NCBI GenBank assembly: GCA_965660855.1
Contig: CBFIBM010000004.1
Location: 44,698-108,697 of the forward strand
Direction of reading: 5' to 3'
Length of the DNA: 64,000 nucleotides
Source of the DNA: an uncultured bacterium
GTDB lineage: Bacteria > Fidelibacterota > Marinisomatia > Marinisomatales > UBA1611
Positions 1 to 64,000 of this stretch are shown piece after piece. How positions within the stretch are numbered: position 1 is the first letter of the stretch; every line of letters begins with the position of its first letter. The notes beneath the pieces were generated by a model, which worked only from the letters and a program-made list of their open reading frames with translations, made no database searches and was not told the origin of the DNA. Made by a program: the position numbers and the translations under genes.

Positions 1-270
1 GATATTTTTGTTGTTGATGCAGCTTTGATTTATGAATCTGGAGCTGATACACATATGGATTATGTATTAGTGGTAACTTCTCACTTGGGTTTAAGAATTG
101 AAAGAGCTTTATCCAAAGGAGATTTAAGTAGAGAAGAGTTCTTGAAGCGTGCAGACCTACAATGGCCAGATGAAGATAAAATACACTTAGCTGATTTTGT
201 TATTCAAAATAACGGATCTGAAGAAGACTTATTGAATGAAACAAAAAAAACATACGACTTATTAACTTAA
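1..270 (+). CDS. coaE: Dephospho-CoA kinase, 5'-truncated by the window edge
   Basis: Frame 1 is open from base 1 (DIFVVDAALIYESG...ADFVIQNNGS), matching the CoaE C-terminal motifs; TAA at 268-270. Confidence 0.9.
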   Translation, partial: DIFVVDAALIYESGADTHMDYVLVVTSHLGLRIERALSKGDLSREEFLKRADLQWPDEDKIHLADFVIQNNGSEEDLLNETKKTYDLLT

Positions 271-272
271 CT

Positions 273-767
273 TTACTTTTTAAGAGCGATAGGTTTATCT
301 AGTATTTCTTTCAATACGAAGGCTCTCTTTATGCTATTTGATGAACTAAACAACTTCTTCTTAAGACTTTTCTTGTTATTCCATTTATTACCTAGGTGTA
401 ATTCTTTTCTGTCAGCTAAGTCTGAATGGTAGATTTTATCTTCAAAATTCTCTTTTTTGTTTAATTCAATACTTGTCTCAGATTTATCTAGATTAAGCTC
501 TTCTTCAATTAATTCATTTTTAACTTCTTTATTTAGAACCTCAAAATCGTCTGTAATTTGTTCCGAATCTATTGATTGTTCTTCAAACGTATCCAATGTT
601 TCTTTTTGATTAAAAAGGTTTAATAGAAGATCATCTATGCCTTCTTCTTTCTTTGGGGTATCCCAGTCTGAATCAGATTCTATTTCACGATTCTTTTGAT
701 CTTTTTTCCTTTTATTTAAATAACCAGATATAAGATATAAAAATAATAAACCAACGCTTTCCCACAT
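273..767 (-). CDS. Membrane-anchored acidic protein, YqfB-like, last gene of the flotillin operon
   Basis: N-terminal TM helix followed by a basic patch, acidic linker, and C-terminal AFVLKEILDKPIAL of the kind found in genes downstream of floA. Confidence 0.6.
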   Translation of the reverse strand: MWESVGLLFLYLISGYLNKRKKDQKNREIESDSDWDTPKKEEGIDDLLLNLFNQKETLDTFEEQSIDSEQITDDFEVLNKEVKNELIEEELNLDKSETSIELNKKENFEDKIYHSDLADRKELHLGNKWNNKKSLKKKLFSSSNSIKRAFVLKEILDKPIALKK

Positions 768-1543
768 TATTTATTTGGCCTCTCTATCAGAAATAATATT
801 CCATTGCATAATATTTCGTTAATTAACGGCACCCAGTGAAAAGGATTTTTTATTTTAGGTAGATTAAAACGATAAGAATATGCAGGCCTGAGCAGCCAAT
901 TACTTTCCTTGATAATATTAAAACCTGTTTTACTTAATATTCGTTTCATTTCTTTAATTGAAACCCTTGTCTTCTTTGTCTCAATAAGGTATTCAATTTT
1001 TTTTTGTGGGCAATTAATTAGCTTTAAATAATTCACATATAAGAAATTAGGAAAGATGTGCAAATATGGAAGTTTTCCTAAAATATTTGGTATAGTCTGC
1101 TGATGCCCTGCATAAGCACAATATTTAGGAGGATACGACATGAAAAGTTTTCCTTTTTTTTTCAATAATTTAAAAATATTTTTCAATGCTAGTTCCTTAT
1201 TAGGAATATGTTCAATTACATCTCTTAAAATAATTATATCAAATTTTATGGGTATTTCATTTTTGTATGATTCTGAATTACAAATATTTGCTTGAAAAAT
1301 ATTAATAGAATTATTTTTATTCAGCTCCAATGCATTCCCAAAACGAATATCAGAAAGCTCTATTCCATGACAATTAGCACCCTTATTTGTAAAATATTTT
1401 AAAAGTCCTGCTTCTGCACAACCAACTTCTAAAATCTTTTTCCCATATAAATCTTTTTCTTCTAAAAATGAATGTAAAAAATTTTTCCCATACCATTCCT
1501 GCTCACTATAGCACCTAAGACATCTATCCGAAATTTTATCCAC
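767..1543 (-). CDS. Class I SAM-dependent methyltransferase
   Basis: Motif I ILEVGCAEAG and FDIIILRDVIEHI; GTG start. Confidence 0.85.
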   Translation of the reverse strand: MDKISDRCLRCYSEQEWYGKNFLHSFLEEKDLYGKKILEVGCAEAGLLKYFTNKGANCHGIELSDIRFGNALELNKNNSINIFQANICNSESYKNEIPIKFDIIILRDVIEHIPNKELALKNIFKLLKKKGKLFMSYPPKYCAYAGHQQTIPNILGKLPYLHIFPNFLYVNYLKLINCPQKKIEYLIETKKTRVSIKEMKRILSKTGFNIIKESNWLLRPAYSYRFNLPKIKNPFHWVPLINEILCNGILFLIERPNK

Positions 1544-1584
1544 AACGATGCTTTATGTATCTTATTCTAATTGTACATAAATTA

Positions 1585-2592
1585 TTAATTTTCGTTGGAA
1601 TCGCCGCTAGCATCAGCAGAACTAGTATCAGAGATTGCATCTCTCATTATTGTATCTGATTTTATATTTTCCATTTTATAATAATCCATAATCCCCAAAT
1701 TACCATCTCTAAATGCTTGAGCCATTGCTTTAGGAACTGTTGCTTCAGATTCAACGACTTTAGCTCTCATCTCTTGTGTTTTAGCAGTCATCTCTTGCTC
1801 TTCTGCAACTGCCATTGCTCTTCGAGTTTCTGCTTTTGCTTGAGCAACTCTTAAATCCGCTTCTGCTTGATCAGCTTGTAAAGAAGCGCCAATATTTTTC
1901 CCAACATCTAAATCCGCAATATCAATTGATAAAATTTCAAATGCGGTTCCCGCATCAAGCCCTTTGTCTAGAACAGCGCGTGAAATATTGTCTGGATTTT
2001 CTAGAACCTGAGAATAATTTTTAGCAGAACCAATGGCTGAAACAATGCCTTCACCAACTCTTGCAATAATCGTATCATCTGTTGCACCTCCAACTAAGCC
2101 AGGTAAGTTCGTTCTAACAGTAACTCTCGCTCTGGCTTTTAGCTCAATTCCATCTTTTGCAACCGCTGCTAAATAACCTTCTTTAGGAGCATTGATAACT
2201 TTAGGATATACAGATGTCTGGACTGCATTTAAAACATCGCGCCCAGCTAAATCAATAGCTGTAGCTGTTTCAAATTTTAAAGCTATATCGGCTTTGTCAG
2301 CAGCAATAAGAGCTGAGACGATATTCTGAACATTCCCACCTGCTAGGTAATGTGTTTCTAACATATCTGTAGAGATATCCTGTAGGCCTGCTTTATGAAG
2401 ATTTATAACTCCATCAGTTACCAACCTAGGTGATATTTTTCGTAGTCGCATTCTAATTAAATCCACAATTCTAATTCTTCCTATCCCAAGAGAGACTATA
2501 CCTTGAATCCACATTCCAACTGGAACAAAATAAAAAACTGTTAGAGTCACAAAAACAATTACTCCAAGCATAAACATTTGTATAAACGGCAT
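1585..2592 (-). CDS. floA: Flotillin-like protein FloA (YqfA family)
   Basis: [20 protein letters not shown] and [11 protein letters not shown] signatures; AQAKAE coiled coil. Confidence 0.95.
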
Positions 2593-2611
2593 AATTAATT
2601 CCTCATTTTAT

Positions 2612-3952
2612 TTATAGTTTTCTCACTAATATTCTATTTCCATCGACTGATAAAATTTTAACTTTTTCTCCTTTATCAATAAAACCACCTTCACTAACAA
2701 CAAAAACACGATTTTTTTCCACATTTACCCATCCTGAAGGATTTAAATCGGTATCAGTTTTACCAATTTCATTAACTAAGGTCTCCCAACCAAATGAGTT
2801 TGTGAAACCATCTTCTTTTTTTTGGGATCCTGGAGCTGTTAATTGCTTCCAAAATTTTGTTTTTATCATAACTTTTAATAATAAATATATTCCAACTAAC
2901 GCTCCCAGAAGACCTATTGTAAAACCATCCATGGCACTACCTAAAACTTCTTCACTTACAGGGACATCAGGAATCAAAAGTAAATATAAACCATATATGA
3001 TGACACCTAATCCAGAAACACCAACAATGCCAAAACCCGGTATAACAAAAGCCTCAAGCATTATTAGTGCAAAACCCGTAATAATTAAGAGCATATCGGA
3101 CATAGTTGCTAATTGAGCTATATATGAGGCACTTAAAGATAAAATTAAGCAAACTATACCGACAAAACCTGGGATACCCCATCCTGGACTCTGAAGCTCA
3201 AAGAGTATACCTAAAAAACCAAATGTTGTTAATAGCGAAGCAACAACGGGGTTGGTTAAAAAGCGTACTAAGTTTTCCGACCAATTTTCAATATTTTGTC
3301 TCACTTTATATTTTGAATAATCTAACTTAATTATTAAGTCATTAAATGTTTCTGCTTTCCCATCAGAAATTTTATACTTTAATGCTTGTTCAGTCGTCAA
3401 AGAAATCAACTTTCCATCTTTTCTTCCTTCGATATCATTCACCGCAATTGAATCACTATTTATTACTAAATGTGTAAACTTCAATTCTTCATCAACCATG
3501 CCTCTGGCAATTTCAGCATTCCTTCCTCTTTTTTCCGCAGTTGAGGCCATTTCCTCTCGCATAAAACTAATTACTTTCTCGCTACCTTTTTTACCAGACA
3601 TATCGACTGCAGTAGCTGCACCAATAAGGCCACCTTCAGTCATATATATTTTTTCGCAAGATAGTGATATTAGTGCGCCTGCCGAAATAGCTCTTCTATT
3701 AATAAAGGCTATCGTCGTAATTTTAGAGCTCAAAATTGCATCTTTAATTTGTGTTGCAGCATCTACTCTTCCTCCAAAGGTGTTTATTTCAAAAATTATT
3801 GCTTCTGCATTTTCTGATTCAGCTTGAGATATTACACGTTTAATAAAAGGAGGTAGTCCTAAATCAATCGTTCCTTCAATTGGAACTTTGTAAATAATTT
3901 CGGATACTAATGATGATATTAATAATAAAAATATAAAAACTGGTTTTTTCAT
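2612..3952 (-). CDS. nfeD: NfeD-family membrane-bound ClpP-class serine protease (YqeZ-like)
   Basis: INTFGGRVDAA, AISAGALI, TM bundle and C-terminal OB-fold (TDLNPSG); adjacent to floA. Confidence 0.92.
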   Translation of the reverse strand: MKKPVFIFLLLISSLVSEIIYKVPIEGTIDLGLPPFIKRVISQAESENAEAIIFEINTFGGRVDAATQIKDAILSSKITTIAFINRRAISAGALISLSCEKIYMTEGGLIGAATAVDMSGKKGSEKVISFMREEMASTAEKRGRNAEIARGMVDEELKFTHLVINSDSIAVNDIEGRKDGKLISLTTEQALKYKISDGKAETFNDLIIKLDYSKYKVRQNIENWSENLVRFLTNPVVASLLTTFGFLGILFELQSPGWGIPGFVGIVCLILSLSASYIAQLATMSDMLLIITGFALIMLEAFVIPGFGIVGVSGLGVIIYGLYLLLIPDVPVSEEVLGSAMDGFTIGLLGALVGIYLLLKVMIKTKFWKQLTAPGSQKKEDGFTNSFGWETLVNEIGKTDTDLNPSGWVNVEKNRVFVVSEGGFIDKGEKVKILSVDGNRILVRKL

Positions 3953-4037
3953 ACTATCAAATTTGAGGATAAAACATCTTTAGAAAAACAAAAATCGAAT
4001 ATAATAAAACCCTTATAAATTGTAATTTATGTAGCTA

Positions 4038-4907
4038 ATGAAACCCAAACATCAATTTACATATTTTGTTCTTATTATTTTTAAAAAACTTATATCTAAT
4101 TTGTCTGATAGAACGAGATATAAATTATCAACTTATATTGGTAAAATTCTTTTTCATATTTTTAAAGTGAGAAGGGGCGTAGCTGAAAATAATATAAAGA
4201 GAGCATTCCCATTGTGGAACAATGAAAAAATTAATAGAACATTAGAAAAGACTTATATTTTTTTCAGTAATAACCTCATCAATTTTATTGGGTTTCCATT
4301 TACTTGGAAGAATTCAACCTTTAATGTAAGCGGGTCAAATTTTCTTGATAGTTCTTTTAAAAAAGGTAATGGAATAATAATGATTACCGGTCATTTTGGA
4401 GCATGGGAAATACTTGGTAAATGGTTAGGTGATTATGCAAACCTATTTACTGGAGTTGCGTTTAAACAGAAAAACTTAGGGGCACATAAATTTTTCATAG
4501 AACAAAGAGAGCTATCTAAGACACAACATATTTTTAAAAAAGAGTCCATTAAAAAAATGTATAGAGTTTTAGAGTTGAATGGAATACTTGGACTTGTGAG
4601 TGATCAAGATGCTGGTAAAAAAGGCACTTTTGTAAATTTTTTTGGTAGTAAGGCATCAACTCCAAAAGGAGCTGCTTTATTTTTTCTGAATACAAAATCT
4701 CCAATGATATTTGCATCATGTATTCAATTATCATTCCAAAATTATAAGATTGAATTTATTCCAATTGAAATCAAAAAGGAGTATCTCAATGATAAAGATG
4801 TTGAAAACATAACACAAACATATACTACGTTCCTTGAAAATTATATCAAGAAATATCCTGAACAATATTTTTGGTTTCATAAAAGATGGAAAACTAAAGA
4901 GTCCTAA
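4038..4907 (+). CDS. Lipid A late acyltransferase (LpxL/HtrB family)
   Basis: HFGAWE catalytic motif, DQDAG, and PEQYFWFHKRWK C-terminus. Confidence 0.9.
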   Translation: MKPKHQFTYFVLIIFKKLISNLSDRTRYKLSTYIGKILFHIFKVRRGVAENNIKRAFPLWNNEKINRTLEKTYIFFSNNLINFIGFPFTWKNSTFNVSGSNFLDSSFKKGNGIIMITGHFGAWEILGKWLGDYANLFTGVAFKQKNLGAHKFFIEQRELSKTQHIFKKESIKKMYRVLELNGILGLVSDQDAGKKGTFVNFFGSKASTPKGAALFFLNTKSPMIFASCIQLSFQNYKIEFIPIEIKKEYLNDKDVENITQTYTTFLENYIKKYPEQYFWFHKRWKTKES

Positions 4908-4910
4908 AAA

Positions 4911-5483
4911 ATGATTAAGAACCTTAATTATAAAAATAAAACAGCTTTGAAAAGAGCCTGTCAAATTCTAAAAGCAGGTGGCATAATTGTATATCCAACC
5001 GATACATTATATGGTTTTGGCTGTGATGCTAATAATAATGACTCGATAAAAAAAATAAATGAACTTAAAAATCGAATAGCTCCAATGAGCATCATTGTAA
5101 ATTCAAAAAAAATGGTAAAACCATGGCTAAATGTTAAAACTTCTGCGAAAACTAAGATATTGGATATGCTTAGTGGAGGGGGTACTATAATTGTTCCAAT
5201 TAAAGTTAATATTGTTTCTAATTTAATTTGCGGCCCAAATAACAGTCTAGGAATACGAATTCCAAATCATCCTTTCTGTAAAAAATTAACTCGTCTTTAC
5301 CCTAACCCCATCACAACCACAAGCGTAAATCGCACCAAAACACCTCCTATGACTGACCCATTTAAAATTTATGAAGAATTTTCAAATAGCGTTGATCTCA
5401 TAATCGAAGACGGAATAATTAAGGGTAAAGGCTCTACTATTAATCTGTATAAAGGCGATAGCACTTGGGAAAAAATTAGATGA
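4911..5483 (+). CDS. tsaC: L-threonylcarbamoyladenylate synthase (TsaC/YrdC)
   Basis: YPTDTLYGFGC, GIRIPNH and TTSVN motifs. Confidence 0.9.
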   Translation: MIKNLNYKNKTALKRACQILKAGGIIVYPTDTLYGFGCDANNNDSIKKINELKNRIAPMSIIVNSKKMVKPWLNVKTSAKTKILDMLSGGGTIIVPIKVNIVSNLICGPNNSLGIRIPNHPFCKKLTRLYPNPITTTSVNRTKTPPMTDPFKIYEEFSNSVDLIIEDGIIKGKGSTINLYKGDSTWEKIR

Positions 5484-6187
5484 GAAAAGTAATTATTGCG
5501 CTGCTATCCATGGTCCTTATATTCCCATTTAGTGGAAAACTAAACATTGGTGAAGTTTTAAAATATGAAGCATCTTTCTCAAATATAAATGCTGGAGAAG
5601 GAAGTTTAAAAGTTTTTGGAATTGAAAAAATCAGAGATAGCGAAACATACCACGTTCAGTTTAAAGCAAATACAAAAGGGCTTACAAATAAAATTTTTCC
5701 CATAAGAGATGTAATTGATCTCTGGCTCGATAAAAAAAGTCTTCTTCCATTAAGAGTTAAGTCAAGTATTCGAGAAGGACGATATCGTAAGGAGGAAGAT
5801 ATTTATTTATTTCAAAAAGAGAACTATGCATTAAAGGATGATAAAAAAATTTTAATCAAAGAAAATACCCACTCCCCTTTCTCACTTTTTTATTTTTTTA
5901 GAAGTATAGATTTAAAAAATTTTGTTAAAAAAAATATAAATACCTTACAAGGAGATAAAGTTAAAACATTAAATGTGAATATTAAAAAGGATGTAAATAT
6001 TTTTGTCCCAGCAGGAAATTTTAAATGTATCCGCGTTACGCCATCGCAAATAGAAGGGGAAAAATTTAAAAATGATGCAAAGATGGATATTTATTTTTCG
6101 GATGATGTAAAATCATATCCAGTAAAAATTAAAATTAAATTAAACTTTGGATCTTTGATTCTTAAGCTGAAAGAAATATCTAATTAA
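5480..6187 (+). CDS. Exported DUF3108-like protein
   Basis: Signal peptide, GEVLKY, VPAGNFKC and PVKIKIKLNFG patterns. Confidence 0.7.
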   Translation: MRKVIIALLSMVLIFPFSGKLNIGEVLKYEASFSNINAGEGSLKVFGIEKIRDSETYHVQFKANTKGLTNKIFPIRDVIDLWLDKKSLLPLRVKSSIREGRYRKEEDIYLFQKENYALKDDKKILIKENTHSPFSLFYFFRSIDLKNFVKKNINTLQGDKVKTLNVNIKKDVNIFVPAGNFKCIRVTPSQIEGEKFKNDAKMDIYFSDDVKSYPVKIKIKLNFGSLILKLKEISN

Positions 6188-7349
6188 ATAACCTCGTTAT
6201 ATCTGAAAATATAACTGTAAACATTAATATTAGAAGAAATGCCATCCCAATTTGCTGAATAACCATTTTTGTTTTGATTGTTAACGGCTTTCTTATAACT
6301 CCTTCAATTAAATGGATAAAGATATGACCACCGTCTAATCCGGGAATTGGTAAAATATTTAAAAAAGCTAAGTTTACACTTAATAAAGCCATAAAAGTAA
6401 AATATGGTATCAAACCTGCCTCAGCTGTCTGCCCTGCTAATTGGGCAATCATAATTGGTCCACCTAAATCTCGAACCGATGCAGAACCTGAAAATAACAT
6501 CCCAATACTAGAAATAATCAAGTCAAAACTAGATATTGTTCTATCTATTCCAATTAGTATAGATGCGGTAAGGTCTATATTTTTATAATAAAATTCTGGT
6601 GAAATTCCAATTATCCCAATGGTATCAATTACACCCTTTTGAGGGATTAAAGTGAATGAAGTTTTTAAACTAAAGTTTTTTGATTGTCCATCTCTATCAA
6701 TTGTAATTTCTAAATTTTCTAGTGGCTTAGCATGGATAACAGTAGTCATATCTTCCCAAGTGGATATGTATGTATTGCCTATTTTTGTAATTCTATCTCC
6801 GGGTAAAATTCCTGCTTGTTCTGCCGGCATATTTTCTTGAAGTTGAAACACAACTGGATCTTTACTATATTCTGGAATTCCTTGAAAATATCCTATAGAT
6901 GAAAAGATAAAAATGGCTAAAAGTATATTCATCAATACCCCAGCACTTAGAATCCAAATTTTTGCCCATAAGGGTTTGGACATAAATTCATCATCTTTAC
7001 CATAAATAGTTGCATCCATATTTTCATCAAGCATTCCAGCCATTTTTACATATCCGCCCAATGGTAATAATGCTATAACATATTCTGTATTTGTACCAAT
7101 TCTATTCCTTTTATTGAAAAAAGTTTCAAAAATAGGTGCCCACTTAAAGGAGTCCCCTACTCGTTTATAGAAGAAAAGTCTAAATAACCAGCCTTTGTTT
7201 TTTGAGGTGATAGTGAAGATTCGAGGTGGCATACCAATAGAAAACTTTTCTACATACACACCAACGGATCTTGCAGCAAGAAAATGACCCAACTCATGGA
7301 TTGTAACAAGAATACCGAGTAGTATTATAAATGAAATTAAAGTTGTCAT
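6180..7349 (-). CDS. rseP: RIP zinc metalloprotease RseP
   Basis: HELGH, PLGGYVKM, one PDZ domain, NILPIPGLDGG. Confidence 0.95.
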   Translation of the reverse strand: MTTLISFIILLGILVTIHELGHFLAARSVGVYVEKFSIGMPPRIFTITSKNKGWLFRLFFYKRVGDSFKWAPIFETFFNKRNRIGTNTEYVIALLPLGGYVKMAGMLDENMDATIYGKDDEFMSKPLWAKIWILSAGVLMNILLAIFIFSSIGYFQGIPEYSKDPVVFQLQENMPAEQAGILPGDRITKIGNTYISTWEDMTTVIHAKPLENLEITIDRDGQSKNFSLKTSFTLIPQKGVIDTIGIIGISPEFYYKNIDLTASILIGIDRTISSFDLIISSIGMLFSGSASVRDLGGPIMIAQLAGQTAEAGLIPYFTFMALLSVNLAFLNILPIPGLDGGHIFIHLIEGVIRKPLTIKTKMVIQQIGMAFLLILMFTVIFSDITRLFN

Positions 7350-7391
7350 ATAAGTAAAATTAATATCTTAAAATACATAAAATCCACTTAC

Positions 7392-8540
7392 CTATGAAAA
7401 ACCTTTTACGTGTTCTTTTACCCATAATTCTAATTCTACTAAATTTTTTAAATCAGGTTTTTGTTCCCAATCATGTTTATCAAGACAAGATTTATTAATT
7501 TTAAAAATATCAGTGAATTTTATTTTATTTTTTAAAAATAAATCTACAGAATAATCATTTGCTAAGTTGAGTGCCGCACCAGCAGTCCCTTTCCTACGTA
7601 ATGATTGGAATGCTAATTCAATACAAGGGAATCTTTGAAAATCAGGTTTTTGAAATGTTAAATCTTGACATTCAAAAAAATTTAATCTTTCCCAAGGCGA
7701 GTCTACATGTCTTGGATACATCAAAGCATATTGAATAGGTACTTTCATATCTGGAACACCCATTTGCGCTTTTATTGATCCGTCTTTTAATTCTATCATT
7801 GAGTGCACAATCGATTGTGGATGGACAATAATTTTAATGTTTTCTAATTCAAAATTAAATAGCCAATATGCTTCTATTACCTCTAATCCTTTATTCATCA
7901 TTGTTGCACTATCAATAGATATTTTTTTTCCCATATCCCAATTAGGGTGTTTAAGGGCCTCCTCAACTGAAATTTCAGAAAAAGTTGAAAGTTTTCTTTG
8001 TCTAAATGGCCCACCACTACCTGTTAAAATTAAATTTCTTACATCCTCTAGTTGCTCTCCCTGTAGACATTGCCAAATTGCAGAATGCTCGCTATCTACC
8101 GGAAAAAGTTCTGCTTCAGATTTCTCTAAAGCTTCTTTTATGATTTGTCCAGCCATTACTAAGCTTTCTTTATTTGAAAGTGCTACATTAACACCAGAAT
8201 TTATAGCATTTAGCGTGGGTCTCATTCCTGCCGAGCCAACTAAACCATTTAACATTATATCAACATTATCTCTAGATGCTATCTCTAAAAGACCTTCTCT
8301 TCCTTTAAATACCTTAATTGAAGTGTTACTTAAATAGGATTTTACTTCATCATATTTAAGTTCATTTGAAATACATACTGCTTGAGGTCTAAACTTTAAA
8401 GCTTGTTCAATTAAAAGGTCTGAATTGTTGTTTGCAGTCAGGTAAACTACTTCAATGCTATCTTTAAGATGAGAAATCACTTTCAGTGAAGAAACTCCAA
8501 TAGACCCTGTTGATCCAAGTAATGATATCCTTTTTAACAT
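7392..8540 (-). CDS. dxr: 1-deoxy-D-xylulose-5-phosphate reductoisomerase
   Basis: LGSTGSIG, PVDSEHSA, HPNWDMG, NKGLEVIEA. Confidence 0.97.
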   Translation of the reverse strand: MLKRISLLGSTGSIGVSSLKVISHLKDSIEVVYLTANNNSDLLIEQALKFRPQAVCISNELKYDEVKSYLSNTSIKVFKGREGLLEIASRDNVDIMLNGLVGSAGMRPTLNAINSGVNVALSNKESLVMAGQIIKEALEKSEAELFPVDSEHSAIWQCLQGEQLEDVRNLILTGSGGPFRQRKLSTFSEISVEEALKHPNWDMGKKISIDSATMMNKGLEVIEAYWLFNFELENIKIIVHPQSIVHSMIELKDGSIKAQMGVPDMKVPIQYALMYPRHVDSPWERLNFFECQDLTFQKPDFQRFPCIELAFQSLRRKGTAGAALNLANDYSVDLFLKNKIKFTDIFKINKSCLDKHDWEQKPDLKNLVELELWVKEHVKGFS

Positions 8541-9211
8541 TAAAATATTTCCTTACATAAATTTATTGATAATGAAATTATTTGATTACTTAGTTTTAAG
8601 CCAAAACCAAGATCTAAAAAATAATTTTTATATAAGCAATCAATCTCAAAATAGTTTAACTGCCCTTTTTTTCGCTGTATATCATTTGAAATTCGAAAAA
8701 TTGAAGTTTTTATAAACATTGAACCAGCCCCATATCGAAAATGAAAATTTTTCAACTCCACCCATTTTTTAAGTTCAATATTAATTGAACTTAAAAAAAA
8801 ATGTTCTAATCCTTTTATATCCGTTCTTTGAACTATAAATAAATTATTTAAGGTATCATCATTCGTTCCAAAATAATACTGAACTCCTGCTCCTAAAATT
8901 TGAGGTGTTTCATCATCAAATTGAAAACTAAAAACCTTAGATGAAAGCATTAAGTTTTTTGATATCTGGGCAGAAAAATTTATTTTAGGATAAAATGTAT
9001 TATTTTTAAACCCACTTATTGTAAGATACGAATTTTGAAAGTGAATTTTTGCTTTACTATTGGGGTTTATAGTTGGTGTTTGTGAAAGCAAATAACCTGT
9101 ACTTAATAAAATATGCTCCTCACAGTTGTCACAATTTTCTAAATCAAAATTAGATGATGCCGATGAAATAAGGACAACAAAAAAAATCCAATACTTCATT
9201 AAAGGTTTCAT
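8540..9211 (-). CDS. Hypothetical exported protein, possible outer-membrane beta-barrel
   Basis: Signal peptide, alternating amphipathic strands, C-terminal Phe. Confidence 0.5.
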   Translation of the reverse strand: MKPLMKYWIFFVVLISSASSNFDLENCDNCEEHILLSTGYLLSQTPTINPNSKAKIHFQNSYLTISGFKNNTFYPKINFSAQISKNLMLSSKVFSFQFDDETPQILGAGVQYYFGTNDDTLNNLFIVQRTDIKGLEHFFLSSINIELKKWVELKNFHFRYGAGSMFIKTSIFRISNDIQRKKGQLNYFEIDCLYKNYFLDLGFGLKLSNQIISLSINLCKEIF

Positions 9212-9220
9212 TAATTTAAA

Positions 9221-9985
9221 TTAAATTATTCCACGTTTTGATGTATCAATAAAATATAATATCTGTTTTTTAAATGGGGAGTCTGGAAACTTTTCTTTTA
9301 TTTTTAAAATAGATTCATTTCTGTTCCGTTTTGAATGGAAATATTCTTTATAGATCTCTTTAATTATTTTTCTATCAACTGGCGAGAATCCTCTTCTTTT
9401 TAACCCTGTCCCATTTATACCTTGATATGATAAGGGAGTTTCCGCAGCTAAAATATATGGTGGTATATCTTGTACAACTCTAAACCCTCCTCCAACAAAA
9501 GCATGTTCACCAATTTTGGTAAATTGATGAACAAGAACGCCACCACCAAGCACAACCCAGTTTTCAACTTCAACATGTCCGCCTAAAGTTGTTAGGTTTG
9601 ACATAATTACATTATCACCTATTATACAATCATGAGCAACATGTGTGGAAGCCATTAATAAACACTCAGATCCCACTCGAGTTTCTCCTGAAGCCGAAGT
9701 ACCCCTATTAATAGTAACATATTCACGTATTGTCGTTGCTCTACCAATAATAGTTTTGGTCTTTTCACCATCAAATTTTAAATCTTGTGGAATCTCTCCA
9801 ATTGAAGATGCGTGAAATATTCTACAATTAGACCCAATTTTAGTATTAGAAAAAATATTAACATGATTCCCTATAATCGTATTATCTCCAATATCAACAT
9901 CACCTTCAACTATAGAATAAGGACCAATCTTTACATTATCTCCTAGATTGGCTTTTCTATCGATAATTGCTGTTTTATGTATCAA
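9221..9985 (-). CDS. lpxA: UDP-N-acetylglucosamine acyltransferase LpxA
   Basis: Hexapeptide repeats, PQDLKF, HVAHDC, HQF, GLKRRGF. Confidence 0.97.
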   Translation of the reverse strand: MIHKTAIIDRKANLGDNVKIGPYSIVEGDVDIGDNTIIGNHVNIFSNTKIGSNCRIFHASSIGEIPQDLKFDGEKTKTIIGRATTIREYVTINRGTSASGETRVGSECLLMASTHVAHDCIIGDNVIMSNLTTLGGHVEVENWVVLGGGVLVHQFTKIGEHAFVGGGFRVVQDIPPYILAAETPLSYQGINGTGLKRRGFSPVDRKIIKEIYKEYFHSKRNRNESILKIKEKFPDSPFKKQILYFIDTSKRGII

Positions 9986-9995
9986 ATTTGAAATG

Positions 9996-10460
9996 TTATT
10001 CTCTCGCTCTATCTACAAGGTTCGCTGCAAATTTTGCTTCTGCTACAAGGGTATCGTCTACGTAGCATTTCCCGTGAAACTTACATAAATTTAATTTTCT
10101 TTTTGCTAACTCCATATGGACTTTTAATTGATCTCCGGGAGTAATCGGTTTTCTAAACTTTGCACTTTCAACAGTTGAGAAGAACATATTCATAGATAAA
10201 GGGTCCTTAATTTGGCTTAACATTAAAAAGGACCCTGCCTGTGCCATAATCTCAAGAGAGAGAACGCCTGGCATAACTGGCTGTCCTGGAAAGTGCCCTT
10301 GAAAAAAGGGTTCATTTATTGTCATATTTTTTAATGCTACAAGTGATTTACCTTCTTCTATTATATTTATTCTATCTATTAGAATAAATGGATATCTATG
10401 AGGTAATATTTTTATAATATCATTTATATCAAAATCTTTTTGATTTATTAAACTATTCAT
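9996..10460 (-). CDS. fabZ: 3-hydroxyacyl-ACP dehydratase FabZ
   Basis: LPHRYPF and FFQGHFP...MPGVLSLE; start placed at the ATG (10460) 2 nt after the lpxC stop, preceded by GGGGGA. Confidence 0.93.
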   Translation of the reverse strand: MNSLINQKDFDINDIIKILPHRYPFILIDRINIIEEGKSLVALKNMTINEPFFQGHFPGQPVMPGVLSLEIMAQAGSFLMLSQIKDPLSMNMFFSTVESAKFRKPITPGDQLKVHMELAKRKLNLCKFHGKCYVDDTLVAEAKFAANLVDRARE

Positions 10461-10462
10461 TA

Positions 10463-11410
10463 CTAATCCCCCAACCATAATTCATTTAATTCTTTTGCAT
10501 ATTCTTTTTTTACTTTTTTTACAAACTCAACATTACTTGCATGCCCAGCTCTTGCTGCAGTAACATGTCCTTTAATTGGAACACCTAACAACGCTAAGTC
10601 TCCAATGAGATCCAAAGTTTTATGTCTAACTGGTTCATTCTTAAAACGTAGAACTTTTCCATTTAAAATACCGTTAGCTCCTTGGATTATATTATCTTCT
10701 ATTCCGAATAAATCTTTTAATCTTTCCATTTCTATATTATCAATTACTTTATCTATTATCACAACTGCATTATCTAAGGCGCCGCCTCTTATTAGTCCTT
10801 TTTCTTTAAGCATTTCCACTTCACTTAAAAAGCAAAAAGTCCTTGCTGGAGCAACCTCAAACGCAAAATCTTCTTCCATGTTATAAATTGCCTCATATTG
10901 AGTTCCTAAAGCCGGAAGTGGATATTCAACCATAAAAGTAATTCTAAACCTATCAGATGGAATTACATGTATATCTATATCTCTGTAAGGATTTGTGTAG
11001 TTTACTGCTCTTGTTATTTCAAGAACTTTTCGTTCTTTCTTTTGTAGTTTAATTCCGGCTTTAATTAAGCACTCCACAAAATCCTTTGCACTACCATCCA
11101 TTACTGGAGGCTCTTTACCTGTTAATTCGATCAGTATGTTGTCAATTCTTAATCCACTTACCGCAGCCAAAGCATGTTCTACTGTGTGGATTCTAACATC
11201 ATTCTCTTCAATAGTTGTTCCTCTAGAAATATCAACTACATGGTCAATATCTGCCTTTATTTCTGTACGACCAGGTATATCTGACCTTATGAATCTGATT
11301 CCATAATTTTCAGGAGCAGGATGAAATGTTATTTTTGTTTTAACTCCAGTATGTAATCCAACACCTTCACATGATTGGGAAGACCTTATTGTTCTTTGTT
11401 TTCTTTCCAT
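10463..11410 (-). CDS. lpxC: UDP-3-O-acyl-GlcNAc deacetylase LpxC
   Basis: GVGLHTG, TVEH, ARTF, HKTLDLIGDL, AGH. Confidence 0.97.
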   Translation of the reverse strand: MERKQRTIRSSQSCEGVGLHTGVKTKITFHPAPENYGIRFIRSDIPGRTEIKADIDHVVDISRGTTIEENDVRIHTVEHALAAVSGLRIDNILIELTGKEPPVMDGSAKDFVECLIKAGIKLQKKERKVLEITRAVNYTNPYRDIDIHVIPSDRFRITFMVEYPLPALGTQYEAIYNMEEDFAFEVAPARTFCFLSEVEMLKEKGLIRGGALDNAVVIIDKVIDNIEMERLKDLFGIEDNIIQGANGILNGKVLRFKNEPVRHKTLDLIGDLALLGVPIKGHVTAARAGHASNVEFVKKVKKEYAKELNELWLGD

Positions 11411-11412
11411 AG

Positions 11413-12411
11413 TTATTCTTTTAAACTATCCTGTTCTTTAAAAATTTTACTAACCTTATTAATTATAGCTTCTCTTTTATTATGCTCTCTAATTTCTCTT
11501 GCAGGGTACCCGGCATAGACTCTCCCACCCTTGAGTGACTTTGTTACACCCGATTTGGCTGCAAATATTGATTTAGGTCCTATTTGAATATGGCCAGCTA
11601 CACCCACCTTACCAGCAAAAGTACAAAAATCTCCTACCAAAGTACTACCTGAAATACCAAATTGAGCAGCTATTAGACACCCCTTCCCAATATTTACATT
11701 ATGAGCTATATGGATTAAGTTATCTAACTTAGAGCCCTCACCAATTAAAGTACTCCCAATTGTACCTCTATCAATTGAACAATTTGATCCTATTTCAACA
11801 TTATTTTCAATTTTTACATTACCAGTTTGAAGTATCTTATAATGGTAATTTTTATGTGTTACATAACCAAATCCATCTGAACCAATTACACTACCGCTGT
11901 GAATTTCAACATTTTCCCCAATAATGGTATCATTATATATTGTTACATTCGGATGGATAATGGTATTTTGACCAATTTTAACATGCTCTCCGATGAAAGT
12001 ATTTGACCCAATAATAGTATTTTTATTAATAATGGATTTAGACATAATATTAACGCCTGATTCAATTACTACATCTTCTTCTATTATTGAGTTTTTACTT
12101 ATATTTGAATTTTTATGAATAGAGCCTTTTCTCTTTTTTTTAGGGAAAAAAAGCTCTAGTGTCTTAGCCATTGCTAGTTGAGGGTTTTCAACGACAATTC
12201 CATCTCTATTCTTGAGCAGGGATGAGCTATTAACTAATACCGCTGAAGATTTTGTTTTTGCTAAATATTTCTTATAAATTGGATTAGAAAGAAAAGTAAT
12301 TGTTCCTTTACGACTATTTTGAATTTCAGAGACACCGTTGATCAAGAGCTTTTCGTTTCCAAATAATTGACCATTAACGTGATCGGATATCTCACCTAAT
12401 GTGAGTTTCAA
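11413..12411 (-). CDS. lpxD: UDP-3-O-acylglucosamine N-acyltransferase LpxD
   Basis: Hexapeptide repeats, [26 protein letters not shown] start. Confidence 0.96.
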
Positions 12412-12417
12412 ACTAAG

Positions 12418-12945
12418 TTACTTTTTAGATTCTAAGTTTCTTAATTCATGCAAGACATCATCTGTCATATCATACTTTGGCTTAAAATAAAGTAGACCAA
12501 CCGATGCGTCAATGATATAATCAAATCCTCCATCAATAGCAACTTTATCGACTGCTTCTTTAACTTTTCCTAAAATTTCATATTCCATTTGAGCTTGTTT
12601 TTTCATTAATTCACCTTGTGGACCAACTTTCTCAGCCTGATAATTTTGGATAGATCTTTCCATTTGAGCTAATTCTTGTTTTATACTTTCTCCTTTATCA
12701 AGAGCCATCAAGCGTTTAACCTCATAATCTTGTTTTAAACTATCCATTTTTAGAACCATCTGATCAAACTCTAACTGAACTTTTCTATACTCTAACTGTA
12801 ATTGTGATTCAGCCTCTTTAAATTCTTCAAATTCTGTCCTAATACGCTCTGATAAAATATATCCAATTTTTAATTGTGCTGATACGGTACTTATCATACC
12901 TAAATATGCTATAAAAAAAATAATTATACGTGATAAACCTTTCAC
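12418..12945 (-). CDS. skp: Periplasmic chaperone Skp/OmpH
   Basis: Signal peptide, LKIGYI, coiled coil, DMTDDVL; located between bamA and lpxD. Confidence 0.9.
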   Translation of the reverse strand: MKGLSRIIIFFIAYLGMISTVSAQLKIGYILSERIRTEFEEFKEAESQLQLEYRKVQLEFDQMVLKMDSLKQDYEVKRLMALDKGESIKQELAQMERSIQNYQAEKVGPQGELMKKQAQMEYEILGKVKEAVDKVAIDGGFDYIIDASVGLLYFKPKYDMTDDVLHELRNLESKK

Positions 12946-12961
12946 ACTTCCCTCCTATTAA

Positions 12962-15388
12962 TTAAAATTGTTGTCCAAATGTCAATGTTGTTTTCCAGGC
13001 AGGATCCAATTCCCCAGAAGAATCAACTCTGTCGAATCCATATCCAATATCAAATCCAAGTTTTCCTATCATTGGCATAAAAAACCTAATTCCTGCTCCA
13101 ACAGACCTTTTTAAATCCATAGGGCCATTTCTTGGAAGGTTTAATCTCTCCATTAAATCATTTGAAGACCAAATATTTCCCATTTCGGCAAATACTATAC
13201 CGTAAACTACGGGATTTTCTGCAAATGGCACTCTAAATTCTGTCCCAATTTTCACCATAGTATTTCCACCAATAGGATTACCACTTGTAGTGAGAGGCCC
13301 CACTCTATTGTCATCGTATCCCCTTAGAGGATTACCATATGGAATTCCATTTCCTCCCATTATAAAACGATCATTGTAGGGAATAAAAGAAATCCCCCCA
13401 TTTTTTGAAGGGAGTTCCTTTATAACACCAATTTTAAAAGAATTTGTCAATACAAATTTCCAAAAAGTAGGTGTATACCATTCTAAGTTTAATGTGTGTT
13501 TGTGAAAATTTTCTTGTCCTCCTAAAGCCCAACCGGATAATGTTGAGTTTAAGGAGAAATGGGAACCTAATGTTGGGAATTCAGGATGATCTCTACTATC
13601 CCTCCTTAAAGATTGAGTCAAAGAGATACCATCGGATTGTTTCATACCACCTGCATATCTATCAAGATCTTCTTGAGTCCCTTTATTAATTCTTCTAGCC
13701 ATTTGAAAGGACCATGTTCCTCTAAAAAAGTCATCTGGCCACTTAAAAATTCTACCCCACATAATACTTCCACCAGCGAGTGTTGTAAGTAACGGGGAAT
13801 AATAAGCAGTTGAACCTCCTCCTTGTAATCTATAAAAAACAGACCCACCTAATAAGTTTTTAGTATCATTAACCATCGGGTCTGTGAAGCTGATGCTAGC
13901 TGTTCTGTATTTTGGTTGATTCGAATTAAAATTTTGATAATTATACGATGAATTTGATCCACCAACATTTGTTCCTACATTAAAACTAAAACTAAAACTT
14001 TGTCCTTTCCCTCTAAAGTTAGGAAGTGCAAGTCCACCACCACCTGTCATTCCCAAGGATTGGGTATAGCCCATGTTTGCGCTAGCTTGTCCTGCTGGTT
14101 TTTCTTCAACCGTAAATTCAATATCTACCTTGTCTTCAGAAACTGGTAAAATATTTGGATTTGCATTCGCAAAAAAATTTAGCATCATAACTTCTCGATA
14201 ACTACGAGCAATTCTATCTTGGTTGTATACATCACCTGGGAAAATTCTTAACTGCCTTCTTATGACATTTTCACGTGTTCTTGTATTCCCAACTATAGAA
14301 ATATTATCTATATATACTTTATGATTTTCAACTATTGAAAACTTTACATCCAAAGAATCTTTTTCTACTGGTGTTACTTGAGGCTCAATACGACTATAGA
14401 TGTATCCCCTATCTAGATAAAGACCTTGAACTCTAGAAAAAACAGCCATATTGAAGGCCTCTTCATTATAAATATCGCCTTTCTCTAAGGCAAGCGCTCT
14501 ATTCAATTCTGTTTGAGTAAATAAAGACATACCTTCCCAGGAAAAATTTCTGTATTTATACGGGGGACCTTCTTCAACTTTAATTATTAAATTCATCTTT
14601 CTTTTATTCTTAGAATAATTTATTGAATCACTAACAATACTAAAGTCTCTATATCCTTTGTTCTTATAAAATGCGGATAGCAGAAGAAGATCTTCATCAA
14701 ATTTCTTATTATCAAATGTAGATCTCCAAAAGAAATACCAGGGCTGTTGCTTTGTTTCTTTTAATTGCCATCTAAGTCTAAAATCAGAAAAAGTTTCATT
14801 TCCTTCAAATACTACTTTACCAATTTTAGTTTTATTATTTTCTTTAATAGTAAAACGTATATTTCTAGCTAACTCTTTACCTCTTCCTCCAAATAAAGTA
14901 ATTTTTTCTTTTGGAACTACTAATGATGAGCTAACCTGAATATTTAAAAACCCCTTCTCCGCGTATAGTCTTTTTATTATTTCTTCCGCTTTTTTAATGG
15001 TATTAGGTTTTATTCTTTGCCCTTCAGAAAAAGATAATTCTTCATCAAGTTTAGAATTTTTTAATTTTCTATTACCGTTATACAATATTTTATTCAACAC
15101 ATAGTTTTCTGAAACTGCAATGATTATAGATAGACCTTTGGAAGATTCTTCATCGTATTCTATTTGTATATCTTGGAATAGACCTAGTTTCCACAATCGC
15201 TTTATTGCTCTAGGAAAATCAACAGGCGATATACTTTGCCCTTCCTTAATTCCTGCAGTAAATAAAATTGTATTTTCAGAAGTAATAATATTTCCCCTAA
15301 CGCTAACTTTATTAATTATAATCTTCTGATTTGCATTTTGAGTAAAACAAAATAAATGAAAAAAAAGATAAATAAATAAAATCTTCAT
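12962..15388 (-). CDS. bamA: Outer membrane protein assembly factor BamA
   Basis: POTRA repeats (GN...T, Y...GY), LRGY motif in loop 6, C-terminal FGQQF. Confidence 0.96.
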   Translation of the reverse strand: MKILFIYLFFHLFCFTQNANQKIIINKVSVRGNIITSENTILFTAGIKEGQSISPVDFPRAIKRLWKLGLFQDIQIEYDEESSKGLSIIIAVSENYVLNKILYNGNRKLKNSKLDEELSFSEGQRIKPNTIKKAEEIIKRLYAEKGFLNIQVSSSLVVPKEKITLFGGRGKELARNIRFTIKENNKTKIGKVVFEGNETFSDFRLRWQLKETKQQPWYFFWRSTFDNKKFDEDLLLLSAFYKNKGYRDFSIVSDSINYSKNKRKMNLIIKVEEGPPYKYRNFSWEGMSLFTQTELNRALALEKGDIYNEEAFNMAVFSRVQGLYLDRGYIYSRIEPQVTPVEKDSLDVKFSIVENHKVYIDNISIVGNTRTRENVIRRQLRIFPGDVYNQDRIARSYREVMMLNFFANANPNILPVSEDKVDIEFTVEEKPAGQASANMGYTQSLGMTGGGGLALPNFRGKGQSFSFSFNVGTNVGGSNSSYNYQNFNSNQPKYRTASISFTDPMVNDTKNLLGGSVFYRLQGGGSTAYYSPLLTTLAGGSIMWGRIFKWPDDFFRGTWSFQMARRINKGTQEDLDRYAGGMKQSDGISLTQSLRRDSRDHPEFPTLGSHFSLNSTLSGWALGGQENFHKHTLNLEWYTPTFWKFVLTNSFKIGVIKELPSKNGGISFIPYNDRFIMGGNGIPYGNPLRGYDDNRVGPLTTSGNPIGGNTMVKIGTEFRVPFAENPVVYGIVFAEMGNIWSSNDLMERLNLPRNGPMDLKRSVGAGIRFFMPMIGKLGFDIGYGFDRVDSSGELDPAWKTTLTFGQQF

Positions 15389-16140
15389 TAAGAATTACCA
15401 ACTTGTTCACTAACCTTACCAAACCTTCTTTCCCTACTTTGATAATCAATTAATGCTTTTATTAATTCCTCCTTCCTAAAATCTGGCCAGTATGTATCGG
15501 TCATATAAATTTCAGTATATGCACTCTGCCATAAAAGAAAATTACTAAGTCTACTTTCCCCGCTTGTCCTTATCATTAAATCAGGATCAGGAATCAAATT
15601 GGTGTAAAGATGCTTAGAGAAGAGTTGTTCATTTATATCATCCAGATTTATTGAGCCCTTAAGAACATTTTTTGCTAAAATTTTTGTGGCTTGTATTATT
15701 TCATGACGACTTCCATAATTTAAAGCAAGAGAAAGGCTTAAACCTGTGTTTTGTCTAGTTAAATCTATTCCTTTTTGTAAACCTCCACTTGTACTTTTGG
15801 GTAACATATCTAGATCTCCAATCACATTAAATTTTACATTGTTTCTATGGAGATCCTTAACTTCTTTATTAATTGTTTTCAATAATAATTTCATCAAAGC
15901 TGTCACCTCTGCCTTTGGCCTCTTCCAGTTCTCTTTCGAAAAAGTATACAAGGTTAAAAATTTTACCCCAATTTCTCCACATATACGTGTGACCTCTCTG
16001 ACAGAATTGATTCCTTCCCGATGTCCTGCAATTCGGGGTAATAGTTTTTTTCTAGCCCATCTACCATTTCCATCCATTATTATAGCTATGTGTCTTGGAA
16101 CATGATCTAATGAAATTCTGTTTTTTATATCGAGTTTCAT
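15388..16140 (-). CDS. uppS: Undecaprenyl diphosphate synthase
   Basis: HIAIIMDGNGRWA, RTSGESRLSNFLLWQ, RERRFG. Confidence 0.97.
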   Translation of the reverse strand: MKLDIKNRISLDHVPRHIAIIMDGNGRWARKKLLPRIAGHREGINSVREVTRICGEIGVKFLTLYTFSKENWKRPKAEVTALMKLLLKTINKEVKDLHRNNVKFNVIGDLDMLPKSTSGGLQKGIDLTRQNTGLSLSLALNYGSRHEIIQATKILAKNVLKGSINLDDINEQLFSKHLYTNLIPDPDLMIRTSGESRLSNFLLWQSAYTEIYMTDTYWPDFRKEELIKALIDYQSRERRFGKVSEQVGNS

Positions 16141-16251
16141 GGATTTATAATGAGATATTTTATGATTGCCTATTTTTTAAAGGATAAAATTTAATAGTAT
16201 ATACAATTTTATACTTAAAAAAAATTAGAATTGTTCCAATCTAGAAAAATT

Positions 16252-17367
16252 CTATTTGCTCTGGAAATCTATTTGGATTAAGAGGTTCTCAGTAATTCTT
16301 GTATAAAAATTTTTTGACGATGAATCTGTTTCTTGGGCAGTAATAGGCACGCCATCATCAGTTGCTAGCATTATTCTTTCTAATATCGGAATTTTACCTA
16401 AGAGAGGGACATCTAATCGCTTACTTTCTATCTCTCCACCACCTTTTTTGAACAGATCAAGAACAACATTAAACTTACCCTCTTTAGATATTTCTATATT
16501 TTTTCCATTTACTTCCAATTTAGTATCTTTATTTAATTCAGAAAGGGAACCATTTATAGAAAGACCTGACATGTTCTCAATGACACCTAAAACAGGTGTG
16601 TTTACTTTTGTAAACATATCTGCTCCTTTTCTAACATCTGCTAATGCCATATCTTGTGGTGTTGTTACAATCACGGCTCCAGTCATCTTTAACTTTTGAG
16701 TTAAAGTAAGTTGTATATCTCCAGTGCCAGGAGGAAGATCTAAAATCATAAAATCAAGGTCACCCCACTCTACATCCTTAAAAAATTGCTCAGTCATTCT
16801 AGATACTAAAGGCCCTCTCCATATTACAGGAGTCTCATTACCGCTTATAAACCCAAAGCTCATCACTTTCATACCATATTTTTCTAAGGGGATAAGTTTT
16901 TTGTCATTGGTCATTTCTGGTTGCTCATTTATACCTAATGCTATAGGTAATGAAGGACCATATATATCTAAGTCAAGAAGACCAACTTTATAACCTTTTT
17001 TAGCAAGCGAACAAGCAAGGTTAACAGCAACAGTTGATTTTCCAACACCTCCTTTCCCACTTGCGACTGCTATTATATTTTTTACATTACTTAGTGATGG
17101 TTTTTGTGGTGTTAATGAAGCATTTGGTGAAGAATCTGTGTTTGCTAAAGCAATCTCGACCTCATTATAATCTTTTTTTAATGTAGCCTTAATACTTTCA
17201 ATTACTTGAGATTTTTTGTCTTCATTTTTTGTAGACAAATTAAGTGTAATCACAACTCTTTGACCTACAATTTCAATATCTTTAACCATTCCAAAGGAAA
17301 TTATATCCCTTGAAAAACCTGGGTAATTAATCGTTGATAACTTTTTTAATATTTCTTCTTTATTCAT
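16252..17367 (-). CDS. mrp: Mrp/ApbC/NBP35-family P-loop ATPase
   Basis: N-terminal DUF59-like domain, SGKGGVGKST, DIYGPS, DLPPGTGD, ENMS; the usual CxxC after ENMS is missing. Confidence 0.92.
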   Translation of the reverse strand: MNKEEILKKLSTINYPGFSRDIISFGMVKDIEIVGQRVVITLNLSTKNEDKKSQVIESIKATLKKDYNEVEIALANTDSSPNASLTPQKPSLSNVKNIIAVASGKGGVGKSTVAVNLACSLAKKGYKVGLLDLDIYGPSLPIALGINEQPEMTNDKKLIPLEKYGMKVMSFGFISGNETPVIWRGPLVSRMTEQFFKDVEWGDLDFMILDLPPGTGDIQLTLTQKLKMTGAVIVTTPQDMALADVRKGADMFTKVNTPVLGVIENMSGLSINGSLSELNKDTKLEVNGKNIEISKEGKFNVVLDLFKKGGGEIESKRLDVPLLGKIPILERIMLATDDGVPITAQETDSSSKNFYTRITENLLIQIDFQSK

Positions 17368-17378
17368 AATCTTTTAAT

Positions 17379-17407
17379 AAAAAAAAACGGCTGTTTATAA
17401 ACAGCCG
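17379..17407 (-). terminator. Rho-independent terminator after the ferredoxin gene
   Basis: Perfect palindrome CGGCTGTTTATAAACAGCCG (17388-17407) followed on the minus strand by a 9-nt T run. Confidence 0.85.
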
Positions 17408-17432
17408 CTTCCGATAAGTTTATAAGAGTTAT

Positions 17433-17738
17433 TTATCCTGGGTAATCCCTTCCGAACCACTCATAATTTATTTTTATATACTTATTCCATTCTTCAGGAA
17501 CTTCACTTTCTTCAAATATTGCTTCAACAGGGCACTCAGGTTCACAAGCACCACAATCAATACACTCTTCAGGGTCAATGTAAAGAGAATCTTTTTCATC
17601 TGGAACAAAACCATCTACTTTTGCCTCAGCACCGGCTCCTTCTTTATCATGAGGACCATGGATACAATCCACTGGGCAAACCTCGACGCAAGCGGTGTCA
17701 CAAGTCCCAACACAAGGTTCCGCAATGATATAAGTCAT
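17433..17738 (-). CDS. Dicluster ferredoxin (FdxA/7Fe-like)
   Basis: CVGTCDTACVEVCPVDC and CIDCGACEPECP motifs; AGGAG RBS. Confidence 0.93.
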   Translation of the reverse strand: MTYIIAEPCVGTCDTACVEVCPVDCIHGPHDKEGAGAEAKVDGFVPDEKDSLYIDPEECIDCGACEPECPVEAIFEESEVPEEWNKYIKINYEWFGRDYPG

Positions 17739-17867
17739 AATAGTACTCCTACTTAGTTAATTATTTTATTACTTGATTCAATTTAAAATTTAATAGGAAA
17801 ATATTCTTCTTAAAAACATTTTACATAGTTCATCAGAAAAATTATCTGAAAACTAATTTTTTAAGCA

Positions 17868-18221
17868 TTATTCAGAAATATATAATTTTCTATTTTGTAA
17901 TTCAGTCATTGTTTTAACTTGTTTAATCTCTTCGACTGCACCTTTTATTTTATCATCTAACTTTTTCAAAATTTTATCATTGGTGGCCATATTATTACTT
18001 AGCTGTATAAAGTCCTTATTTGCAACTATGACTTTATCTTTTGATGTATTCGCATCTTCAATTAACACATCAAGCTGATTTTCAATTTGATTTATTTTCG
18101 CTTTTAAACTATCTGACTGATCATTACTATTTATAACTCTAGAGTTGATCATAAAAAGGCCAATCAGTACTAAAAAAATATTAAAAGCTAGAAGTGCAGT
18201 AGTTGTGTTCTCTTTTTTCAT
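17868..18221 (-). CDS. Hypothetical membrane-anchored coiled-coil protein
   Basis: One N-terminal TM helix followed by heptad-like sequence. Confidence 0.7.
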   Translation of the reverse strand: MKKENTTTALLAFNIFLVLIGLFMINSRVINSNDQSDSLKAKINQIENQLDVLIEDANTSKDKVIVANKDFIQLSNNMATNDKILKKLDDKIKGAVEEIKQVKTMTELQNRKLYISE

Positions 18222-18282
18222 AGAATGTATTTTATTTAATGTTAAAGAAGATTATAAGTGCATTAATTATATTTGAAAATAA

Positions 18283-18789
18283 TTAGTACATACTCATAAT
18301 ACCAAGAATTATTAAAATAAAATATGGAACTAAATCAGCTGCGCCAATATAATCTTTTGCTATTCTTTGCCCCAATAACAGAAAAATTAAAGTAATTGCA
18401 ATATGAACAAAACCATAAAAAATCCATAAAGTTGTTCTTTCTGAAAATGAAAAATAGACGCCATAAACCAATATTAACCCGCCAATTAATTCAAGAATCG
18501 TTAAAATTGAAAGTAATAATGGATATATTTTCCTAAAAATACTTTTTGAGAACTGAACTTTAAAATATTCTAAATTTTCTTCTCGGTAAAAAATTTTATC
18601 TAATCCTGATTGGATAAAAACTATTGCTATAAAAATTGCAATTAAAATTTGACATAGGACCAGAGGGTCCTTAAATGCTACACCTAAGAGTTCAATTCTA
18701 TCTCCATATCGCTCAGCTACAGACTGTGCCAAACTGTAATTAAATATGATTATACTAGTAAAAACTAATTTTAAATAATATTTTAACAA
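18283..18789 (-). CDS. DoxX-family membrane protein
   Basis: FIQSGLDK, LELIGG and GQRIAKDY motifs; TTG start with GAGG RBS. Confidence 0.8.
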   Translation of the reverse strand: MLKYYLKLVFTSIIIFNYSLAQSVAERYGDRIELLGVAFKDPLVLCQILIAIFIAIVFIQSGLDKIFYREENLEYFKVQFSKSIFRKIYPLLLSILTILELIGGLILVYGVYFSFSERTTLWIFYGFVHIAITLIFLLLGQRIAKDYIGAADLVPYFILIILGIMSMY

Positions 18790-18802
18790 TGTAATACCTC
18801 TT

Positions 18803-19507
18803 CTAGGTTATAAGTTTTAAAACTTGATTTCTAACATGCTCTTTTAAGTCAACAATAGACATTTCAGAGTAATCTTCTTTGAAAATTGGCTTTCCGAATA
18901 TTATTGTTAATCTACCAGGTCTTATTCGCCAATCTGTTTTGTTCTTAGCCTCAAAAGCACCAACTAACCCTACCGGTATAATCGTTGCTCCTGAATTTTT
19001 TGCTAAATGAAATGGACCTTTTTTAAATAACCCTAATTCACCGTTTATAGTTCTCGTTCCTTCAGGAGCAATAATTAAAGAATCTCCTTGTCTTAGTTTA
19101 TCTTCCGCTAAAGATAGACTATTTAATGCTTTTTTTAATTTTTTCCTATGAATAGGGATTATCCCATACTTTCTTAAAACATGCCCCCATAATGGATATT
19201 TGAAAATTTCAACAGCGGCAACAGCAGTTAAATAATGCTCAACATATGCTCCAATCATAAATTGATCAAACATAGAACAATGGTTAAACATATATATATA
19301 CGGCTGATCCTTTTTAGGTGGTTGTAAGTTTTTTTTATTTAAAAGTTGTCCTCCAAATAAGCACCAAAACCAACAAATCGGTCTTAGAAGAAAATATAGT
19401 TTTTTAGATGGGATTATTAAAATTAATAAAAATATAATCATCAAGGATAATACAGTGTATATTAACCATATTGGCCATATTATTAATGAAATAAAAAATT
19501 TAAACAT
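18803..19507 (-). CDS. plsC: 1-acyl-sn-glycerol-3-phosphate acyltransferase (PlsC family)
   Basis: NHCSMFD (HX4D), PEGTR, FKKGPF. Confidence 0.88.
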   Translation of the reverse strand: MFKFFISLIIWPIWLIYTVLSLMIIFLLILIIPSKKLYFLLRPICWFWCLFGGQLLNKKNLQPPKKDQPYIYMFNHCSMFDQFMIGAYVEHYLTAVAAVEIFKYPLWGHVLRKYGIIPIHRKKLKKALNSLSLAEDKLRQGDSLIIAPEGTRTINGELGLFKKGPFHLAKNSGATIIPVGLVGAFEAKNKTDWRIRPGRLTIIFGKPIFKEDYSEMSIVDLKEHVRNQVLKLIT

Positions 19508-20564
19508 TTATATTTTTTTTTCTCATCATACCAAATATTTTGTGATTTATTTTTGAAAATGGATATAAAGTTACTTCTTTTAAAGAAATCCATTTATATT
19601 TTTTACCATTAAAACTTTCTAAGTTAAACAACATACAATTAAAAACTTTAACAGTAGCTGTGAAGTGTGAATATTTGTGGGATATAATTCCAATTGTATT
19701 GAATTTCATAATTTTTATATTAAATAAATCTTTTATTTTTTCTTGGTATATTTTTTCCAAATCACTTAGATCATCAACTCTAAAGTTGGGTAACTCCCAC
19801 AGACCGCCCAACATAGAATTTTCATTTCTCTTTGTAATTAAAAATTTTTTATTATGCCTTATAATACCTGCAATATATTGATATGTTGGTGCTTTTAATT
19901 TCTTAATTCTTTGTGGATAATTTTCAGGATTTTTTGATTTGAAGGCCTTGCACATGTAATTGAGGGGACAACTACCACATTTTGGATTTCTTGGGTTACA
20001 AATTAACGCTCCCAATTCCATCATACTTTGATTAAAGTCACCTGGTGATATATTAGGAATTAATCTTTCCAGAGTTTTTTTTACTCGTTTTTCATTAAAA
20101 GGAGTAGCTCTTTTTAGACCTAGTAATCTATAAATTACTCGCTTAACATTTCCATCAATAGTTACATACTTTTTACCGAATGCAATAGATAGTACTGCGG
20201 AAGCGGTATAATCACCCACTCCGGGTAAAGAAATAAACGTTTCCCAATCACTCGGTACATTACCATCGTATTTTTTACAAACTATTTTGGCGGCTTGATG
20301 AAAGTTTCTACACCGACTGTAATACCCAAGTCCTTCCCATAATTTTAGAAGGTTGTTTAAATTTTCTTGCGAAACTGAAAATAGAGTTGGATATTTTTTT
20401 AACCATTTATTATAATATGGAATTGCGGTTACAACTTTTGTTTGCTGAAGCATAACTTCAGAGAGCCAGATTTTATATGGATCTTTTGTCCATCTGAATG
20501 GTAAATCTCTTTTCTCAAACTTGAACCACTTTAAAATAGATGTTTCTAAATATTTTAATTGCAT
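19500..20564 (-). CDS. mutY: A/G-specific adenine glycosylase
   Basis: WLSEVMLQQT, WEGLGYYSR, HhH LPGVG, CX6CX2CX5C Fe-S motif, NUDIX-like C-terminus. Confidence 0.95.
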   Translation of the reverse strand: MQLKYLETSILKWFKFEKRDLPFRWTKDPYKIWLSEVMLQQTKVVTAIPYYNKWLKKYPTLFSVSQENLNNLLKLWEGLGYYSRCRNFHQAAKIVCKKYDGNVPSDWETFISLPGVGDYTASAVLSIAFGKKYVTIDGNVKRVIYRLLGLKRATPFNEKRVKKTLERLIPNISPGDFNQSMMELGALICNPRNPKCGSCPLNYMCKAFKSKNPENYPQRIKKLKAPTYQYIAGIIRHNKKFLITKRNENSMLGGLWELPNFRVDDLSDLEKIYQEKIKDLFNIKIMKFNTIGIISHKYSHFTATVKVFNCMLFNLESFNGKKYKWISLKEVTLYPFSKINHKIFGMMRKKNINV

Positions 20565-20992
20565 TATACAAATTTTTTTCTCTTGGACTTAAGAACCCCC
20601 CAATGTAACATCGATAAATTTTCAATTATTTCTTGTGATATAGAACCACCTACATTTTTTTCAACCTCCCCACCTAATTTTTCAATTTGTTTAATTAAAT
20701 TTCTTTGAACTTCAATTCCTCGAGGAGATAAAAAAACTTTGGTAATTCTTTTATCATCTAATTGCTGTTTTTTTTTAATCCATTTTTTATGCTTTAAACC
20801 ATCAACTAATCTAGTTAAAGTACTATTTTTGATACCTATTTTAAAAGCAAGCTGATTCATTTCAATCCCATCATTAGGAATAATAATTATAGCTATCAAT
20901 TGTTGATAAGACGCTCCAGGGTAAGAAACTCTTTGTCTAAAATAACTTTGTAAATCAATTAAAAACGTAGTAAAAATCTCACTATAATTCAT
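20564..20992 (-). CDS. MarR-family transcriptional regulator
   Basis: STLTRLVDGL...DKR winged-HTH pattern. Confidence 0.85.
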   Translation of the reverse strand: MNYSEIFTTFLIDLQSYFRQRVSYPGASYQQLIAIIIIPNDGIEMNQLAFKIGIKNSTLTRLVDGLKHKKWIKKKQQLDDKRITKVFLSPRGIEVQRNLIKQIEKLGGEVEKNVGGSISQEIIENLSMLHWGVLKSKRKKFV

Positions 20993-21028
20993 AGTTGTAT
21001 ATTACAATAATATTATAAAAAAACTACT

Positions 21029-22234
21029 TTAATTTTTTGGTAAATTTTTTAATATTTCTATATGAGAGCGAAAAAAATCCTTGGATCGAGATTCTCTATC
21101 TTTATTAACTAAATGTCCAATTATATTCCAATGATCCATAGATTCAATCTTAAGCCAATACCATTGACCTGAAATAAAAAGCTCTTCTCTCGAAAATTTA
21201 GAACTTGGGTCTGCACCGCTTTCTTTTGATTTAGGGGCAATCATTGATACAGAATTAACGACACCATCATTTTCATACCAGTCATTGTCTGTTTCTCTTC
21301 CATCAGACCAATAACCAACTCTAGAGCCTAGAATTTTAGATCTAGTTCTTGCAATGATTGATGTGCCTTTGACTGGTATATGAAAGTCAGATCCTTGTTT
21401 TTTTTCAGTTGTTGAAGTAACTATTGAAAAATAGTATATCTCTGGGGATATTTGTAAAATACTATTAAGCTCTTCTGCGCCTGAAAGACTTAAATCCCAA
21501 GAACTTATATTTTTTGTGTCCCAAGCTTTATGATTTCGCATTCTAAATAAATAATTTGACCAACTTTCATTTGACTTTCTTGCAAAACCCCATTGCTCAA
21601 GATCAAAATTATAAAAATTTGTCCCAACAACACCAGCAATACCCACGAAATATTGAACAAATGGAATAGTTTTAGTTACGATATGCGCTAGCGTTGTTCC
21701 ATTATGAGGCGTTGATAGAGCAGTTATACTTTTAATATGGCCATTTTTGGAAGATCCTAAAAGATTTGACTCCTCCCTTAATCTGGTTTTGGAATCAATG
21801 TAAAATTCTTGCTTTAACAGATAGTCTAACATTCTAGCCGTTTGCCCACCCATACTGTGCCCAATGATATGAATGGGATAATCTGAACTCCATTTAGGAT
21901 ATTTACCTTTATAAAATTTTCCTTTAGGTTTCTGAATTATATTAAATTTTTCAGAATGGAGCGCACCATAGTCAACTTGTCCACCTTTTAGTTGATAATA
22001 AAGTTCAATTGCGCGCTCCCAATTTGAAGATATCGGACCTACTGAAGCTTCAATTATATCGAAGCCTTTCTCCCTCATCATTTTTATATAATCATTCTTT
22101 CCACCCCAATAACTATACCCCCCCATTTCATCTTCACCCCAACCCATAAATCCATGAACCAATACTATAGGATAATTATTCATACTCTTTACTGGAGAAA
22201 ATAAAGCTAACGCAAATAAAAAATACACAATCAT
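21029..22234 (-). CDS. Secreted lipase resembling bacterial lipase subfamilies I.5/I.6
   Basis: Signal peptide, PIVLVHGFMGW, YWGG, VDYG, GHSMGG nucleophile elbow, TPHNGT, ENDGVV, DH. Confidence 0.9.
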   Translation of the reverse strand: MIVYFLFALALFSPVKSMNNYPIVLVHGFMGWGEDEMGGYSYWGGKNDYIKMMREKGFDIIEASVGPISSNWERAIELYYQLKGGQVDYGALHSEKFNIIQKPKGKFYKGKYPKWSSDYPIHIIGHSMGGQTARMLDYLLKQEFYIDSKTRLREESNLLGSSKNGHIKSITALSTPHNGTTLAHIVTKTIPFVQYFVGIAGVVGTNFYNFDLEQWGFARKSNESWSNYLFRMRNHKAWDTKNISSWDLSLSGAEELNSILQISPEIYYFSIVTSTTEKKQGSDFHIPVKGTSIIARTRSKILGSRVGYWSDGRETDNDWYENDGVVNSVSMIAPKSKESGADPSSKFSREELFISGQWYWLKIESMDHWNIIGHLVNKDRESRSKDFFRSHIEILKNLPKN

Positions 22235-23133
22235 CAGATAGGTATTTCTATTCCAAGTGAGTGAATAAGGAAACCATTATTATATATAAATGAACCATAA
22301 TTAATTACAACTTTATTGATAGTATATGAAAATCCAAAACCAGTGTCTCCCAAAATAGACTGTGCTAAACTCTGTTCTAAGTTCTGAGTTAATTTTCTTG
22401 TTGATGTACCAAAATTGATCTTTAATTTTTTATTGGCTGATAATCGTCCACCAATAAAAAATTCATCATTTTTTCTTTTACCTTTTTTAATATAATCTAT
22501 AAAAACCTCTACTGGTAAATAATTTAAATTTTTTGAAATACTAAAAACTAATTGAATTGAATTTTCTATGCCTGAATCATTATAGATATGATTTCCAATA
22601 TGATGAATAGAGTAGCCTAACTTTGTATTATTTTTGTCTAGCTTAAGAATAGAACCAAAAGAAATATCTACAAAATAATTATTAATTCCGTTTAGAGAAG
22701 ATCTGAATAATTGTGTGCCCAAACCATATTGAACTGGTAATTTTTTAAATGATTTTGAATACGAAACCCGTATTGAAAGATCTTGAGATATATACTTAGA
22801 TGTTTTTTCTGCTAACTCATTATACCCCTGAAATACTCCATATGTAATGTGAAATATAGATACGGAAGCACTTCCTTCTTTAAGTGGAATGCCTATACCA
22901 ATATTTTCGGATGTTATCTGTGCAGGGTACCTTATTAAAGATGTTGAAATTATTTTATTTTCATGGTTTATGCCTGGATTTAATTTTGTAGAAATAGATG
23001 ATCCAATTAAAAACCCTGAACCTCCTAAAGATAAATCAACGGATGATGTGAAAATATTAAAACCAGGATAAGTCGTTTTCCCATTTAAATTGGGAATCAT
23101 TATTAAAAGAAATAGAAAATATATGTAGCTCAT
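22234..23133 (-). CDS. PorV/PorQ(FadL-superfamily)-like outer membrane beta-barrel
   Basis: Signal peptide, SLGG...NP N-terminal plug pattern, YG-x-F-x-G-x-N, amphipathic strands; divergent. Confidence 0.6.
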   Translation of the reverse strand: MSYIYFLFLLIMIPNLNGKTTYPGFNIFTSSVDLSLGGSGFLIGSSISTKLNPGINHENKIISTSLIRYPAQITSENIGIGIPLKEGSASVSIFHITYGVFQGYNELAEKTSKYISQDLSIRVSYSKSFKKLPVQYGLGTQLFRSSLNGINNYFVDISFGSILKLDKNNTKLGYSIHHIGNHIYNDSGIENSIQLVFSISKNLNYLPVEVFIDYIKKGKRKNDEFFIGGRLSANKKLKINFGTSTRKLTQNLEQSLAQSILGDTGFGFSYTINKVVINYGSFIYNNGFLIHSLGIEIPI

Positions 23134-25367
23134 TATATTAAACTCAAAGGATCAAAATGAATATTTATACGATTTTGTTTTAATGGGTATTGTTTTTTAA
23201 AAGAACTTATGTTTTCATCTACAAATTTATGCAAAAGTTTTCCATTTTGGTCATTTGTTTTTAAAGACTTTAAAACGATTTGATACCTATATCTTTTTTT
23301 TACTTTTTCTAAAAAACAAGGAGCCGGTCCTAGTATCTCTAAACCTTCAAATTTATTATCGAGTTTTTTAACAATTTTGTTTGAAATTTTATTAACAGAA
23401 AATTCTTTGATACCAGTAATTTCAATTTTAACCAACCAACTATAAGGAGGGTAATTTAAATATTCTCTCTCTTTTAATTCATAATCATAATATTCAATTA
23501 CATCTAATTTAGAGGCCATAGAAATAATTGAGTTTTCTGGAACAAAACTTTGTATAACAACCTCTCCAGGCTTATTTTTACGGCCAGCTCGACCAGAAGC
23601 TTGGTAGATAAGTTGAAAAATTCTCTCCCCAGATCTAAAGTCCGGCAAATAGAGTCCTAGGTCTGAGTTTATTATACCGACTAAGGTAGTGTTAGGAAAG
23701 TCTAAGCCCTTTGCAATCATTTGAGTGCCTAGAAGTATATCTATTTCTCCCTTAGCAAAAGATTTTAGCACTGATGTTATTCCCTGTCCGCCGCGAGATG
23801 TATCATTATCAATTCTAGCTATAATTGCATCAGTAAAGATTTTATTAAGTAAAAATTCTACTTTTTGTGTACCTGTTCCTCTATACAATAAATTATTACT
23901 CTTACAAGAAGTGCACACTTTTTGTTCCAAGACCTCACTATACCCACAGTAATGACATAAAAGCTTGCTATTACTTTGATGATACGTTAAAGAAATACTA
24001 CATTGTTGACAATTTGAAACTTCTCCACAGTCTGCACAACTAATAATTGGTGAATATCCTCTTCTGTTATGAAGAAGAATAATCTGTTCTTTTTTTTGTA
24101 ACCTATTTTCAATTTTATCTTGAAGGAGACCTGAAATAATTTGGTCAAATTTTCCCGTTTCCTTTTGCTCTTTTATCATATCAACTAAATGAACATTTGG
24201 GTATTTTGCGCCACCAAACCTCTTAGTCAGCTGAAGATATTCAACTTTTCCTTTCTTGTAATTGTAATAAGTTTCTAGACTAGGAGTAGCACTTGAAAGA
24301 ATTATAACAGCTTTTTCATATGTACCTCTAACAAGAGAAACGTCTCGAGCATGATACCTTGGTTCGGGAGAGTCTTGACGAAAAGAGCTTTCTTGCTCTT
24401 CATCTACAACTATTAAACCTAAATTTTTCAAAGGAGAAAAAACAGCACTTCTTGCTCCTATAACAACTTTAAAATTACCCCTGCAAATCTGATTCCAAGT
24501 CCACGATCTCTGAGACATCGTTAGTTTTGAATGCCATAATGCAATTTCATCTCCAAACACCGCTCTAAATCGACCTGCTATCTGAGGTGTCAATGAAATT
24601 TCAGGGAGTAGTATAATTGCAGTTTTACCATTTAATAAACAATTTTTAACAGCCTCAATATAAATTTCAGTTTTCCCACTTCCTGTAACACCGTGGAGCA
24701 AAAATGATTTAAACTTATTTTCATTAATAGACTTAATAAGCTTTTTCATAGCAAAATCTTGCTCATAATTAAATACAACTTTTTTATGAATTGGGTCAAA
24801 AGTGAAACCAGTAGAATCCGGAAGCAATACTTTTTCAGTTAGCTTGACTAAATTACTCTTTTCAAGCGACCTACATACTTGTAATGGTGAACTACAATAT
24901 TCTTTTAACCCCGATACTTTGGTTGATTGACCCTCTATTAAATAATTTAATATCAAATATTGTTTTGGAGCTCGCTTTAGTATATTTTTGATATTATTTT
25001 TATCTTTAATAGGCTTCTTTGTCACATACCATGCTGTTGCAGGTATATATTTTGTAGATAAAGATTTTGGAAACACTGTTTTTGCAACTTGTCCAATTGG
25101 AGTCAAATAATAAGAACTGATCCAGTTTATTAATTTCCATATTTCAGGTGTTATTATTGATATATCATCTACAATACTAATTATATTTTTAACTTTTCCT
25201 TTAAAAGAAACCTTCTTCTCAAACTCAACAACTATACCTTTTACTAATCTACTACCAAAGGGAGCTTCAACTCGTGTCCCAAGTTTTAATTTGTCAATTA
25301 ATTCATTTGGTATTCTGTAGCTGAAGGTTTTATAATTTGAAATTGGGAATGCTATTTTAGCGTACAT
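23133..25367 (-). CDS. priA: Primosomal protein N' (replication restart helicase)
   Basis: GVTGSGKTE, PEISLTPQ, four CxxC pairs, GTQMIAKGLDF, GRAGR. Confidence 0.97.
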   Translation of the reverse strand: MYAKIAFPISNYKTFSYRIPNELIDKLKLGTRVEAPFGSRLVKGIVVEFEKKVSFKGKVKNIISIVDDISIITPEIWKLINWISSYYLTPIGQVAKTVFPKSLSTKYIPATAWYVTKKPIKDKNNIKNILKRAPKQYLILNYLIEGQSTKVSGLKEYCSSPLQVCRSLEKSNLVKLTEKVLLPDSTGFTFDPIHKKVVFNYEQDFAMKKLIKSINENKFKSFLLHGVTGSGKTEIYIEAVKNCLLNGKTAIILLPEISLTPQIAGRFRAVFGDEIALWHSKLTMSQRSWTWNQICRGNFKVVIGARSAVFSPLKNLGLIVVDEEQESSFRQDSPEPRYHARDVSLVRGTYEKAVIILSSATPSLETYYNYKKGKVEYLQLTKRFGGAKYPNVHLVDMIKEQKETGKFDQIISGLLQDKIENRLQKKEQIILLHNRRGYSPIISCADCGEVSNCQQCSISLTYHQSNSKLLCHYCGYSEVLEQKVCTSCKSNNLLYRGTGTQKVEFLLNKIFTDAIIARIDNDTSRGGQGITSVLKSFAKGEIDILLGTQMIAKGLDFPNTTLVGIINSDLGLYLPDFRSGERIFQLIYQASGRAGRKNKPGEVVIQSFVPENSIISMASKLDVIEYYDYELKEREYLNYPPYSWLVKIEITGIKEFSVNKISNKIVKKLDNKFEGLEILGPAPCFLEKVKKRYRYQIVLKSLKTNDQNGKLLHKFVDENISSFKKQYPLKQNRINIHFDPLSLI

Positions 25368-25403
25368 TTAATATAATTTTTTTTATTGTTTACATATTAT
25401 ACA

Positions 25404-25444
25404 AAAAAACCCCTGAGCTTGCAATTTTGAACCAGGGGTTTTTT
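25404..25444. terminator. Intrinsic terminator downstream of rplI, potentially bidirectional
   Basis: Inverted repeat AAAAAACCCCTG...CAGGGGTTTTTT flanked by A and T runs. Confidence 0.8.
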
Positions 25445-25458
25445 AGTTTTATTTAAAA

Positions 25459-25902
25459 TTATGACTTAATTACATACACTTTTACATCTCCACTTAATTC
25501 AGATGTAACTCTGACTGGTACATGATAAATACCCAAAGATTTTATAGGTTCTTCAAGTAATATAGAACTTCGTTCTACTGTAATCCTCTTATCTTCAAGT
25601 GCTTTTTGGATATCTATAGTAGTTACAGAGCCAAACATTTTATCTTCTTCACCAACCTGAGCTTCAATTGTAATTTCAATTTTTGAAAGCTTTTTTACAA
25701 TTTTTTCATGCGCAGCAACTTCCCTAGTCAAACGATTTCTCTCTGCAAGTTTTTTCTCTTTTGATAATGCTAAATTCTTATTCGAAGCTCTAAGACCAAT
25801 CCCTTCAGGAATTAATTTATTCCTTGCAAAACCAGGCTTTACATTTACAATATCTCCAGCAGTACCAAGACCTTCATGATTTTTTAATAATATTATTTCC
25901 AT
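25459..25902 (-). CDS. rplI: 50S ribosomal protein L9
   Basis: VKPGFARNKLIP, KMFGSVT, IKSLG. Confidence 0.97.
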   Translation of the reverse strand: MEIILLKNHEGLGTAGDIVNVKPGFARNKLIPEGIGLRASNKNLALSKEKKLAERNRLTREVAAHEKIVKKLSKIEITIEAQVGEEDKMFGSVTTIDIQKALEDKRITVERSSILLEEPIKSLGIYHVPVRVTSELSGDVKVYVIKS

Positions 25903-25911
25903 TATAACCTC

Positions 25912-26139
25912 CTAGTCAATTCCTCTTTCGACATATGGCATTAAAGCAATAGAACGAGAACGCTTTATTGCCTTGATTAATTTACGGTGCATTTTAGCGC
26001 TTGTTCCAGTAATTCTCCTAGGCATTATTTTACCTTGATCATTGACAAACCTTCTTAACAATTTTACATCTTTATAGTCAATTTCATGTATACCATTTTC
26101 CTTGAAATAACAAAATTTATTTCTATTTTGAAAAGCCAT
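25912..26139 (-). CDS. rpsR: 30S ribosomal protein S18
   Basis: [27 protein letters not shown]. Confidence 0.97.
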
Positions 26140-26588
26140 TACTTTTCCTCCTCTAGTTTTTCAACCGTATCTTTATCTTTCTCTTTTTCAGGGACCTTTT
26201 CTACTTTATCTGCTTGAGATAAAGACTCTTCATTTTCAACAGAATTATCTTTCACTGAAGCTTCTTCTTTCTTTTCTTCTTCCGTGTAAAGCTCTGGCTT
26301 ATCATCTAAAAGAACTGTCATATGTCTAATTACAGAATTATTCAATTTCATCCATGTTGAGAACTCAATCATTTTGCTTTGATTACCTACTTGAAAATGA
26401 ATGAGAACATAAGTGCCATATTTTTGGTTTTCTATTTGGTAAGCAAGCCTTTTCTTTCCCCATACTCTATGGTTTATTATTTTTGATTCTGTTTTTAATA
26501 ATTCCTTAGAAATTTCATCCATTATTTTATCTAGGACGTTATTGTCTAGGTTAGGATCAACAATATATATAGTTTCATAATACCGCAT
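26139..26588 (-). CDS. rpsF: 30S ribosomal protein S6 with acidic tail
   Basis: [22 protein letters not shown]. Confidence 0.97.
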
Positions 26589-26604
26589 GATAACTCCTCT
26601 AATT

Positions 26605-28752
26605 TTAGCCGACTAGCAGCGGTGCAATGACCAGTGAAACCACTGACATTAGTTTAATTAAAATATTCAATGAAGGGCCTGAAGTGTCTTTAAACGGATC
26701 TCCAACAGTATCTCCCACAACCGCCGCTTTATGAGCTTCTGAGCCTTTAGTAATTTTTTCTCCGTTAATTTCAAGACCTTCCTCTATCATCTTTTTAGCA
26801 TTATCCCACGCTCCTCCAGAATTAGACTGAAAAATTGCCATTAATACCCCACATACAGTAACACCCGCTAGAAGCCCGCCTAATGTTTCAGGTCCAAATA
26901 CAAAACCAACCAAAACCGGCGAAGTAACGGCTAAAACACCAGGTGCAACCATTTCTTTGATTGCTGATTGAGTTGAAATCTCTACGCATCGCCCGTGCTC
27001 AGCCTTGCTCAATGCGTCTTCATAAAGAGCCTTATCAGCATCGCTCCAACTATCTTCCTCTTTTAAGTTCATTAACTCAAGAGCCTTTTTCAATTCTGGA
27101 ATCTCTCTAAATTGACGCCTTACTTCCTCGATCATAGCCATTGCCGCTCTACCGACTGCACTCATTGCCATTGAAGAGAATAAAAAAGGTAGCATACCAC
27201 CAACGAAAAGACCGGCCATTACGTTGGGTTCTGAAATATCAATTGTAGTTATACCAGTTTGAACCATAAATGCTGCAAATAGAGCTAATGCAGTTAATGC
27301 GGCAGACCCAATAGCAAACCCTTTTCCTATTGCAGCAGTTGTATTGCCAACAGCATCTAATTTATCGGTTCTTTCTCGAACTTCTTTTGGAAGTCCTGCC
27401 ATCTCTGCAATTCCACCTGCATTATCAGATATTGGTCCATATGCATCAACCGCTAATTGAATCCCGGTATTAGCCAACATTCCTAAGGCAGCCATAGCAA
27501 TTCCATAAAGACCTGCAAAATGATGGGCACTATAAATTGCTGATGCAATTATTAAAACTGGAATAGCAGTTGATTGCATACCTACAGATAGCCCAGCTAT
27601 AATATTGGTGGCTGGACCAGTTAAAGACTGTTCTGTTATCGATTTCACAGGACTTGTTCCAGTTCCCGTATAATGCTCTGTAATTAACCCAATCCCCAAG
27701 CCAGAAGCTAATCCTATTATAGTAGCATAAAAAACTCCCATTTTTGAGTAAACTTGTCCTTGTTGCATAAACTCTGAAGGTAAAAAAACATTTATTAAAT
27801 ATAAAATTCCAGCAATCATAATAAGCGCGCTTCCGAATTCACCTTTATTTAATGCTTTTTGAGGATCTCCACCATCTCTAACAGAGACCATAAAAGTTCC
27901 TATTATTGATACTATTATTCCTAAACCCGCAATAAAAAGAGGTAAAACAATAAAATTTATATCAAAAGATCCCGCTACTAAAATACTTGAACCAAGAACC
28001 ATTGCTCCAATAATCGAACCAACATATGATTCGAACAAATCTGCACCCATACCAGCAACATCTCCAACATTATCACCAACATTATCTGCAATTGTCGCTG
28101 GGTTAAGCGGATGATCTTCAGGAATTCCAGCTTCAACTTTTCCCACTAAGTCCGCTCCAACATCAGCAGCTTTTGTATAAATGCCTCCTCCAACTCTAGC
28201 GAAGAGAGCTATAGAAGATGCTCCAAGAGAAAAACCTGAGATTACATTTAGAACTGTTTTCATGCTATTCTGATCTTCACCATACATATCAGTATAGAGA
28301 ATAAAAAGACCTGTTAATCCTAGGACACCAAGTCCAACTACACACAACCCCATTACTGAACCCCCGCTGAAGGCAACATTTAAAGCTTTGGAAAGGCTTT
28401 CTCGCGCAGCATTAGTAGTTCTATTGTTTGCTTTGGTAGCGACTCGCATGCCTAAATAACCTGCAAAGCCTGAAGCGATAGCACCAACAATAAATGAAAA
28501 AGAAATTAATGCACTTGAAAATTCTCTTCCAGCGTTAGCAAAGCCAAGAAATATAGAAATCAAAATAACAAATAATGCTAGGACCCTATATTCTGCTTTT
28601 AAAAAAGACATAGCACCCTCAGAAATGCTAGCACCAATGGCTTTCATTTTAGAGGTTCCCTCATCTTGTAAATCTATCCAGCTTGATTTCCAGAAAGCAT
28701 AAACCATAGCTATTAGCCCTGCTCCTAGTACAAGTGTTAAACTATATTCCAT
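26605..28752 (-). CDS. hppA: Membrane-integral pyrophosphatase, K+-dependent, probably Na+-pumping
   Basis: [32 protein letters not shown] (Ala = K+-dependent), [15 protein letters not shown]. Start placed at the second ATG (28752) on RBS spacing; the ORF track starts at 28761. Confidence 0.95.
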
Positions 28753-28770
28753 TTCCCACATTCTCCTTCA

Positions 28771-29325
28771 TTACGAATTAAATTTATTCATAGAATAATT
28801 AAGCCCTTTTATTAGAATTGAATCTAAAATATCTGCTCCACTATTTATCATCCTATTTACTTCTGATTTTTTATCGGTTTTAAATGGTTTCAATACATAT
28901 TTTTCTGCTGGTCTCATATCCTCTTCTGTACCAATTCCAAGGCGAATTCTTGGAAAACAATTTGTCTTTAAATGATATATAATATTCTCCATCCCTCTAT
29001 GGCATCCGTCTCCGCCTTTTGGTTTTAACCGAATTTTCCCTAGAGGAAGATCAACATCATCTACAACAACATATATTTCATTGGGAAGTAAATTCCATAT
29101 TTTTGAAACCTCTTTTACAACAGAACCACTTAAATTCATTCCACTTAATGGTTTAATCAGCAGAGCTTCACGCCTTTTATGCTTTGCTATTATATAATCC
29201 CCTTTACCTGGTTCAAATGTCAAATTGTGCCGCTTTGCCCATTCAGTTATTACCCAAAACCCTGCATTATGTTTCGTGTTTGAATATTTTTCACCAGGAT
29301 TTCCAAGCCCTACAAACGCAACCAC
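28771..29325 (-). CDS. pth: Peptidyl-tRNA hydrolase
   Basis: VGLGNPG, TKHNAGF, MNLSG, RIRLGIG. Confidence 0.95.
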   Translation of the reverse strand: MVAFVGLGNPGEKYSNTKHNAGFWVITEWAKRHNLTFEPGKGDYIIAKHKRREALLIKPLSGMNLSGSVVKEVSKIWNLLPNEIYVVVDDVDLPLGKIRLKPKGGDGCHRGMENIIYHLKTNCFPRIRLGIGTEEDMRPAEKYVLKPFKTDKKSEVNRMINSGADILDSILIKGLNYSMNKFNS

Positions 29326-29326
29326 T

Positions 29327-29983
29327 TTACTCTACACCACCTTCAGAGTCATCCCCCTCTTTAGTTTCATTAGGAGTTTCTTCAGATGTATCCGCTGTTT
29401 CAGAATCTTCTTCTTCAATCTCATCTTCTTGAACAATTTGAGAAACCGTTACAATATTTACTTCTTTATCTGTAATTATTTCTATATCCTCATTTTCAAG
29501 CTTAATATCAGAAACATTCATAGAAGAACTGAGCCCTAACTCCTCAACATTTAACTCAACCTGCTCTGGGACATCAGTGGGGAAACAACTAATTTCCAAC
29601 TGATTTATTGACTGAGAAAGAAGTCCACCTTCTTTTACTCCCTTTGCGTCTCCTACCAGAATTAGTGGAACAACTATAGTCAATTTTTCCGATCTTCTTA
29701 CACGCATTAAATCAACATGAATGACCTCATCCAAGACTGGATGGTATTGTACCTCTTTTATCATTGTATACTGGCTTTCGCCTCCTTGATTTATTTCAAA
29801 AATTCTCTGACCAGATTGCATTGCGTGAAATAACGTAGATTTATTGATCTCAATATTGACATTATCCTCTCCAGCATAGTACAATATGCCAGGAATTACA
29901 CCTTTCTTTCTTAAGGCTTTTGAACCTTTTTTCTTAAGATCTACTCGATCTGATATCTCTAGTTTATAGTAAGATGATGGCAT
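29327..29983 (-). CDS. rplY: 50S ribosomal protein L25/Ctc (long form)
   Basis: LRKKG.IPGILY, KEVQYHPV, HVDL; located between prs and pth. Confidence 0.95.
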   Translation of the reverse strand: MPSSYYKLEISDRVDLKKKGSKALRKKGVIPGILYYAGEDNVNIEINKSTLFHAMQSGQRIFEINQGGESQYTMIKEVQYHPVLDEVIHVDLMRVRRSEKLTIVVPLILVGDAKGVKEGGLLSQSINQLEISCFPTDVPEQVELNVEELGLSSSMNVSDIKLENEDIEIITDKEVNIVTVSQIVQEDEIEEEDSETADTSEETPNETKEGDDSEGGVE

Positions 29984-29997
29984 TTTTTAACTCCTTA

Positions 29998-30945
29998 TTA
30001 AAATTCAAACAGAGCACTAACAGATTCTCCATTATGAACTCTACTAACTGCTTCTGCAAATACTTTACTTACGGATACAACCTTCATTTTCTCAAACTTT
30101 TTATTATTTGGTATAAATATTGTATCTGTGATTATAATTTTATTTATTGGGGAATCTTTTAATCTTTCAATTGCTGGTCCGGATAAAACTCCGTGTGTTG
30201 CAATTGCGGTTACTGATTTCGCACCTTTTTTTAATGCTGCTTTAGCAGCATTTACTGTTGTGCCAGCTGTATCAATCATATCATCAATGATTAAAACATC
30301 TAGCCCCTCTAAATCACCAATCAGGTGACTAACTTCTGCTTTATTTGGCGCATATCTTCTTTTGTCAATTAAAGCAAAATGCATTCCAAGGTTTTTAGCA
30401 TATCCTTGACTCATTTTTGCTGAGCCAACATCTGGAGCTAGAACAACTGAGTTTTTAGGTTTAAAATTCTCTGCAGATATAGAATCTAGAATGATACTCC
30501 TACTGTATAAATTATCAAATGGAATTTTTGCAAAACCCTGTATTTGAGTTGAATGCAAATCCATTGTTATAATCCTATCAGCACCCATCGCAGTGAATAT
30601 ATCAATCATTACTCTTGAAGAAATTGGAACTCGAGGTTGATCTTTACGGTCTTGTCTCCCGTACCCAAAATAAGGCACTACTACAGTTACAGTATCTGCT
30701 GAAGCTCTTACTGCAGCATCGATCATCAGGGCTAACTCGATTATATTCTCAGACGGACCATTAGTAGATTGGATTATAAAAACATCATGCCCTCTTATGT
30801 TTTCTTCGTATTTAATCCATAACTCGCCATCAGAAAAAGTTTGAATAGAAACTTTGCCTAGTTCTTGACCTAGACAAGAAGATACTTTCTCTGCTAAGGG
30901 AAGATTACTCCGACCGCTAAATATTTTTAATTTATTTTTATTCAT
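29998..30945 (-). CDS. prs: Ribose-phosphate pyrophosphokinase
   Basis: FSDGE, YGRQDRK, DLHSTQIQGF, DDMIDTAGT. Confidence 0.97.
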   Translation of the reverse strand: MNKNKLKIFSGRSNLPLAEKVSSCLGQELGKVSIQTFSDGELWIKYEENIRGHDVFIIQSTNGPSENIIELALMIDAAVRASADTVTVVVPYFGYGRQDRKDQPRVPISSRVMIDIFTAMGADRIITMDLHSTQIQGFAKIPFDNLYSRSIILDSISAENFKPKNSVVLAPDVGSAKMSQGYAKNLGMHFALIDKRRYAPNKAEVSHLIGDLEGLDVLIIDDMIDTAGTTVNAAKAALKKGAKSVTAIATHGVLSGPAIERLKDSPINKIIITDTIFIPNNKKFEKMKVVSVSKVFAEAVSRVHNGESVSALFEF

Positions 30946-30964
30946 TAATACCGTTTAATTAATG

Positions 30965-31035
30965 CTGGGGCGAAGAGAGTCGAACTCCTACTGCCTGGAC
31001 CAAAACCAGGTGTACTACCATTATACTACGCCCCA
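30965..31035 (-). tRNA. tRNA-Gln(UUG), CCA not encoded
   Basis: Minus strand reads TGGGGCG-TA-GTATAATGGTAGTAC-A-CCTGG-TTTTGGT-CCAGG-CAGT-AGGAG-TTCGACT-CTCTT-CGCCCCA-G; it folds into a cloverleaf and sits in the classic ispE-tRNAGln-prs synteny. Confidence 0.95.
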
Positions 31036-31059
31036 ATTAAGTTATGTACTCATTCCACA

Positions 31060-31896
31060 TCAAGGTGTGGTAATAAACGTAATATGTGATTTACTTAATT
31101 GTAACTCGGCTGATTTAGCATCAGCTTTATCGTTAAAAATCGCATACACAGTCGAGCCTGAACCCGACAGACTGGTATAACAAGCATTATAAGCCTGTAA
31201 CTCATCTTTTATAACCCCAATCTCTGGATATGATGGACAAATAATTGATTCAAAATCATTCTCAAAAAGCTCAAATGGAATATGTTTTTTTTCCATCTGA
31301 TATTTAAAATTAACTGCTTTTGATGGTTTCTCCAAAAGGATTTTCGATTTGCTGTAAGCCCAGCTGGTATTAATTTGAAAATCTGGAATGACCAACATAA
31401 AAAAACCGTTAATCTTTTTTTTTATTTGAGTAAGCTTAGTCCCAAGTCCTTCACCAAGCTGAACGCCTCCTCTAATAAAAAATGGTACATCTGCTCCAAT
31501 CTGAGAACTAATTTTTTCTAAATCACTATAACTAGCCTTCAACTCATACAACTCATTAATTGCCTTAATAATAGAAGCGGCATTTGAAGAGCCTCCTCCT
31601 AAGCCACTTCCAGGAGGTATCATTTTATTCAAACCTATTGAGATTCCTCCAATGTCATAATTCTCATTCATTAGATTATACGCCTTAATACACAAATTAT
31701 CCGAACTATCATCTAACCAATCAACATTTGAAGAAAAAGAACATCCAGAGCTTAATTTAGAAATAGTTAATATGTCATGAAAATCTAATTCTTGAAAAAC
31801 TGTATGAATATTATGAAATCCATCCTTTCTTTTATTAATTATTCTAAGGCCTATATTTACCTTTGATTTTGATTTTAATTTTAAAACACTTGCCAT
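31060..31896 (-). CDS. ispE: 4-(cytidine 5'-diphospho)-2-C-methyl-D-erythritol kinase
   Basis: KVNIGL, IPPGSGLGGGSSNAA, GADVPFF, SGSGS. Confidence 0.95.
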   Translation of the reverse strand: MASVLKLKSKSKVNIGLRIINKRKDGFHNIHTVFQELDFHDILTISKLSSGCSFSSNVDWLDDSSDNLCIKAYNLMNENYDIGGISIGLNKMIPPGSGLGGGSSNAASIIKAINELYELKASYSDLEKISSQIGADVPFFIRGGVQLGEGLGTKLTQIKKKINGFFMLVIPDFQINTSWAYSKSKILLEKPSKAVNFKYQMEKKHIPFELFENDFESIICPSYPEIGVIKDELQAYNACYTSLSGSGSTVYAIFNDKADAKSAELQLSKSHITFITTP

Positions 31897-32370
31897 TTAC
31901 TTTGATAAGGTTGCAATAGCCAATACTGACCAGCCTAACTTTTTACCTATAAATCCTAAGTAGTCGGTTGTTGTCGCCTTTATTGAAACTTGTGATTTGT
32001 CTAACTCTAAAATGTCTGATAGGGAATTTTTTATTTGAGGAATGTAAGGTCTTAGCATTGGTGTTTGAAGAACAATAGTTGCATCAATATTATTAATTGA
32101 GTACCCTTCTTTTCTCACTTTAGATATAACATCTATTAAAAACATCTTACTTTCAACATTTTCCCATTCATCTTTATCGCTTGGAAAAAAGACACCTAGG
32201 TCTCCCAATGAAGCAGCCCCAAGTAACGCATCGCATATAGAATGTATTAAGGCATCGCCATCGGAGTGGCCTAAAGATCCAAACTCTGCTTGAATAGGAA
32301 CAGAACCGATAATAAGGCTTTCCCCTCTAACTAATTGATGAACATCATATCCAATTCCTGTTTTAATCAT
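31897..32370 (-). CDS. ispF: 2-C-methyl-D-erythritol 2,4-cyclodiphosphate synthase
   Basis: GIGYDVH, GHSDGD, KATTT; start at ATG 32370 overlapping the ispD stop (ATGA). Confidence 0.95.
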   Translation of the reverse strand: MIKTGIGYDVHQLVRGESLIIGSVPIQAEFGSLGHSDGDALIHSICDALLGAASLGDLGVFFPSDKDEWENVESKMFLIDVISKVRKEGYSINNIDATIVLQTPMLRPYIPQIKNSLSDILELDKSQVSIKATTTDYLGFIGKKLGWSVLAIATLSK

Positions 32371-33038
32371 TTCCCTGCCTTTTTCAATCTTTCCCAATCT
32401 TCAGGAGATGTTACCTTAAAATTTGAGATATCCCCATCAACAGGTACTACAAAAAAACCCGCTTCCTCCATTAAGCTAGACTCATCTGTACCTATTATCT
32501 TTTTATTCAATGCATTTTCAAATGCACTAATTAATTTATCTTTTTTAAAAACTTGGGGTGTTTGCGCCAACCAAATATTTTTTCGATCTAAACTTTGTTT
32601 TATTTTATCATTAAAAATTAATTTTACAGTATCTACCGGTTGAATAGCGGCAATTGCACCATCATACATAAAAGATTTTTCTATAGTCTTATTAATTAAT
32701 TTTTCTGTTACAAAAGGGCGAGCTGCATCATGAATACAGACTAACTCTATATCTTCTGCTAAAACATTTAAACCATTATTAACCGAGCCTTGTCGAGTTT
32801 GACCCCCTACAACTACTTTTAAGTTTTTATTTTTTAAAAATATATATTCAAAAGATTTTTTTATTTTTTCAACTTGTCCTTCAGGAACAGCAATTATTAT
32901 TTCTTTGACTAAAGAAATCTTAAGAAATTTATCAACTGAATAACTTAATAAAGGCTTTCCTCTAAATAGTTTAAATTGTTTTTCGCCACCAAATCTATTT
33001 CCTGAGCCAGCAGCAGGTATTATAACAGCTACTTTCAT
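32367..33038 (-). CDS. ispD: 2-C-methyl-D-erythritol 4-phosphate cytidylyltransferase
   Basis: PAAGSGNRFG, IHDAARPF, QTPQ, NFKVT. Confidence 0.96.
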   Translation of the reverse strand: MKVAVIIPAAGSGNRFGGEKQFKLFRGKPLLSYSVDKFLKISLVKEIIIAVPEGQVEKIKKSFEYIFLKNKNLKVVVGGQTRQGSVNNGLNVLAEDIELVCIHDAARPFVTEKLINKTIEKSFMYDGAIAAIQPVDTVKLIFNDKIKQSLDRKNIWLAQTPQVFKKDKLISAFENALNKKIIGTDESSLMEEAGFFVVPVDGDISNFKVTSPEDWERLKKAGK

Positions 33039-33046
33039 TATAATAA

Positions 33047-34099
33047 TTAAACAATTATCATTGCGTCGCCATAACTCAAAAATCTATAATCTTTCTTCTT
33101 GGCTTCATTGTATGCTTTTTTGATTAGCTTCCTATCAGCAAAAGCACTAACCATCATTAAAAGGGTTGATTGAGGAGTGTGGAAATTAGTAATCATTTTA
33201 TCAACCATTTTGTATTCATAAGGGGGATAAATAAACTTATCTGTCCATCCTCTTTTTGGCGTAACTTGAAACCCAGAAATCGCTATTGTTTCTAAGGCTC
33301 TAACTGTGGAAGTACCAACAGCAATGATTTTTCTGTGCCTTTTCCTCGCCTGATTTATAGCCATTGATGTAGCAGGAGAAACTTCAAAATATTCTGAATC
33401 CATCTGATGACGATTAAGGTCCTCCACTTGAACTGGTCTAAATGTACCAAGCCCTATATGTAACGTAACTGTTTCTATTTTTACGCCCTTTTTTTTAGCT
33501 TTGCTAAGAAGAGAATCTGTAAAATGTAATCCGGCGGTTGGAGCCGCGACTGCACCCTTTTCAGTAGCATATACAGTTTGATATCTTTTTTTATCTCTAT
33601 TATCAGCATCTCTATTAATATATGGAGGAAGTGGTGAAATCCCAATTTTGTCAATAATATCATGAAGGCTATCTGCATTATGCTCAAACCGAACGACCCT
33701 GCCTCCTGAAACTGTATTATCAATCACATCACACATAAGGTTTTTATTAAAAACTAATTTATTCCCAATCCGGACCTTTCTTGCAGGACGAACCATTACT
33801 TCCCATAAGTCAGTTGATAGCTCTCTTAATAAAAAAACCTCTACTTTTGCATCTGTTCTGTCTTTGGTTGCAAAAAGACGAGCAGGAAAAACTTTGGTAT
33901 TATTCAGAACTAAAAGGTCATTCTTTCTCATATAATCAATTACATTATAAAATTTTCTATGTTCAATTTCACCGGTATCTTTATGTATCACCATTAGCTT
34001 AGAGTAATCTCTTCTTGCTTCAGGATTCTGAGCTATAAAGTTTTTTGGTAATCGGTAATTAAAATCACCAAGCTTATATTTTTTTTTCTTATCTATCAT
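33047..34099 (-). CDS. queA: S-adenosylmethionine:tRNA ribosyltransferase-isomerase
   Basis: [31 protein letters not shown]. Confidence 0.97.
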
Positions 34100-35118
34100 T
34101 TGAATAACCCCTGTTGGTCTTTGATTGGTTCTTTATTTAATAATTTATACGCAGTTTCTTGTGCAATACGTCCTCTTGAGGTCCTGAGTAAAAAACCTTC
34201 TTTAATTAGAAATGGTTCATAAACATCTTCAATTGTACTTGGATCTTCACCTATAGCAACCGCGAGAGATTTTACACCTACAGGACCCCCAGAAAACTTT
34301 TCAATTATCACGCTTAAAATTTTTCTATCCATTTCATCCAAGCCTATCGAATCTATTCCAAGTTTTTCTAATGAAAACTTAGCAACTTCTAAATTTATTT
34401 TACCTTCTGCTTTTACTTGCGCGAAATCCCTTGCACGACGCAATATCCTATTTGCTAGTCTCGGCGTTCCTCTACTTCTTCTTGCTAATTCCATCGCTCC
34501 ATCATCATCTATATCAACCTCAAGAATTTGGGCAGATCTATTTATTATATGGAAAAGATCCTTCGGTTCGTAATAATCAACTCTGAGAACAACTCCAAAC
34601 CTATCTCTTAACGGAGAAGTTAAATTTCCTAACTGTGTTGTCGCCCCCACTAGAGTAAATGGCTCAACAGATAGTTGTACGCTTCTAGCACTTGGTCCTT
34701 TATCTATCATAATATCTATAGAAAAGTCCTCCATAGCTGAATACAAGTATTCTTCAACAACGCTATTCAAGCGATGAATTTCATCAATGAAAAAAACGTC
34801 TCGGTGCCCTAGGTTTGTTATCATACCTGCTAAGTCTCCGGCTCGCTCAACTACTGGACCAGAAGCTTGTTTAATTTCAGAATTAAGCTCTTTTGAAACT
34901 ATGTTTGCAATAGTTGTCTTTCCTAAGCCTGGCGGTCCAAAGAGAAGTACATGATCTAGTGCATCACCTCTATTATTTGAGGCTTCAATATAAAGCTTTA
35001 AATTGTCAACAAGTTCTTTTTGACCAATGAAATCATCAAACTTTGAAGGCCTAAGAGACTTCTCTATCGCAAGGTCATCTTCTTGAGGGGCAGGATCTGT
35101 TATGTGTATTTCAGTCAT
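34096..35118 (-). CDS. ruvB: Holliday junction branch migration helicase RuvB
   Basis: [32 protein letters not shown]. Confidence 0.98.
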
Positions 35119-35206
35119 ATTGCAAAATATTAATTAAACATTAAATTTTTGTTATGGAAACTACAATCTGAAACAGCATACGTAAAGAATTCAGAATAAA
35201 AATATA

Positions 35207-38041
35207 TTAGTATCCTTTTTTTAAAATTGGCTTTAAAAATTCACCAGTATAAGAACCTTTTATTTTAGATAATTCTTCTGGCGTACCACAACCAATAACA
35301 TTACCGCCTCCCACCCCACCTTCAGGGCCAAGATCAATAATCCAATCTGCAGTTTTTACTACATCAAGGTTGTGTTCGATTACAATTACTGTATTCCCTT
35401 TATCTACTAATCTATTTAATACCTTTAATAACATTCTTATATCTTCAAAATGCAGACCTGTTGTGGGTTCATCTAAAATGTATAATGTCTTGGTTGTTGA
35501 AACCTTAGATAACTCAGTTGCAAGCTTCACTCTTTGGGCTTCACCACCAGATAAGGTAGTCGCTTGCTGGCCCAAATGAATATAGCTAAGACCAACATCA
35601 TCTAGTGTTTTTAATTTTTTTTTGATTGATGGAATACTATCAAAAAAAACTAATGCTTCTGAAACTGGCATATTCAATATTTCAGCAATAGATTTACCTT
35701 TATATTTAACTTCTAAAGTTTCTCTATTATATCTTTTCCCTAAGCAAACTTCACAAGAAACATAAACGTCTGGTAAAAAATTCATTTCAATTTTTATAAT
35801 TCCATCACCTTCACATGATTCGCAACGTCCTCCTTTGACATTGAACGAAAACCTTCCGGGCTTGTAGCCTCTAATTTTTGATTCTGGCAACTTTGAGAAG
35901 AGATCTCTTATAAATGTAAATAAACCTGTATAAGTTGCAGGATTTGACCTAGGTGTTCTTCCAATTGGCTTTTGATCAATATCAACAATTTTATCTAAAA
36001 ATTGAGAGCCATCAAAAGAGTTATAGTTTAAAGGGTAGGCCCTTGACCTGTTAAGTTCTTTTGCAAGAAGGGGGTATAATGTTCCATTAACCAATGAACT
36101 CTTTCCACTTCCAGATACTCCTGTTACAGAAATGAAAACGCCTAATGGAAATTGTACATTAATACTATTTAAATTATTTCCACTTGCACCGTCTAGTTTT
36201 AAAAATTTCTTATTCCCCGGTCTTCTCTTTGAAGGGATTTCTATTCTCCTTTTACCAGTTAAATATTGTGCTGTTAATGATTTTTTCGTTTTTTGTAAGT
36301 CTTCAGGTTTTCCTGAAAAAGTAATTTCACCACCATATTTACCTGCTCCTGGACCAATATCTAAAACATAATCAGCGGCTTCAATTGTCTCTTGGTCATG
36401 CTCGACAACAAGTATAGAATTTCCAATGTCTCGCAATGCTTGTAAGGTCTTTAGTAATTTATTATTATCTCTTGGATGCAGTCCAATAGAAGGTTCATCT
36501 AATATGTATAATACCCCCATTAGTTGAGAGCCTATTTGAGTGGCGAGCCGTATCCTCTGAGCTTCTCCTCCTGAAAGTGTAACGGCAGATCGGTCTAAAG
36601 TTAGATAACTGAGTCCAACATTTACCAAAAAACTAAGTCTTTGCTGAACTTCTTTTAATATCTGCTCAGCAATACTTTTCTGCATTTCAGTTAATTTAAG
36701 ACTATTGAAAAAATTACTAAGTGGTAAAATAGGCATTGCAGAGATATCTCCAATATTTTTCCCATTAACTAAGACTGATAATGTTTCTTTCCTAAAACGA
36801 GTGCCTCTGCAATGAGAGCATGAACGCATGCTCATGAATTGTTCTATCCATTGACGTATTCCTTGTGATTTTGTTTGTTTATAGCGCCTCATCAAATTAG
36901 GGATTGCTCCTTCCCATCCACCAGAATAAGTCCCCTCCCATCGAGATGAAGCATATTCCATTTTAAATTTTTCTTTACCTGTTCCATTCAAAAGAACTTG
37001 TTTAACCTTATGATCTAACTTTATCCATGGTGTAGAAAAATTAAATTTGTAATGTTTAGATAGACTTTTTAAAATACTTCCATACCAGTTTCCTCGTGGT
37101 TGCTCACCTAATGGAGCTATTGCTCCTTGAATTAGACTCTTGTTTTTATCTGGTACAATTAAATTAGGGTCAACTTCCATATGAGACCCTAAACCATCAC
37201 ATTTATGACAAGCTCCATATGGGGAGTTAAACGAAAAAATTCTAGGAACAATTTCTTCCATAGAAACGTCACAACCCGCGCATGATAAATGTTCAGAGAA
37301 TAAATATTCATTTTTAGGGAGTACATTTATAATAATGGAACCAGAGCCAATCTTTAGAGCAAGCTCAATCGATTCAGTCATTCGTTCATGGACAGAATCA
37401 TTAACTATCAACCTATCAACTACTACTTCAATATGATGTTTTTTATTTTTATTTAATTTTATATTTTCATTAACAGATAAAATTTCTCCATCAACACGTA
37501 ATCTTAAAAAGCCATCTTTTTTTATTTCTTCAATAATTGATTTATGCTGTCCTTTTTTCCCTTTAACAATAGGGGCTAGAATATGCATTTTACTTCCAGT
37601 TTTGAATTTTTTTACCCTATCTACAATTTCTTGCACTGTTTGTTTTTGAATCGGTTTTTCACATTTCCAACAATGTGGTATTCCAATATGGGCATATAAC
37701 AATCGTAAATAATCGTGAATTTCTGTTACGGTACCTACAGTTGACCTAGGATTTCTAGCTGTCGCTTTCTGCTCAATTGAAATCGCAGGTGAGAGTCCTT
37801 CTATAGAGTCTAAATCTGGCTTTTCCATTAAACCTAAGAATTGTCTAGCGTAAGACGAAAGAGATTCAACATATCGCCTTTGACCTTCTGCATAAATTGT
37901 ATCAAATGCTAATGAAGATTTTCCTGATCCAGATAAACCGGTTATTACTACAAACTGATCTCTAGGAATAGTAACATTTATATCTTTTAAGTTATGCTGC
38001 CTTGCGCCTTTAATTATAATTTTGTCTTTAGATTCTTTCAC
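35207..38041 (-). CDS. uvrA: Excinuclease ABC subunit A
   Basis: Two ABC ATPase domains (GLSGSGKSS, GVSGSGKSS, LSGGEAQR twice), Zn fingers; GTG start. Confidence 0.98.
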   Translation of the reverse strand: MKESKDKIIIKGARQHNLKDINVTIPRDQFVVITGLSGSGKSSLAFDTIYAEGQRRYVESLSSYARQFLGLMEKPDLDSIEGLSPAISIEQKATARNPRSTVGTVTEIHDYLRLLYAHIGIPHCWKCEKPIQKQTVQEIVDRVKKFKTGSKMHILAPIVKGKKGQHKSIIEEIKKDGFLRLRVDGEILSVNENIKLNKNKKHHIEVVVDRLIVNDSVHERMTESIELALKIGSGSIIINVLPKNEYLFSEHLSCAGCDVSMEEIVPRIFSFNSPYGACHKCDGLGSHMEVDPNLIVPDKNKSLIQGAIAPLGEQPRGNWYGSILKSLSKHYKFNFSTPWIKLDHKVKQVLLNGTGKEKFKMEYASSRWEGTYSGGWEGAIPNLMRRYKQTKSQGIRQWIEQFMSMRSCSHCRGTRFRKETLSVLVNGKNIGDISAMPILPLSNFFNSLKLTEMQKSIAEQILKEVQQRLSFLVNVGLSYLTLDRSAVTLSGGEAQRIRLATQIGSQLMGVLYILDEPSIGLHPRDNNKLLKTLQALRDIGNSILVVEHDQETIEAADYVLDIGPGAGKYGGEITFSGKPEDLQKTKKSLTAQYLTGKRRIEIPSKRRPGNKKFLKLDGASGNNLNSINVQFPLGVFISVTGVSGSGKSSLVNGTLYPLLAKELNRSRAYPLNYNSFDGSQFLDKIVDIDQKPIGRTPRSNPATYTGLFTFIRDLFSKLPESKIRGYKPGRFSFNVKGGRCESCEGDGIIKIEMNFLPDVYVSCEVCLGKRYNRETLEVKYKGKSIAEILNMPVSEALVFFDSIPSIKKKLKTLDDVGLSYIHLGQQATTLSGGEAQRVKLATELSKVSTTKTLYILDEPTTGLHFEDIRMLLKVLNRLVDKGNTVIVIEHNLDVVKTADWIIDLGPEGGVGGGNVIGCGTPEELSKIKGSYTGEFLKPILKKGY

Positions 38042-38124
38042 AAAGCCTTCTTTTCTAATAATTTAAAAATTGCCAGCTTTAAAATTACAATATAAAATAA
38101 CTTAAGCCCTAATATGATTTAAAT

Positions 38125-38664
38125 ATGAATTCATTAAAAAATAAAATTATAATTTCAATGCCAACAATGAAAGACTACTTCTTTGAGAAATCGATTGCTT
38201 ATATTTCTGACCATGGTATCAACGGTGCAACTGGGTTCATATTAAATAAAAAAATTGATACACCTAAGTTCAAAAAATTATTTAGAACTAAATTTTTAAA
38301 GAAGTATAAAGCTAAAATAGATAAAACATTTTTAATGGGAGGGCCATTACATTTAAATAAAGGAATTATAATTTATGAGTCAAAAAATAAAATAGTGGAC
38401 TCAAATCCACTAAGCGAGAACCTATTTTATTCAAATAATAAAAATGCCCTAAAATATTTGTGTGATAAAAAAACAATTCTTTATAAGGTTTTTTTTGGTT
38501 ATTCTGCTTGGGGAAAAGGGCAATTAGAATCTGAGTTAAGAGCTGGTGATTGAATAATTAAAGAGATGAATAATGATTTTATTTTCAAAAGCAATTCAAT
38601 TGAAATGTGGAAGAACACACTCAATTCAATCAGTGAAAACCTAGGACAAGGAGGCATTTCTTAA
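38125..38664 (+). pseudogene. yqgE: YqgE/AlgH-family gene interrupted by an in-frame TGA (38551-38553)
   Basis: MP...D.FF.KS, GFILNK, GGP, GYSAWGKGQLESE motifs; the frame continues 36 codons past the TGA (IIKEMNNDFIF...EMWKNTL) to TAA 38662-38664. Could be a nonsense allele, a sequencing error or readthrough. Confidence 0.7.
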
Positions 38665-38723
38665 AATTGATTTATTTTCTTCTTGATTTTACTATCTATC
38701 AGGCTAAAAATTGGACTATCAAT

Positions 38724-39104
38724 ATGTGTAAAATTAAACGTCATCGCATGCTTTTTACTTTCCTTTCAGGGTTCTTTATAGTTCTGAGCTCATGTCAGGA
38801 AGACCCGTCAAGGCACTTAAACCTTGGAGATTGGTACCTACAACGCGGTCTATTAGATGAAGCAATAATGGAATATCGCGAAGTCTCTCGACTTTACTCA
38901 GGAGACCAAGACAAACTTAAGAGAGAGCAATTCCAAGTACTTGGTAAAGCTCATTTAAAATTAGCGATAGCATATACAAAAAAAGGTTGGTGGGAATATG
39001 CGTTAAATGAAGCAAAAAGAAGTTTCGAAATTACCCCTAATAAAGATTGTCATGATCTTATTGTTCTCATTGAAGAAAAACTATTACAAAAGACTGATAA
39101 TTAG
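38724..39104 (+). CDS. TPR-containing lipoprotein
   Basis: Lipobox LSSC after a hydrophobic stretch; TPR-like helices HLNLGDWY...A and HLKLAIAY...A. Start uncertain (38724 or 38748). Confidence 0.75.
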   Translation: MCKIKRHRMLFTFLSGFFIVLSSCQEDPSRHLNLGDWYLQRGLLDEAIMEYREVSRLYSGDQDKLKREQFQVLGKAHLKLAIAYTKKGWWEYALNEAKRSFEITPNKDCHDLIVLIEEKLLQKTDN

Positions 39105-39116
39105 ACAATTCCTCTT

Positions 39117-39899
39117 TTAAATTGTCCCTGATCTTGATTCGCCCCCATCACAATATATTATTGAACAATTAATAAAGTCTGCGTCTTTATTTAATAACAT
39201 AGATATTGTTGCTGCGATATCGTCAGGTGTTGTTGTTCTCCCCATTGGGTTCCTTTTTTTAGTATTTTCAACCCAAGTTTCCCAATTTTCCGTAATCTTT
39301 GTTAAAGCTCTTGTTGGAGTCACTCCAGCTTGCACAGAATTTGCAGTTATTCCATATTTCCCTAGCTCCCAACCAATTTGTCTAATGATTGCTTCCATTG
39401 CAACTTTTGCAACACTTACAGGACCGTATCCTTCCATCGCCAAATAATTTCCTTCACTTGTTAATCCCATAATCCGTGAGCCTTGAGATAAGAGCTCATT
39501 AAGAAAAAGGTTTTGAGTCCAATAAAGTAATGAATTACCCATCACATGCACTGTCATATCCATCTGTCTTTGAGTAACCGGCTTCTCACCAAAAAAGTTA
39601 GTTGTTGTTCCAAAAGCAATAGAATGTAATAGCAGCTTAAGTGGTTTTCCTTCAGTAATTTCTTTTATTTTTGGAATATATTTCTGGATGGTATCTTCAG
39701 AAGCTGCATTTGTATTAAAATAATGACAGCAACCACTTGACAACTGCTCTACTTCTTCAATATTTTTTAAAGCAATTTTTTTTGCTTCTCCTCTATCAAA
39801 ATGAAAAGCAATTATTCCATATCCATCTTTTGCTAATCTTTTAGCTGTTGCAGCTCCATGTCCAGTTGAACCTCCAAGCAATAAAACCCATTGACGCAT
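39117..39899 (-). CDS. SDR-family enoyl-ACP reductase (FabL/FabI-like)
   Basis: GGSTGHG Rossmann motif and Y-x6-K (YGPVSVAK) spacing typical of enoyl reductases; divergent from fabA. Confidence 0.75.
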   Translation of the reverse strand: MRQWVLLLGGSTGHGAATAKRLAKDGYGIIAFHFDRGEAKKIALKNIEEVEQLSSGCCHYFNTNAASEDTIQKYIPKIKEITEGKPLKLLLHSIAFGTTTNFFGEKPVTQRQMDMTVHVMGNSLLYWTQNLFLNELLSQGSRIMGLTSEGNYLAMEGYGPVSVAKVAMEAIIRQIGWELGKYGITANSVQAGVTPTRALTKITENWETWVENTKKRNPMGRTTTPDDIAATISMLLNKDADFINCSIIYCDGGESRSGTI

Positions 39900-40023
39900 T
39901 TTTTTTCTCCAAAATAATTAATTCTAATTTAACTTTTTATTTTTATTTAATTGTTATGAATTGTGAGTTTAAAAATTGATTTTTTTGTTGTACTCTTTAT
40001 GATTAAAAATTAATTATAAAAAA

Positions 40024-40575
40024 ATGAATCAGAAAAATAGTTATACAAAAAAAGAGTTGATTAAGAGTGGTAACGGAACACTAATGGGAAATGATACTGG
40101 TAAATTACCACAACCTCCCATGCTTATGGTAGATCGGATCCTCACTATAAATGATATTGGTGGTAAATATAAAAAGGGTGAGATTTTAGCAGAGCTCGAT
40201 ATAAAAGAAGAAAATTGGTTTTTCCACTGCCATTTTAAAGGCGATCCAGTAATGCCTGGCTGTTTAGGTTTGGATGGAATGTGGCAATTGGTTGGCTTTT
40301 TCCTTACGTGGATGAATGGAAAAGGAAGAGGTCGTGCATTGGGCGTTGGTGATTTAAAGTTTAAAGGCCAAGTAAGACCATATCATGATAAAATTGTTTA
40401 TAAAATTGATATTAAAAAAGTTTTAGATAGAAATGGAAAATTAATGGTTTGGGCAGATGGTGAGTTAAGTACCTCTGATAACAGAGCTATATATTTTGCA
40501 AAAAACCTTCAGGTTGGTTTATTTGACAACTTAACCTATGATTTTGGCGGAGATCCGTCACAAGATACATTTTAA
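40024..40575 (+). CDS. fabA: 3-hydroxydecanoyl-ACP dehydratase/isomerase FabA
   Basis: LPQPPMLMVDRI, WFFHCHFKGDPVMPGCLGLD (His/Asp dyad), GRGRALG, VGLF. Confidence 0.93.
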   Translation: MNQKNSYTKKELIKSGNGTLMGNDTGKLPQPPMLMVDRILTINDIGGKYKKGEILAELDIKEENWFFHCHFKGDPVMPGCLGLDGMWQLVGFFLTWMNGKGRGRALGVGDLKFKGQVRPYHDKIVYKIDIKKVLDRNGKLMVWADGELSTSDNRAIYFAKNLQVGLFDNLTYDFGGDPSQDTF

Positions 40576-40596
40576 CAAGAAAATACGAAAACTATA

Positions 40597-41700
40597 ATGT
40601 CTTTAAAATGTGGAATAGTTGGTCTTCCAAACGTTGGAAAATCAACTTTGTTTAATGCACTTACTGAATCAGATGTTCCTGCAGAAAACTACCCTTTTTG
40701 TACGATTGAACCCCATACCGGGATTGTGCCTCTACCTGATAATCGATTAAACTATTTAGCAGGTATTTATAAACCAAAAAAAGTAATACCTGCAATAGTT
40801 GAGTTTACAGATATAGCAGGTTTAGTACGAGGCGCAAGCAAAGGGGAGGGTTTAGGGAATCAATTTTTAGGACAAATTCGGCAAACATCCGCAATCATTC
40901 ATGTAATTAGGTGTTTTGAAAATGAAAATATCACACATGTTGACGGAAATATTAACCCTGTTAGAGATGCTGAAACAATAGAAACAGAACTCTTGTTAGC
41001 AGATATAGAAACACTCGAAAAAAGGCATAGGAAAACAGTAAAAGCTGCAAGATCAAATGAAAAAGATGCTATTGCTGAATTAAAACTGATTGAAGAACTA
41101 ACTAAATATTGCTCTGATGGAAACCAATCACGGACCTTTAACATTTTAGATGAAAAAATGAGAAATGTATTTAATAGTTTTCATTTATTGACTAGCAAGC
41201 CGATCCTCTATATAGCAAATATAAGCGAAGACGAAATTATTGAAAAAGAAAATAATAAATACGTTAATGATCTATTTAACTTTGCTCAACAGCAGGGTAA
41301 TAATGCAATTCGGATTTGCGCTTCATTAGAACAAGAGATTGCTACATTGCCATTAAAAGAAAAACATCTTTTTTTACAAGAGTATCATTTAAAAGAACCC
41401 GGCTTAAATAAAGTAATTAAACATGGTTTTAAATTACTTGGACTTCAAACATATTTTACTTGTGGTGAAAAAGAAGTTCGAGCATGGACAATCCCTATTA
41501 ATTCAAACGCTCCTAAAGCTGCAGGCGCTATACATTCTGATTTCGAAAGAGGATTTATCAAAGCAGAAGTTTTTCACTATGATGATATTTTAAAATATGA
41601 ATCTGAAAAAAAACTATCTGAGCTTGGATTAATAAGGCAAGAAGGAAAAAATTATATAGTTCAGGATGGAGATTGCATATTCTTTAAGTTTAATGTCTAA
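40597..41700 (+). CDS. ychF: Redox-regulated ATPase YchF
   Basis: GIVGLPNVGKST, YPFCTIEP, DIAGLV, TGS domain ending FKFNV. Confidence 0.97.
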   Translation: MSLKCGIVGLPNVGKSTLFNALTESDVPAENYPFCTIEPHTGIVPLPDNRLNYLAGIYKPKKVIPAIVEFTDIAGLVRGASKGEGLGNQFLGQIRQTSAIIHVIRCFENENITHVDGNINPVRDAETIETELLLADIETLEKRHRKTVKAARSNEKDAIAELKLIEELTKYCSDGNQSRTFNILDEKMRNVFNSFHLLTSKPILYIANISEDEIIEKENNKYVNDLFNFAQQQGNNAIRICASLEQEIATLPLKEKHLFLQEYHLKEPGLNKVIKHGFKLLGLQTYFTCGEKEVRAWTIPINSNAPKAAGAIHSDFERGFIKAEVFHYDDILKYESEKKLSELGLIRQEGKNYIVQDGDCIFFKFNV

Positions 41701-41733
41701 AGACTTTTGTTAAAGATTTCTATAGTATAGTCT

Positions 41734-42423
41734 CTATTTATCCTCGTCTTCCCATTCTTCTTCATCGTACTGATCACCTTCATACTCATCATCTTCATAT
41801 TCGTCATAATCATCATCATAGTAATCAGCTGGGTATGCAAAATAAGGATTATTAGAAACCCCATATGGTGAATGCGGATTTAGTTGATTTGTAGTAGCAT
41901 CACTTAAATTTGATTGGTTTTCAGCAGCTGCTTGTTCTTGTTTTACGATTATTACTTTAGGATCATTTACAATTGTTTCTTTATTCTGTTTATTCTGATT
42001 TATCGCATCCATCACAAGATTTCTATCCTCATCTGATAAGCCACTTATCGATGTTGGACTGCTTTGAATATTTTTATTTTGATTTCTAAAGTTCAACCCT
42101 GTAAGTACTGAGAAAAAAAGAATTATCAATGAAAAAATTGCACCTTCTGGCTTTAAATCAAAGCCACCCCACATATTTTGCTGAATACCAAAACCAAAGA
42201 AAATCCCAAGGGAGAGCATCACGCCAAAAAGCATAATCATATTACCCATTTCTCTGGGAATGTGAGATTCCATTACAAGCATATAAAGAAACCAAATTAA
42301 TATTACCATCACGGAAATAATAATACTCAACAAGAACTCTCCCATTAGAAGAGAGATAAAAAAACCGACAACTCCAATTGCCGGAATTATGAAACCAACT
42401 CCTGATTTTACATCACTAGCCAT
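41734..42423 (-). CDS. Hypothetical 4-TM membrane protein with Asp/Glu/Tyr-rich tail
   Basis: ATG at 42423 preceded by GGAG; four hydrophobic segments followed by a low-complexity tail. Confidence 0.75.
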   Translation of the reverse strand: MASDVKSGVGFIIPAIGVVGFFISLLMGEFLLSIIISVMVILIWFLYMLVMESHIPREMGNMIMLFGVMLSLGIFFGFGIQQNMWGGFDLKPEGAIFSLIILFFSVLTGLNFRNQNKNIQSSPTSISGLSDEDRNLVMDAINQNKQNKETIVNDPKVIIVKQEQAAAENQSNLSDATTNQLNPHSPYGVSNNPYFAYPADYYDDDYDEYEDDEYEGDQYDEEEWEDEDK

Positions 42424-42564
42424 GTCAAAACTCCAAAAACACCTCGAATTAAGTTTAAAATTGCTGTTTGTATTTATTAAATGCAAGATTTTTCATTATT
42501 AAAAATATCATATATTTTCATTGCTATAATACAAGTATCTATTATTGTAATTTAAGGGATTAAA

Positions 42565-43554
42565 ATGAAAACAAATCTATTAAAATTTGGCGTTATCGGA
42601 GTGGGCCATCTAGGGCAACATCATGTCAAGCACTATTGTAATATTAATGATATTGAGTTTGTAGGCTTTTATGATCCTGATTCTCAAAGAGCTTATGAAA
42701 TATCTCAACAATTTAAAACAAAAGCATTCAGGAGCTTAGAAAAACTGTTATTATCCGTAGATGCAGTTTCTATTGTTTCACCTACAATATATCATTCTAA
42801 AATTGCAGAAAGTTGTATTCTTTTAAAAAAACATGTTTTTATTGAAAAACCAATTGCGTCAACTGTAGAAGAAGCTGATAGATTAATCCAGCTTTCTGAA
42901 AAGAAAAACATAATAATTCAAGTTGGACACATTGAGCGACTAAACCCTGCATTAAAAGCATTGGACAAATATTTATTGCAACCAAAGTATTTAGAAATAC
43001 AGCGATTGTCTCCATACAACACACGGGGGACAGACGTCCCAGTTGTTTTAGATAAAATGATTCATGATATTGATATTGCATTATTCCTTGCAGGTTCAGA
43101 GGTTAATACTGTTTCAGCATCTGGATTATCAATATTAACTGATTCAATTGATATTGCAAATGCTAGAATTGAATTTAAGAATGGATGTGTAGCAAATATA
43201 ACTTCTAGCAGAGTAGCAAAAGATGAAATACGAAAAATAAAAATATTTCAAAAAAATCTTTATTCTACTATAGATTTATATAAAGGACTTACTGAGGTTT
43301 ATTCAATAAATAATGAAAGTTCAGAAAAAAATAAAACCATAATGAACGTACCTTTTAATTACAAAGGTGAAAAAAAACTTATTCACTATGACAAGCCTAC
43401 GGTACTTAAAAGTGATGCTTTAAAATTAGAACTTATTAATTTTGTAAGGTCAATTAAAGGGCACGAAAAGCCTATTGTAGATGGATATGCCGGACGAGAA
43501 GCATTAAAAATAGCAATTGAGATTCAAAACGAAATTATTAAAGAGGTGAATTAA
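42565..43554 (+). CDS. Gfo/Idh/MocA oxidoreductase, GnnA (UDP-GlcNAc 3-dehydrogenase)-like
   Basis: GVGHLG, EKPI, VGHIERLNP, DVPVVLDKMIHDID, ANITSSRV; upstream of lpxB. Confidence 0.85.
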   Translation: MKTNLLKFGVIGVGHLGQHHVKHYCNINDIEFVGFYDPDSQRAYEISQQFKTKAFRSLEKLLLSVDAVSIVSPTIYHSKIAESCILLKKHVFIEKPIASTVEEADRLIQLSEKKNIIIQVGHIERLNPALKALDKYLLQPKYLEIQRLSPYNTRGTDVPVVLDKMIHDIDIALFLAGSEVNTVSASGLSILTDSIDIANARIEFKNGCVANITSSRVAKDEIRKIKIFQKNLYSTIDLYKGLTEVYSINNESSEKNKTIMNVPFNYKGEKKLIHYDKPTVLKSDALKLELINFVRSIKGHEKPIVDGYAGREALKIAIEIQNEIIKEVN

Positions 43555-44129
43555 TGAATTTTAAAAAAATTATTTTCGCGAATAGAAGCTACACACCAAT
43601 TCCAATTGCTATTGCCATGATTTTTTTTTCATCTTTTATATATCCATTTTATTTAGGTGGAGCCATTCTTATTTTCTTTGGGGAGACCATTAGATTTAAT
43701 GCGGTTCGCTATGCTGGAGGAGCTACTCGAACGCTAAAAGTTGGCGCACCATCATTATGTACAAGTGGTCCTTATGCTTTCACTCGGAACCCTTTGTATT
43801 TAGGTAATATGATAATTTATCTAGGGTTCGTCCTTTTTTCTGGTGGAGCTTATATGTTTGAACTATTATTGTTTGTCTTTTTTTATTTTTCATTTCAATA
43901 TTTTATGATTATCAATCTTGAAGAAAAAACCTTGTATAAGAAGTTTGAAAATTCTTATTCTGATTACACTAAAAATGTACCTCGATTAATTCCTCGATTA
44001 AATCGTTGGGAAAATGAAGATGATCGTAAACCGATGAAGTTGATAAAAATATTCAAAACTGAAAAAAGGTCTTTACAAAATATCTTTCTAATTATATCAT
44101 TGATAATAATTAAAAACTTTTATGTCTAA
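43554..44129 (+). CDS. ICMT/PEMT-family membrane methyltransferase (LmtA-like candidate)
   Basis: L.TSGPY..TRNPLYLG, EE..L...F...Y..Y...VPR.IP; multiple TM segments. Confidence 0.85.
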   Translation: MNFKKIIFANRSYTPIPIAIAMIFFSSFIYPFYLGGAILIFFGETIRFNAVRYAGGATRTLKVGAPSLCTSGPYAFTRNPLYLGNMIIYLGFVLFSGGAYMFELLLFVFFYFSFQYFMIINLEEKTLYKKFENSYSDYTKNVPRLIPRLNRWENEDDRKPMKLIKIFKTEKRSLQNIFLIISLIIIKNFYV

Positions 44130-45237
44130 AATAAAGAAATTCTTTATTATAGCAGGGGAGAGCTCTGGTGATTTTCATGGAGCTAAGCTAATTAATAGAA
44201 TTAAAGCTTTAGAGCCAAATAGTACATTTATGGGACATGGTGGAAACCTCATGAAATCTGAGGGAATGTTGATCTTAGAACATATAAACAGTTTATCTAT
44301 TATGGGTTTTACTGAAGTAATAAAACATCTACCACGGTTAAGGATTATTTTTAAAAAAACGATTAAAGCCATAGAAAAATCAAAACCAAACAGAGTTATT
44401 TTAATTGACTATCCTGGATTTAATTTAAGAATTGCAAAAAAAATTTTTCATTTAAATATACCAGTGTCTTATTTTATTTTACCACAGGTTTGGGCATGGA
44501 AAAAGAATCGTATTAAACTAATTAAAAAATATATTGATCACCCTATTTCTATCTTCAAATTTGAGACATCCTGGTTTTTAAAAAATAAAATTAATGTAGA
44601 TTTTTTTGGTCACCCATTATTAGATCAAAGACATTTAAATGAAACCTCAAAATCTTTTTTTACGAGGCACGACCTTACTATTGAACACCCAATTCTTTTA
44701 CTTCTTCCTGGAAGTCGACAGCAAGAAATTAATTATCATTGGCCAATATTTTTATCTTTAATCAAAATTATTAAAAAGAAGAATCCAAACTTTCAATTTA
44801 TTCTGGGAAAATCAGATACAGTTAAGATTTTAGATATTCCAGATTATATAAAAATTGAAAATAATGCTAATAAAGCTATGGTTGTTTCTACAGCAGCTAT
44901 TACAGCTTCAGGTACTGCAACACTAGAGTGTGCAATTGAAGAATTACCAACAATTGTTTGTTATAAAATGTCTTCTATTTCATGGACCATTGCTAAGTAC
45001 TTAACAAATTTAAAATATTCAAGTATTGTAAACATAATTGCTGATAAAGAAATCTTCCCTGAATTCTTACAAGATAAAATGAATACAAATTTGATATTAA
45101 AAAAACTTGAATCACTTTTAGCCGCAAATTCAATTGAAAGAAAAACAATGATTGAAGATCTTCAACAAATCAAAATCTCACTTGGAAATCCAGGTGTTTA
45201 TGATAGAATAGCAAAATCAATTATAAAGAGACATTAA
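44122..45237 (+). CDS. lpxB: Lipid A disaccharide synthase
   Basis: AGESSGD, IDYPGFN, PQVWAW, GHPL, LLPGSR, SGTATLE. Confidence 0.96.
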   Translation: MSKIKKFFIIAGESSGDFHGAKLINRIKALEPNSTFMGHGGNLMKSEGMLILEHINSLSIMGFTEVIKHLPRLRIIFKKTIKAIEKSKPNRVILIDYPGFNLRIAKKIFHLNIPVSYFILPQVWAWKKNRIKLIKKYIDHPISIFKFETSWFLKNKINVDFFGHPLLDQRHLNETSKSFFTRHDLTIEHPILLLLPGSRQQEINYHWPIFLSLIKIIKKKNPNFQFILGKSDTVKILDIPDYIKIENNANKAMVVSTAAITASGTATLECAIEELPTIVCYKMSSISWTIAKYLTNLKYSSIVNIIADKEIFPEFLQDKMNTNLILKKLESLLAANSIERKTMIEDLQQIKISLGNPGVYDRIAKSIIKRH

Positions 45238-45240
45238 TAC

Positions 45241-45888
45241 TTGAAAAAACATAAAAAATCAGAAATAAAAACGTTGGGAATAAGTTTGATTTTAAAATTA
45301 TTGTATAGTACAAATAAATACCATGTTTCTGGTAAAAAAAACATCCAAAAAATAAGAAATTCAGGAACATCAATTATAATTTCAACATGGCACTCAAACT
45401 TATTATCTGTTTTTTATGAATTAAGGAAGTTAGATGTTCATGCTTTAGCAGGGACACATAATGATGCTGAGTTAATATCTCAAGTTGCACTTAAATGGGG
45501 TTGGAAAATGATTCGAGGTTCGAGCAAAGAAGATGGATCTAAAGCTTATAAAGAAATTTTAAAGACACTATCTAAACCCAGTAATATTCTATTTATAACA
45601 CCAGACGGACCAACAGGGCCTGCAAAACAGCCAAAACCAGGTATTATTCGAGCAGCTCAAGCAACACAAGCAGCAATAATACCAACTAGCGTTATTTCAA
45701 CCAGACATTGGGGGTTTACAAATTGGGATACTTTTTACTTAGAAAAACCTTTTGGAAAGATATTTATAAATTATAGTGATCCAATTTTCATCGATAAAAA
45801 TATAAATTTTAAAAACGCTGTTTTAAAATTTAACAAAGCTATGGATAGATCAGATAAAATTAATTTGCGTAATGCAACTAAAAATTAA
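45241..45888 (+). CDS. DUF374-family acyltransferase (LpxJ-like)
   Basis: WH, H.DAE, IRGSS, ITPDGPTGP, WD...PFG motifs; TTG start. Confidence 0.82.
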   Translation: MKKHKKSEIKTLGISLILKLLYSTNKYHVSGKKNIQKIRNSGTSIIISTWHSNLLSVFYELRKLDVHALAGTHNDAELISQVALKWGWKMIRGSSKEDGSKAYKEILKTLSKPSNILFITPDGPTGPAKQPKPGIIRAAQATQAAIIPTSVISTRHWGFTNWDTFYLEKPFGKIFINYSDPIFIDKNINFKNAVLKFNKAMDRSDKINLRNATKN

Positions 45889-46954
45889 CTTCCTAAGGCA
45901 GCTTCTTTATCCTTTATTGCCGCTCTATTGGGTTATAGTTTCTGTTAGAAATATTTTATTTGATTTAAGACTTATTAAAATCCACCATCTTAAATGTACT
46001 GTAATTAGTATTGGAAATCTTTCAACAGGTGGGGTAGGGAAAACCCCTATGACAATTTTTCTTGCTAAAGAACTTATGAAAAAGGGCTTAAAGATTGGGA
46101 TACTTACCAGAGGATATGGCCGAAACTCAAAAAAGACATTTATTATATGTAATGATGGAAAAGAAAACACTGATCATCTTAATCCATTTGAAATAGGTGA
46201 TGAACCAGTTCTACTGTATAAAAAACTAATTAATGTCCCAATAGCGGTTTCTAAGAATCGTATGAGCGCGGGAAAATTAATTGTACAAAAATATGAACTT
46301 GACGCAATTATTCTAGATGATGGTTTTCAGCACAGGTACATTAAGAGAGATATTGATATACTTTTAATTAATTCACTTGATCAAAAATCCAATTATAAAC
46401 TTTTGCCAGTTGGGAATTTAAGAGAACCTTGGAATGCCATAAAAAGATCGGATTTTATCATCTTAACTAAAGCAAATTTATTAGTAAAAGAGAGTGAATA
46501 TATACACAATAAATTAAAAAATGAATCCAACGTGATTATTTCTGATTCATATAATAAAGTTATTCAAAGTAAAAAAAGTTTATTAATGAAATTTGATGGT
46601 AAAAAAGCTGTTTTACTATCTGGGATTGGCGATTCTAAAAGTTTTGACATAAGCTCCAGTCAACTTGGAATTAATATAGTAGGGCATGTAAGACTTAAGG
46701 ACCATTTTCAATACACAAAAGAAAACCTAAAAAAAATATTAAATAATAATTATATTAAAAACGCAGATTTTATTTTAACAACTGAAAAAGACTTAGTTAA
46801 AATAGAAAAGTTTAACATAAGGCTTCCTATTATTCCATTAGAATTAATTTTTAATATCAGAGAAAGGGAGGAGGCTAAAAAGCTTATAACTTTCATTTTA
46901 AAAGAAATTAAATCTGAGACATCCCATAAGCAAAAACGACACCAACAAACGTAA
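45872..46954 (+). CDS. lpxK: Tetraacyldisaccharide 4'-kinase
   Basis: SIGNLSTGGVGKTP, RGYG, GDEP, LDDGFQH, LRE, DH, TTEKD. Confidence 0.95.
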   Translation: MQLKINFLRQLLYPLLPLYWVIVSVRNILFDLRLIKIHHLKCTVISIGNLSTGGVGKTPMTIFLAKELMKKGLKIGILTRGYGRNSKKTFIICNDGKENTDHLNPFEIGDEPVLLYKKLINVPIAVSKNRMSAGKLIVQKYELDAIILDDGFQHRYIKRDIDILLINSLDQKSNYKLLPVGNLREPWNAIKRSDFIILTKANLLVKESEYIHNKLKNESNVIISDSYNKVIQSKKSLLMKFDGKKAVLLSGIGDSKSFDISSSQLGINIVGHVRLKDHFQYTKENLKKILNNNYIKNADFILTTEKDLVKIEKFNIRLPIIPLELIFNIREREEAKKLITFILKEIKSETSHKQKRHQQT

Positions 46955-49900
46955 GCATAAGCGGCCATCCTGTATTAACTAACTGTTTTGAACTTGGGTC
47001 ATGAAAAACGTGTACTTGAAACTCATGTGTTGAAGTTGCTCCATGTTCATCCACAGCCATCAAAATGAAATCATTCATTCCCATTTGATTTTTTCTTGGT
47101 GTCCACTCTAAAGTTGCTCTGTTTTTATCAAATCTAGCATATTTTGGCAATCGAACTGATCTATATGCTACTTTATCCCCATTAAGGTCTTCAGTAGTTA
47201 TTTTATACCTCCATGAATGACCCGTTAATCCTACTGGTTTTGGGCTTGAAATAACGGTTGGAGCGTTATTTACAAATATTTTACCTTTTTGTACATCAGT
47301 ACCATAACCATCGCTAACTGCAACTTCAAAAGTATTATTATTTATCTGCGCCGCTTTGGGTACCCACAAAATCTTTCCATACCTATCCATTTGCATTCCG
47401 TGAGGCCCCTTGAGAAGTGTATATTCCAATTTTGTGTTTTCATTTTTATCTTCTACTCTTACTTGATATTTAAATAACTCGCCAGCAAGTCCCATGTGTG
47501 GAGGATTTGAAACAATTGTTGGTAAATGATTTGCATAAACTTCATAAGTTTGTTCATCTTTAGTGTACCCATCAGATACAACAACGGTAATTCTATGTGC
47601 GTCAGCTTGTTCAACCGTTGGAGTCCAACGTAATGTACCTGAAGATTTTTCAACAACCATGCCTTCAGGAAAATCTAATAAATTAAAACGAAAAGGGTTT
47701 ACTTTTTCGACAACAACTCGTGGAGGCTTACCTTTTGATCCATGGAAAAACTCCCATAAAAAGTCTTTCATCTTTATAGTTCTACCATCAATAGTTTCTA
47801 ATAAAACCCAAAGTCGATCATCCTCAAAAAATACAGAATGGGTATATTTTTTTAAATTCAATCTTGAGACTAAACTATCAGCTGGATATTTAGGATCTAC
47901 ATAATATATCGCATCACTGTTATGCCAATCCCCTAAAAATCTATCTATATTTGATAGGGCAACATCATCTGTAATATTGATTGAATACATTCTAATTGCA
48001 GAAACATCATGTACTTTTACTACTCGTTTAAATGGTAGTAGTGCACCTTTATTTTTATCATTTATCATTATTTTATATGCGTATTCTTCTCCAACTGTAG
48101 AAGACATAGGAGGGACAGATACTATTTTAGTAGGTGCATTAACAAAAAACTCTGACTCAATTATTCTTGATTCATGTCCGTCTGAAATTTCAATTTTTAA
48201 TTTGTGAAAGTCCAATTCATTCATTGTTGGCTCCCAGCGTAAAAATCCAGTTTGAGGGTCCATGCGCATACCTTCTGGAAGCTCATGGGCGGTATATATT
48301 AATCTATCCTTCTTATTTGGCTCTTCAATTACTAGATCAAAATCCCAAATTCCTCCGACATTTATAGTATTCATTATCATAGGAGCTGATTTTATTATTG
48401 GAGGATGATTCACAAATAACTTGACATTCTGCGTATCAGTAGCGACACCATGGCTTACAATAATACTATAGTCAACCGTGTCTACCTGGACAGGGTTTGG
48501 AGTCCAGGATATAGTACCATCAGGCTGTAATTTCATTCCATCAGGACCCGAAAACAGCTTGTAGCTTATTTTTTCATCAGGTCTTTGTTTCCATACTTTA
48601 ACGGTATAATTATAAGGTGTACCTACACTTGCCTTTCCAGGTGCTTTGGATAATATCTTAACTCCAGCTCTTGAAAATAATTGAAACTCTTGTGCTGTTC
48701 TTTCAAAACCATCGGAGGCAATAAGCCTTACATCATAAACCTCAACATGATTACTATCTGTTTTCCAAACAATTACATCATCTTCAATATACATACCTTC
48801 AGGAGCAACTTCTAACTCAAGCTTTATTGAGCTATCTTTATTTAAGTCTTGAATAATTGGTTCATATCTAAAGGTTGATCCTGCAATAAATTCTGTTATA
48901 GTTGGTTGAGTTAAGAAACGTGGAGGGTCATTAACATAAACCCACAAACTTTCATCGCGGCTTTCTAGAACTGGAACAGCCTTAAAAACTTGCTCAACTT
49001 CATTTACTCCTGTTGTTGCTTCCATTGTTTCATCTACTTTCATTCTAACCATGTATGAAAGTGAAAATGCATCTAATTGTTTTTCTGTTGGAACCCAATT
49101 AATTGATTTACTCTCATATAAAAAATACATTCCTTTTGGTGGCTGTTTTTCCCATCTAAAACTGTAAAACTCATCACTACTATCTTTAGGAATTTCATAT
49201 AAGAATGGTTGTCCTGGCCTGAGAACGTACCTTGGTAAAATATATTTAGGTAGCCTTTGTCCAAGCGCCTCTTTTGGCTTTGGTAATTTAGGCTGTTCTA
49301 AGGTTCTGACAATTTTTTTTGGTATTGGCATTCTTGGCTGCTCCCTAAGAACTTTACCTTCTTTTTGATCAGGGTATATTGTACTTGGTAAATAACTACT
49401 TGGTGATTCTCCCAAGTCTGTTATAATTATCTCTTCTTTTTGTGGTTCCAACGGGATTTTTTCTTCTGGTGGTAATTCTATAAAAACTTCTGGTATTTCA
49501 GGTTTTAAATCATCAACATTTGAAAGAAGAGCTGGTAATTGTTTTTGAATAAAATCAGGAGTAATAAGATATCCTTGGTCTAACTGGCTTGACTTCGAAC
49601 CCAACTCTACTATGTATGTAGAGTTTTGATCTCCATTCCAGCCAGAAACTAAAATACTACCACTATAAAGACCTGCTTTTGTTAATGGAAGCATTGAAAA
49701 AATCTGCATTTCGTTTGGAACATTTTTTAAAGCATTTTGAACCTGCTTTGATCCCCCATTTTTACCCGATATCAAAGTAATTGTGTTGAGGTCAGAAGAA
49801 AGAGTGAGTATGTCTTCATAGGTGTCTTGATCAAAATCTTCTAATGCAATTTGTGTAAGAGGACCGCTTACGATTGGGACTTCTTCAATTACCAAAGTGG

Positions 49901-50792
49901 CAGGTGTAAGAGTAAAAGCAACAATATCGCCAGAATTAAAAGGAACGAGAACATCAGAAAATCCATCAGCATCCCAATCCGTTAGTTGAATTGAATTTGG
50001 CAAAATTCCACTCAAACCATCAATTTGTTTGCGTACAAGATGCCCTGAATCAAAAACGCCTCCAATATTATAAAATGGCTGTGCCTTTATTGTGTTACCA
50101 TCAGGACTTAAAGCTAATACATCATCATAACCGTCTCCATCATAATCAACTACGCCAACATATAGCAACCCAGATCCAACTAACAGCTGATCTGGACGTA
50201 TTTTTTTTGAGAGCGACATCCCATTCGCATTAAAGTTCACAACCGCAAAACCTCGAAATGGACTGCCCAAGGCTAGAACTATTTCTTGATCACCGTCTGA
50301 GTCCTGGTCAAGAAGTTGAAAGTTATTACATCGTAAAGATCTATTTTCCTTTCCTAAATCTAGTGTAGAGCTTGGAATTTCTGAAAAATTTGTTCCATTC
50401 CATGAATAAGTTGCTATAAAAACGTGTGGCGTTGTATTGTTTTCAAAGCGAGAAAGATTCATTACAATAATGATTTCAGGAAAACCATCCCCATCTACAT
50501 CACCAATCTTAGCATCAACAAAATCTCCTGCTAACTCAACCGGAGGTTTAAACTCCCAGATTAATGTCTGATAGTTATCTGCATCAATTTCATAGTATCT
50601 AACCTTATTAGGAAACACACCTTCTTTTGGATTTAGTTCTAAAGCTATAAACTCTAACATTTGATCCCCATCAAGATCATATGCTCCATTCATGTGAGAA
50701 ATTTTTTGTCCAAATAAAAATGAAAAAATAACAAAGGACATAAAAACTGTTGTAATATTTTTATTACTAGTTTTAATATTTAGACTTAACAA
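46908..50792 (-). CDS. Large surface protein: FG-GAP/VCBS repeats, Pro-rich linker, seven cadherin-like (He_PIG-type) Ig domains, C-terminal TM anchor
   Basis: DxDGDG-type repeats (DLDGDQ, DVDGDG, DQDSDG, DYDGDG, DWDADG, DFDQDT); repeats of N.PP...P.GM....G...W.P...SDG; hydrophobic C-terminus. Confidence 0.85.
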   Translation of the reverse strand: MLSLNIKTSNKNITTVFMSFVIFSFLFGQKISHMNGAYDLDGDQMLEFIALELNPKEGVFPNKVRYYEIDADNYQTLIWEFKPPVELAGDFVDAKIGDVDGDGFPEIIIVMNLSRFENNTTPHVFIATYSWNGTNFSEIPSSTLDLGKENRSLRCNNFQLLDQDSDGDQEIVLALGSPFRGFAVVNFNANGMSLSKKIRPDQLLVGSGLLYVGVVDYDGDGYDDVLALSPDGNTIKAQPFYNIGGVFDSGHLVRKQIDGLSGILPNSIQLTDWDADGFSDVLVPFNSGDIVAFTLTPATLVIEEVPIVSGPLTQIALEDFDQDTYEDILTLSSDLNTITLISGKNGGSKQVQNALKNVPNEMQIFSMLPLTKAGLYSGSILVSGWNGDQNSTYIVELGSKSSQLDQGYLITPDFIQKQLPALLSNVDDLKPEIPEVFIELPPEEKIPLEPQKEEIIITDLGESPSSYLPSTIYPDQKEGKVLREQPRMPIPKKIVRTLEQPKLPKPKEALGQRLPKYILPRYVLRPGQPFLYEIPKDSSDEFYSFRWEKQPPKGMYFLYESKSINWVPTEKQLDAFSLSYMVRMKVDETMEATTGVNEVEQVFKAVPVLESRDESLWVYVNDPPRFLTQPTITEFIAGSTFRYEPIIQDLNKDSSIKLELEVAPEGMYIEDDVIVWKTDSNHVEVYDVRLIASDGFERTAQEFQLFSRAGVKILSKAPGKASVGTPYNYTVKVWKQRPDEKISYKLFSGPDGMKLQPDGTISWTPNPVQVDTVDYSIIVSHGVATDTQNVKLFVNHPPIIKSAPMIMNTINVGGIWDFDLVIEEPNKKDRLIYTAHELPEGMRMDPQTGFLRWEPTMNELDFHKLKIEISDGHESRIIESEFFVNAPTKIVSVPPMSSTVGEEYAYKIMINDKNKGALLPFKRVVKVHDVSAIRMYSINITDDVALSNIDRFLGDWHNSDAIYYVDPKYPADSLVSRLNLKKYTHSVFFEDDRLWVLLETIDGRTIKMKDFLWEFFHGSKGKPPRVVVEKVNPFRFNLLDFPEGMVVEKSSGTLRWTPTVEQADAHRITVVVSDGYTKDEQTYEVYANHLPTIVSNPPHMGLAGELFKYQVRVEDKNENTKLEYTLLKGPHGMQMDRYGKILWVPKAAQINNNTFEVAVSDGYGTDVQKGKIFVNNAPTVISSPKPVGLTGHSWRYKITTEDLNGDKVAYRSVRLPKYARFDKNRATLEWTPRKNQMGMNDFILMAVDEHGATSTHEFQVHVFHDPSSKQLVNTGWPLMLTFVGVVFAYGMSQI

Positions 50793-50797
50793 AATAA

Positions 50798-53287
50798 CTA
50801 CTTTTTACCCTCTATTAGCTCTTTATCGTCAATGACTTTTTTATCACCTTGAGACTTTGAAGGAAATTCTATCTTCTTTGTTGGTAACGTATTTTTTCTA
50901 TTTTCAAGTTTTAGTGTATCTGTTTTAGGAACAATATCTTCGAATTCTATATTATTATCCTCGCTTTCTTGTGTTTGAGGTAAGCTTTTTAGTGAATCTG
51001 TTTTAACAGCCTCTGTCTCCTCCACTTCTTCAAATGGGATATTACTTTGTTTTGGTTTTATTGGAATTAGTGGTTCTAATTGTTCAGTCTGAGCATCTGG
51101 TAATCTTGGCTCTCTGAATACTTTAGGTATCTTCCCCTTAGGGCCAAATAAAGGCTCTTCCAAAGACCCTCCTTGTAACAACCTAATTTTCAATTCATCT
51201 GGGAAGAATTCTTTAATCAGCCTCGAAAAAAGTACTTCAGGTTGTACTTTTCCTGTTAGATCAAATTCAGTGGTGACTTTTTTAAAACCGTTTGGGCGTA
51301 CAATAATTTCTCCTCTAATTGCTTGGAGTTTTCCTTGGTCCATAAATACAGCTAAAGATTGAGTGGGAATAGATGGAGTTGTAGAAGAAAGGTATATTCC
51401 TTGATATAGTGAATCTTTGACCCCGTCAAAACTAAACCTTATTAATTTTTCAGTAAAATCCGTATCTAATGAATTTGGAAATCCTTCAAAAAAATATTCT
51501 GGAAATTCGAATAGCTTTGGATCAAAAGCCTCTGGTTGATATGAATGAGAAACAGAATCATCACTAGGGCTTATTGACATGAAAATAACATTTTTTTGCA
51601 TATCATGAACCATGGTTAAAGTTGTAATACTATCAAGCCTCGAATCTCTTAAAGAATAAGCAAAGTCAAATGTCTCACCAAAAGTCAAATTAGCCAAATT
51701 TGCTGAAATACCATGCTGAATGTGAGTTGCCTCTCCTTTAGGAGGTATTTGATTAACTGCAATGCCAAATGGGGCTTCACCATCAAAAACATATCTATCT
51801 CTTCTTCCACTTGATGGAGTCATTGCTAAGACATAATAAAGATCGATATCATCACCAGATGTTTCTAAAACTGACGTGTCTATTTCAGAAAGTTTTGGAC
51901 TAATAGCTTGTCTAGCGTCTTTAGTGAAAGACACTATTTCTGAGTCTATCTGAGGTAAATCTATATTTTCTTTGACTGTATCTAAATTAACATTTGAATA
52001 TTCTCCAAGATCTAATTTTGTGAAACCTGCTTCATCTGCCCAGTTTACACTAGACATGTCATTGTTGACATTCGGTATTTCAAATTTAGTTTCTGAGGAT
52101 TTTTCTTTTTTTGCTGTACTTTTTACGCTTTCAAGAAAATCTCCTAAAGTTGGGCTTAATGATGAATAATCACTTTTGTTTTCAGGTTTGATATCAAAAC
52201 CTAATTCAGTTTGAATTACAGGAATATCTTGAACACTTTTTTGGTATTTTTCGTAAGATTTCTGTACTGAGGGTTCTTCTTTTATTGGAGGATTAAAAGC
52301 TTTTTTAACAAGAGTTTTAATTTTTTCACTTTCAAGGTTTTCTCGTATTTTTTCTATTTCTTTAAATACTTTTTTCTTCTTTTCAGGAAGGGCTATTCTT
52401 TTAACTAACTTTTTTTCTTTTATTTTAAGCTCATTTTTTTCTAAGTATAGAAGAAGTGAATCACCAGATAAAAAAGGGATAATTAAACCTTCATCTGAAG
52501 AATCATTTGATAATGGCTGCCTTTTTATTCCTGATCCAATGATTGATTTTACATTTCCAACCGGTAACGACTTACTATGAGATAAAAGAAATTCTTTTTC
52601 CACATTAAACAATACAGAATTCACTTTGTTGTTCTCTAAAGATAACATAGCAACATAATTAGTAGAATTGCTAGAAAATCTTTTTGTATAAACAGGTGAA
52701 TATCCATTTTCAATTATTGGAGCTGACAATTTATTAAATTTTTTAAGAATTAATTGGCTATCCTTAAAACTTATAGTAAAAAGAATTGCAGACCTTACTG
52801 GGGATCCAAAAGAAACAGATAGCATAGTTGGATTATTTGATACCAAAGCTAAATTTGTCGGTTTGAGACTATTTTGTCCAAGTGGTACTTCCCTATAAGT
52901 ATATGGTTTCTTGGAAAAAACACTGTTTTTAACACCTAAAAAAACATATAGCCAATCATTAGCACCAATTGAAGTGAAAAGGTTAGGCGTACCAACAAGG
53001 TCTTTTAAACCATCTCCATTAATATCAATTAGTTCAATATCTGTGAATTTTAAATTTCTATTACCCCTAAATGACCACAAAGTATCTGAATTATTCTGGG
53101 TCAATACAATACTAGACGTACCCCCATTCAGGGTAAATCTTTCAATTTTACCGTCGCTATTTAGATCGTAAGACCCATTTTTTATGCGGAGATCACCTCT
53201 ACCTATCAGGATAGACAAGTTGAACAACCACACAATAACTATGTATAAAACACCTCTAAAGGCACTTTTTAACGTAATATGCATCAT
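50798..53287 (-). CDS. Large exported hypothetical protein with N-terminal FG-GAP-like repeats
   Basis: Hydrophobic N-terminus, YDLNSDG and DINGDG..DL motifs, charged linker, conserved-looking C-terminal domain. Start uncertain (ATG 53287/53284 or TTG 53299). Confidence 0.75.
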   Translation of the reverse strand: MMHITLKSAFRGVLYIVIVWLFNLSILIGRGDLRIKNGSYDLNSDGKIERFTLNGGTSSIVLTQNNSDTLWSFRGNRNLKFTDIELIDINGDGLKDLVGTPNLFTSIGANDWLYVFLGVKNSVFSKKPYTYREVPLGQNSLKPTNLALVSNNPTMLSVSFGSPVRSAILFTISFKDSQLILKKFNKLSAPIIENGYSPVYTKRFSSNSTNYVAMLSLENNKVNSVLFNVEKEFLLSHSKSLPVGNVKSIIGSGIKRQPLSNDSSDEGLIIPFLSGDSLLLYLEKNELKIKEKKLVKRIALPEKKKKVFKEIEKIRENLESEKIKTLVKKAFNPPIKEEPSVQKSYEKYQKSVQDIPVIQTELGFDIKPENKSDYSSLSPTLGDFLESVKSTAKKEKSSETKFEIPNVNNDMSSVNWADEAGFTKLDLGEYSNVNLDTVKENIDLPQIDSEIVSFTKDARQAISPKLSEIDTSVLETSGDDIDLYYVLAMTPSSGRRDRYVFDGEAPFGIAVNQIPPKGEATHIQHGISANLANLTFGETFDFAYSLRDSRLDSITTLTMVHDMQKNVIFMSISPSDDSVSHSYQPEAFDPKLFEFPEYFFEGFPNSLDTDFTEKLIRFSFDGVKDSLYQGIYLSSTTPSIPTQSLAVFMDQGKLQAIRGEIIVRPNGFKKVTTEFDLTGKVQPEVLFSRLIKEFFPDELKIRLLQGGSLEEPLFGPKGKIPKVFREPRLPDAQTEQLEPLIPIKPKQSNIPFEEVEETEAVKTDSLKSLPQTQESEDNNIEFEDIVPKTDTLKLENRKNTLPTKKIEFPSKSQGDKKVIDDKELIEGKK

Positions 53288-53328
53288 GGTCCAAGCCAAA
53301 ATTGGATTTTTTTGGGGAGATAATACAC
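53284..53328 (-). CDS. Putative 14-aa upstream ORF (MYYLPKKIQFWLGP)
   Basis: Strong SD AAGGGAGGT (53343-53335) 6 nt before GTG; its TGA overlaps the ATGATG of the downstream gene. Confidence 0.4.
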   Translation of the reverse strand: MYYLPKKIQFWLGP

Positions 53329-53363
53329 GTTATAACCTCCCTTACCTCGTTTACTCTTCGAAA

Positions 53364-53392
53364 AATATAGGATAATGATACAATTTATACAA
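53364..53392 (-). promoter_or_regulatory. Putative sigma70-type promoter for the surface-protein operon
   Basis: TTGTAT-17 nt-TATATT on the minus strand, about 20 nt upstream of the strong SD. Confidence 0.45.
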
Positions 53393-53500
53393 GTAAAACA
53401 CCCGCTATGACTTTTGTTCATTTTTGATGAATATTTTCTTTCTAGTTTGCAACTTGAATCTTAATTTGATATGTGTTTCTTTGCTAAGAACATAAATTTC

Positions 53501-54358
53501 ATGATAAAAAAAATAATTTTCATATTAATATTTAAATTTACATTTGCGTACGGGCAATTTAGCTATCCAGCTGAAGATTTCCTTGGTGGCGGTATTGGTT
53601 ACAGTCCGATGTACATATCTTTAGACTCTATTCCAGGTGCCAGCTATCTAACAGCTCTAGGATTAAATCCAAGTAATTTTTCAGATCCATTCGTCATTCA
53701 TGGAGGAGAAGGATTTGCTCATGTTACTGGAAGATGGCGCATAGGCGGGTATGCAGGTATGGGTGCCTCTTCCGTTAGTACAATACCAGACATAGTATTA
53801 TTCCAAGATACTGGTCCTACAGGTTATGATGCTGGAGATTCATCTGTCGTATATACAGATGATTTTAATCCTTCAATCAAAGCAAAATTTTCATTTCTGC
53901 TAGGTGCTGCCTCAGTAGAATATGTTATGCCTTTATTGCAAGATTTAGAATTGTCCTCTGGAGCACTTATGGGTTTAGGGAGAGTGAGTATGGCCATTGA
54001 CCAACAAAGCGGTAACCCAAGGTGGAATAAAATATTTTCTAATGCATATGGAATAATGAATGAAGGAACTCTTTACTATCCAGTTGCAGATATAAACGAC
54101 ACGGATCAACAAATTGTTCCTGGTGAGGTTGCTGGTTTACAGAGAGATGTAAGTGCAACTTTTTTCAATTTCCAACCATATGTTGCGGTAAAATGGCAAT
54201 TTTTAGAACGCCTCGGACTAAGAATAAGTATGGGTGCGAATAAAGGCACAGTGCCTGCAGGTAGTTGGAAGTTAAATGGTAGAACCTCAGTTAGTGATTC
54301 TCCTAGATCATCTCTATCAGGACTAACTTTCAGAACAATGCTCTACATTGGCCTTTAA
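53501..54358 (+). CDS. Hypothetical outer-membrane beta-barrel protein
   Basis: Signal peptide MIKKIIF...AYG, Gly/aromatic-rich amphipathic strands, terminal strand FRTMLYIGL. Confidence 0.65.
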   Translation: MIKKIIFILIFKFTFAYGQFSYPAEDFLGGGIGYSPMYISLDSIPGASYLTALGLNPSNFSDPFVIHGGEGFAHVTGRWRIGGYAGMGASSVSTIPDIVLFQDTGPTGYDAGDSSVVYTDDFNPSIKAKFSFLLGAASVEYVMPLLQDLELSSGALMGLGRVSMAIDQQSGNPRWNKIFSNAYGIMNEGTLYYPVADINDTDQQIVPGEVAGLQRDVSATFFNFQPYVAVKWQFLERLGLRISMGANKGTVPAGSWKLNGRTSVSDSPRSSLSGLTFRTMLYIGL

Positions 54359-54372
54359 AAAAACTTAAACAT

Positions 54373-55977
54373 ATGCTCCAAAAACTACGCCAAGCCTGGC
54401 CTTTATTATTATCTACAGCCTTTGGATTTATTATAGCTACTATTATTTTCTTACCTCAAGTATACTCTAGCAACCAAAATGTTTATAAAATACTAAGAGA
54501 AAAAATAAACGTCCTGCAACAAATAATATCTTATGTAAATCATTTTTATTTTGATACGGTCGATATGGAAAAAATCTTAGACGGGTCCTTTCATGGTTTA
54601 ATGGAGGAACTCGACCCTCATTCAACTTATATTCCAGCAAAAGAACAGGAAAACATTAATGAAGTTTTCAAGGGAAAATTTCAGGGTATAGGCATTGAAT
54701 TTGATATTTTAGATGGTTTTATTACCGTTATCTCTCCAGTGCCTGATAGCCCTTCAGATATTGTTGGATTAATGCCTGGGGACAAAATTATTTCTATAAA
54801 TGGAAGAGATGCATATAAAATAACAAAAAATGAAGTTTTTGAACAACTGAGAGGGAAAAAGGGAACAAAAGTTGTTGTAACTATAGGAAGAATAGGAGTT
54901 CCAAAGCCTTTTGATGTTACAATTATTAGAGATAATATTCCAATTTATAGTGTAGGAGCTGCTACTATGCTAGATGATGAGACCGGTTATATTTTTTTAA
55001 GACGTTTTTCTGCAACAACTGAAAAAGAGGTTGTAAATGCAATTGATACATTAATAGAACAAGGTATGAAGAGGCTCTTGTTTGATTTAAGGGGAAATAG
55101 TGGAGGGTTTTTGGAACAAGCGGCAGCTATTTCAGATCAATTTATTACAAGCATCGATACTTTAGTCTACACCAAAGGTAAAATAAAAGAATCAAACCAA
55201 GAGTTTATAAGTACTGAAAGTAAAGGGCACAATGACTTTTCTATTATAATAATGATTAATCGAGGTTCTGCAAGTGCAGCTGAAATTGTTTCCGGTGCAG
55301 TACAAGACTTAGATAGAGGACTTGTTGTTGGAGAAACTAGCTTTGGAAAAGGTCTAGTGCAACGTCAGTTACCACTAGATTCTGGTGCTGCCCTTCGAGT
55401 TACAATTGCTAGATATTATACACCTTCTGGCAGGTTAATACAAAGGCCATATGAAGATGGTAATGACCTAGCTTATTACCGTGAATTATATGAAAAAGAT
55501 AGAGAAGCTAAAATTGATAGCTTGAAAGAGCTAAGGCCAAAATATAAAACAAAATCAGGAAGAACTGTGTATGGAGGAGGGGGAATCACTCCAGATATCT
55601 ATATACCATATAAAAATTCAATAAATTTAGAAACAAATAAAATAGTCAGAAATGCAAAAAGACCCATTTTTAATTTTGCATCCAAATTTAGCTCTAAAGA
55701 AAAGAGTAATTTTAATTCTTTTTTAAGCTTTAAAGAAAGTTGGGTTGTAAGTGACTCACTCTTCAATTCATTTTTAAACAACCTAAGTGAGGATTCTATT
55801 TTTGTAAATTTAGATTCAATAATGCTTGATAGTGATTATATTAGAACCACAATTAAAAGTGAAATAGCTGGTTCAATTTGGGGAAAAGATGAAGCCGCAA
55901 ATATTAGATTACAACTTGACAATCAAGTTATTGAAGCTTTAAAACATTTTAATGAAGCTGATGCATTTTTAGATTGA
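54373..55977 (+). CDS. ctpA: S41A carboxy-terminal processing protease
   Basis: LDPHSTY, GIGI PDZ, DLRGNSGG, SASAAEIVSG, FGKGLVQ, YYTPSGR, GGITPD. Confidence 0.93.
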   Translation: MLQKLRQAWPLLLSTAFGFIIATIIFLPQVYSSNQNVYKILREKINVLQQIISYVNHFYFDTVDMEKILDGSFHGLMEELDPHSTYIPAKEQENINEVFKGKFQGIGIEFDILDGFITVISPVPDSPSDIVGLMPGDKIISINGRDAYKITKNEVFEQLRGKKGTKVVVTIGRIGVPKPFDVTIIRDNIPIYSVGAATMLDDETGYIFLRRFSATTEKEVVNAIDTLIEQGMKRLLFDLRGNSGGFLEQAAAISDQFITSIDTLVYTKGKIKESNQEFISTESKGHNDFSIIIMINRGSASAAEIVSGAVQDLDRGLVVGETSFGKGLVQRQLPLDSGAALRVTIARYYTPSGRLIQRPYEDGNDLAYYRELYEKDREAKIDSLKELRPKYKTKSGRTVYGGGGITPDIYIPYKNSINLETNKIVRNAKRPIFNFASKFSSKEKSNFNSFLSFKESWVVSDSLFNSFLNNLSEDSIFVNLDSIMLDSDYIRTTIKSEIAGSIWGKDEAANIRLQLDNQVIEALKHFNEADAFLD

Positions 55978-56059
55978 TTAAGTTAAATTCACAATCTTAT
56001 TATTAAATTTTTATAAATATTTTTATTAAAATTATCAAATTCAGATACGGAGAAAAGTA

Positions 56060-56674
56060 ATGGTATACTATTTTTTAGAAGGTGGGGCTTTCATGTGGCC
56101 TATATTAATGACATTAATTTTTGGTCTTGCATTTGTAATCGAACGAGCATATTCACTTATGATGTCTGGAGTGGATTCACAAAAATTTTATGATGAAATT
56201 ACCTCAACTGTGCAAGAAAAAGGTATTGAAGAGACTGTATCAATTTGCAAACAAACTGATGGTCCTATCGCTGCAATTTTTCATGCTGGGTTAATTAAAA
56301 TAGACAGAGGTCTAGGAGATGTAGAAAAGGGTATTGAAAATGCAGGTGCAATTGAAATGGCTTTTTTAGAAAAAAACATGATTTGGCTCAATGCAGTAAT
56401 TACTGTTGCTCCCATGCTTGGTTTTACAGGTACGGTTGTAGGTATGATTGGAGCGTTTGATGCTATTAAAGCAGCTAATGATATTTCTCCTGCAGTTGTA
56501 GCTGGTGGTATTTCACAAGCTCTTCTTACTACTGCTTTTGGACTAATTGTTGCTATGATAATCCAAGTATTCCAAAATGTTTTTGTTTCTAGAATTGATA
56601 AACTTGTATTAGACATGGAAGAACAATCAAATAGATTTATGGATTTCTTTTACGATCTAGATAAAAAGAAATAA
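56060..56674 (+). CDS. exbB: ExbB/TolQ/MotA proton channel
   Basis: APMLGFTGTVVGMI and GISQALLTTAFGL. Confidence 0.9.
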   Translation: MVYYFLEGGAFMWPILMTLIFGLAFVIERAYSLMMSGVDSQKFYDEITSTVQEKGIEETVSICKQTDGPIAAIFHAGLIKIDRGLGDVEKGIENAGAIEMAFLEKNMIWLNAVITVAPMLGFTGTVVGMIGAFDAIKAANDISPAVVAGGISQALLTTAFGLIVAMIIQVFQNVFVSRIDKLVLDMEEQSNRFMDFFYDLDKKK

Positions 56675-56696
56675 TCTCACTTAACTCAAGTACTTT

Positions 56697-57095
56697 ATGA
56701 AAAAGAATCGAAGGTTTAAAGGTGGTGAAATACCCACTTCATCTATGGCAGATATTGCTTTCTTACTTTTAATCTTCTTCCTGGTAACAACAACTATTGA
56801 TACAGACAAAGGACTTGGGATTGTATTGCCTCCACCTGGAGATATGGAAATTGAAATCAGAAAAGATAATATAATGAACTGTTTAATTAATTCTCAAGGA
56901 AAAGTTCTCCTAGATGAGGAACCAACAAATATTGATCAGATACATAGAATAGTGGGTGAAAAACTTAGAGCAAACAATAAACTTGTTATCTCTGTTAAAG
57001 CACATCCAAAAACAGCTTATAATGATTATGTTAAAGTAATTGACCAGCTAAAAAGAGCAGATGCAAAAAGAATCTCAATTGCAAATAGTAATTAA
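56697..57095 (+). CDS. exbD: ExbD/TolR protein 1
   Basis: SMADIAFLLLIFFLVTT. Confidence 0.9.
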   Translation: MKKNRRFKGGEIPTSSMADIAFLLLIFFLVTTTIDTDKGLGIVLPPPGDMEIEIRKDNIMNCLINSQGKVLLDEEPTNIDQIHRIVGEKLRANNKLVISVKAHPKTAYNDYVKVIDQLKRADAKRISIANSN

Positions 57096-57505
57096 TGAAA
57101 TTTTCAAAAAAAACTAAAGTCTCAAGCGAAATACCAACAGCATCAATGCCAGACATCATATTTATGTTACTTATTTTCTTTATGGTGACTACAGTATTAA
57201 AAGAGTACTCAGGACTACCAGTAAATCTTCCAAAAGCTAAAAGAATTGAGAAGCTTAAGTCAAAAAGACATACCGTCCAGGTATGGGTGTCTAAAGAAGG
57301 TCTTATATCTATTGATGATAGATTAATGTCTGTTGAGGATGTTTCAATGGTTATGTACGATAAAAGAGTTGCTGACCCTCAAATAGTTGTTTCATTAAAA
57401 GGCGATGAAGAAGCAGAAATGGGATTAATATCAGATATTCATGAAAACTTAAGAGAGGTTGAGGCTCTTAAATTAAATTATTCTACAAAAACTTTAGTTG
57501 ACTAA
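57095..57505 (+). CDS. exbD: ExbD/TolR protein 2
   Basis: SMPDIIFMLLIFFMVTT, LP.A, LKGD. Confidence 0.9.
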   Translation: MKFSKKTKVSSEIPTASMPDIIFMLLIFFMVTTVLKEYSGLPVNLPKAKRIEKLKSKRHTVQVWVSKEGLISIDDRLMSVEDVSMVMYDKRVADPQIVVSLKGDEEAEMGLISDIHENLREVEALKLNYSTKTLVD

Positions 57506-58119
57506 TGAATTTTATAAACCCTTTAAAAAAACGGTATGAAATAGTTGTAAGAATAACCGCTTTATTTGGGATAGGTTTAGTTATTGCTAATTTTTTATTA
57601 TTCCCCAGATTTGGAAATACAATAGAATTTGAAAGTGTCGACCAAGTAATCATTGAAAACATAGATATCCCGCAAACACAACAAATTGATAATACTCCAC
57701 CACCAGCTAGGCCGTCAATACCTGTCCCATCTGATGATGAAGACATTGCTGAAGATTTAACTTTAGATGAGCTTGATTTTGATGATTTTTCAAACTTAGA
57801 TGCTCCTCCACCTCCTCCATCTGGCCCTAAAGTTGTTTTTATCCCTTATGATGATCCGCCAGTTGCTATGTCACCAATAAGACCAGTATATCCAGAGATT
57901 GCTCAAGAAGCAGGGATTGAAGGAGTTGTAATTGTTCAAGCTTTTATTGATGAAAAAGGAAGGGTTAAAGAAACTCTAATTTTAAAAGGTGTACCCAATA
58001 CAGGGTTAGACGAAGCAGCTATGGAAGCTATTAAAAAAACGAGATTCAGGCCCGCTAAACAAAGAGAAAGAGCTGTTGGAGTTTGGATTTCAATACCTGT
58101 TAATTTCAGACTAAAATAA
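57505..58119 (+). CDS. tonB: Energy transducer TonB
   Basis: N-terminal TM, Pro-rich linker, YPEIAQEAGIEG.V, F.PA....V....PV.F.L. Confidence 0.92.
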   Translation: MNFINPLKKRYEIVVRITALFGIGLVIANFLLFPRFGNTIEFESVDQVIIENIDIPQTQQIDNTPPPARPSIPVPSDDEDIAEDLTLDELDFDDFSNLDAPPPPPSGPKVVFIPYDDPPVAMSPIRPVYPEIAQEAGIEGVVIVQAFIDEKGRVKETLILKGVPNTGLDEAAMEAIKKTRFRPAKQRERAVGVWISIPVNFRLK

Positions 58120-58155
58120 GCTATAAATTTTTTACCAAAAATTAAGAGGTAACTC

Positions 58156-58908
58156 TTAACCTTTTACGTTGCTTCTATGATACTCCCAGTTCATTTTTCT
58201 TATGTATTCTAGTGATATTTCTTTAGGGCACTCAGCTTCACATGCACCAGTATTAGTACAATGACCAAAACCTTCCTCTTCCATCTTTAAAACCATATTT
58301 TTGACTCTCTCTTCTCTTTCAGGTTGACCTTGAGGAAGAAGTGAGAGTTGAGAAACTTTGGCAGAAACAAATAAGCTTGCTGATGCATTCTTACATGCAG
58401 CCACACAGGCTCCACAACCAATACATGCAGCAGCATCAAAAGCATCTTCTGCAATCTCTTTTGAAATGGGAATAGCGTTCCCGTCTGGTGCACTTCCTGT
58501 ATTTACGGAAATATAACCACCAGACTGTATAATTCTATCAAATGAAGACCTATCAACAACTAAATCTTTTAGTACCGGAAACGGCTTTGCTCTCCAAGGT
58601 TCTATTGTTATAGTATCTCCATCTTTAAAATGCCGCATATGTAATTGACAAGTCGTAGTAGCTTTTTGAGGTCCATGAGGCTTTCCATTTATAACCATGG
58701 AACACATACCACAAATTCCTTCTCTACAATCATGATCAAAAGCAATTGGATCTTGCCCTTCAATTACTAGCTTTTCATTTAAAACATCTAACATTTCTAA
58801 AAAAGACATGTGTGAATTCAAGCCATTAACATCATAAGAAATAAAACTACCCTTTTCTTTTGGTCCTGGCTGTCTCCAAACTTTTAATTTTAAATTTAAA
58901 TTTTCCAT
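58156..58908 (-). CDS. sdhB: Succinate dehydrogenase/fumarate reductase iron-sulfur subunit
   Basis: [32 protein letters not shown]. Confidence 0.96.
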
Positions 58909-58909
58909 A

Positions 58910-60826
58910 TTATTTATAACTGCGTTGTGTTAGTTTAACATTTTCAAACTCTAAAGTTTCTTTATTTAATTTAGGGTCACTATTTTCTCCACAAAACTCC
59001 CAAGCAGATGTAAAAGCAAAATTTTTATCATCTCGCAAGGCTTCACCTTCTTCAGTTTGATATTCTTCCCTAAAATGGCCACCACATGATTCTTCTCTAT
59101 CTAATGCATCTCTCATCATCAATTCACCTAGCTCAATAAAATCAGCAACTCTTCCAGCTTTTGCTAATTCTGGGTTAATAACATTATCACTTCCGGGAAC
59201 ACTAACTTTGTTCCAGAATTCATTTTTCAAATTTTTTATATCATTTATAGCCTTCTGTAAGCCTTCTTTATTTCGAGACATACCGCAATTATCCCAAATA
59301 ATTTTCCCAAGCTCTCGATGAAAGCTTTCAACAGATTTATTACCCTTATTATTAAGCAATTGATTAACTCTGGACTTAGCTTCTCGTTCTGCTTTTTCAA
59401 ATTGTTCGTGATTCGTGCTAATTGCAGGTGTTCTAATATCATCTGACAAATACTTTCCTAATGTATAAGGAAGTACAAAATAACCATCAGCTAAACCTTG
59501 CATCAAAGCAGATGCTCCTAATCGGTTTGCGCCATGATCTGAAAAATTACATTCTCCAATAGCATATAGACCCGGAACTGTTGTCATTAGGTCATAATCA
59601 ACCCATAGTCCTCCCATTGTATAATGTACTGCTGGAAAAATACGCATTGGCATTTCGTACGGATTTTCTCCAGTTATTTTTTCATACATTTCAAATAAAT
59701 TTCCGTATCGAGATGAAACAACCTCTTTACCAAGTCTTTTTATAGCATCTTCAAAGTCAAGATAAACAGCTAAGCCAGTAGAACCAACTCCATATCCCGC
59801 ATCACACCTCTCTTTTGCTGCTCTTGATGCAACATCTCTAGGAACTAAATTCCCAAAAGCAGGGTATCTTCTTTCTAAATAATAATCTCTATCTTCCTCT
59901 GGGATATCTACTGCAAGCCTACTATCACCTTTTTTCTTTGGAACCCAAATACGGCCATCATTTCGAAGAGATTCAGACATTAATGTTAATTTTGATTGAT
60001 ATTCTCCAGAAACAGGAATACATGTTGGGTGAATTTGGGTATAACTAGGATTAGCGAACATTGCTCCTTTTTTATGAGCTTTCCAAGAAGCAGTAACATT
60101 ACTACCCATAGCATTTGTTGATAAATAATAGACATTTCCATATCCACCAGTTGCAAGTATAACAGCATGTCCAAAATGTCTCTGGTATTCACCTGTAACT
60201 AAATTTCTTACAATAACACCCCTTGCTTTCCCTTCAATTTTTACAATGTCTAACATTTCGTGACGGTTAAACATCTGAACAGTGCCTTTGCTAATCTGTC
60301 TACTTAACGCACTATATGCACCTAAAAGTAATTGCTGCCCTGTTTGTCCTCTGGCATAAAATGTTCTAGAAACTTGAACACCACCAAATGATCTATTATC
60401 TAATGTCCCTCCATATTCTCTTGCAAAAGGGACTCCTTGAGCCACACATTGGTCAATAATACTTGTGCTTACTTCAGCAAGCCTATATACATTTGCTTCT
60501 CTAGCTCTATAATCTCCTCCTTTAATTGTGTCATAAAAAAGACGATAAATTGAATCACCATCATTTTGGTAATTTTTTGCAGCATTTATCCCTCCCTGAG
60601 CGGCTATAGAATGAGCCCTTCTTGGACTATCTTGAAAGCAAAAAGTTTTTACCTTATATCCCATTTCTCCCAAAGAAGCAGCTGCAGAAGCTCCAGCTAA
60701 CCCTGTCCCAATAACAATCACTTCCAAATTTCTCTTATTTGAAGGACTAACTAAAGGAACTTTTGATTTATAATTTGTCCATTTGTCTTGCAATGGACCC
60801 GGAGGAATTTTACTATTTAATTTCAT
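58910..60826 (-). CDS. sdhA: Succinate dehydrogenase/fumarate reductase flavoprotein
   Basis: [16 protein letters not shown] (covalent FAD His), QIHPT, HYTMGG, HGANRLG. Confidence 0.96.
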
Positions 60827-61494
60827 AAGCTATTTATATATATATATATTGGAATACTTGCAAAAAGTGTTGGAATAAGTAATACTAAACCCGTTGTTAA
60901 GTTTTTTATAACTAAACTATATTTTCTAGTTTTAATACCTAATGTTTGAAAAGCAGACTCAATTCCATGTTTCAAATGAAAGCCTAAAACAATCATACTT
61001 AAAACATAAATTAACACATACCATAATTCATTGAATGCAGTGACTGTAACAGTATGTAAATCTTTATTTCCCCATGGGTCTAATTTTATTGAACCAAAAT
61101 GCATTTCATACCAAAAGCTTCTTAAATGAATAACGAGAAAAAATAGAAGTAGGGTGCCCAGAACAGCCATGTTGTTTGAAGCCCAGCTACTATTTGTTAT
61201 TCTATTAGGCACTGCGTACTTTATCGGACGTGCATTTTTAGATTGAATAGTGAGATAAAATGTCAAGACAATATGTAAAATTATAGATGAATATGTAATC
61301 AAAGATAAAATATTGACTACTGGGTTAGTTGTCATAAAAAGGGCATATTGATTAAATTGTTTTTGTCCAGTTTCTCCAGAAATAAATAACTGAAGATTGC
61401 CCACTAAGTGCCCTACTAAGAATAAAACTAAAAAACAACCAGAAAGAGATGCTAAGGTTTTTCTAAAAATTGTTGAATTGAAATATGTTTTCAT
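60823..61494 (-). CDS. sdhC: Succinate dehydrogenase cytochrome b subunit (single five-TM anchor)
   Basis: HLVGN, HI, HL and HLKHG..SAFQTLG heme-ligand histidines. Confidence 0.92.
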
Positions 61495-61642
61495 TTAATT
61501 GTTTAATGAATTGTGTATAATAAATTAATGCAATTATAAGTCTCGCACACAAACAATCTAAAATAATTTCCTTGAAAAGGTTTCGAGTTATGAAATTTTT
61601 ATAGTTAAGATGAAACAATAAACAAAATAGCAATTTAAAAAC

Positions 61643-62881
61643 TTAAATAAAGCTTTTAATTGTTTTCATCTGAAGTTGAAGACTAAAGGGACCCTTATTA
61701 TTAATTATGTTAATAAATTTCTCAAAATAAATTTCTTCTCCTAAATTTCTATTTTTTAATCCTTGAATTGCCAACTCTGATGCCCAGGTAATAAAATGCT
61801 GGAATGATTTATTTGCAGGGCCTTTCTGAGAAGAATTTAAAACATGAGCAGCATCATTTAATTTAATCCGATCTTCTTTAGTCCATTGATTAATTTCATT
61901 TAATATAATATTTTTTGTTTTGTAATCTGTTAATATTCCAGTCCAGAACGCAACAGGGGCTAATTCATAGCCAAAAGGGGTTCTATCTGCTCCTCTCACT
62001 TCTAATACATGTTTTAATCTTACATTTGTGAATATTTGTTGTAGATAAAACTTAATTATGTTGGAATCTAGTTTTTGATTTGAGTTAACTATCTCTAATT
62101 CTTCTCCAATAGTACCATTAGAATTTTCAATACCACCATGTTCATTAATACTAAAAAGTGAAGGGACTTTTAAAACATAAGAAATATAATCATTTATCAG
62201 ATTTTTTGAATGGTATATACCATGATTAAATAAATTAGTACATCGATCTTTATCTGTATCCTCCCATATTATATTTCTCAGGTTTTTAGTTCCTACCGGA
62301 TTACCCAATTTGAATGGACTATTTGAAAAAATATATGATGCAATAGGGTGAAGAGCGTCTGAAATAAAAGCCATTTCCTCGAAATCACGTTCACTTGTAA
62401 TGTCAAAATTTATTTGGATACTTGCAGTATTTCGCATCATCCAAATTCCTAATTTCCCTGTAGATTTAAATCTCTCATCCATTAACCGGTACTTATTACT
62501 GTCAATTAAATCTATTATTTCAGGTCTAAATATAGGTTCAGTTGATAAGCTGACGATCTTTAGGTTATAGCGATTAACTAACTCTGATAAAACAGACTTG
62601 TGGAAAAGTAAAGATTTATTAAGTTGGTTTAAATCTTTTAATGGTGGACTAGACCACTCTAGTTGTCCTCCTGGCTCTAGCGTATATTGCCCATTATTAA
62701 TAGTTTTTTTATTTATAATTTCTAATAGTTCTACTGCAGAAAACTCAGACCCTTTATTAACCGGGATTCGATGTCCCTCAGAGTTGTAAATTATAAATTC
62801 TTCTTCAATTCCTATTTTCCTTTCTTTTGGAGTTGCTATGTTTGAAAGAAGAAATCTTTTAATCTCTTTTTGAATTTGCAT
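61643..62881 (-). CDS. Glutamate-cysteine ligase (GCS2 family; GshA or EgtA-like)
   Basis: IGIEEE, TLEPGGQLEWS, MMRNTASIQINFD, FSNSPF, R..IW, F..VRLK..LEVRGAD. Confidence 0.88.
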   Translation of the reverse strand: MQIQKEIKRFLLSNIATPKERKIGIEEEFIIYNSEGHRIPVNKGSEFSAVELLEIINKKTINNGQYTLEPGGQLEWSSPPLKDLNQLNKSLLFHKSVLSELVNRYNLKIVSLSTEPIFRPEIIDLIDSNKYRLMDERFKSTGKLGIWMMRNTASIQINFDITSERDFEEMAFISDALHPIASYIFSNSPFKLGNPVGTKNLRNIIWEDTDKDRCTNLFNHGIYHSKNLINDYISYVLKVPSLFSINEHGGIENSNGTIGEELEIVNSNQKLDSNIIKFYLQQIFTNVRLKHVLEVRGADRTPFGYELAPVAFWTGILTDYKTKNIILNEINQWTKEDRIKLNDAAHVLNSSQKGPANKSFQHFITWASELAIQGLKNRNLGEEIYFEKFINIINNKGPFSLQLQMKTIKSFI

Positions 62882-62902
62882 GGAAGTTTTTTTAATAAGG
62901 TT

Positions 62903-64000
62903 TTAACCAATTCCCCATGTTATGAATCCAAATAAAAGTAAAATCATCGGTATTCCAATATTCATACCTCCTGAAATTTCTTCCCATTTTTTAGGTGTAT
63001 TCCCCATCTGATTAAACCTTAATTCAACCGTTTCCATTTTACCACTTTCAATGTAAACAGTTGTTGCTCCATATAACTTGTTATTTTCTATAATTGGATC
63101 ATACCCGACATATTGCAACCCTTTCCTCGCAATTAATTGCGTATATACAGGAGAAAAACCACTAACCTGATGCCATCCTGGCTCTACTTCAATTGGTCTC
63201 GACAATGGTGTTTCTCCAACATAGTTCCCGTCAATATAAATCGGTATTCCATCAATATTTGCTTTTACATTTATTCCACTATTGTTATAATACATAAAAC
63301 CAGGATCCATTTGCCTTAGTGATAATTGTTCAGGTTCTTCAATTCCAACGCGGTCCTTCCAATGATATCTTTCGTTATCGTTAGATGAATAATTTAATGA
63401 TTCTCTTTCAGTCTGTAAAAAATTTGGTACTTCCTTTTCTCTTTTAAATTCCCAATTTAAAGATTCTTTGGCTGAATCAGTCTGGGAAGGGAAAAAACTC
63501 AACCAAGTGTTTTGGTCCTTTTTTTCTTCAAATGGTCTTTCCACTTCTTTTTTAATAGCTTTATTAGAAAACCTATTGTTTTTAAAACGCGTTTTGAATC
63601 GATTATCTAAAACGTCTGGGTCAGTAAATTCTGGTTTTTGGGGCATTGAAAGCAAGAGATTTGAACTATCTTTTTTATTATATATAAAATTATTTTTATT
63701 TGAAGGAACATATTTTTGTTGGAGGTTTGTAACATCATATTCGTCCGAAATAAATGAATCGTCTTTAAACCAAGCTTGTATCACATTAGTATCTGGCATT
63801 TGTGTGGGAGATTCTACATATGGTAAACTTTGAGTAGTGTCTAAATTAATATTTTCTGTGAAGCGAGGTATATACTGCTTTTGAAGTCTTGTTGGGTCAT
63901 ATTTATCCGGAATAAATGAATCATCTTTAAACCAAGCTTGTATCACATTAGTATCTGGCATTTGTGTGGGAGATTCTACATATGGTAAACTTTGAGTAGT
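62903..64000 (-). CDS. PEGA-domain protein with 54-aa repeats and C-terminal TM, 5'-truncated by the window edge
   Basis: Frame is open to base 64000 (TTQSLPYVESPTQM...); PEGA-like GINVKANIDG.PIYIDG.YVGETPL...VEPGWH.V; hydrophobic C-terminus. Confidence 0.8.
   Translation of the reverse strand, partial: TTQSLPYVESPTQMPDTNVIQAWFKDDSFIPDKYDPTRLQKQYIPRFTENINLDTTQSLPYVESPTQMPDTNVIQAWFKDDSFISDEYDVTNLQQKYVPSNKNNFIYNKKDSSNLLLSMPQKPEFTDPDVLDNRFKTRFKNNRFSNKAIKKEVERPFEEKKDQNTWLSFFPSQTDSAKESLNWEFKREKEVPNFLQTERESLNYSSNDNERYHWKDRVGIEEPEQLSLRQMDPGFMYYNNSGINVKANIDGIPIYIDGNYVGETPLSRPIEVEPGWHQVSGFSPVYTQLIARKGLQYVGYDPIIENNKLYGATTVYIESGKMETVELRFNQMGNTPKKWEEISGGMNIGIPMILLLFGFITWGIG
63749..64000. repeat. Intragenic tandem repeat with a 162-bp period
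   Basis: 63749-63838 and 63911-64000 are identical over 90 nt except one synonymous change (63761 G vs 63923 A); the match runs off the window edge. Confidence 0.95.

Follow-up and report, generated by a model that had tools for sequence, protein, structure and literature searches.

A Marinisomatota operon for late lipid A assembly that may combine lipid A methylation with a GnnA-started diamino-sugar route

What do a sugar-nucleotide oxidoreductase and a membrane methyltransferase contribute to lipid A when both are encoded in one operon with lpxB and lpxK? The question is raised by a locus of a marine Marinisomatota (SAR406) bacterium, which was analysed within a stretch of 64,000 nucleotides (the window). 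Five genes make up the locus:

42565..43554, + strand: Gfo/Idh/MocA oxidoreductase, GnnA-like UDP-GlcNAc 3-dehydrogenase, 329 aa (GFO_IDH_MocA, E 4e-28; PDB 7bvj)
43554..44129, + strand: ICMT-fold membrane methyltransferase, short lpxB-linked LmtA relative, 191 aa (PEMT/ICMT, E 4e-9/2e-6)
44122..45237, + strand: lpxB, lipid A disaccharide synthase, 371 aa (TIGR00215, 262.6 bits, above cut-off)
45241..45888, + strand: lpxJ (DUF374, PF04028), secondary acyltransferase, 215 aa, TTG start (E 2e-18)
45872..46954, + strand: lpxK, tetraacyldisaccharide 4'-kinase, 360 aa (TIGR00682, 238.5 bits, above cut-off)

From 5' to 3', they are joined by a 1-nt overlap, an 8-nt overlap, a 3-nt gap and a 17-nt overlap. 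These five overlapping or abutting genes had been described in an earlier note on this DNA, and all ORFs as well as the family calls held. The operon is real and conserved. The methyltransferase was flanked by Gfo upstream and lpxB downstream in 30 of 30 loci from the same taxonomic order, so the gene order is not due to chance. Promoter-like sites were no more numerous than chance predicts (26 versus 28.8). Contigs from RNA libraries span parts of all five genes, though contigs cannot show transcription; one X1 contig (depth 3.4) has an additional base in lpxB, possibly an error.

The linkage to lipid A genes presumed in the earlier note was borne out by a synteny survey. In 80 GTDB loci of the methyltransferase, which include records from Ignavibacteria, Kryptonia, Calditrichota and Gemmatimonadota, lpxB was found directly downstream in 66 and Gfo directly upstream in 47, with either of them adjacent in 77. 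A lipid A gene lay within 2.5 kb in 43 of the 47 metagenome loci that had more than 1 kb on both sides. Three proteins (P0218, P0223 and P0272) carry the methyltransferase fused to an LpxB-like domain, which is divergent with 37–44 bits on TIGR00215. No genomic context was found for P0223, and among 7,997 scored candidates there were four longer methyltransferase forms and no further LpxB fusions. Another apparent fusion (L098) was rejected as an artefact of a gap of Ns.

The earlier note had likened the methyltransferase to LmtA of Leptospira. LmtA (TIGR04571) was its best NCBIfam match with 58.7 bits over model positions 58–201 of 252, followed by ICMT with 28.7 bits and MddA with 27.5 bits. 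By these scores, LmtA is the closest characterised family; still, the cut-off is 325 bits, and the enzyme with its 191 aa is about 60 aa shorter than the LmtA model and lacks two C-terminal helices. PEMT was the best match in Pfam. The structure model (pLDDT 87) has the predicted ICMT/Ste14 membrane fold with its SAM-side motifs (5vg9: Z 12.6, rmsd 2.7, 134 aligned). This match came from a wider structure search, while Foldseek gave no matches at E 0.001. The ESM Atlas returned PEMT/ICMT again and nothing further. Like eukaryotic and archaeal ICMTs (PDB 5vg9, 4a2n), the enzyme contains the R.P.Y and EE motifs, and its R47 corresponds to ICMT Arg173. It differs from them by additional conserved N- and C-terminal segments and by Ile119 in place of the substrate-binding Arg246, so that one carboxylate-binding Arg is absent; its score on the ICMT model NF040696 is far below the cut-off of 160 bits.

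The residues point to a relationship with LmtA-like proteins. R11, R47, R59, N85, I119 and E170 are common to the short family and to long (∼246 aa) LmtA-like proteins, and the likeness extends to an N-terminal F..RSY.P motif, T58-R59, R[NH]PLY.GN and Y116/I119/E123/E124; one LmtA-like protein is 32% identical to the methyltransferase. R47 occurred in 27/27 short proteins, 15/15 further family members and 11/11 long proteins, but only in 2/20 other ICMT-fold paralogues. All 11 long proteins carry an Arg in the alignment column of residue 118; the methyltransferase does not. In quick trees, short and long proteins formed a group that still held one long-branch outgroup (SH-aLRT 85), and separated from the other ICMT-fold paralogues with an SH-aLRT of 90 when four long-branch rows were omitted. 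In these trees, the long proteins (176–271 bits on TIGR04571, likewise below the cut-off) stood in for Leptospira LmtA, and the outgroup differs by selection since it was chosen as weak matches. What held of the comparison with LmtA is kinship and not membership: the enzyme appears to belong to a related subfamily that is linked to lpxB and has diagnostic residues in common with LmtA-like proteins.

To our knowledge, methylation of a lipid A phosphate has so far been assigned to an enzyme in Leptospira only. LmtA of Leptospira interrogans is described in PMC4402001 and PMC4103559, after Boon Hinckley 2005, as a lipid A Kdo2 1-phosphate O-methyltransferase. Given its linkage to lpxB, its apparent kinship to LmtA and the shared diagnostic residues, our enzyme would probably methylate a phosphate of lipid A as well. 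The phosphate could be the 4'- instead of the 1-phosphate, as in Mesorhizobium loti, in which the lipid A 4'-phosphate is partly methylated and the gene was not identified (PMC4103559). That the resulting lipid A is charge-reduced and hydrolysis-resistant, as stated in the earlier note, we only infer.

Rather unlikely is a role in LPS assembly with another acceptor, namely, the carboxylate of Kdo or of a uronic acid, the 3-amino group that results from the action of GnnA and its partner, or an intermediate carried on a lipid. ICMT/PEMT-fold enzymes are known to methylate carboxylates, amines and thiols. The neighbourhoods speak on both sides, as the methyltransferase lies beside gnnA without lpxB in 11/80 GTDB loci and has kdtA as neighbour in a single metagenome locus, but lies beside lpxB without gnnA in 30/80. 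The same applies to the residues: the active-site Arg pattern is unlike that of LmtA-like proteins, yet three invariant arginines are common to both, and the two types never occur together in 151 Marinisomatota genomes.

The identification of the Gfo gene with gnnA, put forward in the earlier note, was supported. GnnA from the GnnA/GnnB pathway of Acidithiobacillus ferrooxidans (PDB 7bvj/7bvk) was the closest solved relative in sequence (7bvj, E 3e-61, next 1e-22) and in fold (Foldseek: TM 0.86–0.88, 34% identity, 8e-37 versus 5e-25 for the next), well above other Gfo proteins. The gene lies in the lpxB operon and is present in 139 of 151 Marinisomatota genomes, exactly those that have lpxB. 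It is conserved to the same degree as lpxB, with 53% to the genome G168 compared to 47% for LpxB. The model NF040723 proved a poor proxy for GnnA, as it matched Bacillus subtilis, Synechococcus and two archaea, yet not Caulobacter; from these matches, GnnA-like proteins also occur without lipid A.

GnnA requires an aminotransferase partner for a diamino sugar. As the earlier note had said, gnnB is absent from the window: no DegT was found among the scanned window ORFs, nor did the genome search place one there. The DegT-family gnnB that it had proposed to look for elsewhere in the genome did not turn up either, as no C3-type DegT was found in the 84% complete assembly. The only DegT, on contig C51 beside a sugar transferase gene, was rejected as GnnB since it best matches ArnB (E 5e-66) and WbpE was absent among its 26 matches at 1e-30; two other PF01041 matches were weak (E 1e-5). 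No DegT was seen in the flanks of any of the 80 methyltransferase loci, a difference from the GnnA/GnnB pathway with its adjacent gnnB; gnnA and gnnB are unlinked in M. loti, too (PMC5644692).

Taking WbpE/QdtB-type genes as proxy for a true GnnB, 70 of the 139 genomes carry this type only, 51 a RifK-like DegT only, five both and 13 neither, which leaves a candidate 3-aminotransferase in 126. The RifK-like protein (∼410 aa), found in most of the order instead of the WbpE/QdtB type, resembles RifK most closely among PDB entries (E 4e-62), with BtrR/RbmB almost equal (E 2e-60). In Amycolatopsis, RifL/RifK form an oxidoreductase and PLP enzyme pair acting on C3 of a UDP-sugar on the way to UDP-kanosamine, RifK transaminating UDP-3-keto-glucose (PMC8788734). 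The RifK-like gene of the relatives is unlinked to gnnA, and in this genome a clean deletion within an unbroken contig has removed it from between tldD and hsp20. The RifK-like enzyme may replace GnnB in relatives but has been lost here.

With no GnnB found, an ArnB-like sole DegT and the RifK-like gene lost, a diamino (GlcN3N) backbone is about evenly balanced against its absence in this genome, while for the phylum it is quite probable. Of the diamino-sugar lipid A proposed in the earlier note, the GnnA assignment stands and the backbone is not established here; it is a prediction, as the search of an incomplete genome yielded no aminotransferase to partner GnnA. The alternative, a methylated lipid A on an ordinary glucosamine or a mixed backbone in this lineage (genus g1 together with several others), would follow if the aminotransferase was lost and the GnnA-like protein had another sugar-nucleotide C3 role or a non-DegT partner. 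The clean deletion is shared by G000 (this genome), G002 and G018, the congeneric G001 has an ArnB-like gene only, and no DegT was found at E 1e-12 in seven of the 12 other genomes with neither type, including G168 (two contigs, 95% complete), which kept the whole operon; the GnnA-like gene is still conserved. However, a polysaccharide cluster of the congeneric G002 includes a WbpE-type gene, clusters of this kind lie in fragments in G000 (C21, C36 and C51), and candidate aminotransferases are present in most genomes of the phylum. This combination of methylation with an ordinary or mixed backbone is considered unlikely.

The least probable reading, in which the enzyme methylates phospholipids or proteins, has no part in LPS and stays in the operon by inheritance, would fit the PEMT match, the long LmtA-like genes of Marinisomatota, which are unlinked to lpx unlike the short one, and the 47 of 139 lpxB genomes with neither type, but hardly the linkage to three different lipid A neighbours that has outlasted rearrangement across several phyla, the LpxB-like fusions and a short type found in 77 of 151 genomes (long type: 15), all with lpxB, and in none of the 12 without. 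Since the exclusion of short and long types and the DegT pattern track family lines, they represent few independent events.

The DUF374 gene is ordinary. It scored 66.2 bits (cut-off 26.8), and its W50, H51, D75, D122, W162 and D163 (plus H73) match W60, H61, D86, D132, W172 and D173 (plus H84) of R. typhi in spacing. All six mutation-sensitive residues of LpxJ from Helicobacter, Campylobacter, Wolinella and Rickettsia are therefore kept and the gene very likely has the LpxJ role, as previously proposed; its restriction to Epsilonproteobacteria did not hold, for the family is broad with 2,842 homologues (PMC6148475). The gene is absent from the operon in several relatives. Further lipid A genes lie outside the operon in the window:

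4038..4907, + strand: lpxL-family late acyltransferase, the sole PF03279 gene found in the genome
9221..12411, - strand: lpxD, lpxC, fabZ and lpxA (9221..9985), early lipid A genes

The remaining pathway genes are present in the genome, in which a search found no LpxI. Against solved LpxAs, the top nine scores of LpxA were nearly level (193–208 bits), pointing to neither UDP-GlcNAc nor UDP-GlcNAc3N as the preferred substrate; we know of no sequence diagnostic for the preference of LpxA for UDP-GlcNAc3N.

In the proposed pathway, GnnA would oxidise UDP-GlcNAc at C3 with NAD+, and a PLP aminotransferase would yield UDP-GlcNAc3N, in relatives a WbpE/QdtB-type or, in most of the order, a RifK-like DegT that is unlinked to the operon and was not found in this assembly. 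The tetra-acyl disaccharide would be made by LpxA, LpxC, LpxD and a hydrolase resembling LpxH, followed by LpxB and LpxK, with secondary chains presumably added by LpxJ and LpxL and Kdo by KdtA. At the inner membrane, the methyltransferase would methylate either the 1- or the 4'-phosphate with SAM as donor, leaving one negative charge fewer.

Taken as a late lipid A assembly operon, the locus may or may not, in equal measure, bring methylation and a GnnA-started diamino route together. More tentatively, methylation of a lipid A phosphate could belong to the core operon in Marinisomatota, Ignavibacteria, Kryptonia, Calditrichota, Gemmatimonadota and further phyla that have been little studied. 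The enzymes would form an undescribed family of ∼190 aa, with the Leptospira-type LmtA as its longer and unlinked substitute; a RifK-like DegT would then finish the diamino sugar in most of the order, and some lineages, including this one, would run GnnA without a DegT partner. As each reaction has a precedent, known chemistry would be extended and no new class opened. GnnA without GnnB hints that a different aminotransferase takes part or that GnnA has a further role. If the reading is true, an lpxB-linked family in several phyla, including the abundant marine SAR406, would make lipid A methylation common and give names to its enzymes.

The five genes around lpxB lie as the earlier note had read them, overlapping or abutting on one strand, and their assignment to the families Gfo/Idh/MocA, PEMT/ICMT, LpxB, DUF374 and LpxK was confirmed by Pfam and NCBIfam:

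42565-43554, + strand, GnnA-like Gfo/Idh/MocA oxidoreductase (gene 1)
43554-44129, + strand, membrane methyltransferase (gene 2)
44122-45237, + strand, lpxB (gene 3)
45241-45888, + strand, DUF374 acyltransferase, lpxJ (gene 4)
45872-46954, + strand, lpxK (gene 5)

The tailored lipid A pathway proposed for them stood in part: GnnA (by its match) and LpxJ (by its residues) held, while the methyltransferase fell below the LmtA cut-off and no GnnB was found. By its named homologues the host belongs to Marinisomatota (synonyms Marinimicrobia, Fidelibacterota and SAR406). For the rest of the pathway, lpxD, lpxC, fabZ, lpxA and lpxL were all located inside the window, kdtA on contig C8 of the source genome and an LpxH-like hydrolase, with a score below the cut-off, on its contig C17. 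A public-run contig covers 41500-46033 of the window with 5 differences and may come from the source sample.

Several neighbours were recorded as well. A pair of big FG-GAP/Ig-repeat proteins (46908-50792 and 50798-53299, - strand) is convergent with lpxK, overlaps it by 47 nt and is kept next to the operon in many Marinisomatota. The gene divergent from gnnA (41734-42486, - strand) encodes a membrane protein of 250 aa whose tail is acidic; it keeps its position across the order and had no match in Pfam or NCBIfam. Both fabA and fabZ are present (39117-40575 and 9996-10478), with a FabL-like enoyl-ACP reductase divergent from fabA, and a 223-aa ORF without Pfam match lies between lpxA and dxr (8543-9211, - strand).

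Gene 1 matched PDB entry 7bvj best (E 3e-61; runner-up 1e-22), and its predicted model (pLDDT 92) superposed on 7bvj and 7bvk, titled GnnA of A. ferrooxidans, with TM 0.86-0.88. The phylum was surveyed in 151 genomes, namely 150 drawn at ≥90% completeness and the source genome. Strong matches to gene 1 (E <1e-89) occurred in 139 of them and lpxB in the identical 139; the remaining 12 lacked both, four having only a weak paralogue (∼1e-55). By the listed coordinates gnnA and lpxB adjoin, with the methyltransferase between them or not. Gene 1 is an orthologue of GnnA and belongs to the core lipid A genes of Marinisomatota. Both lpxB and a strong gnnA match are missing from seven genomes of genus g61 (G044, G055, G071, G075, G079, G086 and G102), of which one consists of a single contig, and lipid A loss in this genus is possible.

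LpxJ of R. typhi is reported to require W60, H61, D86, D132, W172 and D173 (PMC6148475). The DUF374 protein of the window carries W50, H51, D75, D122, W162 and D163 at spacings within one residue of these. Since 2,842 LpxJ homologues were counted in the same report (PMC6148475), this part of the operon is ordinary.

A DegT-family gnnB, expected elsewhere, was not found in the source genome (84% complete); its sole full DegT protein is ArnB-like and is encoded next to a sugar transferase gene, on a contig of 3.7 kb. Two proxies were therefore used for want of a true GnnB sequence. The first was a profile of the WbpE/QdtB type (E ≤1e-95), enzymes that aminate C3. The second (E ≤1e-110) was a profile of a conserved DegT protein of ∼410 aa, whose top PDB match is RifK with BtrR a close second; RifK is described as aminating UDP-3-keto-glucose (PMC8788734). 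Among the 139 lpxB genomes, 70 had the WbpE/QdtB type only, 51 the RifK-like type only, 5 both and 13 neither. Within the order, the 55 lpxB genomes outside family f12 had the RifK-like gene (48) or the WbpE/QdtB type (7), a distribution which suggests that the RifK-like gene may replace GnnB. It runs along family lines, however, and each type was present as well where lpxB was not found, the RifK-like gene in 2 genomes and the WbpE/QdtB type in 7.

In relatives (loci L061 and L067) this candidate replacement is flanked by tldD and hsp20, and it occurs in 58/151 genomes. The source genome has lost it by a clean deletion that leaves 264 bp between tldD and hsp20, with no break in the contig (G000:C8:24726-26864); the same holds for genomes G002 and G018. 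As G002 holds a WbpE-type gene within a polysaccharide cluster and such clusters are fragmented in the source genome, a WbpE-type gene may be unassembled here. Pointing the other way, genome G168 (2 contigs, 95% complete) has an intact operon, in which the GnnA-like protein is no less conserved than LpxB, and no DegT match at 1e-12; the same search was negative in 7 of the 12 other genomes with neither type. Comparison of LpxA gave no pointer to a diamino backbone or otherwise.

Gene 2 is modelled (pLDDT 87) with a fold like that of ICMT, at Z 12.6 against 5vg9. Its top NCBIfam match was Leptospira LmtA with twice the ICMT or MddA score, but with 58.7 bits against a cut-off of 325 the proposed LmtA membership failed. 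The phylum search gave two classes. The short class (∼190 aa), to which gene 2 belongs, was found in 77/151 genomes, once split in two pieces; the long class (∼246 aa) was found in 15/151 and scored 176-271 bits on the LmtA model TIGR04571, near full length in 14. No genome of the 151 had both, the 12 without lpxB had neither, and 47 lpxB genomes also had neither. In family f27, 17/19 genomes had the short class and one the long class in its place. No lpx linkage was seen in 11 long-class loci inspected; contexts of the full-length LmtA-like proteins (L148-L158, L252) varied.

Both classes share F8, R11, R47, R59, N85, Y116, I119, E123, E124 and E170. These residues are rare in the other ICMT-fold paralogues compared: of 20, 2 had R11 and 2 had R47, 3 had I119 and 1 had E170. 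ICMT is reported to bind its carboxylate via Arg173 and Arg246 (PMC8358657); in gene 2, R47 occupies the Arg173 column and I119 the Arg246 column. The long class has an Arg one position before I119 (11/11), whereas the short class does not. Two quick trees, both built without any Leptospira sequence, placed the short and long classes together and apart from the outgroup. SH-aLRT support was 85 in the tree of 73 rows, where one outgroup row with a long branch fell inside, and 90 in the tree of 69 rows, from which four rows with long branches had been omitted.

Further variants were a long-class relative on a Pontibacter plasmid (44% identity), an LmtA-like relative fused to a PAP2 phosphatase (P0284) and a tandem duplicate of the methyltransferase domain in P0142, P0157, P0164, P0173, P0267 and P0282. 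The broken or frameshifted methyltransferase genes of G022 (L037) and G009 (C41) and lpxB of G012 (L260) are probably assembly errors.

A clear gene 2 orthologue was found in 35/41 relatives, and the order Gfo-methyltransferase-lpxB in 30/30 loci returned. Among the best 80 of 594 GTDB loci, which are closest relatives and not a random draw, lpxB was directly downstream in 66, Gfo upstream in 47 (one further case was seen separately) and either in 77. Metagenomes gave 590 loci; the best 80, likewise closest relatives, included 47 with >1 kb on each side, 43 of them with a lipid A gene nearby. In Gemmatimonadota, Latescibacterota and some Calditrichota, the methyltransferase stays with gnnA and lpxB is at another site. 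In Ignavibacteria/Kryptonia, a HAD phosphatase precedes the methyltransferase with lpxB-lpxK. This MtnX-like HAD-IB enzyme (L101:6227-6934 and many such loci) occupies the gnnA position of Marinisomatota, directly 5' of methyltransferase-lpxB, and its substrate could be a lipid A or Kdo phosphate. The family comprises 196 clusters at 50% identity (E <1e-30); in three proteins (2 clusters) the domain is fused to a divergent LpxB-like domain.

In the proposed pathway, GnnA would oxidise UDP-GlcNAc and an unlinked PLP enzyme would then aminate the oxidised sugar. The Lpx enzymes would assemble lipid A, with secondary chains from LpxJ and LpxL. No literature on the methyltransferase family or on Marinisomatota lipid A was found among open-access papers. 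In Leptospira, the lipid A 1-phosphate is reported as methylated (PMC4402001); in M. loti, the 4'-phosphate is reported as methylated in part, with no lmtA detected by BLAST (PMC4103559). Either position may apply here. The methyltransferase would pass the methyl group of SAM to a lipid A phosphate gripped by its invariant arginines, and by inference gene 2 would be LmtA-like in action.
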